A stretch of 62,240 nt of DNA from Eremomyces bilateralis CBS 781.70 (Eukaryota). Both the position numbers and the translations under genes were made by a program. Of this stretch, positions 1 through 62,240 are shown piece after piece (within the stretch, counting starts at the first letter, position 1; every line of letters starts with the position of its first letter). The notes beneath the pieces were generated by a model that saw only the letters and a program-made list of their open reading frames with translations, ran no database searches and was not told the DNA's origin. The stretch is taken from NCBI GenBank assembly GCA_010015585.1, contig ML975177.1; one strand, given 5' to 3'.

Positions 1-2
1 AT

Positions 3-290
3 CGAGACGAGCTTCATCCCGACGAAGTGGATGCCGAGTTCGTCCGATATCGAGAACTACCCCGAGGGCCGGATACGGAGTATTACGATGACCCGCCGAG
101 CGCTAACCGTGCGGGAGAACGCGCCCTACCGCGATATTACGATGTCGTGGAAGCGCCATACGAAGGCCCTCGGCGGAGTTCGCAGCTGGGCTCGGAACGG
201 GAAGCCCGGCAGCAGGACGCCGTGGCGGGGCCTCAGGAGGAGCTTTTGCCGCCAGCAAGAGCTCCGGGATACGTTGAGCCGCCGAGTTGA
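3..290 (+). CDS. 3' end of a hypothetical protein gene entering from the left edge
   Basis: The frame is open from base 3 (RDELHPDEVDAEFVRYRELPRG...GYVEPPS*), GC-rich, and followed by an AT-richer 3' region. No recognisable domain, and frame 1 is also open, so the frame is uncertain. Confidence 0.45.
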   Translation, partial: RDELHPDEVDAEFVRYRELPRGPDTEYYDDPPSANRAGERALPRYYDVVEAPYEGPRRSSQLGSEREARQQDAVAGPQEELLPPARAPGYVEPPS

Positions 291-451
291 AGCTGTGGAG
301 ATCACTGGTAGTGGAGGATGTGGAATAGACTCTATTGTATCTCCTAGATCAGACGCTGGTGATATCTAAGCTCTGTTGAACGCTATATAAAATGCCAGTT
401 CTTCCATAACAGTCGAAAGTATGATGCTGATGATAGCCCTGTCGCTCTCCC

Positions 452-1267
452 TCACTCGATAACCCCTTCTTTACGCGCAACGTCGAAAATGGCCCTGGTC
501 ACCACCTCCACGTCCAGAGTCTTGATCGGGATTCTGTGATCGCCGTTCCACTCAATCAACGTCGTCGTCCCCGGTGCGCAGTACTTCTGCAGCAGTCTCC
601 TATGGAGCGCGATCCCCGCGTCAGCCACCCCATGCACATGGATCGTCGGCATCTTCAACACATGCGCATCACCCTTGAGCTCCACGTCCTTCCCATCGTC
701 GTGCTTCCCGGCCGATTGCAGTCCCTCGATCCCCCTCGTGGCCTTCGTGAGCCGCACGATCGGCCCCCGCCCTGCCATGATCACGGCGAACTTCCAATCT
801 CCGCCGTACGGGTCTGGGATCCCCTTCGCCTTGCCCACCTGCCGGTCGAACAGCAGGCTCGCCGCGATCTTCGCGCCTTGGCTGAATCCGAGGATGCCCA
901 CCCACGGCCCCGTGCCGCCGAGGCGGTCATCCTCCTCAATCGCCGTCTTGAGGGTGTACTCTATTTCATCCTCGGCGCTCTCGTCGTCGACGGTGGGGTG
1001 CGAGTCGAGCCAGCCGAGCCACCGGCGGAATTGGGGGCCGAAGGAGGTGTACACGGGGTGGATCCCCGGGCCCGCGCCGCAGATGAAGGGTCCGTCTGCG
1101 AAGACGAGTCGGAAATGCTGGTTGAGCGGAGGGATTAAGCAGCGGCATTGGGCGCGGAATATCTCGGCCGTGGTGCCGCCGCCGTGCAAGCAGAGAATCC
1201 GGGGGAACGACTTGGTGGATTCTGGGTTGACCCGCGGGTCTATATACGTGGTTCCGTTTTGCGCCAT
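452..1267 (-). CDS. FSH1-family serine hydrolase/esterase (LovG/CitA-like alpha/beta hydrolase)
   Basis: Motifs RILCLHGGGT, nucleophile elbow GILGFSQGA, PTIHVHGVAD (Asp) and WNGDHRIP (His). ATG at 1267, no intron needed. Confidence 0.92.
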   Translation of the reverse strand: MAQNGTTYIDPRVNPESTKSFPRILCLHGGGTTAEIFRAQCRCLIPPLNQHFRLVFADGPFICGAGPGIHPVYTSFGPQFRRWLGWLDSHPTVDDESAEDEIEYTLKTAIEEDDRLGGTGPWVGILGFSQGAKIAASLLFDRQVGKAKGIPDPYGGDWKFAVIMAGRGPIVRLTKATRGIEGLQSAGKHDDGKDVELKGDAHVLKMPTIHVHGVADAGIALHRRLLQKYCAPGTTTLIEWNGDHRIPIKTLDVEVVTRAIFDVARKEGVIE

Positions 1268-1396
1268 GGCCAGGGGAAGTGAAGAGTACACTTGTAGATT
1301 TGAAAAATCTAATCGGAAACTTTTCTTGAGATCGAAAAACTGATTCTATGAAGCTCAGCTTTGGTGTCCTTGAACAGCAGTCAGCGGTGCTGAAGG

Positions 1397-1406
1397 CTAA
1401 AAATAG
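1397..1406. promoter_or_regulatory. Candidate Rlm1/MEF2-type MADS-box site CTAAAAATAG
   Basis: Exact match to CTA(A/T)4TAG about 130 bp upstream of the FSH1-like ATG; function inferred only. Confidence 0.3.
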
Positions 1407-2003
1407 TGGTGATGGTCTATCCCGATATTCTGATAGAGTCCGAGAAGTGATAGACTCAGCTTACCGACTGATGAACACAGAGACTAGGTCGCAAGAATTC
1501 TAGACACAAGGAGATGGGTTTTAAAGTGAGGAATGAGTATAAGATGGGGTGATTTCCTAGGCCAAAGATTGGAGATATTGATAAATCCGAGCCCGTCCTT
1601 CAAAGGTTGAGTGATTGAGTGGTGCAGCGGTAGTAAGCTTTCGGACTGCGACTCTTATTCTCAAAGCCCCATCCCTGAGGCTGCTAGCGACAATATATTT
1701 CTCAGGCAAGTAATGGTTGGAAACTTAGGTACTTACATTTCTCAAATATGTTAAGGCAAAACGGAATATATGGGTTCATATCTGATTGCATTCACGAGCA
1801 CCATCTAATAACACCACAAATGAAGCCTTCGCTATGGAGCACTGCACACTTCCGCCGGTCCCATCATTGCTCACCAGAAGGGAGGCTTGCCGGTATCTTT
1901 CGTCAAATTTCGGCAGGCAACTCAACGTCAACCAGATTACTTCACATTACATAGTTCATGATCTGCCGGGTCCAGAAAGCCAGGGGGTCAAAGAATCACA
2001 GCA

Positions 2004-2896
2004 TCATACGGCGCTGTGATGACTCTCGCTCATCTCCACCTGGTCCTTGACTTCTCCGACCTCCGCTCCACCCGGATGGACCACTCCACGCCTCGTCGCC
2101 ATCTTCCCAGCCATCCCCCACTTTTCCTCCGTGACCACCAGTCGCACCCAGATCACCAACCACACCAGCCCATATACCACGACCGTCCCGACCAAGATCC
2201 CCACACAATACCCTGCCACGCCCCCGCGACCGACCTCCCCGTCATCCAAAAAGCTATAGACGTAAAACCCTTCGGTGGCGTACGTGATGTACGCGAGCCC
2301 GAGATACAGCGCGAGGAGGACGACTAGCGCGGCTACGTAGACTACCGGGGGCCGCTCGGTGCGGGGGATGAGGATTTCGAGGACGGCGAAGAGGAGGTTC
2401 AGCGCGTGCTGGGTGACGTTGGACCAGGTGTCGAACGGGGTGGAGAAGGTATCGAATAGGACGGCCCAGAAGACGACTGCGATGGGCGTCAGAGGCTTGA
2501 CGGGGGGAGGACACAGGGACACGTACTCGTTACGACGAATGGGAAGGTCGTGATAGTTGTATAGAATATGGCATGAAGATACTGTAGAGCCGTTGGCCAG
2601 CGGGCGAGCAACGGCTTTCCGGCAAACCAGAAGCTCCCCGTATGGAAGGCCGCGAACGCGTAGTAGAACGCGATGCCCCAGAACGTTAGGCTCGTGAAGT
2701 AGCTAAAGGACCGACGCGCCGCCTCGTCCATGCCGTGGGTGCTGCGCCATCCTAGTAGAAAGAATATGGTAACGAAGCAATACAGCGCAATCAGAGCTCG
2801 TAGAAGGAAGAAGTGGAGGGGTGAGAGGAGCCAGGAGGTGTGGAAGCGGTGGGTAGGGTCAAAAGGTGGCTCGGGGAGCCATGGCCAGCGACGCAT
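2004..2896 (-). CDS. FAR-17a/AIG1-like multi-pass membrane protein (2 exons; intron 2477-2526)
   Basis: A GTACGT...CTGAC...CAG intron joins FVVT-I-VFWAVL. About six hydrophobic helices; motifs SFSYFTSLT, QHALN, GFYVYSFLD. Confidence 0.8.
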
Positions 2897-3513
2897 GGTT
2901 GCCCATCGTCTGAGGGAGAACGAGGAGTGGGGAAAAGAAAGAAATCAAGACTCTTGAGTGATAAATCGCAAGAAAGGAACGCTTCAGACTTAAAGCTGTA
3001 TGCAAGAGAGGGAGCTCAGCTGCCCAAGCCATGGCCGGGCTGAAGCGCAGGAGATGGCGTCGAACAATATGATATTGAATGGGTCAGGGAGACGCCACGA
3101 TTCTTCCGGCAGATCTCCAATTGCATTCCATTAGCTTTCATAGAAGCAAGCTGGAGACATCGTCGCTCCATGATGAGAGATGCCTAATTTCCCCTGGGGC
3201 TATCGCTTCGACACATCAGTAATCATTACATTTATGAATAGTGGAGGAGAGAAGGTTTGGGGAGCGGGAGTTATGGTATCTAAATACCTGCGGTACGGTC
3301 TCTTAGACTGGAAGGGGTATCCATATAGTGGGTCAGGTATCCGACATGCAATATATCATGAACACACTCTTAAATCTTAATGTTGCCGATGCTGATCTTG
3401 TCTCTACTGGGAACAATGTTAACCAAAGAAGTGTATCGAACATTGACCATATCACCATTAAGCCTATCATGGCAATCATATCGTAAATCAGGTACACATA
3501 CAGCTACAAACCC

Positions 3514-4840
3514 CTATAGCTCATCCTTCTTCCGAGCCTGTCCCGCCTGTCCCGCCTGCTCCTGGCCCTCCTGCTGCCCCTGCTTCTCCGCCTGCCCCTC
3601 TGGCGGCTCCTCCATCACCCTCTTCTTCGGATTCCGCGGCTCGTCCGAGTCCTGCAACACCGTCCCGTCCGCCCTCCGAACGGGTTCCGCCTGCACTTGC
3701 GCTCCCGCCTGCCCCCCTTGCTGCTGACGAGATTTCTCCGCCATCTGCCCAACTCGCTGCGACATGGACCCGCGGACGCTCGGATCTTCTGGATCCTTTG
3801 CTCCGTATCCGCCGGCGCCGGCACGCATGAACGGCTGGGGGTCTTGATCCCGACGAAGGTGGGGTAAGCCTTCGGTGGCGCTGGGTTTGACGATGAGGGA
3901 CGAGGAAGGGGAGGAGACCGCGATTGAGCTGCTCTGAGCGGAGCCGAGGATTCCGGATGCGGAGAGGAGGTAGGATGAGAGGCGGAGGAGGAGGAAGAGG
4001 GGTTGGAGACACAGCCAGTAGATGGGGCTCCAGAGGAGACGGCGGAAGACGAGCCAGAGGACCGTTCCGAGGAGGAGGTAGAACGTCGTCTGTAGATACC
4101 AGCTATCCGTCTTCGAGGTCCGTAACAGCGACTTGAGCAGCGTCGACGACGACGACAGCAGGCTGTCCAGGTCCGTATAGTTCTCCGCTAGCCCCCGCAG
4201 GTCCCGGCTCGACTGTTCAAACACTTCCTGTGATGCGCGAGATCTCTCCACCTCCGATTGCATCAACTCCAGCGTCCGTTGCAGGGCGTCGGTGACTTCG
4301 CTTTGGGCGGTCACGCGCGCGTCTTCGTGCGGTTGGCGCTCGTGTCCGCGTCGTGGTCGGTTTGACGTAGGGACGTCCGGTGTGATGGCGAACCGTTGCT
4401 CCCGCTCCTTCTTGCGGGCGATCTCGTCGTTCCGGAGCGCTTGTAGTTGCGCGCGTCGGAACTGGCTGCGCGTGCTGGGAGGGGTTTAGTCCGCTATATG
4501 AGAAGAAGATGGGGTGGTGCGGAGCGTACCTCTTCAGATCTTCCCGTGACCGGGCGACCAATGACTCTAATCGCGCCTTCTCCCTACTGACGGGCGTCTC
4601 CCGACTATGCGGTCCTTCTCTTACTGCACCGGGCAAGTCTTCGACGTCTTGGCCGACTAAGTCGAGGTGTTCCTCGTTGCGCTTCAGACGATCGACGATG
4701 TCAGGACGTAGGGCGGTGCGGGGCTGCGGACCTAGTTTGTTCAGGCGATGGACGAGGTGGAGGGTCTCTTTGTTGCTGTCGATCAAGGTCTGGAGGCGGG
4801 CGTCGAGGTTGGTGCAGATGGCTTGCCAGGTGGAGAGCAT
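3514..4840 (-). CDS. SEC20: ER SNARE Sec20 homologue (2 exons; intron 4475-4529)
   Basis: Sec20-like coiled coil SEVTDALQRTLELMQSEVERS...LLSSSSTLLKSLLRTSKTDSW, then a TM helix and RRL. The GTACGC...CAG intron restores the frame (KSTRSQFRRAQLQA). C-terminus ends KKDEL, an ER-retrieval-type signal like the yeast Sec20 HDEL. Confidence 0.9.
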
Positions 4841-5408
4841 GGTGGGTGGAGTGGACGGAGTGGCTTGATATAAAGAGTGATGACGATGACGAGCTCTTAA
4901 TCCCTGGCCTCCGGACGGGATTCCAGCCGATTGAGAGGAAGCTTCGGTCTGCAAAAGGGAATGGAGATCAGATCATTCTTGAATATTTCAACAGTCGATC
5001 AGCTTCTACTCAAAAAAAAACCAAAACTGTGTGAGGACACCTTTGCGACTTTCGTCAGAGCAGCAGAATAACCTGTAATTAGACAATTGTCCTGTTCGTA
5101 GCCAGAGCTTCATCGGTGGAACTTCGGAAGTGAAGAATTAGAGAATCACCACAGGACCATTTCTATGTCAAGAGTCTCTCCATATACATTCGTAACCACA
5201 GTTCCCACCGTTCAATTCATTTCTAATATTTGCCTAAGACGAGAGACGGTACAATTGGTGCATCGGTATGGGAAGATAGTGCAGTTCGACACCTCAACCA
5301 TCACCTAGTCCGCATCTCTACAGACTATAGCGAACAAGCAACCACTAACCACGCAACAGATACCGACATCCTCACATCCTCCGCTCCCCCCACCCCCAAC
5401 CCTCCATC

Positions 5409-5759
5409 ATGATCACCAGATTCCTCACCGACGTCTCCGCGTCCTTCAACCCCTTCTCCCCCCGCGCCAAGACCGTCCGCAGCTTCCTCGCCCTCCTCCC
5501 GGCGAACGCGCGCCAGACTATGAAGGTGAATGTGAAGGTGCTGCCGCGGACCAGCGCCGAGGACGGGTCGTTGTCGTTACAATTTAGTGCGTGGATTCCT
5601 TACGATGACCTCAATAGACATGGCTGACTGACGATGTGTGCAGAGGATGGGAAGCAGCTAGAGGTGGACCTGCAGCGGTTGAAGATCAAGGAGGTCATGG
5701 AGGAGGTGGATCGACATTCACGGAAACTGGGACGGCAGGCGGAATTATCGGATGGGTAG
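5409..5759 (+). CDS. MRPL44: Mitochondrial 54S ribosomal protein L44 / mL53 (intron 5587-5643)
   Basis: MITRFLTDVSASFNPFSPRAKTVRSFL...F|KDGKQLEVDLQRLKIKEVMEEVDRHSRKL matches the fungal Ribosomal_L44 pattern; canonical GTGCGT...CTGAC...CAG intron. Confidence 0.92.
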
Positions 5760-5967
5760 ACGGAGGAGGCGGGTGGTATGATATATGTATTTGGGGAGGG
5801 TTCTAGCGTCCCAGCGCACCACGGTGGTACAAACTGTAATCTATACTTTTGGTCATTCGGTCCAGACCGTTATATATCCCCTCATCCCTCCAAAATTCAA
5901 TATCCACGGTTCATCCTACCTTATGCGATGAGGCATATGGGGCTGGTTTCGACGCCGTAGCCCATCT

Positions 5968-7084
5968 CTAACCAGACGGGGCGCCGGAGATGAAGAACCA
6001 CTTGTCGATCGATCCATCGATCGGTGCCGGCTGCAGGCTCTGGGACTGCGTAAGGCCGAGAGTGTTGGGATCGATGCGCTCGGCGGATCCGGGGACGGTA
6101 ACCGTACCACTGGAGGGGGTTAGCAGAGTCAATGGATGGATGGATGCGAAAATCTTACATGCTGATGCCATGGCGGTCGGCCTTGCCGTGCACCAGGCGC
6201 TCCCAAGCCTCGTTGCATTCGCGGACGATGTCGGTGGCGTACCTGCTCCTTGTTAGCCGCGATCTTCGCCATAATCGAACACAATCCCTACTTCTGATTC
6301 TTGCACTCGCCCGAGAAAGCGAACTGGTTCTCCGGTTTTCCATCCGGGATTTTATAGATGCGGAACCACTCGTTGGTGGCGCGCAGCAGGCCGGGGAGGT
6401 GGCGCTCGACGTCCTCGATGTCGTGCAGCTTGGAGGCCAGCGGGTCGTTGACGTCAATGACGATGACCTTCCAGTCGGTCTCCTCCTCGTCTAGCAGCGC
6501 CATGACGCCGAGCACCTTGACCTGCTTGATGTCGCCGGGCTTGGCGACGAGTTCGCCGATCTCGCACACGTCGAGGGGGTCGTTGTCGCCCTTGGCTTTG
6601 GTCTCGGGGTGGACAACGTTGGGGTCCTCCCAGGTCTACAATGGTCGTTAGACTTTAGTTGTGTCTAGCTGTGGAGGATGGGAGTGCGGGGAATCGCCAG
6701 CTCGCGGGGCAGGCACACACCTGAGGGAAAGCACCGTAGTTCCAGAGATACCCCTTGTGAGGGAAGCAGTTCCGCACGAAGCGAAGCTTCCCCTTCTTGA
6801 TATCCTGCTTGATGGGATTGAGGGGATCCTCTTTGGAGATCTGGAAATTTGACGTTAGTGGGGGTCGCCATCCACTCCATCGGTAATCTACGTACCTCCA
6901 TCTTCGCATTGGTCCAGCGCGGGATCTCGACGATCATGTTGAGGACGGTCCCTTGCTCGTTGGCATACAATGGGATGTCGTGGAAGGGCGAGACGGGCAC
7001 GCCATCCTTCTCGACGTACACGCGGTGCTCGAGGGTGTTGGGCGCGCCGACTTTGCGGGCGGTATAGGTGGATTTGGAAGCCAT
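5968..7084 (-). CDS. IPP1: Family I inorganic pyrophosphatase (introns 6841-6895, 6636-6720, 6243-6291, 6110-6158); possible N-terminally extended isoform from 7543/7558
   Basis: Motifs [63 protein letters not shown]. All four introns are canonical and keep the frame. Confidence 0.97.
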
Positions 7085-8086
7085 GGTCGATGAGCGTCGT
7101 GATCCACTGGGTGCAGTGGAATGAGGAGGGGACGAGAAGTGGGAGTGATGGTAGTGGTGAGGGGGAGAAAGATGGGCGGCGAGCTGGGAGGTGCGCAGGT
7201 GAATTTTGTCGGCGGAAGCTCGTGAGCGGTGTGTGAAAAATGGAGAGGAGCTGTTGTTGGTGGTGCTTGTAGTGTTGGTGGTGGTGTAGCTGCTCAGGCT
7301 GTTGGGGGGGTTGGTTGGTGGGGGGGGACGGTCGGAAGACGACATGTATCGCCGCTGTGAATGAGTAGCGCCAACTCTGCACGACGCCGCCGGCTGCAAA
7401 TGAGGCAAATGAGGCAAATGCTGCAAATGATGCAATGTCGCAAATCGTCGAATCGAGCCGGTATTCTTGATGGGAGCGCGACGATGGAGCAGCAACAGCC
7501 GGGCGTAGCTGGAGAGGATGGATTGATGCCGTTCTGAGCGCATTCCGTACGTGATCATGGTCCTCCGTTCCAATCGCTTAGGAATTCGCAATACCTCGGG
7601 ATAATGGAGGACCAAAGGAGGGCAGTCAGGGCAGGTCTCCAATCTCCATGCGCTGGCCGCTGTAGTCTCGATCCGCCTCCACCCCGATGCCGGTTGATAA
7701 AATTATTCGGATGTGACGACCGAAGCTGGTGTTTCCCGCGTCCTCTCTCCCAAGTAATTTAAGTCCCCGTGGTCTCCCGGCACGACGCCTCGCTTCGTGT
7801 TCCCTCCTTAGTCCTTACTGTTCAGCAACGGTTCTAGGCACCGCGGGGGTCCAATTCAACCCTCCAGACCTTCGATTGATCAGATGCTGAGGGTGGGGGT
7901 GCTGCTCAGCCAAATCACCATTTTCAAAATTAATCCTCCGTTTATTGAATTCATTCTAGTTCCTCAACAATCAATTGAAGGCTATATCCTAGATCAGGCA
8001 CTCATGGCGGGTAGCCCTCTTAAGTCGGCTCAATCATACCATTGATTATACATGTTGCATCAACGTTATATCCATTGATGATCCTT

Positions 8087-10116
8087 TCAGTACAGCCGAT
8101 TCGGTCTCCAAAACCCAGCAAGGTCGGATTCCTCCATGATTCCATCACCTTGGAATTCTGGGTCTGGGACTAGAGCGTCGTCCAATTGCACGAAATCCGA
8201 ACCTGACGCCCCGTGATCAAAGTCAGGATACCAACTTCCATGCGGCTCCCCTTCTGTCTGTAGTAGATTGTCTTCGTCGTCGATATCCAGCGGTTCCGCC
8301 TCAGCCCTGTCATGCATCGGATCCTCACGCAAGCCTTGCGGTGCGTCATAGAGGTCGATCGGATTGCTCCATATATAGCCTCCCGCGTGCGAGGCGACTG
8401 AGCGGGTCCGAACGAAGTCCGGGAAGGCCTGCGGAATGGGTTGCGCTCGGTCATCAGCAACATGTGTATTCTCCAGTTGAAATCCTTCAGTAAACTGCTC
8501 TAGGCCAATGCCCTCCTCGGGCAAATGCTGATCGATGACCGTTGCCTCCCTCTCGTGGAGATTCCGAGAAACGGCAGCATCGCAATGTGCGAGGATGTAA
8601 TTCAGAGATCCAGCAGACCCTAGCCCAAGTCCATCTCCGGCATATCTTAGGTTGTTCAGTCCTAGATGGTCAAACTGATTGGTTGGACTTGAAGTCGACT
8701 CCGGGACAAATACCCGATAATTGGCAGGAGACTGGTGAGCCGGCACCGGGCTGAAAGGGGGGTTTTCCAGAATATGACTGGGGTGAGTAGATGCACAGGT
8801 CTTCAGAGCTCGAATCCTATGAGGATGATGTTGAGGAGCTATTTCGTAGGCCGTAGACTCAGCTCTTGAGGGAGCTCCTTCGTCGACTCCTTGAGGGGTT
8901 ACTCGAGTAACTCGATCGCGTACGCAAGTTTGCGTTGGCCTCTGGAGGTCTTCTGCATGAGGATATAAAGTTGATCCTGATTGACAACGCTGCGCAGTGG
9001 AATCTCCATGCACTGGACTAGGCGAGAATTCCCTCGCATCGTGACCTGTAGCTTCGAAGCGTTGCAATGGCGAGCTTGGCCACGTGTACGCCTTTGCAGT
9101 CGGAGTTCTCTCATCCCCCGCCGTCTGAATGTATACCAACGGAGAATGCTCGACCAATGGAGTCCCCGAGCCGATACCTGACGTCGAAGGGCCACTTCTA
9201 TGAGTCTTTCCCTTCAATCCGCCATTCCTATTCCTTTCGGGGGTTCGTTGAGAGTTGGCGTCAATCTCCCCAGGTGGTTTCCGACGAGTATCGAAATAAG
9301 CTGATATCGTCTGCTCATGTTTGTTGTGCTTCGTCTTCAAAGACTTTTTAGCTGACTTATGCGCTGGTTCACTGCCGCTCTTGGATCGGAGGAAAGACAT
9401 ATCCGCAAAGGCAAGGTCAGGGACTGCATGTCGGTCAGATGTGCAAGATGAAGAAATGTGGTGGATTCGTACGTGCTTGCCCTCGCCCACCACTTGCTGC
9501 CTGGCCTTTGTTGAGGATGCCTAGGCTTTCATGTGGCTTCAGCTTGGAGGTATTAGCAGATGCCGGCAGGAAAAGTATATAAGAATATGATACAATTGTC
9601 CCTTACGGTCAAACGCTCCGAAGCAACATTCTCGGCTTGGAATGCGCGTAAATTTGCCAGATCCCTGTTGCGCTTTGCCTTTGACTTGTCGTTCGGTCCG
9701 CTCCTCCTTTCCTTCCTGTGGTCCTTCTTCCTCTTTTTCCGGGTACCGCACTGTGGCGAGTAGAGATCGGCGCGAGGTTTATGTCTTGGTCTACGCTCAT
9801 ACTGTACTTCAGGAGACACGACTTCGGCTTTCGTGTAACGGCCGTCAACTCCACCGGAAGCCGTCCCATGAACTGAAGAATGGTTCGGACCGGGCCGGTT
9901 GCCGCGGGTGTGTTTACGCGGAGGATAGTTAGAGTCCAATATGGAGCTGTCAGATCGGATGCCTTTGCGTTGGACCAATTTTGCATGCTCTACAGGCACT
10001 GGTGGGGACTCGGACAGACAGGACGAGTTATTGAGCGCGGGAGCAGAGCCGGGAGAAGGCCTGGGGACACGGATAGAAGCCGATGCATCTTGTAGCCATT
10101 CCTTGATGTCCATCAT
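8087..10116 (-). CDS. Conserved fungal hypothetical protein, largely disordered (introns 9543-9606, 9424-9472)
   Basis: Two canonical introns join YERRPRHKPRADLY...NVASERLT|LKPHESLGILNKG...QALPDLAFADMSFL into a long ORF ending GFWRPNRLY. Basic NLS-like stretch RKKRKKDHRKERR. Confidence 0.78.
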
Positions 10117-12947
10117 GGGACCGGACAGGTGGTCACAAACAATTATGTCGAAGCGCCCCTAGCGACTGGGACGCCAGTTGGAAACCCTGATGCTCTGGCT
10201 GAAGACAAATGCCGTGTTACCGCAAACGCGGACTGTGGCTTGACGTCGGCAGTTCAACGACGCAATGGCCAGACTTCAAGCCAACTTATGGAACATGGCA
10301 AGCAAAGAAGGACGCCGCCACTATGTGAGAATGGCGCGGTTAGATGATGGTTCGGTGATCCACGCGCAGGTTGTATCACGGCGGCCGTTCCTTGTATGCG
10401 GCGACTCCAGTAATCGGACCGAAGCATCCAATTGACGAGTGAAACACAGTAGAGCAACGTGTAGGAGATGAGAGAAAAGAGCTGAATGCTAGCATGCAGA
10501 CTCAAGGGTTTGATACAGTGGGGGAGATGCGGATGGCGGCAGTGAGTAAGGAGGACTGGATCCGTGCGACGATGACGAGATAGCCGAAAAGAGTAATTAC
10601 AGGTATTTGTAGTAAGCAGAGCACAGCAGGCCATAGTACAACAGGCAGTCGCACAGTCAGGCAGTCACAATGTCAGATGGGAAAGAACGACCAGGACGAT
10701 GATTGCTCCCGGCCTCATTTGTCGACCACCTACGAAGTGTTGACATCCCGATCCCGATCTGTGTGGGGGATTCGCATTACCATGGATGACAGGATGACCT
10801 AGACACCTTGTTGAGACGTCGACCTCTCCATCCAAGCCAGAGGACAGCCAGAGCATCCTAGTCCTGTAATAACCGCATGAAATTAATCGCGACTTCGGTC
10901 GTTGAATGTGGAATATATGATGAGAAACGATGGCATTGCGCCCACGCCTGCTGGTCGCTGACGAACGGTGAGGGAAAAGAACCGCAGCGGTCTGGTGGGA
11001 TTGATATGCACGTGAGCGAGACCAGCTTTTCATCTTTCGCGGTTCCCGTCAATGCCCTAGATACGTGAGCTCGGTGGTCGAGGAATTTTGGATGGGGAGC
11101 TTCATGCAGGCGGGTCTTGACTAATGCACTGCATCCTGTGCTTCGCTGGTGGTTGACTTCGCTTGCAGCTCGACGGGAGTCTCCATGCCACCTAGCATAG
11201 GGTATAGGTAGCTGTATACTTGATGCAATCTCCATTTGCATCCAATTCAGGGTAAATGGGGGCCCACCTGCTCCGAATGTCAGCGGTTTTTCCATCGATT
11301 TGACCAAAGGGTCGATGGAGTGAACTCCAGAAATGGCCAGATTGGCCAGTCAGTGGATACGTCCCAGTACGAGTGATGTTATTCAATCCGGTCCATCTGA
11401 CGGATCTGACCTCACAGCCTACCACTGCCCGGAGATGCCCCTCCATTTCCGCTACCAAGTCTTTGGGCATCATCTTCGACTGGGATATGGACGGCTTTAT
11501 GTTGGTGCATTGGGCTCACGGCCTGCAGGCCGCAGGTCAAGGTCAAGGTCCAGGTCAACAAGACAACAGGTCAGTGGTCAAGGTGCCAAACCGACCAGGT
11601 CAAGGCTGCGGAGAGAGTCGGAGCCTCTCCGCGCACCGTCCACAGTGCAGAACATTCCAAGTCCATTCAGGTGCCACACTGCCACTTACTATGTACTGCT
11701 GCAGCGTGCATCAGCATGGAGGGGCAAATCGCAAACTGTCAAGACACATCGCATACTGCAGGCATAGTTTTCAGGAGCGTTTCCCTGGCCTGGACCAAAA
11801 TACCGTAGCGATGCCAGTCCCCACCCCTAATTGGCGCTGTATAAGGCGGACACCGTGAAGGGTGCTATTGCTTGCACCCCGTCCGCATGATCTACGAGAC
11901 ACGGGAACAGGAGGGCAATCGCCTCTTTAGGACGGACGACGCTCGACTGAAAGTCCAGTCCGACTGCGCAAAAGGGAGCTCACCAATCGTGGGCCGACGC
12001 GTTCAGAAATGGCCGTAGCCAGATAGAATAAAGAAGGCCTCTGACTGGGCCATGCTGCCCATCCTGCAGCACCGCGCAGTGCAATATCCTCATGCCGGAC
12101 CAACCGTATCCCAGAGATATCACACAAAACCGTCCGTCATGAAGCGCTAGAGCGAACCCTCCGACGAGCACTTTGGGGCGTTGAAATGTCACTGATCTGT
12201 TCATCCTGCTGCCGTCGCTCCATGTCGATTTTCCTACCTGCAAGTGACCAGACGGCCCGTGTTCCAGTGTTCAGCGTTCCAGCGTTCCAGCGCTCATGGC
12301 TGATGCCCACGACTCCATAAACCCCCAGCTTATCCCATTCCATTTCCATCCCACTACTACCGCCTGTTCTCCCATTAACGACCATCTCCCGCAGTTTGGA
12401 ATCCCGATTCTGGCCTAGTCCATCCGCTTGCAAGCGTCTTGGATCTTTGGAGGGGTTTGACTGGTGCGGTTCTTTGCTCAGTTCGCTGCTCCGTTCGCAT
12501 TTCTGCCCCGCGCTGATGAGATCGGGTGGTTGCACATCCACACGCGCTCTCTCCAATCTTGACTCTTGAGGTTCTTGATTTTTCCCGACCGACTAAGTGC
12601 GGATCGAACTGCTTTTCGGCTTCTGTTTGGTAGCGTTTCAGTGCTGGGACGGATCTGGACACGGGTGCTATCCTTGCAAGGCGATATCCGGTTGGCGATT
12701 GATACCGCTTAACACAAGCTTGTGTTGTTGCATGATTCTCGCTCGCGAGGCTTGCCATCGTTCACTCGAGCGCCGCTGAAAGCTGTGCTGAAAGCTTTCG
12801 GATTCACTTCTCCCCAACAGTCCATTTTCCTGGCACTTCCACACACGACTTCTTTCGAAAAACTTCATCACTTTTCGCACCAAGTGACTTCATCGTGGGG
12901 TTTCTGCAATTGCGCATCATCCGACCGGCGTGGACTCTTCCGTAAGA

Positions 12948-13981
12948 ATGTCCAAGTTATTTATTGGGTGAGATAATGAACCACTTCGTGGCCTGGAAAT
13001 CAGGATGAGATCTGACGCGAGCGACTGCAGTGGCCTTGCGTGGCACACCGACGACACCACCCTGCGAGCCAAGTTCGAGGAGTTTGGCCATGTTGAAGAA
13101 GCCGTGAGTGCGATCCCGATGCAAAGTATTCCGTTGACCCGCATCGTCTGACTTGCGCGCTGGACAGATCGTCGTGAAAGATCGCGACACGGGACGAAGC
13201 CGTGGGTTTGGGTTCGTCCGTTTCGCCGCCGAACCGGAGGCGGAGGCGGCGATCCAAGCGATGAACAATGTCGAGTGAGTTGTCCAGTGCGATTCAGACT
13301 CTCCCGAACATCCGTACTCGATAGATAGGTTTGCGATCATCTCCGGTTGGCGCCCATCGCGCTTCTCCGTGTGTTTTCTTTGGTTTTCGCTTCATGGTCT
13401 TCCCGTGTGCCTGCAAACTGGCGGTTGAGTTAATGGAACGATTTAGATTCGATGGACGGATGATTCGAGTCGACAAGGCGTCCGACAAGTCTTCGAACCG
13501 GTCGGGAGGCGGTGGATATGGAGGTCGCGGTGGGTATCAGGCCGGTGGAATGGGAGATGGCAACTACGGCATGAATCAGGCTTATGGAGGTGCGTTCGAC
13601 CTTTCTGCGATTTTCCGCGACATTTTCTTTGATCTTTCATTGCTCTTCGTCACTCTCACTAACTCCCACCCTCCCAGGCGGCATGGGAATGGGGTATATG
13701 GGCCAGAATCCCGGTTAGTCACGCGTAGCGAGTTCCTCTTCTGTGTATATCTGGAATCGCACTTACCCTTTGGTACAGGATACGGTCGTGGTGGAGGTCA
13801 GTGGGTCCAAGCTCCACATGGCCAACCACCGGCGCCTGCCATGAATCCCTACAACGCGGCTCCCTACTCGCAACCTCAAGCGCCGCAACAACAGCCATAT
13901 CCTCCGCAACAGCACCCCTCGCAATCGGCCCAGCAGTATGATCCGAACCAGGGCACCGGGAATCCGCAGCCCCAGTGGTAG
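12948..13981 (+). CDS. Glycine-rich RNA-binding protein: single RRM plus G/Y/Q/P-rich tail (introns 12968-13030, 13104-13167, 13275-13446, 13590-13677, 13714-13778)
   Basis: Spliced product [15 protein letters not shown] (RNP2)...[16 protein letters not shown] (RNP1)...[16 protein letters not shown], then GGYGGRGGY and a Q/P-rich tail. Not present as one ORF in the track. Confidence 0.92.
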
Positions 13982-15915
13982 ATGGCTTGACGGCTTGATG
14001 TCTTGATAGCTTGGTTGGGCTTCGAGGATTTCAGTTGGCAGAGCGCCAGACGATGCGGCACTCCGCTTGCACCAGACGGACATCTCTCCTTCGGCGGTCA
14101 TTCATCAGGCATGTCTGAACCGACTTCGACTTCACTATCGCATTCACGCGAGAAACGGCCGCATTTCTTATATTCGCTTCAACGGAACCTGTTCCCCTTA
14201 TTTTCACTTCCCCCAGCATTTTTTAATCCCCCGCTTTCCCTCCAATCCCCCCGATCGGATTTTGTTGCCCGTTCTTCGTCATGCCTGCTCGGCTCGCACT
14301 CCTCATCAGGGATAGATACCATCAGGACTCGGCGTCGGATTCAGTCTGCAAGCCTCACTGTGATGTAGCGTATTCGATGGGACAAAACCATGGGCATTTG
14401 CTTTTTTCATCAGTGTCGCAACAATGAAGTTTCAGTTCCCCTCCACTCTCAACCGTGCTATGAAAGTTTTGTATTTCACCTTTGCATGGCCGGCTCTACT
14501 TTAGTCAACCAGCTGATCCCATTATATCGCTTCCATGCACCAACCGCTCTTCTCGAATGGCGAATCAAACGGGACGCTGACGTGGCTTGCTGTGACGTGT
14601 ACCTGCAAGTCGACGGCACTTGATGTCAGTCAATGGATGTCGCTCTGGACACTGAAATCCCGCCCATCCCACACTACATAGTAGGTATTGGATATGATGG
14701 CGGACTACTACGTGGTTGGCTATTGTTGGCGAACCGTGCCACCGAGGAACGCCCATGTCTGTGCACCAGAGCATCGAGCCAGATATCAAGTTTTTAATAC
14801 TCTATTGATTCAGTGATAGACATGGTGCCTATCTGCGAATCTCGAATTGACAAACGCCGGAGATATCTTTTGAAGGGTTTCTTAACGTGCATGCCTTTGG
14901 TATTCCCCCTGTCGGCTCGCACAACCTCTGGATTAAGCTGCGGTTGCCAATATATGATGTGGATTTGATTGCCCGGATATCTTTATCCTCCACTCCAGTG
15001 TCGAAGCCATGACTCGTTCCCTACGTCTTAAGACATCATAAGATATTGCTATTTGTTTTGTATACCTACCTAGCACTACCAATTTCAGTACTTGTCCCCA
15101 GATGAGGCCAGTGGACGTACCACCCAATTCGACGGTCACTACTTGACTTCATTTACGAAACATTACCCGGATTTCATTGTTGACAGTTGAAATATCGTAT
15201 GCCTGGCCCATGATGGTGGAAGGTTTATGGGAATGATTTGAAATTGTATGATACCAAGACGTATATTCGTATCCAGCACCAGCCTTTTATTTGAAGGACC
15301 ATTCACACACCGAGACCCACTGAATATGTTTGTTAGAATTGATAATAACTACCTATAGGACGCCGAGCCACTAGCAGTGTGGGCCGCGTCTTAAATCAAT
15401 TACGAGTAACGTTCTCTATAATCTGAACAAAGGGGACGATTTCATTTGTAATAGCAGGTGGGAAGACTCGCAAGTGCGGTAAACACTGAGATATGAGGAG
15501 TGGCCGAGCCTGTAACTCGAAGCGTGGACTCGCGCTTTAGATGGATAACAGCGACATCATAAAAACTGGATGGGAGATGGAGAAGAAGATCCATAGTGAT
15601 ATAGGATTGTATCTGCTTAAGCAGTGCCAAAAACCCCATTCTCACCTACAGTACTATATACACATTGCAACAGAAACCGATGAAAGTCATGGATGGGTAT
15701 CACAAACAGAACAACATGCAGCCCCTCAAAGGTCCCTCTCCCTGAAAACCGAAACTGCACGCTAGTGATGACCAAAGGGAATCAAGTCAACGCGATGACC
15801 TAAACCGTCACAATGGAATCACATGGTGAACGATATCCATGAATCCTCCATACTAAAACAGGGACGCTGCTAATTTCATTCTTGTTCCTCCACGAAAAGT
15901 CTCCGAGTCGGAGCG

Positions 15916-18500
15916 TCACAGGCAGATCCCCGCCAACTCCCTCATTCGAATGACGTCCTTTGACCTTTCGGAATCCCACGTGGGGATGAGGTGAAGGATA
16001 GTGTCGTCGACGCAACGGCTCGTGCACCCAGTCCTCTCGTACTCGAAGACGCCGCCATACCGTCGATCGGCGTTCGCGAGATATATTTTATCTCCGCCCT
16101 CGGAGAAATCGAACCCGGCGATCGCCCCGAACATGTCCTGCACGTGCACGTGTTCGGAATCGTAGGTCGACGCGTCCACGAGCTGGAGGACGTCATCTTG
16201 CTCCGCGATCGCGAGGATGCGGGAACCGCCGCCTAGGGGTGAAAAGCGCAGGGAGCGCGGGTAGGTGAGTTTGGAGTCCACCACACCCACCGTCTGCGTC
16301 CACATTCGGACATCGCGGATGACGACGCGGAGGTCGTCGCCTCCGGTTGCTACGTGGAGGCCATCAGGTGACCAAGCACATGCGAAGGCAAATGCATTGG
16401 AGTGGACGCCAGTGACTCGGGTGATCGGTGCTCCAGAGACTGCTTCTGTAAACACTATCTCGTTAAAATCGCCTACAACTGCTCGCATGCGGCCATCAGG
16501 GGACGTGGCAGAGCAGTTGACCGGCCCATTATACGTGCTCTTGTGCGTGAATATATTTCGTTCGCAATCGAGGATTCGGATATACTGATCGTTCGACGAG
16601 AAAACGGCAATTGGGTTTCCGGAAATTCGGTCCTTGCTAACCTCGACGTGGTTTATACTACCGGATTCTCGGGGCGATGTAACTGTCCCCCTAATTGGAT
16701 TACTGCCGAGCGATGAATGAAGATACTTCATGGCGTAACCGCCCTGCAATTCGCCGGCAACCACAAGGCCTTGGTTCGCAGCCAGGGAGACTATACTGTG
16801 CTGATGTCTGGTGGACGGCTCGCTGTGTGTGTTGAGGACCGTTCGAACGGATCCATCCGAAGGATTAAAGCGTTGAACAAGATGGTCACTGGCGAAATAA
16901 ACGTTGCCCAAGGAAGTGGTCGCTAATAAATTCCGTAATTGGAAATGCAATACTTTTGGTCGCGTGGATTCTTCCGATATTGGCTGAAATGATCGGAATC
17001 CAAAAGGGGCGTGATCTTGCTTGAAGTGATCGCGGTTCTGCTGGGCGGTTAGCTCTGTTTAATTGGCGATCAGTATTGATGCCCAGGCTGACATACTGTT
17101 GATACACAACCCATTGGAGTTATGTGACGGTAAAAAATGGAGCGGGCACCTCTCGCAGCGTCCCTGGTTGTCATTGCGTCCTGCCAAGTGATCCCTTGCT
17201 GGTCCGATATGACTGAGGATTTAACTGAGTTGTACACCCTTTTCGAGCCAACTGAGGTATTAATTGGTGAGCCATCGTGCGGGAGGCTAACGTATGGCCA
17301 TCCTCTTGCTCCGCGTCCTGATTCGCCTTGCCAGACGCCGAGGAAATCGTGGAAGTCCCCGATCGCATCGGGATCGGCGACGGTGATGTCTGACGCGGTA
17401 GGAGCAAGGAAGCTGTCCGCCATGGGATGATGAATCAGAGGGACCACCATTGAGGAAGTGGTTTGTTGTGGTTCAGAATGATTGGAAGGCGGTCGTCCAG
17501 CATCGGGGGACGATAGTGTAGGAGAATTCGGTGATGTCAGTGATTCCACTGACGAAGGATGTGCCTGGTGAAAACTAGGTGTGGGATTGTACGGAGAAGG
17601 AGGGGGAGAGTGTAGGATTGAATGAGGATGGGAATTAGGAAAATTCGTAGGCGGAATAGCAGAAGAAGGACAGTATGAGGTATCTTGATGGTGATGAATC
17701 TTGATGTGTCCGTGGTGTTCAAGGGCGGTACTCCTCCGACGGATCCTTTTCCGAGATGCAGACAGCTGAGCGGGAGGAAGTGAGCGGGAGGAATTGGAGG
17801 AATAGGAGAACCGAGAGGATGGAGAACGCTCAGAAGATCGAGAAGGTTCAGAGTGTGGAGAGTAATATCGTAAATCCGTGACTCCTCGTTCTTCAGTTCT
17901 GAGGCGGAGTAGATAGGAGGCGGATCGAGATCGTCGAGACATCTGGAATGATGACCCTTCTCCTTCATTATCCCTCGCTGTGAACAACTCCTCCTCATTT
18001 TCTGTTTGCTCTCCGGATTGCTTGCTGGCCTGCTCTTCATTGATGTAAGAGGAGCTCATGGCGTTCTCCCAATGTTTCTCCCAAGTCCTCTCCCATGTGA
18101 GCGCCATATGCGTGGTTGCCCCGTGCCACGTTTTCGTATCAGAACAAGTTCGTCCATCGGGATCCGTACACTCCATACAACCACTCCCCATACAGGTACT
18201 GTTAACGTCCATACCTGTATCCATCCCTCCATCCTCAGTCAATTCATCCACTGGAAAAGTGCTTGCTCTTGCTGGAGACCATGAAACCTCAGAGACGGCG
18301 TCGTCCACCTCAGCTATACCATCACTGTCCGCATCTCCATGAAACTGAAGCTCGTTCTGAGAAGAACTCAACCATGGCCTCTGGCGCATATTATGGGGGA
18401 GAGCCACGAATCCGGCCATCTCAGTCCCTAGAACCATCGCTCCACGGTACGACGGCCGACTTGACCCCACGTCCGGAAAATGGTCGGTATAGTTACTCAT
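15916..18500 (-). CDS. WD40-repeat protein, DUF2415/C2A9.03-like, with a long disordered N-terminus (intron 17041-17096)
   Basis: Motifs HFQLRNLL, SPDGRMRAVVGD, FACAWSPDG..ATGGDD, RSLRFSP, IAEQDD, GAIAGFDFS. A phase-0 GTATGT...CTAAC...CAG intron joins the two ORFs. Confidence 0.85.
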
Positions 18501-20850
18501 GCCTGGAAGTTCGTCGAGGATGCCTCTCCGCTCGAGGGTAAGTCAACGGCACGCCTAGCAGCGTGGAACGGTCGACGGACATTGAGCGAAAAAGAGGTAA
18601 GGCGATGACAAAGACCAAACAATTTCAGTCCGACGAACGGGCGGACGTGTTGAAATAAGAAGAGAGCACAGGAAACCGAAACGGTACGGCCGATGCTGGA
18701 CCCCGACCTTCCGCTGGCCCAGGATGCGATGCGGAATTGCAAGGTCGGGTACCAGCGCGTTGGAATGCCTCCCGAGCAGGATCCCAAATGTTCTCTTGTT
18801 GCGGGTTCTTCTGGATCCAGGGCCCTTCCCTCACCTTGGGATTACGGACGAGCACAACGACCAAGGAAAAAGCAAGCGGAAACAGAGGCAGGGGAAATGG
18901 GAGGACGAACGAGAACAGAGGCGGCGAACAACCGTCGATTAACGACGGAACCGTGCTCCCTTGTGTGACAATTCCTCACGGAAACGTGGAAGCCGGTCCA
19001 AGCGGAGGGGAATTGTGTAGCAGCGGCACGATGCCGCAACGGCATCGCCAGAGGAAGTAAAATAGGCGATGGAAACCCAGCGCAAGCGACGACAACCCAC
19101 CCACTTCAACCGTTCAACGCCAGCACGCACGACGAAAACGGACACACTCCCCGGACTCTCAAGGAGATTTCAACCGAGTTGCAAGGGGGGAAGGCGCAAA
19201 ATAGGGCCACGACCAGTGAGTGATGGAAAGAATTGGTTCAGTGGCCAACGCCGGACGAGGGGTCGATGCAGGATGCAGTGTCAAACCGCATGACAGGCAG
19301 GGAATTCGCTCCCCCAAGTATCGAAGGCACAAACTTTAGAACTCGGCGCACTTCCCTCGACGACACGCCGCTGCGAGTGCCCTAAGATATGCCAGGTTTC
19401 TGAGGATACAATGCCGCAGGGAGAATATGCCAGCGGCATTCCATGGTGGAGAGCGAGGACGAAGAAAAATGAGCGGACGGACGAAGGGAGCGAGCATCTT
19501 CACGGGAGGTCCTTGATTTGGACAAGCGCCATTCCAGGTAGAGATTGGATATAAATGCGACAATCGATTGGCGGCCGGGCCTTGTCAATATTCAATGTGG
19601 ACAAATGAGCGGCGATATTAACTATACGATCCTCTTCACAAGGTGAGAAAGCGGTCCGAGGAATCCACGACGTTGACGTCCGAAAGATTCGAGCCTCGCC
19701 GAGACTTTGAAATCATTAAAAGTCCGAATCCGTCGCATGTTCTATATCATCGTATTGCCATAATCGTTATTGTTATTATCTTCACAATTGTCACGGCAAC
19801 AAACAACTTCGTCCCTGATTGACTCACCAAGGTGTTTTGAGACCTGAGACATACATGCCGTGCACATTCACTGCACACAGTCAACGCAGCGACTGGGGAC
19901 ACGAGAGACCATGGCAGACAGGGACTCCAGTCGCTCACCCGCAGCATCTCCAACTGACCTTGAAATGCCACCAGGACCTTGTGTGATACCGTCGTGTGTT
20001 TTGTGAGGATGGTTATCGACTTGTGAACGTTCTCTCAACAGAAGCCGTGGGCGTCAAGGACGAAGAGCCACAAATGGGATGTATGTATGAGCGGGCCTGT
20101 CATGGCGAAGCTGAGAGGGACGAGGATGTTGGACCGTCGTCCCCCACCAACGCCGAGAATTCCCCCTCTCAGCCCGTCACCACAAACAACAAACCGAGAT
20201 GCATCGCTCTCAATCCTACCTGCTACCTAACAGCCGGTTCTCGTTTGGCATGATAATGGCATGACCCCTCGCGGTGTCGTGTAACGACGACAACTCACAC
20301 AATTCGCCACGGACTGCCTGCGCGGCGCGGCGCAGGCGGTGGTGCATGCAACTTGTCTCCTTCGGGCGACGAGATACGACCGAAGCTGGTGACGATATCG
20401 CACGACCGATGCACGATGTGGACTGCGACGACGGATCAAGACGGGAATGGCAGGTAACGGATGCCGGTTTTAAACACTACGTAGGTACATGGAGGCGAGG
20501 TATCTATTTACGGGGACCCCGGCGTCGGGGGCCCGTCGAGGATTGGTGGCTGTACTACAGATGAAGAAAAGGTGGTGCAAAAAACCCACGTGGTTGGAAA
20601 ACAGCGCGCCGGCCCCCTCCAAATCGAGACGAAAAAGCAGGCGGAATGGAACGAAAGGGAAGATGAGGAAAATCCGCGCTGAACGCCACTCATGCAACAC
20701 AAACAGGAAGTACCGGTGGTAGCACAACAATGAACGCGAATGAAGCAGCCCCGCTTTCTCCTATTATTCTCTTTTCCCCAATCGAGGGCCGTCCCCTGGT
20801 GAAGCGAAAAGAGGCCACGCGAGACGGGGGCTCCAACCAACCATGCAACC

Positions 20851-23800
20851 TTAATCGTAATATTCATATGCGCCTTGATGTTGCTGCTGATGGTGCTGTT
20901 GCTGCATCGGCCACGTTCCAGCGCCGGTGGTCGTGGCGGATTGCTGCGACCACGCCGACGCCTGGCCTTTGAGCCGGCGTTCCTGCTCAAAGTCGCCCCA
21001 TCGCTTCATTGTGATCTTGCTGCTGTCGAACTCGCCCTCGTATTCGATGCCGGCCTTCTTGGTCTTCTCGCCGGCCGTCTTCCGCGTCTCGCCCCAGCTG
21101 AAGTCGTCGAATTTCCAGTAGGCGTACGTTGGGAGCACGAAGTTCCAGATAGGGAGGGAGATCAGGTAAGCAAGCATGTAGAGGACGTACGAAACGCGGC
21201 TCGCGGTCAACACGATCAAAAAGCCCGGAAGACCCAGGATGAGCGCGAGTAGGATGAGGGGGATTAAGGGGGCTTCGGTGTGGGTAATGCCGGCCTTGAT
21301 CGTGATTGCAACTAGTCGCTTCGTCAGCAGCGTTCGGTCAAACATCATTGGATTACCGAACAGGGGACTTACTTAGATAGATGGTGAAGGAGATGGCGGC
21401 GGGTAGCACCAAGGTCCCGACCAATTCGATGAACACGACGAACTGCATGCTGAAACAGAAGGTTCCACAAAGATCCCGCACCAAAACCAGCTCCATCAAG
21501 TTGTGCACCGTGCTGTTGATCCATCGTCGACGTTGCGAGAGCAGCACCTTGAACTGCTCGGGGACCGTGGTCTTGCAGACCGCCTGAGGGATGAATACCT
21601 GCTTTCGCTTGGGGAACGTCTTCAGCATCAGGGTCGAGAGGTATCGGTCCTCGCCGAGCAGCAACAGATTCTTCTTGTGGAGGGTGTCGACGACGTTTTC
21701 GGAGTAGTGCTCGACGACGTCCGGGTTGGCTAGGATGGGCACCCAGTAGTTCTGACCGCCTTTCGGGGCTTTGATTCGATACATGCAGAAGCAGCCGGGA
21801 AGACAGGTGACGCCGCCGAACACGGACTCGAACGACTTGGACAAGTGATGGGAGATGAAGTACCTAGATCACCGATTAGCGCGAAGGCATCATGCGTGGA
21901 TAATTGGAACTTACTCGAAGACCTGGATGATGGTCACCCATGTATCTCGCTTGTTGGCAATCTTCGTCTCGCCGCAAAGGCCCATAATATGAGGATCCTT
22001 CACCATGGCGGAGATCATGTGCGTCAGACTGTCCGGGAACACGGTGGTATCGGCGTCGACCATGAGCACCACTTCATAGAAGTCCGGGGAAATGCCCGTG
22101 ATCTTCCAGATGCCGTTAAAGATCTCGAACTCCAGCTCCGTCATCCGCTCGTCGAACATGACCTTCTGCAGGAAGCTCATCAGGATGATCTGGCTGTCGC
22201 GCTTGCCTCGGTTGCCCGGTTTGGAATTCGTGGCCTCGTCTTCGGTGCCGGTTTTTACGACCACCAGCATGGGAACGCGTTGTTGCTTCTCCGTCGGGAC
22301 GCGAGAGTCTTGGCCGTAGTTATAGAAGCCGGAGTAGATTTTGGCCATGCTGTGGCGCTTGGTGCCGCTAGCAACAGCCACATACGAATAGGGGAGCACT
22401 TCTTCCCGGGGAATGGTGTTATCCTTCATCATGTCCAGGATGATGTCAGGGGTGGTCTGGGACTCTCCATGACCCTTGATCAGACCGTCGCAGACCACGA
22501 AGATCAATTTGTGACTATTCGGATAGTCCGTGGTGGCGACGGAGTCGAGAGTCGTCCGAATGCTATCAGCTCCCTCGGAGTAGGCAGTGACCAGGCAGAT
22601 CGCGTGAGCAAGAGGATATCCGAACGGTTGCCATTCCGCGGGGGGTTGAGGAACTACGGCTTCGTGAATAAAACCGGCCGGGCCAGGGCCTTCGGACTCG
22701 CCAATGATGCTGTTGTATTTGCCGTCGCCCGTGCCCGACCAAAGAAGGCTCGCCCGGCTCTCCTGGGACATAGGCTTGGACTGAGAGTCGTAATACGCCG
22801 TCGGCAGCGTCCCTTGACTTTGGTTGCCCTGTCTGTACATGCTCCCTCTTGCGCCGGAGCCTTGTGTTTGACTGGTCATAGTGGTTGGAGGGGCTTTGGT
22901 TTTGGCAAGGGAACGCTCGATGGCATAGGGGCTCGTGAAACGCGACGTCGTGGGGAATAAGGTGCTGCCGCGCTTGCTGGTTCGGTCGAGAGCCGCCTCA
23001 GGGCGGGGGGGAGCACGATATATATCCTCGCTCCAGTCCTCGATCTGCTGCTTACGCTTCTTGGAATCCGACCCCAGAGACGTCTTCTTTGCGCTATACT
23101 TGTGGCATATGAACCATTGGAAGGCCATCGCAAGCACGAACTTCGCACCCACGATAGAAAGGATGAAGACAAGCAAAACATAGAGCACGACTTTGGAAGC
23201 AATGCACCCGACGGTCTCCGAAGCGACTGTCCCTACCTTGACGATTTGCGTCAAGCATCGAGCGACGTGCTTGTCGCGCTTGGTCATGAACGCTCGAGTG
23301 ACATCGACGCCACGAACGCTGGGGTTCGTTCGAAGCGCATCGAACTCTGGGGGGATATTGACCGCGGTTCGGTTGAACCAGTTAATAAGGTTCAAGTCCA
23401 AGACATCTCCGCTCCACACCATCAGATTCCGGCTGCTGTTCTTGATATCGGACCACTCGAAGTAGACGTCTCCAAAGGCATTCAGGGAGTAGAAGGCATC
23501 CCGTGCCGCATTTGAAGTATGGCACGAGTAGCCGTTGTAGTATGGAACGGTGATGTTCGGCTCGCTCGAACCATCTTGATTGAAGGTCCGACAAGGGAAA
23601 TACCAGCCCATATTTTGTCCGTCTGTAGGGACTCCGGAGTTTGGTTTCGGGGTGATGAGACCCTTGCATGCGCCATTGACGTTCTGAAAGAGAAAACTGC
23701 CGTCCTTCCCGCCGTGCTTCTCGGGGAGATCGAAGAGAACGTTGGCATTATCCGGGACACCTCTAGCTAGCTGATGGTGAGACCGGGATAGGTCGTACGC

Positions 23801-24661
23801 TTGACCATGTAGGATCATGAAGCCCGCGTCGACTTTGTTGATTTTCATCCGATTACTGGCAGTTGGCGGGCACACCGTCTGTGTGAAGCCGAAGGTGAGG
23901 AAACCCACTGCAGCGCAGATGCTAAGGATGATGCTGATCAGTCCGATCTTCTCGCGCCACGCTCTCTGCTGGGCCCGCGCCGGCATCCCGAAACATTTCA
24001 GCACCGCATCTGGAGCCCAGAATGTGATGATCCCGCAGTAGATGTTCCACAAACTCGGAGGACGAAGGATCTCCTTCTGGCGATCTTTCTCCGCGCGCGA
24101 CTCTTTCTTCGTCATCTTTCGCTTGAGTCGCTTCGAGCCCTGTTGTCGTCCGTCGAGGGGAACACTATCGTACTTCTCGTTCATGTCATTCTCGCCATAG
24201 CCCGGGCGTCCCGTGGTCCCAGGTTCCGGTCGGTTGAGGCTTTTCATATCGGTACTGTCGGAGCTGACCGTTCCCGCCTCCACGTGATCTTCGAAGATCG
24301 GATCATTGCCCGTCGTCGAAGGATAAATGGCCATATTCTGGGCATGTTTACGGTAATGGTAGTTGGGATGGTCACGGTCGATGCGGTTCCGTTCGGGTCG
24401 GATCAGGCTCCGTTTCCGCGAGAAGTCTTGCCCGCGATTCTGGGCCGTCATCATGGGATCTTGATCGCCTAATGGCGTCCCCGGCGATGGGTAAGGTTGC
24501 GAGTATTGAGGATAGTTAGCGCCGCGGGTGGGTGAAGTGGGTGTGTCTGCGTTGGCGGGATTGCGCGATTCCAAATCCGAAGGTCGGCGACGGCGTGATG
24601 GAGACTCTCGATAGGTGTTTTCCCGGCCAGCAGAGGCCGCGTGGTGATGAGGAGTCGCCAT
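20851..24661 (-). CDS. CHS3: Class IV chitin synthase (yeast Chs3-like; introns 21864-21914, 21312-21372)
   Basis: AWREKIGLI, cytochrome-b5-like region, [58 protein letters not shown]. No myosin motor domain, consistent with class IV. Confidence 0.96.
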
Positions 24662-27600
24662 TGTGAACTGCGCGGGTGGAAATGTTGGGTTAGTTACATG
24701 CCAGATCTCATGATAAATTTGCATAAATCCACCGCGGTCGCACTTACTGGACACCACTTTCAAAGAAAGCTATATGTCTGCGCTCAACGAGGATGTCGTA
24801 TTCACCGCGACATGGAAGCGTCCAATGCCAGGATGAATGTCCGGTTGTCGACTTTGGTAGTTATGAGGTTCCAGTACCAAAGGGAGAGTTCCAGCGCCGA
24901 GGACACTGCCGCAATCACTCCCGCCCCAAAGGTGCAATGAACCAGGCCTCTGGGAAGATGGTAGGATGGAAGATGAGATCAAACGATAGTGTTTCACACT
25001 TGATGGAGATTCCACGCGCGACACCGTATGCACCAGGGGTAGTCGGACAGTATGATTGTTGATGACGAGCGGACACCTGCAGGAAGTTGAGTGGTGGAAA
25101 GGGGCCAACGAATGAATCGAGCCGTGAAACAATAGGGCAGCGAGTGGATGAAGAGGTGAATGGGCAAACGATGAAAACACCAGAGTTCGAGCGAGAGTGG
25201 GATCGTTGCCAAGGGAGCCGTGAGGACGTTACAAGTAGGAAGTTGGGGTTGGAGATGGATGGTGGATGGTTGCTGGCAACCAGCAGAGGACGACAATTTA
25301 CACGAGGAGAGGAGGTCGTGGACTCAGTTGACTTGAGGACCACAAACAAAGCGGGAGAAAATAGAAAGCCACAGAGCGCACGCCGACTACAGAGAGGGAC
25401 TCAGGGACAGGGAGGTGGTTCGTCAAAACTCTGGGTGGGCGATCCGTGCAGAACTGCTGCGAGTGCAGAGAGCACACTTGGGGTTTTACTCCATCGTCCA
25501 TCGTCCACGGTCCAAGTTAGCAACTATCGGGGGGGCGATCTCCCAAAATATCTCCAAAAAAGACTTTATCCCTAATCCAGGGGTGAATTAACACGCCATT
25601 GTTCATTATTACGGCATAGGTTGCCTGGGGGAGAATTAAGTAACCGAGTACTATACAGGCCAGGAATGGACATTACCATACCGGTGTGTAGGTAAATACC
25701 CGAAGCTCCTGGAGGGATAGTCCCAAAGGCCACCGTCCGGATTTAGTACAGAGAATACGGGGCAATGCCTCTGCTAAATCCAGGTACTGGGAATATTAAT
25801 CAATAAATACGAAAAAGACCTGGCCACCCTTGCTGTAGTCTCCCTGCCGATGTCTAGATCACTGTAGCGCTTGTTCCCGCTGCGTTGCCGAAGGAACCAC
25901 CCGATCCCAACTTTTTTCTCAGCGGACTCTTCGCCAATGTTCCAGCAGAGCCGCAAATGCGAGAACCTACCCAGCCAGGAACAAGACAGAAGTGGTAATT
26001 AGATATTAATACCAGTGTGGAGCCTGGACCTTTGCCACAGGCCGCGAGTCCGATGGAGATCATCAAATACTGCACGGCATCCTTTCGCTGGCATCGCGAC
26101 CGTCGAACATGCCATATTGCTGTGCCTTGTTCCACCGTTCACGAAATCCCCGGCGTGTGTGGGCACCCAAAGTTAATGGTACACGCTCGTCGCTCTCTAG
26201 ACTATTAACCAATCTGTCCTTCCCACTCGAACCTTTGGTTGAGGACAGTGGATAGCTGACAGACGAACCGTCAGATGCCGACACCACCGTCGAAACCACG
26301 AATTCTGCGCTGACTGCGCCTCCTCGGACTGCATTTGCGGCCCAATCGCGCACAACCAGGAGGATCAGAGGATGGGCATACGTAAACCGGTACACAGCAG
26401 TACGGATTACGGCACATAGAATTCCAGAAAGTATACATGGAGTGGCAATAAGTCCGGGAGACGGGAACTGATCCTGGCGCCAAATATATCCCCAATGGCT
26501 CTCCTCTTCCGGTCAATCCTCAGACCCCAGTACAGGTATGGTAAGCCTCGTTGGCATTTGTAGACGGTTCTTCTGGAATTTTTCCGAATCCGTTCATCAG
26601 TTGGGCAGTCGGAATGCCTAAGTAAGCGTTATCCATTATTTTCGTCATCGGATTTGTGCACCGTGCCCGCAGCTTGATCATAGGTAAGACAGGATGACAG
26701 GACTCCATATCTGATATCGGAGTCAATAGTTACACCTCCCCGACTGAGGAGCGAAGTGAATCCGCAGTCAGCAAGTCTTTGGTTCGGTTGAGTACAGCGC
26801 CTTGTGCGTCGGCGCCACCTTCACTGCTCTCTTAATCCTTGTCAGCTCCTCCGCCGAGTGTACGTATTCCGTTCATAGTTCATACATTCCTCAGCTCTGC
26901 TTATCCTAATACGCAAATTGCGAGGCCACCCAGAAAATCCCAGGGCCATTTGTCGTGGAACTCGAGACTCGAGGTTTGATGCCGATCTGCCTTGTTCGTA
27001 AAGTAGTAAATGATGGTAGGCTGCATATGCATTTCCAATTTATATTCCTGTATCCAGCTAAATATGGCGATCGAAACTTGGCTTGACTAGCCGACTTCGA
27101 GGGAGGCCCGATATTTCAGACTGCTCTCCTGCTGGCTTCGACATAATTGATAATGCCGGCATAGACCTGACGTAATACCACCGGACGATCAAACCACGGG
27201 TCGACGGTAAAATACCCGATTCATCACAAAGGTAACGTCCCGATCGGTTTCAAGACTCGTTTGCTCCACCACTTGTGGGCGATCGCAAGCCCAAAGTTAC
27301 CACTTCTGGTACCCCGATGCTTGGCGAGCCCCTGAGATTTCAGACAGCGATTCGATTCAATAACTCGGTGGTCACTGGCCAGGGCTCGGCGGCTCCATCC
27401 AGATTCGAAACGTCGGACGAGGCGACAGTTCAGGGCCCAGGGGGAGGAAGAATTACGATTATTATTAAATATATTACGGAAGGGATCCCTCTGTATGAAG
27501 GTAGTTCTGCGCTTCTGGAGTTCTGGAGATCTACTCAACCGCTCCGCCAAAGCGACCCATAGCCCCATTGAATATTCCGTCGTGAATCGAGTGATGGTCT

Positions 27601-28703
27601 CGGAATGCCCAGCTTCGCTGGGAGATTTGCATCGACAGCATGATGTGATGTGATCAACTGATCAGCGACAGCCGACAATGCCTTGGAATGCGGAGTTGCG
27701 AGACCATGTCGTGCTCAGTTAGGACTCAGTTATCCAAAGAATCGGAGTATTAAAGGTACCCAGGATTCAGGAGGCATTATTAATAAATGTTGAGCATTTA
27801 CCCCTTTTCAGGACTTCGGCGGGAATTCAACAAAGGCGAGTCTTTCGCCTTCGAGGTGTACCTGACTTGAATCTGTCCGTATGCTGAATGGGTTCGCGGT
27901 CCGATAGATGGCCGGGAAGTGAGCGCCACATGCACACACCCTTTTAAGGAACTCCTGTTAGTACTAATTACTACCAAGAGGTGAAGATGAATACAGAAGG
28001 AAAATTGAACCAAGTCTCGAATCTGTCAATGGCTTCCGGTCGTCCAGCTACCAGGGTGCTTCGCATGAACTCGCTATTAGCCGGCTTCACAAGAACAATA
28101 CTAACCTGCCGATACCATGCACTACATGCAGCAGTTCCGGTGAGCCCTTTTAATAATCCCACTCTCTAATGTTCCTTCAGAGTATAATGATGTGATGACC
28201 TACCAGTATTGTCGCATTGACGTGCTCTCTTAACCAGTACGGCTGTATGGTGCGAGAGGAGGGGGGCAAAAACCGGGGAGGGGTAGCCTCTAGTGCACCG
28301 AGGAGCAAGCGAGGGCCTACTGTAGCTAGGGACTTAGGGAGTAGGGCTGGTCCGGGGTGCCCCGTATAGGCGGTCTACGACGGCCTGGACGACCTGCGCC
28401 CTGCCTGAGCAGCGAGCACCCCCAAGGCCCCAACTGAACCAATCCAGCAAATTCTCTCCACCTTGTCCCGCTCCGCTACGTTTTATTACTCCGCGGCTTG
28501 CGCTCACAATAACGGAATGATACAGGTTACAAATTAGCAGACCTTCCAGTTCCACCATCGTGAACAATACCTCCCGGTCATTAATAATACCTGTGCCTCC
28601 CGTACCAACCACGGAATCACGCGCAAAATACCCACCACTGTAAGGCGCCTTCCTCTCCTTGGACACCACTGCAGTTCCTCTGAATCTCTCTGCCTCCCCC
28701 CTC

Positions 28704-28748
28704 CACTTCACTCCAGCACTTCACTCCAGCACTTCACTCCAGCACTTC
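28704..28748 (+). repeat. 13-bp tandem repeat (CACTTCACTCCAG) x ~3.5
   Basis: Read directly from the sequence, ~500 bp upstream of the Sel1-repeat gene. Confidence 0.9.
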
Positions 28749-29242
28749 CAATATCTCTGCCTATCCTATATCGATACATTATCTCATAACCTGCTGAATC
28801 TATACGGTATGTAAGGATGCTCCCGTGCCCATTATCAATGTTGTTGCCTGGTCTACTCATCCAACTGCTTCGTACTGTGCTTAATATCAATGATCTGCAT
28901 GTCCGGCTGACTTTACCGCGACAAAGATCCTTGACCTTGCATTGAAACTGCAAACTGTGCCTTGGATGTTCCATCCCTTTACAACTTTACACAGATTCGA
29001 GAGCGGAGAGGAACGGCCGCCGCAATTGTTCGAATTCGAGTCCAGCCCTGCTGTCGGATCGATCCCGTTGGTTTTGACGGCCCACCACGAAGGACTGCCT
29101 CACCGTTCCATCCACTATCAAAGCGCGCCCCTTTGCCTCTAATATACTCGTTCGCTAGCCGGATGTTGGTGTAACCCAGCGCGAAACCCCTTCACGGACA
29201 CGCACAGACGGCGGGTCATACCGTCGACGCAATTCTGCCATC

Positions 29243-31476
29243 ATGGACGGCGTGCAAACCATGGCACCCGCCACGGATAAACCCTCGTCACCGAACGGGC
29301 GGCCGCAATCATGGCGATCGGATGGCTCAAGGGGGTCGTCAAGCGAACATGCCGCTGGACTCCTCCCTAGGCGCGTCCCTTCGAGGAAACCGGTCCCTCC
29401 TCCAAAAGACCCCGAGTTTCCCTCTCCGACGTCGAATTCGGTCGAACGTCCCCCTCGATATGCGAGCCTCCCCCAGTATAACGATCCCGTCGCTTCCTCG
29501 GTCGAGCGGCCGCCAATTCCCACGGCGGCCGCTCCGGTAATACCGACGCTGGACCCTCCACATGAGGAGCAAACCTTTGTACACTCGAGAGGCGATTCTA
29601 CGTTAGAAGCAGCTTCGGGAGGGGAATCGGGGCGCACAACCCCCGTGACGCAGAACTTGGCGATTGGAAAAGGCGTGGTCCGACACGTTCCAAATAACGT
29701 GGTTGCTGCTCAACAGGCCGTGCTCTCAGTAGAAGTCCGTCCGAACTCGTTCGCGGAGCCTGCGTTCGGGGAACCTTCGTTCGCGGAGCCTTCGTTCCCT
29801 GAACCTTCGTTCGCCTTGAACGGCGATATTCGCGATGTTCACGAGGGACAACTTGAGGATGACATGGAACGCCTACGGCTCGAACAACGGTCCGAATCGT
29901 ATCCGCAGCTACAATACCATCACCATGCTCTTGACGGTCCGCCAAACCGAGCCGATCCGTATACCATGCAATCCACACGGTCTGCATCGCCTGCCTCCAC
30001 CTCAAACAGCGGCGGTCGGTCCTCTTTCACGGAGTTACAAGTTCCGCGAACAACCCTCGCTCGCCCTAACTCCGCCCATACACTTGGTGCGGATCTCGAT
30101 CCTCGAGGTCGCAAACACTCTTCTCATCTGTCCGTTGGCGGGTCTCCATCGCCACGAGGTTTCGCTCGAAACGCCTCGGCCACACGCCTCTCAACCGATG
30201 CTCGACCGGTTTCGTATATCGATCAGCTCAGCTACATGCCACCGGCTCCGAATCTAGACAACTCGTTCCTAAGAGCGGCTGTCGGATCCAATGCGTCGCT
30301 CCTCGACTCCAAACGGACCCTCGAGATGTACCGCGCGAATGTCAAGAAGACCAACGATCCGAAGGTCCAGCATGAATTCGCCAAGATGCTGGTGCAGATG
30401 GCAAAAGACCAGCTTCGACATATCCCGCCGACGGATGCCGAACGTCGTGCTAGACAAGACCTGTTGAAGGAAGCCAAGGAGATCCTGACTCGGGCTGCCA
30501 GTCGAGGACACGATGAATCGCAATACTACCTCGGGGATGGATTTTTTACTGGTCTCTTCAACAAGGACAAAGAGGATTGGACCAAGGCGTACGAGCTCTT
30601 CCAGTCGGCTACAAAACAGGGCCACAAGGAAGCCGCCTTTCGCGCGGCGCTTTGCACTGAGTTCGGATGGGGCACGTCGATCGACTATGCCAAGGCTCGC
30701 GAGTTCTTCCGGGCATCTGCCTCATGGGGCCATCCTGGCGCCGCCACCCGCTTCGGCAAGGCCTGCATTACGGGCGATCTCGGTCTGATCGGGCGGCAGT
30801 TCCAGCGCGAAGGGATTCGGTGGCTCGGTATCGCCGCGCGGAAGGCAGACGAGCAGTACAACGCCGGACCGTATGAGCTCGGCCTGCTCCACGAGGTCGG
30901 GTACGGAGACGCGTTCTACGACGAGGAGTACGCCGCACAACTCTACACGGAGTCGGCGAAGTTCGGGCACCCGGAGGCGAACCTTCGCATGGGGAGGGCG
31001 TATGAGCTGGGCCAACTCAATTGCCCGAAGGACGCGGCGTTGAGTATCCATTACTACAACGGCGCGGCGCAAGCCGGCAACGCGGAGGGTATGATGGGGC
31101 TGGTTGCTTGGTATCTGGTTGGCGCTCCGCCGACGCTAGAGGCGAACGACATGGAGGCGTACGAGTGGGCCAAGAGGGCTGCGGAGCGAGGTGAGTGCTG
31201 GGTTCCGACCCCATCGGTCGGAGATCCCGGGTTGTTGACATGCGCGTAGGATTCGCCAAAGCGCAGTACCTCGTCGGCTACTTCCTTGAACGCGGCATCG
31301 GGTGCCGCAGCGACCCCCTCGAAGCCAACGTGTGGTACGTCAAGGCGGCAGACCAGGGTCAGGAGCAGGCCATTGAGCGGCTGAAGTTGATTCGCGAGGC
31401 GGCGGCCGGCGGCGCCCACGGGCTGCCGGAGACGGAGAAAAAGAAGGGTTTGTTGAGGAAATTGGGGATCAATTGA
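29243..31476 (+). CDS. SKT5: Chitin synthase activator (Skt5/Chs4-like Sel1-repeat protein; intron 31191-31249)
   Basis: TLEMYRANVKKTNDP motif followed by several Sel1-like repeats (SQYYLGD, AAFRAALCTEFGWG, RMGRAYELGQLNCPKD, AQYLVGYFLERGIG). Divergent from the class IV chitin synthase. Confidence 0.9.
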
Positions 31477-33225
31477 GCCGAAAGAGAGGGAATCTTTGTG
31501 ATGTGATGTATCATGCTAACGGTTGGATGCGAGATAGGTTTGGGAGAGTACCTGCGTTCCTTCAGTGCCGAGGACGCAGACAAAAGGGGCGCGGCGAGCG
31601 GCGGCGATTGGAGCGATGCAATTTTCCTTGGATCGCATGACGGGTGCTAATGGTTGTTTGAAATAGCTGGAGAGTTGAAGGTTTTTATGATCTGCGTCGC
31701 ATTAGGGTTGGAGTACAACGGGCATATCGAGACGAGGTCGTGTCTCTCACCGGCCAGCGTTTTGCGGTTTGAGCACTTCGGCTGCTACAGGGGCGGTTGC
31801 TACGCTTTGGTTCTTTCTCTTTCTAGCACATCCGTTGGCAATATAATGAGTTTTAGAGTTGCGAGGGTGCGAGAGTTGGGAATCTCACGTCGCCATCAAA
31901 ATCGAGTCCTTGTTGAAGCCCCTGCTGCGTTGTCGTCTGTTCTCCGTTTATTCGTCAACGTTGCTCAGCAAATGGTACATCGCAACTTCGGCCAACACGG
32001 CATGTTCATGCATACTTATAAGGAGAGTCTGTTCCTGGTCTTCGCGTGATTTCATTGCTAGGCGGTCAAGGCACCATGGACTTCCACATCCCCACAGCTC
32101 CGTCCCCGTTTCCATCCCGTAACCGTACACTGATTTGTCCACCTTGCCGTCCACCTGTTGCATCTTCATTTTGCTCCCAATCACCTTCGGGATTTTTCCA
32201 GTCCACCATCACGCTTTGCAGACCCCTTCGGGTACTCCAAATCCCTTTTCCCCGCATCAGCCGTGGCACAAACGGCATCGACTAACCGGCCCGGCCTCGT
32301 CTTTTTGATGAACGCGGCCACCATGTGCAGGCCATTCGTGATTCTGCCCACCCCTTCGATGTTAGTAATCAGACATTCTTCGCGCAGTCAGGGAGAGCAT
32401 AGAATGTATAGGTATTCTCACCACTTGTCCAGATATCTTCGTCCTCCGCCCAGCGAGTCTCAACCCAGTTTGCGTCCGGGTGCACTCCTCAACTCTAGCA
32501 GCATGCCCCCTTGGTCGCGTCACAGCCCCACCGGCCACGATACCATTATGCGCCGCAACAAGACGCCAGGGCATACAGTCGTGCCTTGAGCCTTCGTACG
32601 GCCCTGCACGAACTTCTTGACGGCATCAGTCGGCACGTCTCTGGGTCCGGCCCAGGAACCGGGGGGATATCCAGCTTTCCCGGTCCGCATTCTTCTGAGG
32701 TGAGGCGAGGCGTGACGCCAAGTGCTGCACCGGCGGCCAATTCGCTCGGCCCGTAGGACTCGAAGATGTACAGGAACTGCACGGTAGGCCTACGATCGAT
32801 GATCAGCTGGGGAGGCTGACGATGATGAGATAACGAAGCAAGCCGAAGAGCTATAGGGGAAAGCGTCGAGGGATTGAGCGGTCCCGGAGCGCAGGACGCC
32901 GACGCGAAGCGAGCTTCCCGTTTTTGCCATTATCAACGCTCTTGGTTGAATTGAATTGAATTGATAATGGTGGCTTGATTTACGATTTCTGCTATTCGAT
33001 AGCCAATGTTCGTCATTCAATATGTCCCTTTTATAGGCAAGAGAAATTATCAGAGGTCCCAATTCTTCGGCCTGCGAATCCATCAGCATCTCTATTATTA
33101 ATAATTTGGGTTGAAGCTTAGCATTCTCCGTTGCGGTATTATATTCATCACAATCTACCGGTATGCATATTCCGGTCTATTTCATTCTATTGGAAGACGA
33201 TATAATGTGCTCGTCATTCAGCTCA

Positions 33226-34303
33226 CTACGAATTGAGTTTTCCAGCACGCTTTTCTACGGCCTCCCGTAAGACATTAATTACCCCTGCCATGTCATCCGT
33301 TCCGAAGATCGCACTTCCAGCGACGATGACATTGGCACCCGCGTCGGCCGCTTGATCGATCGTCGTCGGACCCAGTCCGCCATCGACTTCAATCCACAGA
33401 TCCGGATACTTTTCTCGCAGCGCCGTCACCTTGGGCAATTGCTCCGCCATAAACTTCTGTCCGCCGAAACCGGGTTCTACGGTCATGACGAGGACCATCT
33501 TGTGCGATATTAGCATTTCGACATGAAGAAGGGGGCTGTAATGCACTAGTTAGGACGAGATGACACTCACGTCTGGTCTGTCGCTCGGATCTTCGGCCTG
33601 GAGAATTTCCCAAAGGACGTCAACGCTTGTCCCGGGCTTTATAGCAATTCCAGCCAGCATTCCTTCACCGTGAATTGTGCGGATCATGTCCAGCGGGTTT
33701 GTCTTCTCATTGCTGTCCCCGTGTGGGGTGGTTGCAGCCGTGCTGCCAACTGCGGCTTCGTAGTGGAAGCAATATAGATCACAGCCGGACTGGCGAAAGG
33801 TTGATATCCAGCGTTTAGGCTAATATGGTGTTAACCATGCATCGAACAAAACACGTGGGACGAGAACTGGACTGAGGAATAACTATGTGACTTTGACCGT
33901 TATGGGCTGAAAGGAACGAGCGACTCTGAAACGACTTTCCACTGGGGTGTGGTATCCACCAATTTGAGAGGCCGTGATGTGAACACGCCTATCCCCATGG
34001 CTTGTATGCTGACGTAGAATGGATTCGAAGTCCAGGCGAACTCACCTCAGCGATCATCATATGGCAATCAAAGACGCCACGCCCCTTCCGATCACTCGTC
34101 TTCGGCTTCTCCTCGCACTCCACGCTCTTACGGATCGCGGCGACGACCGGTGGCCCAAATGTGATATTGGGGACGAAGTGGCCATCCATGATATCAACGT
34201 GCAGCCAGTCAGCGCCGGCGGCTATGACACGCTGGCAATCATGGCCGAGTTTGGAGAAGTCGGCGGAGAGGATGGACGGTGCGATGATGGCGGGCGGCGC
34301 CAT
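33226..34303 (-). CDS. RPE1: Ribulose-phosphate 3-epimerase (introns 33820-34045, 33499-33570)
   Basis: [65 protein letters not shown]. Confidence 0.97.
33883..34000 (-). ncRNA. Possible intronic box H/ACA RNA in RPE1 intron 1
   Basis: Unusually long (226-nt) intron. On the minus strand: hairpin (AGGCGTG/CACGGCCT), ATACCA (ANANNA), a second weaker hairpin (GTCGTT/AACGGT), then ACA-TAG. No target identified. Confidence 0.3.
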
Positions 34304-36596
34304 GGTCAGGAGATGGCTTGGGGTGAGAATATCTCCAGGGTATTAACAATGCCTCATATACCTTGTGTAAGGCTGTAAGCACGAGAGAAGACGAGACCTG
34401 CGAAGGCGTTCTTGGTGCACCTCACAACCCAGGACTCGTTGCGGTGATGGAGGTTGAGAGTGGTTCGACGCTTGTCCGAATTCGGTGCTGGTGATCCCAA
34501 TTAACAAAGTACAAGGCAATTGAGCGCTAATATCTGGCCGATTATCGTTTTCTGGACGTATTACGGTACCTGTAGATACTAGATATGAGGTGTGATAGTC
34601 CAACACGTCCTGCACATCTCACGGACCGCGGACATTGTGGAAGTTCGTCCAAGTGGCCACAATATCGACCGGCTAATGGAGCTACGTCATTGGCGAGTCG
34701 TACCACAGTACCACTGCCCTGCTCATGCACCAGCCACACTTAGTCAACACCGTGCCACAGTTGGAGCGCTCCCTCTCGAACCGGAAAGGAAGGCAGCAGC
34801 AGAGCCCTCACAAGTCACACAAGTCACAACTCACAATGGAACACGCTCCTCCCAACTCTCACTCACTTGTTATTACAATTTATAGTGCCTTCTTAGACTC
34901 TCTTAGACTCGCACACTTCTCGCAATTCTCGTCTCTACTAGCGCTCCTTACAGAACGTAGTGTTCTACCCGGGGGCAAAGAAAACCCGATTTCTAGCCGC
35001 CAAAGAAGACGAGAAGAAGACACTGCTGTACACCATGGGGTACTTGTCTCAGATACAATGAGCGCTGTTGTAGGCGCATACAGGGCAAGATCACCTTTAT
35101 TGACGTTACCGGCATCCGCAGGGAAGGTGGCACAGGTTGTACGCGCCCAATATCAATTCGGACTCAATCCGGTCCCACCAGCTAGGCATTTCCCATCCGG
35201 TAGACCCACAATCAGTCCGAGTCCATGTTGATTGTATTGCGATTCGGATTGGCGATCTCCTGTCAGAAACGTCATCGTCGGTCAAAGTCGACCTCGCATC
35301 GCCAGTCTTGAGCGTCCTGTCGGGCCCATGTGGGAGGGCGCTGGAACAATGGAACATACGTCAAACAGGGAACCAGGCTATTATAAGCCCTATGCGAACT
35401 CGCAAACGATCGAGAAACATTCATCACGTCACCTCATTGCTCCTTGAAGAGGAATTGGTGGTTTTTATGGTCGCATTCGAGGCTCAAACACGAGCAGTTG
35501 GACGATGCGCGTCGACGTAGTGGAAGGGGTCCTCTAGATGGTTCAAACCGAAGATCCAGATTCCAATAGTGAGCCTCAACCTTCAACTTCGAGGACGCAT
35601 GAATACCCGGGAATAATACTGGGATTCTCGTGCAGCCAACATCTTGGAGTTGCGCATTCGAGTAATGAGGTTGGTAAGGAAAAGTTTGTTGTTGGTTTAT
35701 TGGCTGGTCTCCAACAGCGTTAAGCGCTTGGGTCAGCGGCTACTTGCTGGAGCTGCTGGGCTCGATCCAATCGCTTTCAACCTCCCTCCTCCGTTTCCCG
35801 CATTTCCAACCTCCTTGAGTCCTTGCTATCCAATCCTTTCTTGTTCTCTTACATTTCCTTTCCAAACTTCTAATATGGCGCAATGTGTGCCCTGCCGTTG
35901 GAGTATGTTGCTCCCACATAGCCAATCGTATCGCTGTCCCATGAGAACCCCACACTTCCATTCCTCGTGATGGATGCTGTGCACCCAGATCAACCACAGA
36001 GGTCCATTATGGTCTTTCGCCCTGTACACAGGTCCCCAGTTCGGGCCAACTCGACTTGCTCCTTCTGCAAACCTATTCGTTGGCCCTCTTCGCGACCAGC
36101 GTCTACTCGATGCAGTTGAGGATCTCTGCCTGAGTCGGGGCCGACGCGCTGTGCCCTGCTAGTCAACTCAGCCTGGTTCGATTCGATATGCTCCCGGTGG
36201 CGCATTGAGGCGATGGTGAATCTTCGTGGGCGCCTATAGTTGCTTCTCGCCAGATTGTGGCCATGGCCGGCAGTTTGGCCGGTTATATGCTGCCTGTGCC
36301 CCAATCCGCAAGGCGAGAGTTGTAGGTTTTCCATTTCTGGTCCGTTACTGGGAGGCGTATTCGTCCCTTACTATTTCCTGCCCTTTCGTTTTGCTCAGGC
36401 TTCGTTGATCGAAAGTCCGTTCTACATTCACTTAGACCAAAAAGTCTTACAATCCGTTGATCGGTATTTGCACACATATTGTAATCATTGTTTATTGAAA
36501 CCACGCATTGACTGCGAACATTCCCATTATTTATACGCCCTCAGGAGGGTATGTTTTATATACCCTGAAAGAGTGACGCTTTGGATATCCATCGGT

Positions 36597-39500
36597 ATGG
36601 CGCAAGCATTAGGACGACATTTCCACGATCCGACCTCTCCGCGGGCTCGGAGAGAGACACGTAATACCATAATAGAAGACGAACCTCAGATAATGGAGGG
36701 CATGGCTGGACTGAGGTCACCGACACGAACAACAACTCTCACCACGAACATTAATCACTTCTCCGACGACCAAATAACACCACGGGCGAATGCCCACACC
36801 ATTTCCTCCAGCGGTACTCCGAATCAGATGATGCAGACATCCTACTGCGGCGTACCGGGCTTTTCGGTCAAGTATCGGTCGCATGGACTGACCCTATCAC
36901 CGCTCGCCGAAGGACCACAACCAACTCCTCCACCAAAGAACGCTCTGCGTCCGGCCGGTTTTACACGGAAGAATAGTCGAGGGCAAGAGTACGATGCACT
37001 GTACGATTCTAGTGACTCCGAATTCGAAGATGTTCCGCTGGCTTGCTCAAGGAGTGTAAAAGCATCTCGCCAAGGGCACCAGGCGAACGGGTCTACAAGC
37101 ACAACGTCGACGGACGCCTCGGGACGCAAAGTGCGTAACTATCCTTCTTTGGTCATCCCGTCACCATCAATGTGGCCGACTATCGAAAAGCTCCGCTCCG
37201 CCACCTCACCAAACTCGAAGTCTCGAATCGTCCCACCCAGTCCCAGTCATATTCTGTCTCCGACCGCCCGAGCCTTGAACATGATCGCTGCAAAGAACGC
37301 CCTTGTACCCAATGGTTCCGCTGCTCCATCGTTAGACGGATCGCTCACATCAGAAGAACTTTCGGGTATCAGCTGTCCATCCACTCCGGATGTCGGGAAC
37401 GATGCCAAACCCGACGATGCCGAATGGGCAGGGACCGTGCAACTCGGGCCGGAAGCAATGGAGACGCTTCAAAGGTTCCGACTCGGCAGTTTCAACGAGC
37501 ACAGTGAGGACGACGAAGACCAAGTGATCGAGATTCGTGGAGAGATGCGAGAGTCTCATTTGGAAAATGGCGGCATGGCGACTTCGATCAACCTCATCGT
37601 GACTCCTGTGGATAGCGAACCCGAAGATTTTTTCCCCACCTTGAGCAACCCCGGCTCCGACCTCGATCCGCTTTCCGCTCTCAGTGTGCCGTCTCCTGGA
37701 GGCTTCTTTGGCTCGCTGAACGGGAACGCTCGAAATACATGGGGTCAGGGTGCAGGCGACGCAGTGCCGAACACCAGCACCGCCATCTCCTTCTACGGGG
37801 TGCCGTGGAAGAAGTCTCGAGAAAACTCGCCGGAGCGGACAGTGGAGCGAGTGATTGAGGTTGATATCGATGGGTCGAGCGATAACGACACAACCGGTCC
37901 ACCAACTGCGAGAAGACTTCCAGGGACAGACGGCATGACCTTGGGTGGTGAAGCCGAAACAGGAAACCGTGCGCATCAAGAGCCTGTGATTGAGATATCG
38001 ACATGGACGTCCTCAAATAATGCGGCTCCAAATGAACATGGAGAAGGGGATAGTGTCGGCCATCACCATGACTTCAGGTTCAATCTGGATGTCGATGATA
38101 CCACGCCGGATATGTGGGAGGACGACTCTCCGCGACTGCGCATGCTGGGAACGCCAGAACTCCGTCTCATCACTGATTTCTCTGGCGAATTCGAATACAA
38201 TCCAGCCTATGCCGCCGAACAGCACAAGGAGAACAGCAGTCACATTGACCGAACCAATCTGTGGTTGTACAGCCAAGAGCACTATTTGGCCGGCTTGCGC
38301 GGAGACATACCCACGATGACCAACGGTGATGACTCGCCAATCGTCGGGCACCTGGCGACGGGCACCGATGAGCCTCGAAAAAGCAGTCTCGGCAATGCTT
38401 CCACAACGCTGAGCCCGAGTAAATCGGTTCGCTTTGCGGATGATCCCGAAATCACGGCTGGCATCGACGGTGCTCTGGCACGATTGAACGGGGAATCGCC
38501 GCCACGAGTCAGGAGACCGATACCCTCGGTCAAGCTCCGAAACATTGATGGAGTCACCCCAGTGGGCTCCCGGTCAATGTCAACTCGATCTTCGAGCATG
38601 CCAGAGGCGAGCTCCACCCTAAATGGCACATCGCTTGGCACCGTGCTATCACCCCCGGGATCGACGATTGTCCCACCCCCGCTTCCCCCAATCCCAGAGA
38701 CGGTGGAGCCGGTATCTGCTTCAGAGGACAAGGATCCTGTCTTCTTGGAAGGTTTTAAGCACATCTATGCGCTCCAAAACAGAGGATCTCCTCGGTCCTC
38801 AAGAACTACCAAATCCGGTCCGCGACCATTGTCACCCAAGTCACCGCCAGCAGCAGCGTTTTCTCATCGAAAGGCTCGCAACGAAGCTTTGAGACTTGGC
38901 CGTACCTGTCTGCCACAGAAGCATCGCGACATAGTAGCCGGTGTATTCAGCCTCGAAGAACGCGAACACATTGACCCCAAACGACCGATCAGTGCCTGGC
39001 ATGGCGCTAACTCCGGTGGCAAATTGGGAGAAGAAGAGGATAATCCGGAAGACAAAGATGCGCAAGCCAGGAAAGCCGTCGCTAAGGAGCTCAAGGAGCG
39101 CCACGCTCTCGATCAAATCAAGCCGATCAGCTGGAACCTCGAGGCCACTAAAATGCTGAACGGTGGAAGCTTGCTTACCAGCCCGGCTGCACGCGAGTTT
39201 ACCTCCTTGAGTGCCTCGGTGGGCAGTATTTCCCCGGCCAGTCCCAATGACCAGGTCAAGCGCAGCAAAAGGATCGATCCGTTCGGTCGCACCCTTTCAG
39301 AAGACAAGCATGCGAGGAAAGTGCTCGACCTCGGCGGAAAGGCTACGGCGGACTGGGCTTGGCAAGTTGCCATCGAGTATCCTCGCGTTGGCGTGTGGAC
39401 TGCATGTGTCAACGAGTCTCCGTTGAATAAGAAGGTGTTTGGACCGCTTCCACCTCTTCCAAGCACACAGTCAAAACCTAAGTCGGACTCCATGGCACAT

Positions 39501-40688
39501 AATGGCAAAGACAAAAAGGATGCTGCCTCCACGAAGGATGAGACCAAGCAGAACGACGCGTCATTGCTGAAGGGCCCACCCAACCATCATGAGATCAAAA
39601 TCCCCAATCTCTGGACTCTGCCATTCCCCGACAACTCTTTCGACGTGGTCTCGGCTCGGTCGCTGTACTCGATCCTCAAGACGACAATTCCTCCCCAAGG
39701 ATCGAAACTGCAGGATTCATCCTCGACCACGGCACCTAACGATTCCTCCACGACTATGACCGCCAATGGCCAGGGCATGAAGCGTACACCCGGTACGCCT
39801 CCCGCGAGGCCATTGGATGAGTATGATCGCGCATTGCTCGAAGTGCACCGCGTCTTGAAGCCCGGCGGGTATGTCGAGTTCGCACTCCTGGATGCCGACA
39901 TCATCGGCGGTGGCCCCATCACCCAGAAACTCAGCGTCGAATTCGCTTTTAACCTTCGCACGCGTGGATACGATCCCGCGGCCACGCAAGGCTTCCTCTC
40001 CCGCGTCCGCCGGTCCGGCTTCAAAAGGCTGCGACGCGCCTGGATCATCCTGCCCATGAGCGGCGTCGGCGCACCGGAGTGCGGGCCGTGGGTTGATCGC
40101 GGGTTGGCGTGGGAGCAAGAAGGGAAGCGCGGTCTTGGGATCGAGACCGAGGCGCGGAGCACGGCCGAGAAGCTACGCCAGATGGAGCGCGAGAAAGAAA
40201 GAGAGCATGTGGTCGTGCCAAACCGGCTGCGAAAGTACAGCGATGCTGCAAGCTCGGTGCGCACGAACACCTCGACGCGCTATAGCTATATATCTCCCAT
40301 CTATCAGACTGGCGGAACACGCATGACTCGCTCGTCGACTGCACAGTCGAGCAACTCGTCCATGACGGCTGTGTCGTCCGCCATGTCACCCACGCAACGA
40401 TCTGCACACACATCCGCCACCTCGTTGACGCTCCACTCACAGGGCGTTGTCGACGCGAAAACGGCGGCCAAGGACGCGAAGGAAGACATCGGCACCACGG
40501 TCGACGCATCGTACATCACTGGCCTGGTGGGTGCGTGGGCATGGGAGCAGTGGATGTTGAAGCTACATACGGAAATGGGCCGCGAGGGGGAGCAGTTGCT
40601 TGAGGGGGTCGCGGCAGCGTTGGAGGAGGGGGCGAGGATGGGTGGCTCGTGGAGGTATCTGAGCGGGTGGGCGAGGAAGGATTTGTGA
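36597..40688 (+). CDS. Large protein with a disordered N-terminus and a C-terminal class I SAM-dependent methyltransferase-like (Methyltransf_11) fold
   Basis: Single long ORF with KVLDLGG, LWTLPFPDNSFDVVSARSL and LLEVHRVLKPGGYVEF. First in-frame ATG at 36597 (MAQALGRHF). Confidence 0.85.
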   Translation: MAQALGRHFHDPTSPRARRETRNTIIEDEPQIMEGMAGLRSPTRTTTLTTNINHFSDDQITPRANAHTISSSGTPNQMMQTSYCGVPGFSVKYRSHGLTLSPLAEGPQPTPPPKNALRPAGFTRKNSRGQEYDALYDSSDSEFEDVPLACSRSVKASRQGHQANGSTSTTSTDASGRKVRNYPSLVIPSPSMWPTIEKLRSATSPNSKSRIVPPSPSHILSPTARALNMIAAKNALVPNGSAAPSLDGSLTSEELSGISCPSTPDVGNDAKPDDAEWAGTVQLGPEAMETLQRFRLGSFNEHSEDDEDQVIEIRGEMRESHLENGGMATSINLIVTPVDSEPEDFFPTLSNPGSDLDPLSALSVPSPGGFFGSLNGNARNTWGQGAGDAVPNTSTAISFYGVPWKKSRENSPERTVERVIEVDIDGSSDNDTTGPPTARRLPGTDGMTLGGEAETGNRAHQEPVIEISTWTSSNNAAPNEHGEGDSVGHHHDFRFNLDVDDTTPDMWEDDSPRLRMLGTPELRLITDFSGEFEYNPAYAAEQHKENSSHIDRTNLWLYSQEHYLAGLRGDIPTMTNGDDSPIVGHLATGTDEPRKSSLGNASTTLSPSKSVRFADDPEITAGIDGALARLNGESPPRVRRPIPSVKLRNIDGVTPVGSRSMSTRSSSMPEASSTLNGTSLGTVLSPPGSTIVPPPLPPIPETVEPVSASEDKDPVFLEGFKHIYALQNRGSPRSSRTTKSGPRPLSPKSPPAAAFSHRKARNEALRLGRTCLPQKHRDIVAGVFSLEEREHIDPKRPISAWHGANSGGKLGEEEDNPEDKDAQARKAVAKELKERHALDQIKPISWNLEATKMLNGGSLLTSPAAREFTSLSASVGSISPASPNDQVKRSKRIDPFGRTLSEDKHARKVLDLGGKATADWAWQVAIEYPRVGVWTACVNESPLNKKVFGPLPPLPSTQSKPKSDSMAHNGKDKKDAASTKDETKQNDASLLKGPPNHHEIKIPNLWTLPFPDNSFDVVSARSLYSILKTTIPPQGSKLQDSSSTTAPNDSSTTMTANGQGMKRTPGTPPARPLDEYDRALLEVHRVLKPGGYVEFALLDADIIGGGPITQKLSVEFAFNLRTRGYDPAATQGFLSRVRRSGFKRLRRAWIILPMSGVGAPECGPWVDRGLAWEQEGKRGLGIETEARSTAEKLRQMEREKEREHVVVPNRLRKYSDAASSVRTNTSTRYSYISPIYQTGGTRMTRSSTAQSSNSSMTAVSSAMSPTQRSAHTSATSLTLHSQGVVDAKTAAKDAKEDIGTTVDASYITGLVGAWAWEQWMLKLHTEMGREGEQLLEGVAAALEEGARMGGSWRYLSGWARKDL

Positions 40689-41183
40689 GGTGATATGACT
40701 AGATGCGATGAAATCGATAGGGGCATGACACGGGATGATGCATTGCGGTTTAGGAGTTGGTTATTAGGTAGACATGGGTCATTCTCTTCACATTTCTTCA
40801 CATTTCTTTATTATCTGTGTACAGGGGAATCGGGATGGCATATCCCTGATGTTGATCTGGATCTGATCATGTGGAGGCGAACAATGGTTATGGTGGGGAC
40901 ATCGGTTCGCCCTGTCATAGGCTCTATAGCAGCAATTCAACGTCTCCTGAAATATGTGTAAGAGCCCATTTGGTCCAGCGTCTCTAAAACTTTCAATACC
41001 GTAAATATGTACCGTGTTTTACCTTCTCTTCCTATCTAAGGGGTACAGAAACGCCGTTTTGATCCTTTCCCTAGGCTGGAGGGGTCTATCGAGAGTGCAA
41101 CGCCATCAATGTTAGCCCTGGATTGACCTTAAATCTTGGTATTTCTCATAAAAATTCATATCTAGCAGCGAAGAATGCAGTGC

Positions 41184-43388
41184 CTAGAGTGTGAGCCGCT
41201 CGTCCCACACAAACTCGACATCCCCAGACTCGTCCCCTTTCCACACTCGCACCGGATTGTTTCTTGCTGCAACCGCGTCTTTCATATCCCTCCCGAGCCC
41301 CACCGGCCCCGACGCCACGACCATGGTTCGTCCTGTCGCTACTCGATTGAGGAACCCATTGACCAGCTCCTGGGACAGGGGATGACGATGGTCCAATGCT
41401 CCCGCCTCGAACCCTTCCGTATTACGGAACATGGCCAGCGTCTTATCCGCGGCAAACTCCTCCACGGCCTTGGTCACTTCGCTATCACTGCTGCTGCTCG
41501 CCCTCTCGATCTCCTTTTCCACGATATTATTTTCCACGGCCGTTATAGTCACCTCGTCCTTAAGTACTTCACTCGTCGTTTTCTCCCGCGTTGCAATTAC
41601 CCTCACCCGTAAGCTCACTCCACTCGCAGCCGCAGCCCTCTCGGCGAGTTCACGCAGCTCCGGCGCCACCCACGCGATATCTTCTTTGCGGCGGACCATC
41701 CAGACGAGCTCGACCATGGCGCATTTCTGATGGGCGACAGCATCGAGGACGATGGGTAGGCAGAAAGAGATACCAGTGCCGCCCGCCACGGCCAGGAGGT
41801 TGGTCGGACGATCAGAAGAAGGAGGGGATGCAAGGGAAGGGCCGAGCGGAGCGTGGCCGTAGGGCCCGCAGAGGAGGACGGGGGTCATTACGGTAGGGGT
41901 TTCGGTTGTGGCATCGATCTTGATATCGGAGGGACCATGGTCCATGTCAACGGACAAGACGAGAGGGCTGGCGAGGGCTGCAAGGCGGGCGGTTTCCCCT
42001 TTGCAGGCGCGAATGATGTAGGTGTGTTTGATACCCCGTCCATCTCCAAGAACCGGGAGGGAAGACGTGGTCAATGGATGGGCTTGCCAGATAGAGAGCG
42101 CCGGAAAGGTTAAATAGAAATGTTCTCCCGGACTCCAGGGCTGCTGCGGCTGATGGAAATCGAGTCTCACGACCGCATCGGTCGGGTCATATGCGCTGGC
42201 AAATAACCGTACCGAGGCCTGCGCGGGTTTGAATGAAAGTTTGGCGAGTGGGTCCCTTCCTCCACGATGGATCAATGCTACTCTGATGAGGCGGATAGCG
42301 CGATCCAGGGCCATGAGAGCAAGAGATGGCACCATCCAACAGTAAAGCTGTGCCCAGTGGCCCCAGCACATCCCAATGTACAGAGCCGCGACAATGTAGT
42401 GGGTTTTCCGGAAGAACTCATACCCAGTCAAGCGGATCGCCCAGCTGCAACTGAATATAAAGAGGAAGGTAATGAGTAGCATGGCGAAACAGCCGAATAT
42501 CATGTACGGCTGCTTGATCCATTCCTGGAAAACTGTCGGTTGCGGCCTATACAGTTTCCCCTCGATCTGCGGGATCAAAACTCAGTACATAAAGCCGTGT
42601 TCGTTCTTGGGGTTTAACTTACGACGGTCCAGATGAGGGTATGCACGAAAGACTGAATAAAGATAACCCTTCCGGTCCACCGATGTAGGAAGGTGAAACT
42701 CTGATACGGAACGCCAGTCAAGAGTGATAAAACACTCTCCCGAGTACTCAAAATTACCACTAAGGGTGTGAGTCCGTACGCAATAACTCCAATCCTATCC
42801 GAGAATGCTCCCATTGTCACACGTGTGTTCTTCTCGGTCGAGTTCTTGATTGGGGTGACCCAGGTCTTGTAGACCAGGCCAGCGAACCTGGTTGAATACA
42901 GTTAGCTGAATACCCCGGGGATGCGACTCCACGCTTGCTTACGAGAAGATTAGGAGGTAGGTAAGGATCACGCCGAGGATCACTAGTTGCAGTCGTGATA
43001 CGTGCCCAAAGAAGCTCACGAAGCTCTCCGGTAGGAGCCACTTTCTCCCAAATGCGCCAATCGTTCTTTTCGCTCGATATAACCCGCTTTGAGCCAGTCG
43101 ACCAGAGTTAGCCTCGCTGTTTTCGGAACCCTTCTTTCGATGTGGCTGGAGGATTCTGAGAACGACCCAAATGAGAGCGATGGCTCCAATGACCCCCCAC
43201 ATGATGAAGGAGTAGAGCATAGAGAGATCATGGGCATGGTAGATCGCATCGAGGTATTCACAAGATCCAGGATCGTTGGTACATGGAACGACTCGGTCGG
43301 CATACCCCCAATGCTTCTCCAAGTTACTCTCGTCGACGCCCATCATATCCTGAATATGACGGGCTTGAAGCCCAAGGGAAGGAGACAT
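41184..43388 (-). CDS. Ferric/cupric reductase-like transmembrane component, FRE family (introns 42888-42942, 42567-42622)
   Basis: Heme-ligand motifs FLHRWTGRVIFIQSFVH and YEFFRKTHY...WGHW; FAD-binding HPLTTSS; NADPH-binding GPYG, AGGTGISF, LVWMVR, SGP. Confidence 0.92.
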
Positions 43389-43911
43389 GATGATATGTCA
43401 ATAGGATTGACTTGTCGGTAGTGGCAATAACTACTGAAGAGTAGATTCGAAACAGTGTGCGAAGTGATAAAGTGGTGCTGGATGTTGAGCGTGCAGAAGT
43501 ACCGCCTCCCGGTAGGTACAAGCAGGGGGGAGACTTGAAAGAAACAGCGCGGTCGACTCAGGATAATATAGCAAGAATAAAATAACGACATCAGAATCCT
43601 ACCAGTCAAACTGACTAACATTTAGTTTATTGGGAAACCCCATAGGGTGATATTCCCTTCATTTGCTTCAAGTGTGCAACGCAGGGATAAATTGCTCAAT
43701 CGTGCTCAGAATCCCGGATGCGATTACCCACCGATACAGAACATCCTGTAAAGTGTAAAGTACATGTCGGGTATGTTTAGTTTCGTGTCGTATCTGCTGA
43801 TTTGATGAGACTCCCCAGGCCGATTATAATAGTTCTGTCTCTTTCCAATGCATTTAAACCCCGGTGACATTAACTCCAATCCATCACGAGGCCAGAAATC
43901 ACTCCAGTCAC

Positions 43912-44247
43912 TTACTCGTCGTGCTTCGGCCGCCCGTCTTGATTCCACCATCCCCACGCCCACTTGGCATAAAAGATCGTCTCCATCGTTCCGAGAATGG
44001 AAAGGACCGCGACGATAGACCATTTCGCCCATCCCGTGATGCCCAGGGCCTCGAAAGTGAACCTTTGACCCCCCGAAAGCGACGGGACGCCGTTTGCGTC
44101 CTCCTCGGATTTATCCGCCTGCGATCTCCGCAACCTGTTGGATAGGTGGATGGAACGCTGAGGACGAATTCGAGGTAAATAGCCGCTGCTGAGGATCGCA
44201 TGGGATCGAGGGAAAGTCGAACCAAGAAGGCGCAAAGACGATGACAT
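43912..44247 (-). CDS. Small hypothetical protein with a presequence-like N-terminus and one TM helix
   Basis: 111 aa. R/S/L-rich N-terminus without acidic residues (…PQRSIHLS), then FEALGITGWAKWSIVAVLSILGTMETIFY. Confidence 0.65.
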   Translation of the reverse strand: MSSSLRLLGSTFPRSHAILSSGYLPRIRPQRSIHLSNRLRRSQADKSEEDANGVPSLSGGQRFTFEALGITGWAKWSIVAVLSILGTMETIFYAKWAWGWWNQDGRPKHDE

Positions 44248-44746
44248 GTTTCAATCTTATGCCAGTCTATGGCAGACCAGAACCGTGGGTATTCCGTAGG
44301 TAGCCTGTAGTGTCCCGTATACAATGAAGGGATGGAAGTGGAAATGGAAATGGAAATGCACACTGTGCTCATGTGAGTTGTTGATTTTCCTATATCTGAT
44401 ACGATGGTACAATGTATTCGATATTGCCCTCCCCTTAGTCTGTTTTGTAGAGTCGCAGAGTTGCAGCAGAGGAGTGATGTTCATCGATATAACCATATTG
44501 GGTTTAGCGCTAGTTGCTCTCTTCAGCACCACAATAATCTCGCAACTCCAGTCGACATCAGAAGAAATTACCTTACTCTTCACACATGCTGACAATTTGC
44601 TTGGCTAGACCCCTCATCTACGGTACGGTATACAGTACCTACTACCGGAATAGTACTGATTGTATCAAGTGCTCTAGAAATTAGAATGCCAACATGAAGC
44701 AACTGCTTTGGGGTTCCAGCTCGAGACACCGACCTTCTCCGTCGAC

Positions 44747-46288
44747 ATGACCAGTATCGCACTGTTCGCCGAATACTTGCTTCGCATCCGCACCCTGAGC
44801 CTCTACATTTCCCTCGCGACGTCGCACACGGAGGAGACGAAGGCAACATTGTCCGCCGACCGAGAGCATGTCACCGTCACGCACGAAGGCGAGAGCGCCA
44901 CCATCCGACTACCCACCAGGATCCGCGGGGGTGGTGAAGCTGCTCTAACCCTACCCGATGTGAGGGAGCAGGGACTCGGGAGCAAAGAACTAACCCTAAG
45001 GCTTGCACTGGAAGAGAGAGAAGGCGAGGAAGGACAGCTTATACCTCGAGGGGATGGGGACGCAGAGAACGTGGTGCCGTGGGATGCACAGTCCCTGGCA
45101 AATGTGAAGGCGATCGCGTGCAAGGGCTGCGGGAACCCCTTGCTTCAAGGAACTTCCATAACGTCCCCGTCTTCAAAAGATGGCCTGAATGACTGGAACG
45201 ATCTGCCGAGTGAAAACTGGGCGGAGATGATGGACTTCTGGCACTGTCACAAACCCGACCCCGATCATGGAGTCGGCAATGCCGGATCGACGAAAGGCTA
45301 CGCTGCTGCGAACAAGGTCAGAGCCCAGAAAAGCGTAGGTCTGGTAGGCCTTGGACATTTGCTATTTCATGGACCGGATTGTCGAGGGGTAAGGGTAGGT
45401 CTTTCTCTTCCTTTCTTTCTTCTTCTCTCTCTTTTCTCTTCGGCTTTCTTCGAACGTTCGATCGCATATCGATGTTTAATTCGGGTGGCAAAGAAGGAGG
45501 CTGTGTCCTTCTCAGTGACTTGATCTTCGATACAACCACCCAAGATCGATAGTAGCACCGTCATTCCTTGTTAACCCTTGCGGTTGCCTCGGACCAACGA
45601 CTACGTCTCCTACTCAGACGGCGTTTTCAAGAGAGTCATTGGGACGTCCGCGTACACTGCGAGATACATTTAGGCTTACGGACACTGTAGATAGATGAAC
45701 AAGGAAACAATCAACACTTGCTCTGCGAATCGTGTAGGAGCCCCCTTGGAGTCGTTGATGAAATGGCCGAAGGCTTCAAGATATTCAAATGGGCAGTCTC
45801 AGTTTCGTCCCCAAATTTAACCGCACCGTTCTTTAAGACTCAGAAATGGGCGGCAGCCACACTGCTTCATGAGGTTGAAACAACGGGCGTGCGAAAGTAC
45901 ATAGTCAAGGAAGAGGATTCCAGTGCCGGGCAAGAAAGACTTCTGGTGAGCCCAGCAATGCCGATGCAATGCTATGTGGAAGCTAATCCCGCTTTAGGTT
46001 TGGATATTCACCCCCGACCTCTACTTCTCCAGCAGCGTTTCCAGCACGCACCGGTCTGACCCAACTCGCGCCATGAAGGTTTTGTGGCAACCACTTCGCA
46101 GGGACGCATACCATGCCCCGGAATATAAATCCACCGAGGAAATGGAGTTACCGACGTCCCTGTACACGACGCTGGAGAGGACTTTGAAGGGGAGCGTCCA
46201 GTTGCTTCCGCGGTCCGCACGCGACTCCGCACCAGCTGGATGGAGCCTGGGGATGGTGGAACGGTTCAAACATAGCGACATATCGTGA
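44747..46288 (+). CDS. HECT-like ubiquitin-conjugating enzyme E2-binding protein (HECT_2; IPA1/UBE3D-like); introns ~45395-45690 and 45946-45997
   Basis: Signature LPSENWAEMMDFWHCHKP, CxxC pairs (CKGC, CESC), LVWIFTPD and AMKVLWQ. The intron 1 donor could be 45389 or 45395 (both phase 0). Confidence 0.9.
45483..45671 (+). ncRNA. snR81: Intron-encoded box H/ACA guide RNA, snR81-like (predicted U2 snRNA pseudouridylation guide)
   Basis: Hairpin 1 has basal stem GGGTGG/CCACCC and upper stem GGAGG/TCTTC, flanking pocket AAAGAA...GATAC, which is complementary to U2 GUAUC-UG-UUCUUU. A degenerate H box AGATCG starts 14 nt after the pocket. Hairpin 2 basal stem CTTGCGGT/ACTGCGAG is followed by ACA-TTT just upstream of the branch point. 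Confidence 0.75.
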
Positions 46289-47585
46289 ACGGCATGCTGT
46301 CCGCTCGCCATTCGAAGAAGGTACTCGGGACAGGAACATTCACAATTCGTGCGGGAGCTAGATCATATATCCACAGGCACTACTCCCGCCAATATAGCAT
46401 GGAACCATCCGAATGAACTTCGCACCGCAAATGGGAGCTCGGGAGTGAGATAGGTGTGCGAAGAAGCGAAAGTCAGCAACATGAAGCAGTCGGCGGTCAC
46501 GCTGGCTGGCGATATCGATCCGGGTTCGGCTACATGACCCAACGGAGACAGAAAAGGGTCCCGCATTGTTTTTCATCGGATGTAAGATTCCTGTCAGCAG
46601 GCCAGCCCATCATCGAAGCGGAATTGCCCTCCATCCGGGCCATATTTAAGCATTTAAAAATTGAAATTGAACATGAATACCTCCACATTTCACACCGTAG
46701 TCACTAGAAGTATTCAAAGTTTCCAACCAACCCGAAGGATCCAATCCGAGTCACCCTCGGTCTTGGCACCAATGCTTCGGTTTCTTCTTGATCAAACTCT
46801 CTCGAAGTGATGACGCGGCCCGGCTCAGAGCCTAGGGTTACTGTAGAGATAGTGGATCCGGGGCCAACGGATTGCCTGTTGTGGCGCATGTGAGGGCCGA
46901 GTAGACATACCACAGTAGTACGCAGCACTGGACCTGTAGGAATAATATGGAGTTCGGATTTGCGGAATACCTGCCAATTTTACCTGACATGTAGATCTGC
47001 CATGGACGGAGTTTCATTATAGACATTCGCAAGGCTGTGGCTGAGCCACTTTGAAGTCCGAACCACTCCAATCGCCCATCTAAGATCGTCACAGATGTCA
47101 CACACTGACACACATCTGATGAAGAAGCGCTTCTAAGCCATCTCTGCCAGCTCATGTTGTTCGTGCTGAACTCTTGTAGTAATCGTGTGTGCTACTGTGA
47201 ATGATGAGTGTGGTGCTGACCCCACTTCTATTCTTAATACGTCCATTTTGGCGCCAGTAGCTCCCAAGTCCCAGTTCGTCCAAGTCCACTATGAACGTCT
47301 TCATCTCCATAACCCCATGATCCATTGCTTCCGCGACCCGTTATTAACTTCGCCGCTCGCCTTTCCTCTCCTCTCCTCTCCTTCCCTTTCTTTTCCTTCC
47401 TTCACTACCATTGAATTCCTTTGAATCGGTACTCTGACGTACCAAATCTCGATCGGACCTCATACGCATCTCAAGCAGCCTCCGCCACGATAACTGATCA
47501 ATTCCCACATACCAATCCGGAGGCAGGGATCACATCTATCAACCTCAGAAAGCTCTCCATACGGTAGCTTAGCCTACATCACAAT

Positions 47586-48064
47586 ATGTCTTCACAAAAT
47601 TACTATGGCGGCCAACAACCGCAGTATCCTCAACAGAGGTCCGTTTTCACCACCCGGCGTTCCTGGGAGACAAGGAGAAAGCTAATCAAATCCCCACAGT
47701 TACGGCCCACCACCCCAAGGATATGGTCCTCCTCAAGGTCCCTATCAACAAGCTCCTCCTGTGAGTAGATGATAAGCCGATTTGCTTAGGCGCCTGGAGT
47801 TGGAGTCTCGACGAAAGGAAAGCGACTGACGCCTTTTTATAGATGCAATATCAACAAGGACCCCCTCCGCCACAGGAGAGAGGGAAGAAAGATCGTGGAT
47901 GCTTAGGCAACCTGTAAGCGCCGCCTTGGATTTCCCCTGTCCCTAGCTTTTGCACGATGTCGCGTTTTCCGGGTCCCCTTCCTAACACACTGCGCAGACT
48001 TGCCTGTCTCTGTTGTCTTTGGATCTGCGAAGAGTGCTGCGATTGCTGTTGTTGCTGCTGCTGA
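47586..48064 (+). CDS. CYSTM-family cysteine-rich tail-anchored peptide (introns 47639-47699, 47761-47842, 47914-47997)
   Basis: Spliced product MSSQNYYGGQQPQYPQQSYGPPPQGYGPPQGPYQQAPPMQYQQGPPPPQERGKKDRGCLGNLLACLCCLWICEECCDCCCCCC*; three canonical introns. Confidence 0.9.
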
Positions 48065-48900
48065 TCGACCTCGAACATTGGGCGCTTGATGTTTCTCTGG
48101 GACATGCCGCACGTTCGACTATCCATACATCATGACAAGTGTGCCCAGAAGGACGGATTCCGTTCTGCCCAACCTTGGATTTCGGACGTGTTCCTCATTG
48201 CGATCCGGTCCAATACCCTTCGACGGTCGACGGCTGATCTTGGGTTCCATATTCTTTTCGGGACGTGTTTGTTTCGAAGGCGACATCTGAATCTTTAGCA
48301 CGTTGCACCGTGTAAGGCGCAGGGAGCAATCAATCGTTAAATCTAGCTGTGGTATCTTGCCAATCAATGAATCAATACTCTGGGATTTCTATTTAAGCGT
48401 ACCAGCATCAGCCCACCTGGGAACGGGTTCACCAGCAATCTGATGCGGGACGAACCGAGCCTATTTCTAGCTTTAACCCCCCGTCCGGAATTTGAGGAAT
48501 CAGCTGTTGGGCGGTTGAGCAAACCCGCAAAGGCCGTCACAACTCACAAGTCACAAATGGTGCATTATTGCAGTTGATACAGAGAATTCCCTACAATGAT
48601 GATGGTGATCGAGTCAGGGCAATTGGGTTTTCCTAGGCGAAGTAAATACTAATATTTCTATAATTACATATTATTGGGCCTGGTGTTTGCAAAGCGGCGT
48701 ACTTTCGTAACTCGGTAAGAAATACGGGTCTGAAACAGACGAGGCTAATACAGGTAAACTTCAGGGAGGCACGCAACAATTATGACCCTAACCATTTAAC
48801 CATTAAGGGAAACCGCTATTCACCAAACAAACGGCAGACCATTCGGAGTTGATGGTGGTAAACGCGACAGTGCTGTTCATATGAGCTCTTCAGCGTCGTT

Positions 48901-48940
48901 TGTTGCGTTTTGTTGCGTTTTGTTGCGTTTTGTTGCGTTT
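48901..48940 (+). repeat. 10-bp tandem repeat (TGTTGCGTTT) x4
   Basis: Read directly; ~215 bp upstream of the PLC start codon. Confidence 0.92.
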
Positions 48941-49155
48941 TGCTGCGGATTCTCATTGGTAAGTGTGTCCTTCGACGTGAACGGGGAAAACTGCTGCGGA
49001 ACTTAGCCACCAGCTGACGATTGCGATGCTTCACAGCCTGACCAACGACAAACCCCAGGAAGGCCTCTTCTTTCAGCTTCTCGGGTGCGTATAATATTCT
49101 AGCAACATCCACACTTGACCGGTTCGGCGACCAGCACATCCATATTCTCGTGAAG

Positions 49156-51512
49156 ATGGAGCAGCAATCACTCCCTCACCGACCGAAAGAGCAATCGGCT
49201 CCGATCCAGAGCCAAGTTCCAGACACAAATCAAGGAGGTGGAGGCATTCTGGAGGCAGCCAAGGATCGTGTCGAACGATTCAATCCCATATTGCTGGGAT
49301 ACCTGAAGAAAGCATACGAGGAGCTGGGAGAGAGGAAGCTATGGGAAGTTCAACATGAGTCTGCTGTCCCGGCCGCTGGGTTCGACAAAGCTCTGGAGTA
49401 TTTCTCCTCCCCCAAAGCCGATGCTATCAGGGCCCCGAAGAGTGTTGACCTGGGCTACTCCATGGCGAACTACTTCATATCGTCAAGCCATAATACATAC
49501 TTGACTGGGGACCAACTTTTCAGCGACTCGAGCACCGACGGGTACAAGAACGTAAGGACCTTGTCTGGTGCCTGTGTTGCTGTGTTTCATTCGCTCATCC
49601 TCCCTCTAGGTCCTTCTGCGCGGTTGCCGCTGCGTAGAGATTGATGTGTGGGATGGTGAGGAGGACAGCTCATCCGATTCAAGCTCAGACAACGAGCCGC
49701 CTCTAAAGCCAGTCGCTCATGTGAAGACAGGCCTTCGTGAGAGGCTCAAGTCCAAAATCAAAGAGACAGCCGAAAAGAAATCCCCGGCGAAACCCCCGTC
49801 GAAATCTCCACCAGGTGAGACGGCCTCGAGCGCAGGGCAGACGCCCTCCCGTTGCCGCTCGAATTCCTCTCGCGTGGAGCCACGGGTGTTGCACGGCTAT
49901 ACCGCCACCAAGGAAATCCCATTCCGTGCAGCGTGCGAAGCGATTCGAGACTATTCGTTCGTGGCCAGCGACCTTCCTGTGATCATTTCCTTGGAAGTGC
50001 ACACCTCGCATGAACAACAGGAGATCATGGTCGAGATCATGGAAAGCACGTGGAAGGGCATGCTCGTCGACCTGCCCGACGATGTCGGGGATAACACCTC
50101 TCTTCCCGTCCCGAACGACCTGCGGAACAAGATCCTAATCAAGGTGAAGTATACCCCCACGGAAGCTCAGAAGCCAGGCGCGGGCAGTGGAAAAGCGGGA
50201 GAGGCGCAGCACGAAGGATCACCCGAGGGCACTGAGGAGCCTGCAAAGAAAAGCAAGATCATTGCAGCGCTCTCTAAGCTCGGTGTCTACACAAGAAGTT
50301 ATCACTTCAAAGATTTCCTGCAGCCAGGTATGCCTCGTCTATCGCACCTTACCGTGGGCAGACGTCGCTAACTGCCGAAATAGAGGCTGCTATTCCAACC
50401 CACATCTTCTCACTTTCTGAGGGTGCTCTGATGGAAGTGCATGAGAAAGATCCTAAGGGGTTGTTCGGTCACAACCGCCAGTTCATGATGAGGGCCTACC
50501 CAAAGGGTACTCGTGTGTCATCTTCTAACTTGGATCCGATTCTCTTCTGGAGACGAGGGGTCCAAGTCGGTGAGTAGATGTCATACCCCGAATTATTATC
50601 ACGCTGATCTCGCCAGTTGCCCTGAACTGGCAACGATGGGACAAGGGCACCATGTTGAACGAGGCCATGTTTGCAGGGTATGGCGGCTGGGTGCTGAAAC
50701 CAGCGCCCTTCAGGAGTCATATATCCAGCGATAAAGGGGCAGCGCTTCAGAAGACTCCTTCCGTTCCAACGACCGCCTTCTCGGCCATCGACTTATCGAT
50801 TACCTTCTACGCGGGACAGGACATTCCCTTACCCAAGGACGAAAAGGAGAAGAGCTTCGATCCATACGTGAAATGTGAATTGCATGTCGAGTCGGAGCCT
50901 TTGCCGGGCGGTGAAGGAACAAAGGCCAAGGACGGCGAGCTCAAGAAGAAGACCAAGACGGCGAGCGCGGGCACAAATCCCGATTTCAAGGGCGAAACCC
51001 TTGCCTGGAGCAATATTTCTGGGGTCCTGCCAGAAATGGCTTTCGTCAGGTATGTGGGATTTCCCATCATCAACAAAGCTTGGGTTTTCCAGTCTTTCAT
51101 CCTGGCAGTCTACTCTGCGAGAACCATCAATACGCTTTTTCCATCTCTTCCCTACCCTGTAGCTTTGTGTCCAAGAGTAGAAGCACGCAGCGAGAGTCTC
51201 AAGGATATGACTTCATCTATTGCATCCTGTCCGGGTCCACGTGTGACTGTGTAACCTTGCACTAAATTATCGTTTATTGCTTCAAGATGTACTTCCGAAC
51301 TCTGCCTAGGGTCAAGAACCGCTAACAGAATTTGCAGGTTCAAAGTCATGGACAACGATAAGATTGGACGGGATGACTTCGCAGCCTGGGCATGCGTGCG
51401 ACTGGATCGTCTGCAACCCGGTTTCCGGATCGTTCACCTCTTTGGTCCCAATGGTGCCAAGACGAAGGGGATCCTCCTGATCAAAGTCGACAAAAGGTTC
51501 AGAGTCAGTTGA
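49156..51512 (+). CDS. Phosphoinositide-specific phospholipase C, X-Y-C2 (introns 49552-49609, 50328-50383, 50570-50616, 51050-51337)
   Basis: X box YFISSSHNTYLTGDQL, GCRCVEIDVWDG, VLHGYT, PVIISLEVH. Y box RAYPKGTRVSSSNLDP..FWRRGVQVVALNWQ. C2 domain ending LDRLQPGFRIVHL. No N-terminal PH domain. Confidence 0.94.
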
Positions 51513-54456
51513 AAAGCCACTTGTGTCCCACACTCTGTGAAGTATATCTGCAGTGTTCGGAGTGTTGCAGACACGTTCATTTGAACGAGATAAGTTCTGC
51601 TCTTATTAATGTGACCATGAAACATGTGCGTTCCACCTCTGGCAGGCACCTGGAAATGGGAAATGTCAGTGGTATCACGAGTATTAAACCCAAGGGCATT
51701 TGGCTGGCCTGAAGCTTGTCTAGATGACTCTCGTTGCACGAAGGTTGTCAGCCCAAAGATCTGGCGCCGTGGAACGCTCGCAGAGAGATCGTTCTGTCAT
51801 ATCGCACCGAGAGAACGTAATCACATAGAATTACACGGGCAATATAATCCAATATCCGTGCGATATGACACTAAGCTGTCACACGCCAACTCCATCCAAT
51901 TCAGGCGAGGTCACTCAAAGGCGCTGTGCTTCGACAAGTGTAGCTCATGATGTGAGCACCTTTCTACTACATCATCCAGATTCCCATCTGGGGCATGATC
52001 AGCTCTGGCCACGTTGATCTTGAACGTGCTGCAGCAATCCGCTCCTACAGCGTTCGTCCCACTCTATCTCACCGGTCCGGATAACAAAAGCTGTCCTGCT
52101 TTTCTTGAATCTTTCAACTCCCTGGATCGGCACAGGGAAGGTCACCTACCTCATACCTGAGTTGCTTTCAGCGCGCTAACCGGTCTGGAAGACGATGAAC
52201 GGGCTGACCATTGCTCTCTAACTTTAGAGGCCACTGGATTGAAGATTTCGTCCGAAGAGCTACGAAACACGAGGCCACCGGCTTGCTATTGAGTAAACAG
52301 GGATGTCTGATGAGTTTCAGGTACATCCCAAATGGTCCTATTAAACTGGAGTGAATCCACTGGTATGTAAGGCTGGATGGATTATGCGTGCTGATCGGAA
52401 CGACATGCCATATTCTCAGCGGCAAGCTCGCCTGGAAGTGCATGAGGTGCTTCAGAAAATACCGATCCGAGCCGCAATCATGATTATTCCCCGTCCGATG
52501 GGGTGATGGGCTAGTAGTACATATTGTACCACCCCATCCTTATGGGACTATAATCATATTCGACCAACAGCAAGATGCGTACCAGATCGATAGGGATAAG
52601 CGAAATTTTGAGACACGCCAGTCCTAGACTGCAGGTAGTTGACTAAGGCTGACTTTGACAGGCCAAACGTCCGCTAACACATGGGCATCGCGTTACATCG
52701 TAAGTGGTGTTGATCTGGACCTAGTGCTGCAGCTAACCCGACGAATAGGAGTATACAAAGTCCTTCTCGAAGGGCACTACCACAATCCATCCAAGTCCCC
52801 GGGGGAAAGACGGTGAAACTGATTGATGTGTCCTATATTCGGCGCCAGGAGAATCCAATCGAATAGCACCACCAGTCTTCTTGATATTGCATACCCAGGA
52901 TTCGGCTTAGCGAGCGGGGACTAGCAACCGGTCTGGAGATATCGTGATACCTTCGGACCCATCAATGTCGACTGCCAACGCGATCAGTGAATGTCGCCCC
53001 TTACATTGTAAGCTCAGATCAATCGCATAGGCAGCATACCGTAGTCTGTTCCATAGTAGGCCTCGTGGTGCAAGGGTCGTCGAAATATGTCTGCTTCGAT
53101 CGTCCATGATACCAGACGAATCCTCCATGACTCACCGCGGCAGAAAGTTCTAAAAAGACATATATTTCCACCAATCTATGTCAATTCATAGCCTTCAATC
53201 AAGGTCAAGGACTCACTCTAGGGACTCAGGTTATTCTCGTACATTTGGCTATTGTGGATACATCCCACAGCGGTTCCGTTTGACCGTTTCGTGTATCGTT
53301 ACCTCTAGGTCAGTGCATCTCGTGGCATTTTGCAATTAGGGTCTATCACCAGGAAGCCGCTCGCTACTCTCAGCCATTCAAAGACGCGTATTTGAGGCGG
53401 GTTGATAGAAGCTAAAAACTTCGAGAAAGGTGCGATTACACACTACGGTAGTCTGTACCCCGCTAATACGCTCTCTCAGTGTGCGATCAGAGAGTTCGGA
53501 CTGGAGTGGGATGCGAATGTTCTCACCCTTGTAGGGCAGAAATGTGATAGATCATATTGCGATGCATCATGCCGATGGATCCAGCTACCTGGGCAGCTGG
53601 GATACCTACTAACGAACCACTTCCATCCTGCATTGCCGACAGATCGGCTGACCAGGGTATGGTGCATATCATGCCCCTGACCCTGAGACTCGTTTACGTC
53701 CTGGAGGCTGGAAGGGAGATACCTTGAGAGCCGCAATATCGGAGTAATATCAATGTGAATGATCGAATTCGAAAGACTGAGGATTTACATCAGCTTCTCC
53801 TCACTATAAATAAATGGCGTTGGCGCAGATGGATTAGCAGTTTGGTAAGGAGTTGCCAGTAAGCCAAACATATCATACACAAGACTGCTCGAGTATCAGG
53901 ACGCATATCTCGACCAACCTAATGGATGTGATAGTGAAACCCCTGTCAAGTTACGGTCACTGTGTGGACTACTTACATGTCCGCCATGTATGAACCTTGC
54001 CTGCTTGTGTCTCCATCTTTGGAAATGCTGTCCAGGTGGTCGGGACAATCTGGTGGATCAGTACACATCCAACGCTAGGTAATATGACACAACGTTTTTT
54101 ACAACGATTACACATATTAGTCGAGCCTGCCGCGCTATCCACTACCGTTCGCATTCCGCCAGAATGCGTGAGGTATCACAACTAGACGATCGAAGCAAAC
54201 GCAGCATGAAGCGAAGTCGAACCGGTGTAGAAAATATTTTGCGCCTTTCATGATATAGCAACATGCGAGCTATAAATGTAGCTTGACTTCCCAAGTCCAA
54301 CAGATGTCTCGACAACCACCAATTCAACCTTTGTCTTTGAGTCTTGTCTTTGTGCTAATAACCCATTCATGCGATCGGCCTTTCAATTGCAAAAGCAATA
54401 ATCCAATCCCTTCCCCCTTCCGCAGTACCCCTGAGTTTCCTTCAGCTTAATTCGCA

Positions 54457-54748
54457 ATGGCCCAGAATTTGCGTCACCTTCAGATGCTCGAACAGCTGGG
54501 CATCCAGCAATTGCTGGAGTTGACCGTCGGTGGTGGGGTCGAGGGCGACGATTCAAGCGAAGGGGCTGAAGACGGCGTCGTTCAGGTCATGACGGTATAT
54601 ATCTTGCCCCGAGTATGATAGAACACTGAGAAACTGATCATGTCCGCAGATACCCGGCCGAAAATGCCCGACGTGTGGAGCTAAGGGCACAACCGTTTGG
54701 GTCATCCCGGGAAAAGCCTGCCCGGCTTGCGGAACAGTTGTGACCTGA
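54457..54748 (+). CDS. 78-aa double-CxxC (zinc-ribbon-like) protein, two exons (intron 54595-54649); absent from the ORF track
   Basis: MAQNLRHLQMLEQLGIQQLLELTVGGGVEGDDSSEGAEDGVVQVMT|IPGRKCPTCGAKGTTVWVIPGKACPACGTVVT*. Phase-0 intron GTATAT...CTGAT...CAG; good start context GCAATGG. Confidence 0.75.
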
Positions 54749-55884
54749 TAAGTCCAGGTAGGACAGTCGAGCCTTTAGTTTCAGGGGAAAGCTAACAAGT
54801 ATGAAAGCGGAAAACTCCAAGTTGAGAACTCCTCGAGAATAGGCGAGGGATTGACCAAGGCCACGGACGTGAATGGAGAGGAACTTTTGCATCAGTCTGG
54901 TCCTATATGGCCATACGATATTTTCTGTATGATGCATCATTAGGATTGTAATTCAATTTCAGAAGCTACACTTACCTGGCCTTGTTTCATGTCGCTTCAC
55001 ATTGAATCTCGTCACTGGTGTGCTCGTAGTGCAAAAATCCCCCCGAATATGCCCTCCAGAAGTCGAATCCTATCCAAACCCAGCCGAAAGATGGTCTGAG
55101 AAAGTCCAAGGAATGGAGTTTCCGTAGATGTGCATGTCCGTCTGCGTGGGACGCCTATGATCTTTCTCTTGCTCGGCGTGATGAAACCAGGACATGTCAT
55201 TATCGTAAGTGTAGGTTTGGTTTTCGATCCGACCAATCAATTGTAGGGACGCGTCTAAACTCAATAGGTTCAGACGCTGCGCATGAGCCTAAAGAATCCT
55301 CATCAGGGTCTAGCCAGCTTTGAGGGTAGATATTATTGGTATTGTGAACAAACATGGAATGATTCGGGGGCTATAGCCCCCACCAAATGGTCACCGCCGG
55401 TACCTAATCCTGGAATAGATCCACGATGAGCTTCTAGGCATATTGGTAACGGGATAACATCTTCGAGATCCGGATTCAGGGCCGGGTCCAGGTCACTCCT
55501 GGGGTGCTGCTCTGGAGCTGCGAATGTCGGAAAGTCATGGATATCCGCGTCGCCCTGAACTCCTGAAGGATAGGAGACCTGCTTTTGAGATTTTTCGGTT
55601 CGATTATCATGTTGAAATGTTTCGCTATTCATGTTGAGATGAGACGCGATTTCCACAGTGGGAGAATCTTGTCGTTCAACTTGCCGTCCCGGGCGGGATT
55701 CATGCAGCTTCTCAGATATACTATGTTGGTCTCGGTTCTGGGGTATAGATTGGTCCACGGAAGCGGTCCTTACTCGTCTTCTTGACCCTCTGGGATGGAT
55801 ATCCCAGGCTGTAGTCAACTGATCCGGGGTATCCTTCCTGTTGATGTATTCTCTTGTCTCAAGGGTATTGGGATGAGACGACAT
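54638..55884 (-). pseudogene. Possible three-exon orphan gene with an in-frame TAG at 55070-55072
   Basis: ATG at 55884. Introns 55289-55353 (GTTTGT..CTGAT..TAG) and 54925-54975 (GTAAGT..CTAAT..CAG) link three ORF-track fragments in one frame apart from one TAG. No recognisable domain. Confidence 0.3.
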
Positions 55885-57573
55885 GTCGAATGAACTGATA
55901 CAATTTGGAAAGACGTGTGGATTTGCTATAGTTCGCATAGAGATGCATAAAATGAAGCGATGATTGATGGCGATTACTCCAGTCGACATCGAGGTGCATG
56001 GTATATATGCGCAGACTCCAATCAGTATTGAGACAGACGGCACTGAGCTCTAGAAACATAAAAAAGTGAGGCGATAGTGAACAGCACAAGGGTTAATTAA
56101 ATTTTGGGGGGACTTTGAGAACGTCGGAACAGATCATCCTCTTTCACAATACATACCACAACACGCTTGGACTCTTGCCTGTGGGATGCCTGTCGTTCGA
56201 TTCAAGTCTACTCTCACGCCGAGAAGAGCTGGTAGACCATTGACACAATCGGTGGATCTGGAACTCACCTACATTGACTTTGTTGTCCATCAAAACGATT
56301 GGCAACATTGCTATTGTCAAATGGATCGGTGGTGTTAGGGTAGCACCTCCAATCTGACTGCTGCAGTGGCATCTTAGGAAGGCTAGGGCATTGCTATTCA
56401 CAGCTGAGATCGAACGAGTTGGTTATGAAAGTGAGGCAAGAGATGGCAAGCTCTCGGCCTCTCGCAGGATATTGCAACGTACAGAGATTGCGCCTTGGCA
56501 ACGTCTACATCCATCAGACAAAGGTTAACCTGGGAAGGAGACCACCTTGCACTAGTATCGAGGCGCGAATTCTGACACTGATGGCGGAAAGGAAAAGACT
56601 TTGATAGATATACGAATGGCATACAGATAAACTATTAGTTCCATTTAGACGGGTGAATACTGAATAGATTCGGGGTTCTCAGTGGTCCCGTAGTCCTCGA
56701 TATCGTGGTCTCGAGGGAGTGTCGAAAGGCCACCGAGTCCGAGTTTCTGGGTTGGAGATTTGCCGATCAAGGAAAGTACATGCGAAATTGAAATGACTAC
56801 GGGGAGATTTGCAAGGAAAACACCGACTCTGATTGTGAAGAGCATATGAATGTGGTCGAAGCTATTCCTTCATTGGCTTGAGGAACTAAAACAGCGGTGT
56901 CAACCTTGGAAAGTGAGGCGGGAGGGCTTCAACAAGACCAGGGGAAAATCGTCGAAACATGAGAGGATCGGATTTAATGAACGGGGATGGAAGTGAATTC
57001 GTCTATCTAATCAGCCAGCCACAAACCTCGATCTCGTCGGTACCAAATGTTCCTCGATCGTTGTTGTACACCTATTGAACGGAATGATTTGAGTTGAATG
57101 TTGGACAAGAATTACGATCAGGAATTCATATCCATATCACGTGGGACGTGTCTCGTCATCATTATTAATCATGTTGACTCCAAGCCTCCAACTCTCCAAG
57201 CAAGCCTCTTAAAGTCGAATCAGACCACTTCAAAACGTCTCATAGAAACATTATTAGGGTTCGTTTGGCTTACACTAACATTAACAGAAAGGGAATCTGA
57301 TCTAATTCCGCGGCAAGAATTCTCGGACCAAAATGCACCGCTGAAAATATGCCTTCGGCCGAGATCTGCTCTCTATGTCCGTAGGGGCCATTTAGTTCGA
57401 TGACCGTTTTTGATGGCGTCCTTGAGGCTTATCTCAGCTTGGGCTCAGACACTACCCAAGCCATGACCCCTAGCTAAGCTAAACCGTAACCAGATTAACC
57501 CCATGTTTAGCGTAGAATCTAGTCACGTGAGTACAACTGTCTTGTGTAACGTCTGAGAAATTACCTCAGCAAG

Positions 57574-57661
57574 CTCAGGCTATTTGTGGTCGTGCCAAGG
57601 CACCGGAGCGGACTATACCTAATCGGTAAGTCACATGTGCTCCTCGAACAAATAGCCTGAG
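57574..57661. repeat. Perfect 14-bp inverted repeat CTCAGGCTATTTGT / ACAAATAGCCTGAG with 60-bp spacer
   Basis: Arms at 57574-57587 and 57648-57661, ~160 bp upstream of the DUF6589-like ATG. Confidence 0.85.
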
Positions 57662-57820
57662 GATTCTGTCCACCTATTTCGGCGTGTGCCGTGAACTTTC
57701 ATGCCAAATAGAAGACCATCTTTAACTCCATTTTTATCCACAACCACATGGTGCATCATCAATTGAATACATCCATTCGATTCCTCTGGGCTTTTTCCAT
57801 AATTGATTGAATTTTGGGCC

Positions 57821-60548
57821 ATGTCGGCCCAAAACCAGCGTCGTCAGAGTGCGCGGTTGAACCCGCCCATCTTGCCTCCCGCTCCAAGTCCTCGGCATAT
57901 TGCTGCTTCAAACACATCTAATGCACCTCGTCAGAAAGTAAGAAGGTCTCAAAGACGCAGTAAAGCGCAGAGAGTAAACGAGATATGCCAATTCATGCGG
58001 AAAAAAAAAATTACATTACGAGAATTTATCCATGTCTACGCGACGACTCAAGGGTCTGGTGGTTATGGAGAGCGCCCTGCCACGCGTGCCAAACGGCTCG
58101 CCGAGGCCGTCTACGGTCAACCAGAGGTCTTAGACGCGCTGCAAGAACACCCCGCGTCTGGTGCGACAGGAATTGTCACTATAAAGGGTCTGAGGAAGGA
58201 AATGAAGGCACTGGAAGAAGCCGGAGGTATGTTTAGTGCCTACCAAGTCGACCGTGTCCAAGAGAGAACTTCACCTGCCGGCATGGGAAGGGAGAAAGAG
58301 CCAGAGGGACAGAAAGTCGAGGACTACGAGCGTATACTGGGCGATATGCAGTTTGGGCAGATGTACGAGCAAGTTAACACTCATGCTCCTCTTCTATGTG
58401 GATTGCTTAATGGCATCATGGCGCCCAAGAGAGAGAGAAAAGATCGATCACTACGGGACCCTGTCAAATTCAACCACAGGATTGCGATAATCACGTCGAT
58501 TCTCTGCTATTCTCGGGCGTCGGAAGGGAGCAACAAGTTTCCCCGCGTATTTGGTGCCTTTCTGCACTCAAATGGCGTGAAACGGCGTATCCTCGATCTT
58601 CTTCACCAGTTTGGGGTTTGTGAAGGCTACAAGGGAGTCCACAGACATCTCGAAACCGTGGCAGAACAAGCAAAGGCATCTTCACCGCCTCTCAGCATAG
58701 ACGTCGACTGATTGCAACTAGGGAACGGTCCGTCGATATGGTCAGCAACTAGATGCCTGTGTTGTGTATGACAATTTCGACTATCGAGAAGGTATTAAGC
58801 ACCAGCTCATTTCAAATCACGCAGAAATGCGCTCTGTGACAACGGGAAAGGTTTTCAGAGGCGCCGATATCCCCTCTGGTGGTTTAAAGCAGTCAATGCT
58901 GCACCGCGAGGTTCCACTTACAATAGAGGATCTTCTATACTCTCCTGGTGCAGCAGTATATGACGAGACCGCCGCCAAGATTGATACCTACTTTATAGCG
59001 GAGGCAATTCGATCGGTATATCCACTCGCGATCAAATCTATCTTCTCTACGTCCGGTATACCTTACCCCGCTATGCCAACAGTCGAGTTACTCGAGCTTC
59101 GAAAGACAGACAGCAAGACGCTCGGTCCGATTCTCTTCAACGAAGGTACTCTAGATGGCTCCTACGAGGTTATAGAGAGCATCTACAAGCACCAATTCCA
59201 ACTAGATAATAAAGAATTCGACAACCGTCTGTTCTTGGCGTTTGGCGATCAAAAAACCTCTTCACTTATCCGATCTATGCAGGCTGAGCAAGTCGACGCG
59301 TCTATGGCGTATGATAGAAAAGACTGGCTGATAGGAGTCGCTGCTCTCTTTCACCTGCGTATGAATTTTCTATGGCTCATGCAAAAGACACATTACGGAA
59401 ACATGGAGCAACAGGACGCTTCAACTCTCTATCACAACATCAACTTCTGGGGACGAAAGAATATTCCAGCGGACCGTGCAGCTTTTCAGGTTCTAGAAGA
59501 GCTAGTGCTTCACAGTTTCGACGCTCGAGTTGTTGGACTACTTTATACTCGCCTCGAGCAGTACGGCATCGATATCTCCGATCAAGAGGGGGTTGACAAG
59601 GCAATTCGGAACATGGATACTAGAGGGTTCATGGAACTGGTGGAGGATGTTCGCAGATCCGCATTTGAGCCGGAAGCCTGGCGACCATCGAAGGAGAAGC
59701 ATACCAACAATACAGTCGATGAGGAGTTCCTTAGTCATGCTCGATACCTTCAACAAATGGTTGTGTACAAGACCTTGAAGTACGGCATCAAAAACGGAGA
59801 TATAGGACTCATCGACCGAGTCATTGGTGTCTGTTGCTTTTACTTCGAGGGGACTGGACAATCAAACTACGCATTCGAAATGCTCTATCTAAAGCGGCTC
59901 ACTAGCACCAAAGCTTGTGACAAGGAGCTTCGGCGCGCAATACTCTCGAATAGCCTCGTTAACCCGCATGGCTGTCGGGACACCTGGCAAGAAGTCGATC
60001 GTAGCCTTGAATATCTGAACCTGGAGCTGAAAAGAGAGCTTTGGGCCCGTCGAACGTCGACTTTCGGATTGGATGCTCTGTTCAAGACTACCTCATTAAC
60101 GGCAGAATATACTGTTTGTCTACGCAGGGCAGTAGAGGACGCATTCGCCCGGAAGGGCAACTCCACACATTCTGTGCCCTCCGCGATGGATGATATTCAT
60201 ACATTAGCCTTTGAGCTGGCATGCGACTCGATTAAATTTTATGACGGCGGCAGGGAGGCAAGACATCAAGCACCAGACATACATACGATCGGGCTCGGAA
60301 GAGTAGCAACTCAAAAATTGGAGGTGTTTAATGCAAAGGTCATAAGAGATGAAGATCGAATAGTCGTACCACCTTATGAGAGGAGAGGAGCCACGGCTGA
60401 TTTAGATCCTAATAGCGACACGATGGCGATATTGGTATGCGCATGCTCATGGAGTTTCTAGTCTCGTGCTAACAGACGTCGCCAGCCCTTGGCAGACAGA
60501 GATGTAGCCCATGAATGGGGTTTACCTTCGGACGTCGAGTCAGAGTAA
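57821..60548 (+). CDS. DUF6589-like protein, putative RNase H-fold DDE transposase (introns ~58676-58721, 60435-60485)
   Basis: Motifs GAFLHSNGVKRRILDLLHQFGVC, VYDNFD, FGDQKT, LFHLRMN, IKNGDIG, YFEGTGQSNYAFEML, LVNPHG, DRSLEYLNLELK. Last intron canonical; the first has a good branch point and acceptor but no strong GT donor. Confidence 0.75.
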
Positions 60549-60613
60549 CCTATCTATAATGTCCACTCGCTGTGGTTGTAGCGGCTATTATTCCCTTTCT
60601 TGTTGCGAGGGCT

Positions 60614-62239
60614 TCACCTTGCGTTAGAGTCTAGAACGCCGAGGACGACCCGTTTCGTTTCTACTTCCCCCCCCCGGGTTAATATGGGACGTTTCAAGGC
60701 CCGATTACCATCAATTACACCTGATACCTCATTCTCGCCGTCTTCGAGAACACCTGACCTAGCAGAAGAATAATCTACGTTTGTAGATGTCATCAACCTA
60801 CCCATAGATGTAAATGACGAGTTCGCTGATACTATGGTCATTGGTAGGGTAGGTAGATGGGAAGAGCACGAGGCTGACACCTCCCTTGCCTGAGCAATGA
60901 TCCGCTCTAGCGAGGAAACGTACTCTTCTCGCTCACGCGCGAGTAATACTCTTCGTTCCTGATCAGGAGTTATCAGAGTCTCTGCTTCTATAGACAATCT
61001 TCTCTTCCGACCTCTGTGTTGAGATACTTGCTGTTCGACTGTGGGATGAGCGTGTTCGAATGGCGCCCTTCGTATTAGAACTTGAGCTGCCGCTGCGGTT
61101 CCTGGTGTATAGCGTCCGGGCCAGTTCCTCACTACATAGGACTTGATTTTATTGAACTCTTCGAACAGCTCATGGGAATGGTCTTTCATCCAAGCCGATT
61201 TCGTAAACTTCTCCAACTCAGCAGCCGAGCGGATGTTCGTATACTCTCTCGATATTGATATCCACTCTTCCTTCGGCGCGAATAACCGTGCTGAGAGTTC
61301 TGGCTTCATCATCCGATGTGCCGAATTCACAACGTTATCTCCCCAGAGGGTCAGGCGGTCATAAAATGCGCCGGATGCCGTTCCAGTCTGGGGCTTACGA
61401 AGACCAGTTGTGGTATCCCATGGGAAAGGTACCGCCCGCGCCAGATCTGGGTTACAGACATTACAGCACTCCTGCGGTTCAGGAGCCGGTAACCTAGATG
61501 CTGGATCCGATAGACTCTCTTGTAGCCAATCCATTAGGATTCGGCGTAGGCATGCGGATCGATTAACAAGATTGAATAGCGCCGGACAGTCATCGTGTAG
61601 GTCTGTTCGGCGTTCTCTCTCCGTTTTGCGTCGGTGCTGCTCTCCTGGTATATCATATTTAATGGCGTCTACGGCAATATCCGATTCATCATCTAGGATG
61701 TCACCGCCCACTCCTGGATCAGCAGAGTACGACTGAGCTAACCGGCTCGTGTTGGAAGGCCGTCTTAAACACGACGGCGTCTGAGTTCTGGATAGAAGCG
61801 CCGGTCTTGTCGATAAGATCCTGTCACCTATCGCCCAACTTTCCACCAAGAAGATGGCCTCTCCTTTAATGCCAGCCATCCTAGCTGCACGGCCAAATCG
61901 TTGGATAAGGACGCATAAGAGTCGTTCCAGAGGGAAGCCGTATTGGACAACTCGTGTGACATCCGAGAGATCTACCCCCGTTCCTAATGATTCTGTGGCC
62001 ACCATAATTCGGATCTTAGAGTCCGCTTTGGAAAACTGGTCGTATATAGCATTCTTGTCGTTTGGAGTAGTGTGTGAATGGTAGACCTGGATAATCTGCT
62101 TGCAGTCGTGGGCCCCGACGGCCCCAGCTGAGAGTTTCTGTAGCCAGCCTCGCAGACATTCCGCACATTTTTGGATATCACGTCGGGAGTCTATAAAGAT
62201 TATAGTCTTCGGAATTCGTTCCGGCGTTGGCGAGCCGTT
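60614..62239 (-). CDS. RecQ-like SF2 helicase, C-terminal part (5' end beyond the window)
   Basis: Frame open to the window edge: PKTIIFIDS (motif IV), QVYHS, IMVATESLGTGVD (V), LIQRFGRAAR (VI), then RecQ Zn-binding CLRRIL...CCNVC. Confidence 0.88.
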   Translation of the reverse strand, partial: NGSPTPERIPKTIIFIDSRRDIQKCAECLRGWLQKLSAGAVGAHDCKQIIQVYHSHTTPNDKNAIYDQFSKADSKIRIMVATESLGTGVDLSDVTRVVQYGFPLERLLCVLIQRFGRAARMAGIKGEAIFLVESWAIGDRILSTRPALLSRTQTPSCLRRPSNTSRLAQSYSADPGVGGDILDDESDIAVDAIKYDIPGEQHRRKTERERRTDLHDDCPALFNLVNRSACLRRILMDWLQESLSDPASRLPAPEPQECCNVCNPDLARAVPFPWDTTTGLRKPQTGTASGAFYDRLTLWGDNVVNSAHRMMKPELSARLFAPKEEWISISREYTNIRSAAELEKFTKSAWMKDHSHELFEEFNKIKSYVVRNWPGRYTPGTAAAAQVLIRRAPFEHAHPTVEQQVSQHRGRKRRLSIEAETLITPDQERRVLLAREREEYVSSLERIIAQAREVSASCSSHLPTLPMTIVSANSSFTSMGRLMTSTNVDYSSARSGVLEDGENEVSGVIDGNRALKRPILTRGGEVETKRVVLGVLDSNAR

Positions 62240-62240
62240 T

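Follow-up and report, generated by a model that had tools for sequence, protein, structure and literature searches.

In S. cerevisiae, the box H/ACA RNA snR81 guides U2 Psi42 with its 5' pocket and 25S Psi1051 with its 3' pocket (PMC6049503), and PMC5824354 reports the snR81 family as confined to the genus Saccharomyces. The equivalent U2 position in animals (human Psi41) also has H/ACA guides, namely vertebrate SCARNA4 (ACA26), Xenopus SCARNA15, and Drosophila scaRNA:PsiU2-38.40.42, and yeast cells deleted for snr81 regain Psi42 when supplied with SCARNA4 (PMC5733568). In S. pombe, pugU2-43/44 is a box H/ACA RNA located downstream of RPC10; it was discovered via a pocket-strand search, and northern blot, RACE, and S. 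cerevisiae expression experiments then confirmed it (PMC5473140). The literature searched names only two fungal U2 guides, snR81 of S. cerevisiae and this RNA of S. pombe, although the Pezizomycotina family tables of PMC5824354 may include a family to which the candidate belongs. Among filamentous ascomycetes, Neurospora crassa has 20 described H/ACA RNAs (Nc ACA1-20), almost all of them longer than 160 nt and 2 of them intron-encoded (PMC2780460).

Here, we describe a candidate of this class in the window, i.e., the whole 62,240-nt stretch of Eremomyces bilateralis CBS 781.70 DNA that was analysed. We consider it reasonably probable that the 296-nt intron of a HECT_2 gene encodes a ~189-nt box H/ACA guide RNA (45483-45671) whose 5' pocket is aimed at U2. 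Such a guide would probably be a functional analogue, rather than a shown homologue, of snR81 and SCARNA4. Like snR81, the candidate is a two-hairpin H/ACA RNA; however, its 5' pocket offers 5 + 6 pairs as opposed to 7 + 7 in yeast, its 3' pocket has 5 + 5 nt where that of snR81 forms 9 + 3 pairs with 25S (PMC6049503), and it is intron-encoded with a non-canonical H box. The animal guides differ in being Cajal-body RNAs whose other pockets aim at further U2 positions, and pugU2-43/44 differs in that it is non-intronic and targets the neighbouring uridines 43/44 through its 3' pocket (PMC5473140).

The N. crassa RNAs are comparable in their general make-up. In Additional file 2 of PMC2780460, we counted ACAUUU as the end of 10 of the 20 cloned H/ACA RNAs, which is also the predicted end of the candidate. 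By our own reading of the same source, the two hairpins of N. crassa ACA5 are separated by CAGAUUGA alone, apparently the same AGAUYG type of box (AGAUUG). In contrast to the candidate, 0 of the 20 are predicted to be snRNA-directed (PMC2780460), and an AAAGAA...GAUAC pocket was found by eye in none of the 20 in Additional file 2.

Host gene and borders of the intron

A Pfam profile search identified the host as a HECT_2 gene (PF09814) of the Ascomycota type, with profile positions 285-364 falling in exon 3 and the earlier positions distributed over exons 1 and 2 (Table 1). The candidate lies on the sense strand of the intron, between exons that both match the HECT_2 profile. At 296 nt, the intron is long compared to the two other introns of the gene (47 and 52 nt). 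It is the first coding intron, and a 5'-UTR intron (44623-44669) lies upstream of it. Two in-frame donors are present, GTAGGT at 45395 and GTAAGG at 45389. Contig breaks of sequencing run X3 fall at 45394 and 45690, where the contigs overlap by 30 nt as they would at a splice branch in an assembly graph; GTAGGT is therefore most likely the donor in use and the intron most likely extends over 45395-45690.

Three of the five sequencing runs contained the stretch, and run X5 contributed no aligned contig. The RNA label of X3 is a guess; we took the run to be RNA-like on the grounds that two introns are skipped in it, one by a contig that joins across intron 2 (45945/45998, GT..AG) and one by a contig that leaves the window at the 5'-UTR intron. 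Intron sequence was observed directly in this run, in a 355-nt contig (45365-45719) that covers the whole 296-nt intron together with both exon borders. Since this contig spans both borders, it shows unspliced or retained intron and not a trimmed 189-nt RNA. The spliced joint of exon 1 and exon 2 was absent among the X3 contigs listed.

H/ACA layout of the intron

We ran a target-blind enumerator over the whole intron. It demanded 5 bp or more in the lower stem and 4 bp or more in the upper stem, pockets that stay open, an ANA-type H box, an ACA, and a distance of 13-16 nt from box to pocket top. Its best layout (-42.0 kcal/mol) was identical to that of the original prediction, which had placed a hairpin-hinge-hairpin-ACA arrangement inside the ~300-nt first intron of the HECT_2 gene, with a second pocket of UGCCU and CGUAC; the enumeration thus recovered the same arrangement, and the second pocket was found where it had been put. 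The layout can be read directly from the DNA letters, and the ends of a mature RNA are predicted from it (Table 1). In constrained folding, the canonical structure reached -45.2 kcal/mol versus -50.3 kcal/mol for the free MFE, a gap of 5.1 kcal/mol, and the 5' hairpin alone reached -17.0 versus -17.3 kcal/mol. The described H/ACA rule allows 14-16 nt between the target uridine and the H or ACA box downstream of it (PMC2780460), and both distances of the candidate, 14 nt from the 5' pocket to AGAUCG and 15 nt from the 3' pocket to the ACA, fall within this range. The box AGAUCG fits A-N-A-N-N, although its last base is G and not A as in ANANNA.

Table 1. Features of the host intron, its flanking exons, and the predicted H/ACA RNA (window positions).
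Feature	Position	Strand	Remarks
Exon 1 (coding part)	44747..45394	+	PF09814 profile positions 1-193, E 1.8e-48; X3 contig end at 45394
Host intron	45395..45690	+	296 nt; donor GTAGGT, acceptor AG 45689-90; X3 contig breaks
CT-rich 5' part of intron, outside RNA	45400..45450	+	read from sequence
Predicted mature box H/ACA RNA	45483..45671	+	189 nt; best enumerator layout; organism-B alignment starts at 45479
5' hairpin	45483..45541	+	pocket CAAAGAA/GAUACAA
5' hairpin lower stem, 5' strand GGGUGG	45483..45488	+	6 perfect pairs with 45536-45541
5' pocket, 5' strand CAAAGAA	45489..45495	+	AAAGAA (45490-45495), 6 contiguous Watson-Crick pairs with UUCUUU on the 3' side of the unpaired UG of U2
5' hairpin upper stem and apical part	45496..45528	+	GGAGG 45496-45500 pairs with UCUUC 45524-45528
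5' pocket, 3' strand GAUACAA	45529..45535	+	GAUAC (45529-45533), 5 contiguous Watson-Crick pairs with GUAUC on the 5' side of the target U
5' hairpin lower stem, 3' strand CCACCC	45536..45541	+	fold and enumerator
H-like box AGAUCG	45543..45548	+	14 nt from pocket top; non-canonical last base
Rest of long hinge	45549..45576	+	whole hinge 35 nt
3' hairpin	45577..45663	+	lower stem 45577-84/45656-63 (8 bp), upper stem 45590-45650
3' pocket	UGCCU 45585-89, CGUAC 45651-55	+	-25.0 kcal/mol for 3' hairpin with pocket open
ACA box	45666..45668	+	15 nt from top of 3' pocket; position read from DNA letters, RNA end predicted
Tail UUU	45669..45671	+	predicted 3' end at 45671
Candidate branch site CTTAC	45674..45678	+	12 nt before acceptor; inferred from sequence alone
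Exon 2	45691..45945	+	HECT_2 profile positions 202-278, E 2.6e-15

Other assignments of the parts were considered and rejected. An ACA at 45654, with a lower stem of 45579-83/45648-52, reached only -9.2/-10.4 kcal/mol compared to -25.0 kcal/mol, with the two pocket strands base-pairing to one another. The sole canonical ANANNA in the hinge, ATAGTA at 45549, is 20 nt away from the pocket; in the relative described below as organism B, it is disrupted by a replacement of T45550 with C and a deletion of position 45551. ATACAA at 45530, as an H box, would fall inside the best-ranked 5' hairpin (pocket strand 45529-35 and lower stem 45536-41). A C/D-box snoRNA was discarded after neither a C nor a D motif was found in the intron, and a coding reading of the open frame 45519-45698 was discarded on account of three single-base indels and an absence of codon periodicity in organism B.

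Controls were performed on the motif, the layout, and the fold. Dinucleotide shuffles reached -42.0 kcal/mol in 3 of 300 cases for the whole intron and in 2 of 300 for its last 221 nt, while 229 and 238 of the 300 shuffles, respectively, contained no layout at all. With natural sequence and the same relaxed criterion, 1240 windows of 296 nt yielded 291 distinct layouts, of which 39 were at -42 kcal/mol or better, namely this locus and 38 other places in the window. The bipartite motif AAAGAA-N25-55-GATAC occurs twice in the window (0.77 expected). The free MFE fold is unremarkable (z = 0.10), with 113 of 200 shuffles folding at least as well. By themselves, the motif and the layout could each have arisen by chance; it is the combination of layout with conservation and pocket fit that is clearly beyond it.

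The original prediction had called the RNA snR81-like. This description holds for function only, and homology to snR81 was not detected. At the gathering score, Rfam gave 0 matches over the entire window. At E <= 10, Rfam 15, whose inclusion of an snR81 model is unconfirmed, gave over 45300-45800 a single SIB_RNA match (E 3.9, chance) and none to an H/ACA family, so that the covariance check for snR81 came out negative. A pattern of the conserved core was also run against contigs from metagenomes and genomes, and its hits were judged to be chance: a metagenome locus (L001) was alike over 37 nt only, inside a 796-aa ORF, and two loci in bacterial MAGs (L002 and L003) were alike over 21-23 nt only.

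Conservation in a relative and fit to U2

Conservation was observed directly in one relative, a 72.7-kb DNA contig of organism B that was aligned in three pieces, with differences within ~30 nt of a piece end unlisted. Results showed 26 differences and 3 single-base indels in the 146 nt of the intron segment 45479-45624, i.e., ~82% identity, which is similar to that of the two coding pieces (17 differences in 97 nt and 22 in 132 nt). A manual count places 15 of the 18 listed substitutions in the coding pieces at third codon positions, and codon periodicity is absent from the intron segment. The remaining intron could not be aligned, and on the same organism-B contig 144 unlike letters replace 45325-45478. 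Behind 45624, the loose end of the organism-B consensus finishes with a match to 45641-45656, including one extra C, and stops at 45656, before the ACA box.

The least changed part of the segment is 45524-45548, which comprises the 3' strand of the upper stem, the pocket strand GAUACAA, the 3' strand of the lower stem, and the H-like box. It holds 2 events in 25 positions versus 18 in the 59 other listed positions (Fisher one-sided p = 0.022, for classes defined post hoc), and both changes fit the model: C45536>T preserves a G.U pair if G45488 is unchanged, and C>T at the N position 45547, the only change in the H-like box, makes it AGAUUG. A 14-nt run, 45522-45535, which includes GAUACAA, has zero listed differences; the 3' strand of the upper stem (45524-28) is likewise unchanged, and four changes lie in the apical part. 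Of the 20 listed events, 9 lie in the rest of the hinge (45549-45576), and the 3 single-base indels are all among these. In the 3' hairpin, C45587>A alters the 5' strand of the pocket and G45591>A makes a mismatch in the upper stem. Conservation of the pocket in orthologous introns, one of the points raised in the original prediction, is seen in organism B for GAUACAA; that of AAAGAA is not readable there because this strand lies in the unlisted end zone of an aligned piece.

The 5' pocket forms 11 contiguous Watson-Crick pairs (5 + 6) with the U2 motif around an unpaired UG, as originally proposed. The target used was the fungal U2 motif quoted in that prediction, as distinct from a U2 sequence of this organism; two guide motifs given in the Methods of PMC5473140, ggACAGATACgg and TGAAAA, back this motif. 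Watson-Crick pairs alone were scored for 12,926 H/ACA-type pockets in the window; all those outside the locus had 6 pairs or fewer, 15 of them exactly 6, and the only other entries above 6 belonged to another register of the same locus (7). When G.U pairs were allowed, 9 other pocket entries reached 10 pairs with the U2 site. The minimum pairing found experimentally for yeast snR81 is 8 bp (PMC6049503), which the 5 + 6 pairing exceeds while flanking the unpaired UG. The uridine so exposed would correspond to yeast U2 Psi42 and human Psi41, a site modified by H/ACA RNAs in yeast, frog, human, and fly (PMC6049503, PMC5733568). The 3' pocket, 15 nt from the ACA, has the right geometry and is without an assigned target.

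Alternative readings and a possible pathway

The proposal of a U2-directed intronic H/ACA guide is supported by the layout, the box distances, the conservation in organism B, and the pocket fit. An intronic H/ACA RNA could nevertheless be real and have another target, either an rRNA site or none (an orphan), with the fit to U2 being a coincidence aided by the pyrimidine-rich target. This would accord with the pocket entries that reach 10 pairs when G.U pairs are allowed, with the AAAGAA strand, whose conservation is not visible in organism B, and with N. crassa, where the 20 H/ACA RNAs comprise 6 orphans and 0 predicted snRNA targets (PMC2780460). However, the 11 Watson-Crick pairs of the candidate start on either side right from the top of the pocket, compared to 6 at most in pockets outside the locus, GAUACAA is invariant in organism B, and the site is a known H/ACA target in four organisms. 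We therefore regard another target as unlikely.

Likewise, the intron might carry some other conserved element, such as a splicing or retention structure, a means of HECT_2 autoregulation, or a DNA-level regulator, and give rise to no stable small RNA. The X3 contig over the whole intron and both exon borders is what intron retention gives, and the non-canonical H box, the lack of an Rfam match, the null MFE z-score, and the 38 other layouts in the window point the same way. This reading, which we hold to be quite unlikely, does not account for the 14/15-nt H/ACA geometry, the terminal ACAUUU, or the 11 bp formed with a known H/ACA target, nor does it explain why conservation is concentrated on pocket 3' strands, stems, and box. 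That the resemblance is due to chance, in a long, functionless, slowly diverging intron, seems highly improbable to us. Motif and layout can each be reached by chance on their own, but the segment is ~82% identical while the adjoining 154 nt are replaced by 144 unlike letters on the same contig, and chance would also have to bring together the layout, its conservation, and the target fit.

If the 296-nt intron does encode a U2 guide, the H/ACA RNA would be transcribed within the host pre-mRNA and bound by Cbf5, Nhp2, Nop10, and Gar1. Splicing and debranching, followed by exonuclease trimming to the edges of the particle, would then release a stable RNA, and its 5' pocket could direct pseudouridylation of U2 at the Psi42 equivalent. 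A further-reaching version, in which a lineage-specific U2 guide arose independently of snR81 and the animal scaRNAs, its second pocket serves a site so far not known to carry a pseudouridine, and its output is gated by splicing versus retention of the host intron, appears very doubtful. In a filamentous ascomycete, a guide of the U2 Psi42 type, if true, would fill a gap and show RNA guidance of the site beyond budding yeast. It would be an addition to a well-understood class, with no new mechanism, and would offer a simple test case in which a single intron is removed or transplanted and a single pseudouridine is read.

Two side observations were made on the sequencing runs. In run X4, 44842-45192 is uncovered, with a contig joining across it through 348 unlike letters, and 45657-46350 is also uncovered. 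In X3, contig depths were 766.9 and 434.3 for the exon contigs and 282.6 for the intron contig; each depth is a single figure per contig, and the parts of the gene were not ranked by it.

The host gene and its introns

The window is eukaryotic, and the element lies in an intron, between exons 1 and 2 of an Ipa1/UBE3D-type HECT_2 (PF09814) gene whose closest ESM Atlas protein clusters are HECT_2 families, Ascomycota being their commonest phylum. Two intron donor candidates, both in frame, stand 6 nt apart (GTAAGG at 45389 and GTAGGT at 45395). Contigs of X3, a sequencing run, end at 45394 and 45690 with 30-nt overlaps. Since these breaks resemble an assembly graph in which spliced and unspliced forms diverge, the host intron is most likely 45395-45690 (296 nt), and the breaks fit the GTAGGT donor; the donor at 45389, if used, would take out two codons, Val-Arg. 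This intron is about six times as long as the others of the gene (52 and 47 nt). The original prediction of a ~300-nt first intron was thus correct in size, and correct in order for the coding introns but not overall, since a 5'-UTR intron lies upstream. A CT-rich tract of ~50 nt (45400-45450) occupies the 5' part of the intron, before the conserved block, and reads seem to be cut at 45400-45432.

The RNA label of X3 is a guess, though contigs of this run pass over both intron 2 and the 5'-UTR intron. Another X3 contig, 355 nt long (45365-45719), spans all of the 45395-45690 intron plus both exon borders, so sequence of this intron does persist in RNA. This fits a trimmed small RNA and an unspliced or retained intron alike, the contig depths being unusable to tell them apart.

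Features of the host gene, the aligned pieces and the predicted RNA
Feature	Coordinates	Description	Source
5'-UTR intron	44623-44669	47 nt, GT..AG	X3 contig exits window at 44669, loose end = 44592-44621
Exon 1	44747-45394 (+)	HECT_2 profile positions 1-193	
Exon 2	45691-45945 (+)	HECT_2 profile positions 202-278	
Intron 2	45946-45997	52 nt, GT..AG	One X3 contig joins across
Exon 3	45998-46285 (+)	HECT_2 profile positions 285-364	
Coding piece	44745-44841	17 differences in 97 nt	X4 contig
Coding piece	45193-45324	22 differences in 132 nt	X4 contig
Intron segment	45479-45624	26 differences and 3 single-base indels in 146 nt	X4 contig
5' hairpin	45483-45541	6-bp lower stem; pocket CAAAGAA / GAUACAA; upper stem 45496-45528	Enumerator
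H-like box AGAUCG	45543	14 nt from 5' pocket top	Enumerator
3' hairpin	45577-45663	8-bp lower stem; pocket UGCCU / CGUAC	Enumerator
ACA box	45666	15 nt from 3' pocket top; tail UUU	Enumerator

The H/ACA layout and its chance level

Rfam matched no family in the whole window at the gathering score; no H/ACA family matched at E <= 10 in 45300-45800, and the free MFE fold of 45483-45671 had a z-score of 0.10. Since these ordinary tools do not flag the region, we wrote an enumerator that applies H/ACA rules only, with no target, and takes its energy from a constrained fold. Qualifying layouts have an ANA... box (H) and, at the 3' end, an ACA, with 0-4 nt of gap and 13-16 nt between pocket top and box; their lower stems contain 5 bp or more and their upper stems 4 bp or more, and the pocket is open (3-12 and 3-10 nt). 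Across the whole intron, its top solution was the hairpin-hinge-hairpin-ACA layout originally proposed, and the sequence words named in that proposal are in place. The H/ACA form of the 5' hairpin folds at -17.0 kcal/mol vs. -17.3 for the free fold, and the whole canonical structure at -45.2 vs. -50.3 kcal/mol. An alternative with ACA at 45654 was rejected, its fold being much weaker than that of the ACA-45666 model.

Dinucleotide shuffles reached -42.0 in 3 of 300 cases for the whole intron and 2 of 300 for its last 221 nt, while 229 and 238 of the 300, respectively, held no layout at all; the layout modestly exceeds chance by this measure. Its excess over natural sequence is weaker: when both strands were scanned in 1240 windows of 296 nt, a layout turned up in 318 (291 distinct), and 39 of the 291 stood at -42 or better, the element's own included. 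The bipartite motif AAAGAA-N25-55-GATAC occurs twice in the window vs. 0.77 expected. Therefore, layout alone or motif alone proves little. The 38 other layouts of the window for which the relaxed enumerator gives -42 kcal/mol or lower (down to -58.3; e.g., 28318-28533 (-), 44760-44960 (-) and 21554-21786 (+)) are probably, for the most part, false positives of a loose criterion.

Conservation in a relative and Neurospora precedents

A DNA run (X4) from a relative, organism B, which is <90% alike, contains a single contig, 72.7 kb long, with three aligned pieces. Between the 45193-45324 and 45479-45624 pieces, this contig has 144 unlike letters vs. the window's 154, and its loose end past 45624 closes with a match to 45641-45656, with one extra C. 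Since the aligned piece begins at 45479, the conserved block begins 4 nt ahead of the proposed RNA start. By hand count, third codon positions take 15 of the 18 substitutions listed in the coding pieces; the intron block has no codon periodicity and three frame-breaking indels, which argues that it is conserved as a non-coding element despite an open frame there.

Within the block, differences are listed for 45510-45593 only, and the unlisted ends of the pieces (~30 nt) contain the strand with AAAGAA, the 5' hairpin's 5' strands and the greater part of the upper stem in the 3' hairpin. Two listed events fall in the 25 positions of 45524-45548 (upper-stem 3' strand, GAUACAA, lower-stem 3' strand and AGAUCG) vs. 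18 in the other 59 (Fisher one-sided p = 0.022, with classes set after the fact). Of these two, one replaces a G-C pair with G.U and the second lies at an N position of the box; most listed changes are in the apical part and hinge. Conservation of the pocket, the lack of which in orthologous introns would have counted against the original prediction, was found in organism B for the GAUACAA strand; the 3' pocket has correct geometry and is conserved less well (pocket base C45587>A; upper-stem mismatch G45591>A). Scans of metagenome and genome contig collections gave only chance matches, so organism B is the sole relative compared. One such match, on a marine metagenome scaffold (L001), was discarded as a homologue; the scaffold has a 796-aa open frame at 2091-4481 (-).

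A chance resemblance would agree with how little layout and motif each prove alone, but 45479-45624 aligns in organism B while the adjoining sequence there is unlike, and we consider chance very improbable. The non-coding conservation might also mark an intronic element of another kind, which seems unlikely; an intron-encoded box H/ACA RNA, whatever its target, is the quite probable reading.

The H-like box of this predicted RNA, AGAUCG, is at the right distance but has G as its final base (AGAUUG in organism B). The sole canonical ANANNA in the hinge, ATAGTA (45549), was rejected, being 20 nt from the pocket and broken in organism B. Among the 20 cloned Neurospora crassa H/ACA RNAs (Additional file 2, PMC2780460; box drawings not visible in the PDF), the two hairpins of ACA5 are separated, by our reading, by nothing but CAGAUUGA, and the terminal ACAUUU of the element recurs, by our count, at the end of 10. 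In the portion of that report available, almost all exceed 160 nt, two of 20 are intronic and none of 20 is predicted to target an snRNA (PMC2780460). The palindrome ATCGAT occurs on either side of the 5' hairpin (45469-45474 and 45545-45550) and could lengthen its basal stem, with an internal loop of 9 x 3 nt in between; organism B has changes in the second copy (C45547>T, T45550>C).

Predicted pairing with U2 and relation to snR81

The 5' pocket pairs with the U2 site as claimed, GAUAC (3' strand) with GUAUC and AAAGAA (5' strand) with UUCUUU; both duplexes begin right at the pocket top, with UG left unpaired. The site scored is the motif quoted in the original prediction rather than one read from E. 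bilateralis U2 itself, and its fungal backing comes from the search that identified the S. pombe U2-43/44 guide, which relied on ggACAGATACgg and TGAAAA as pocket motifs (Methods of PMC5473140). The same pocket geometry is described around yeast U42-G43, where snR81 is reported to form 7+7 pairs, a total of 8 being enough (PMC6049503, as available). As a control, every H/ACA-type pocket allowed by the rules in the window (n = 12,926) was scored against the same site. With Watson-Crick pairs only, the element's 5' pocket formed 11 pairs; the sole other entries above 6 were another register of the same locus (7), and the remaining pockets had at most 6, with 15 at exactly 6. When G.U was allowed, the lead narrowed to 11 vs. 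10, with 9 entries at 10.

By this pocket fit, the predicted H/ACA RNA would act as SCARNA4 and the 5' pocket of snR81 do, and we think it somewhat probable that it guides the equivalent of U2 Psi42, a position for which RNA guides are described in yeast (snR81), in vertebrates (SCARNA4, Xenopus SCARNA15) and also in flies (PMC5733568, as available). The label "snR81-like" thus holds for function. Family membership is unsupported, because no covariance model matched and a survey of 147 fungi, in its accessible text, reports snR81 (HACA_26) from the genus Saccharomyces alone (PMC5824354). In the literature available to our search, no U2-directed H/ACA guide from a filamentous fungus was found, and the S. 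pombe guide was presented in 2017 as the first U2 guide identified in that species (PMC5473140, as available); the element would therefore be an addition to the known class of H/ACA guides. The second AAAGAA-N25-55-GATAC match, at 35002-35056 (+), does not figure among those pockets with good pairing to the U2 site. As originally proposed, the guide may also be tied to the part its host gene plays in RNA processing. The U2 guide reading is plausible and testable, and calls for no new mechanism.
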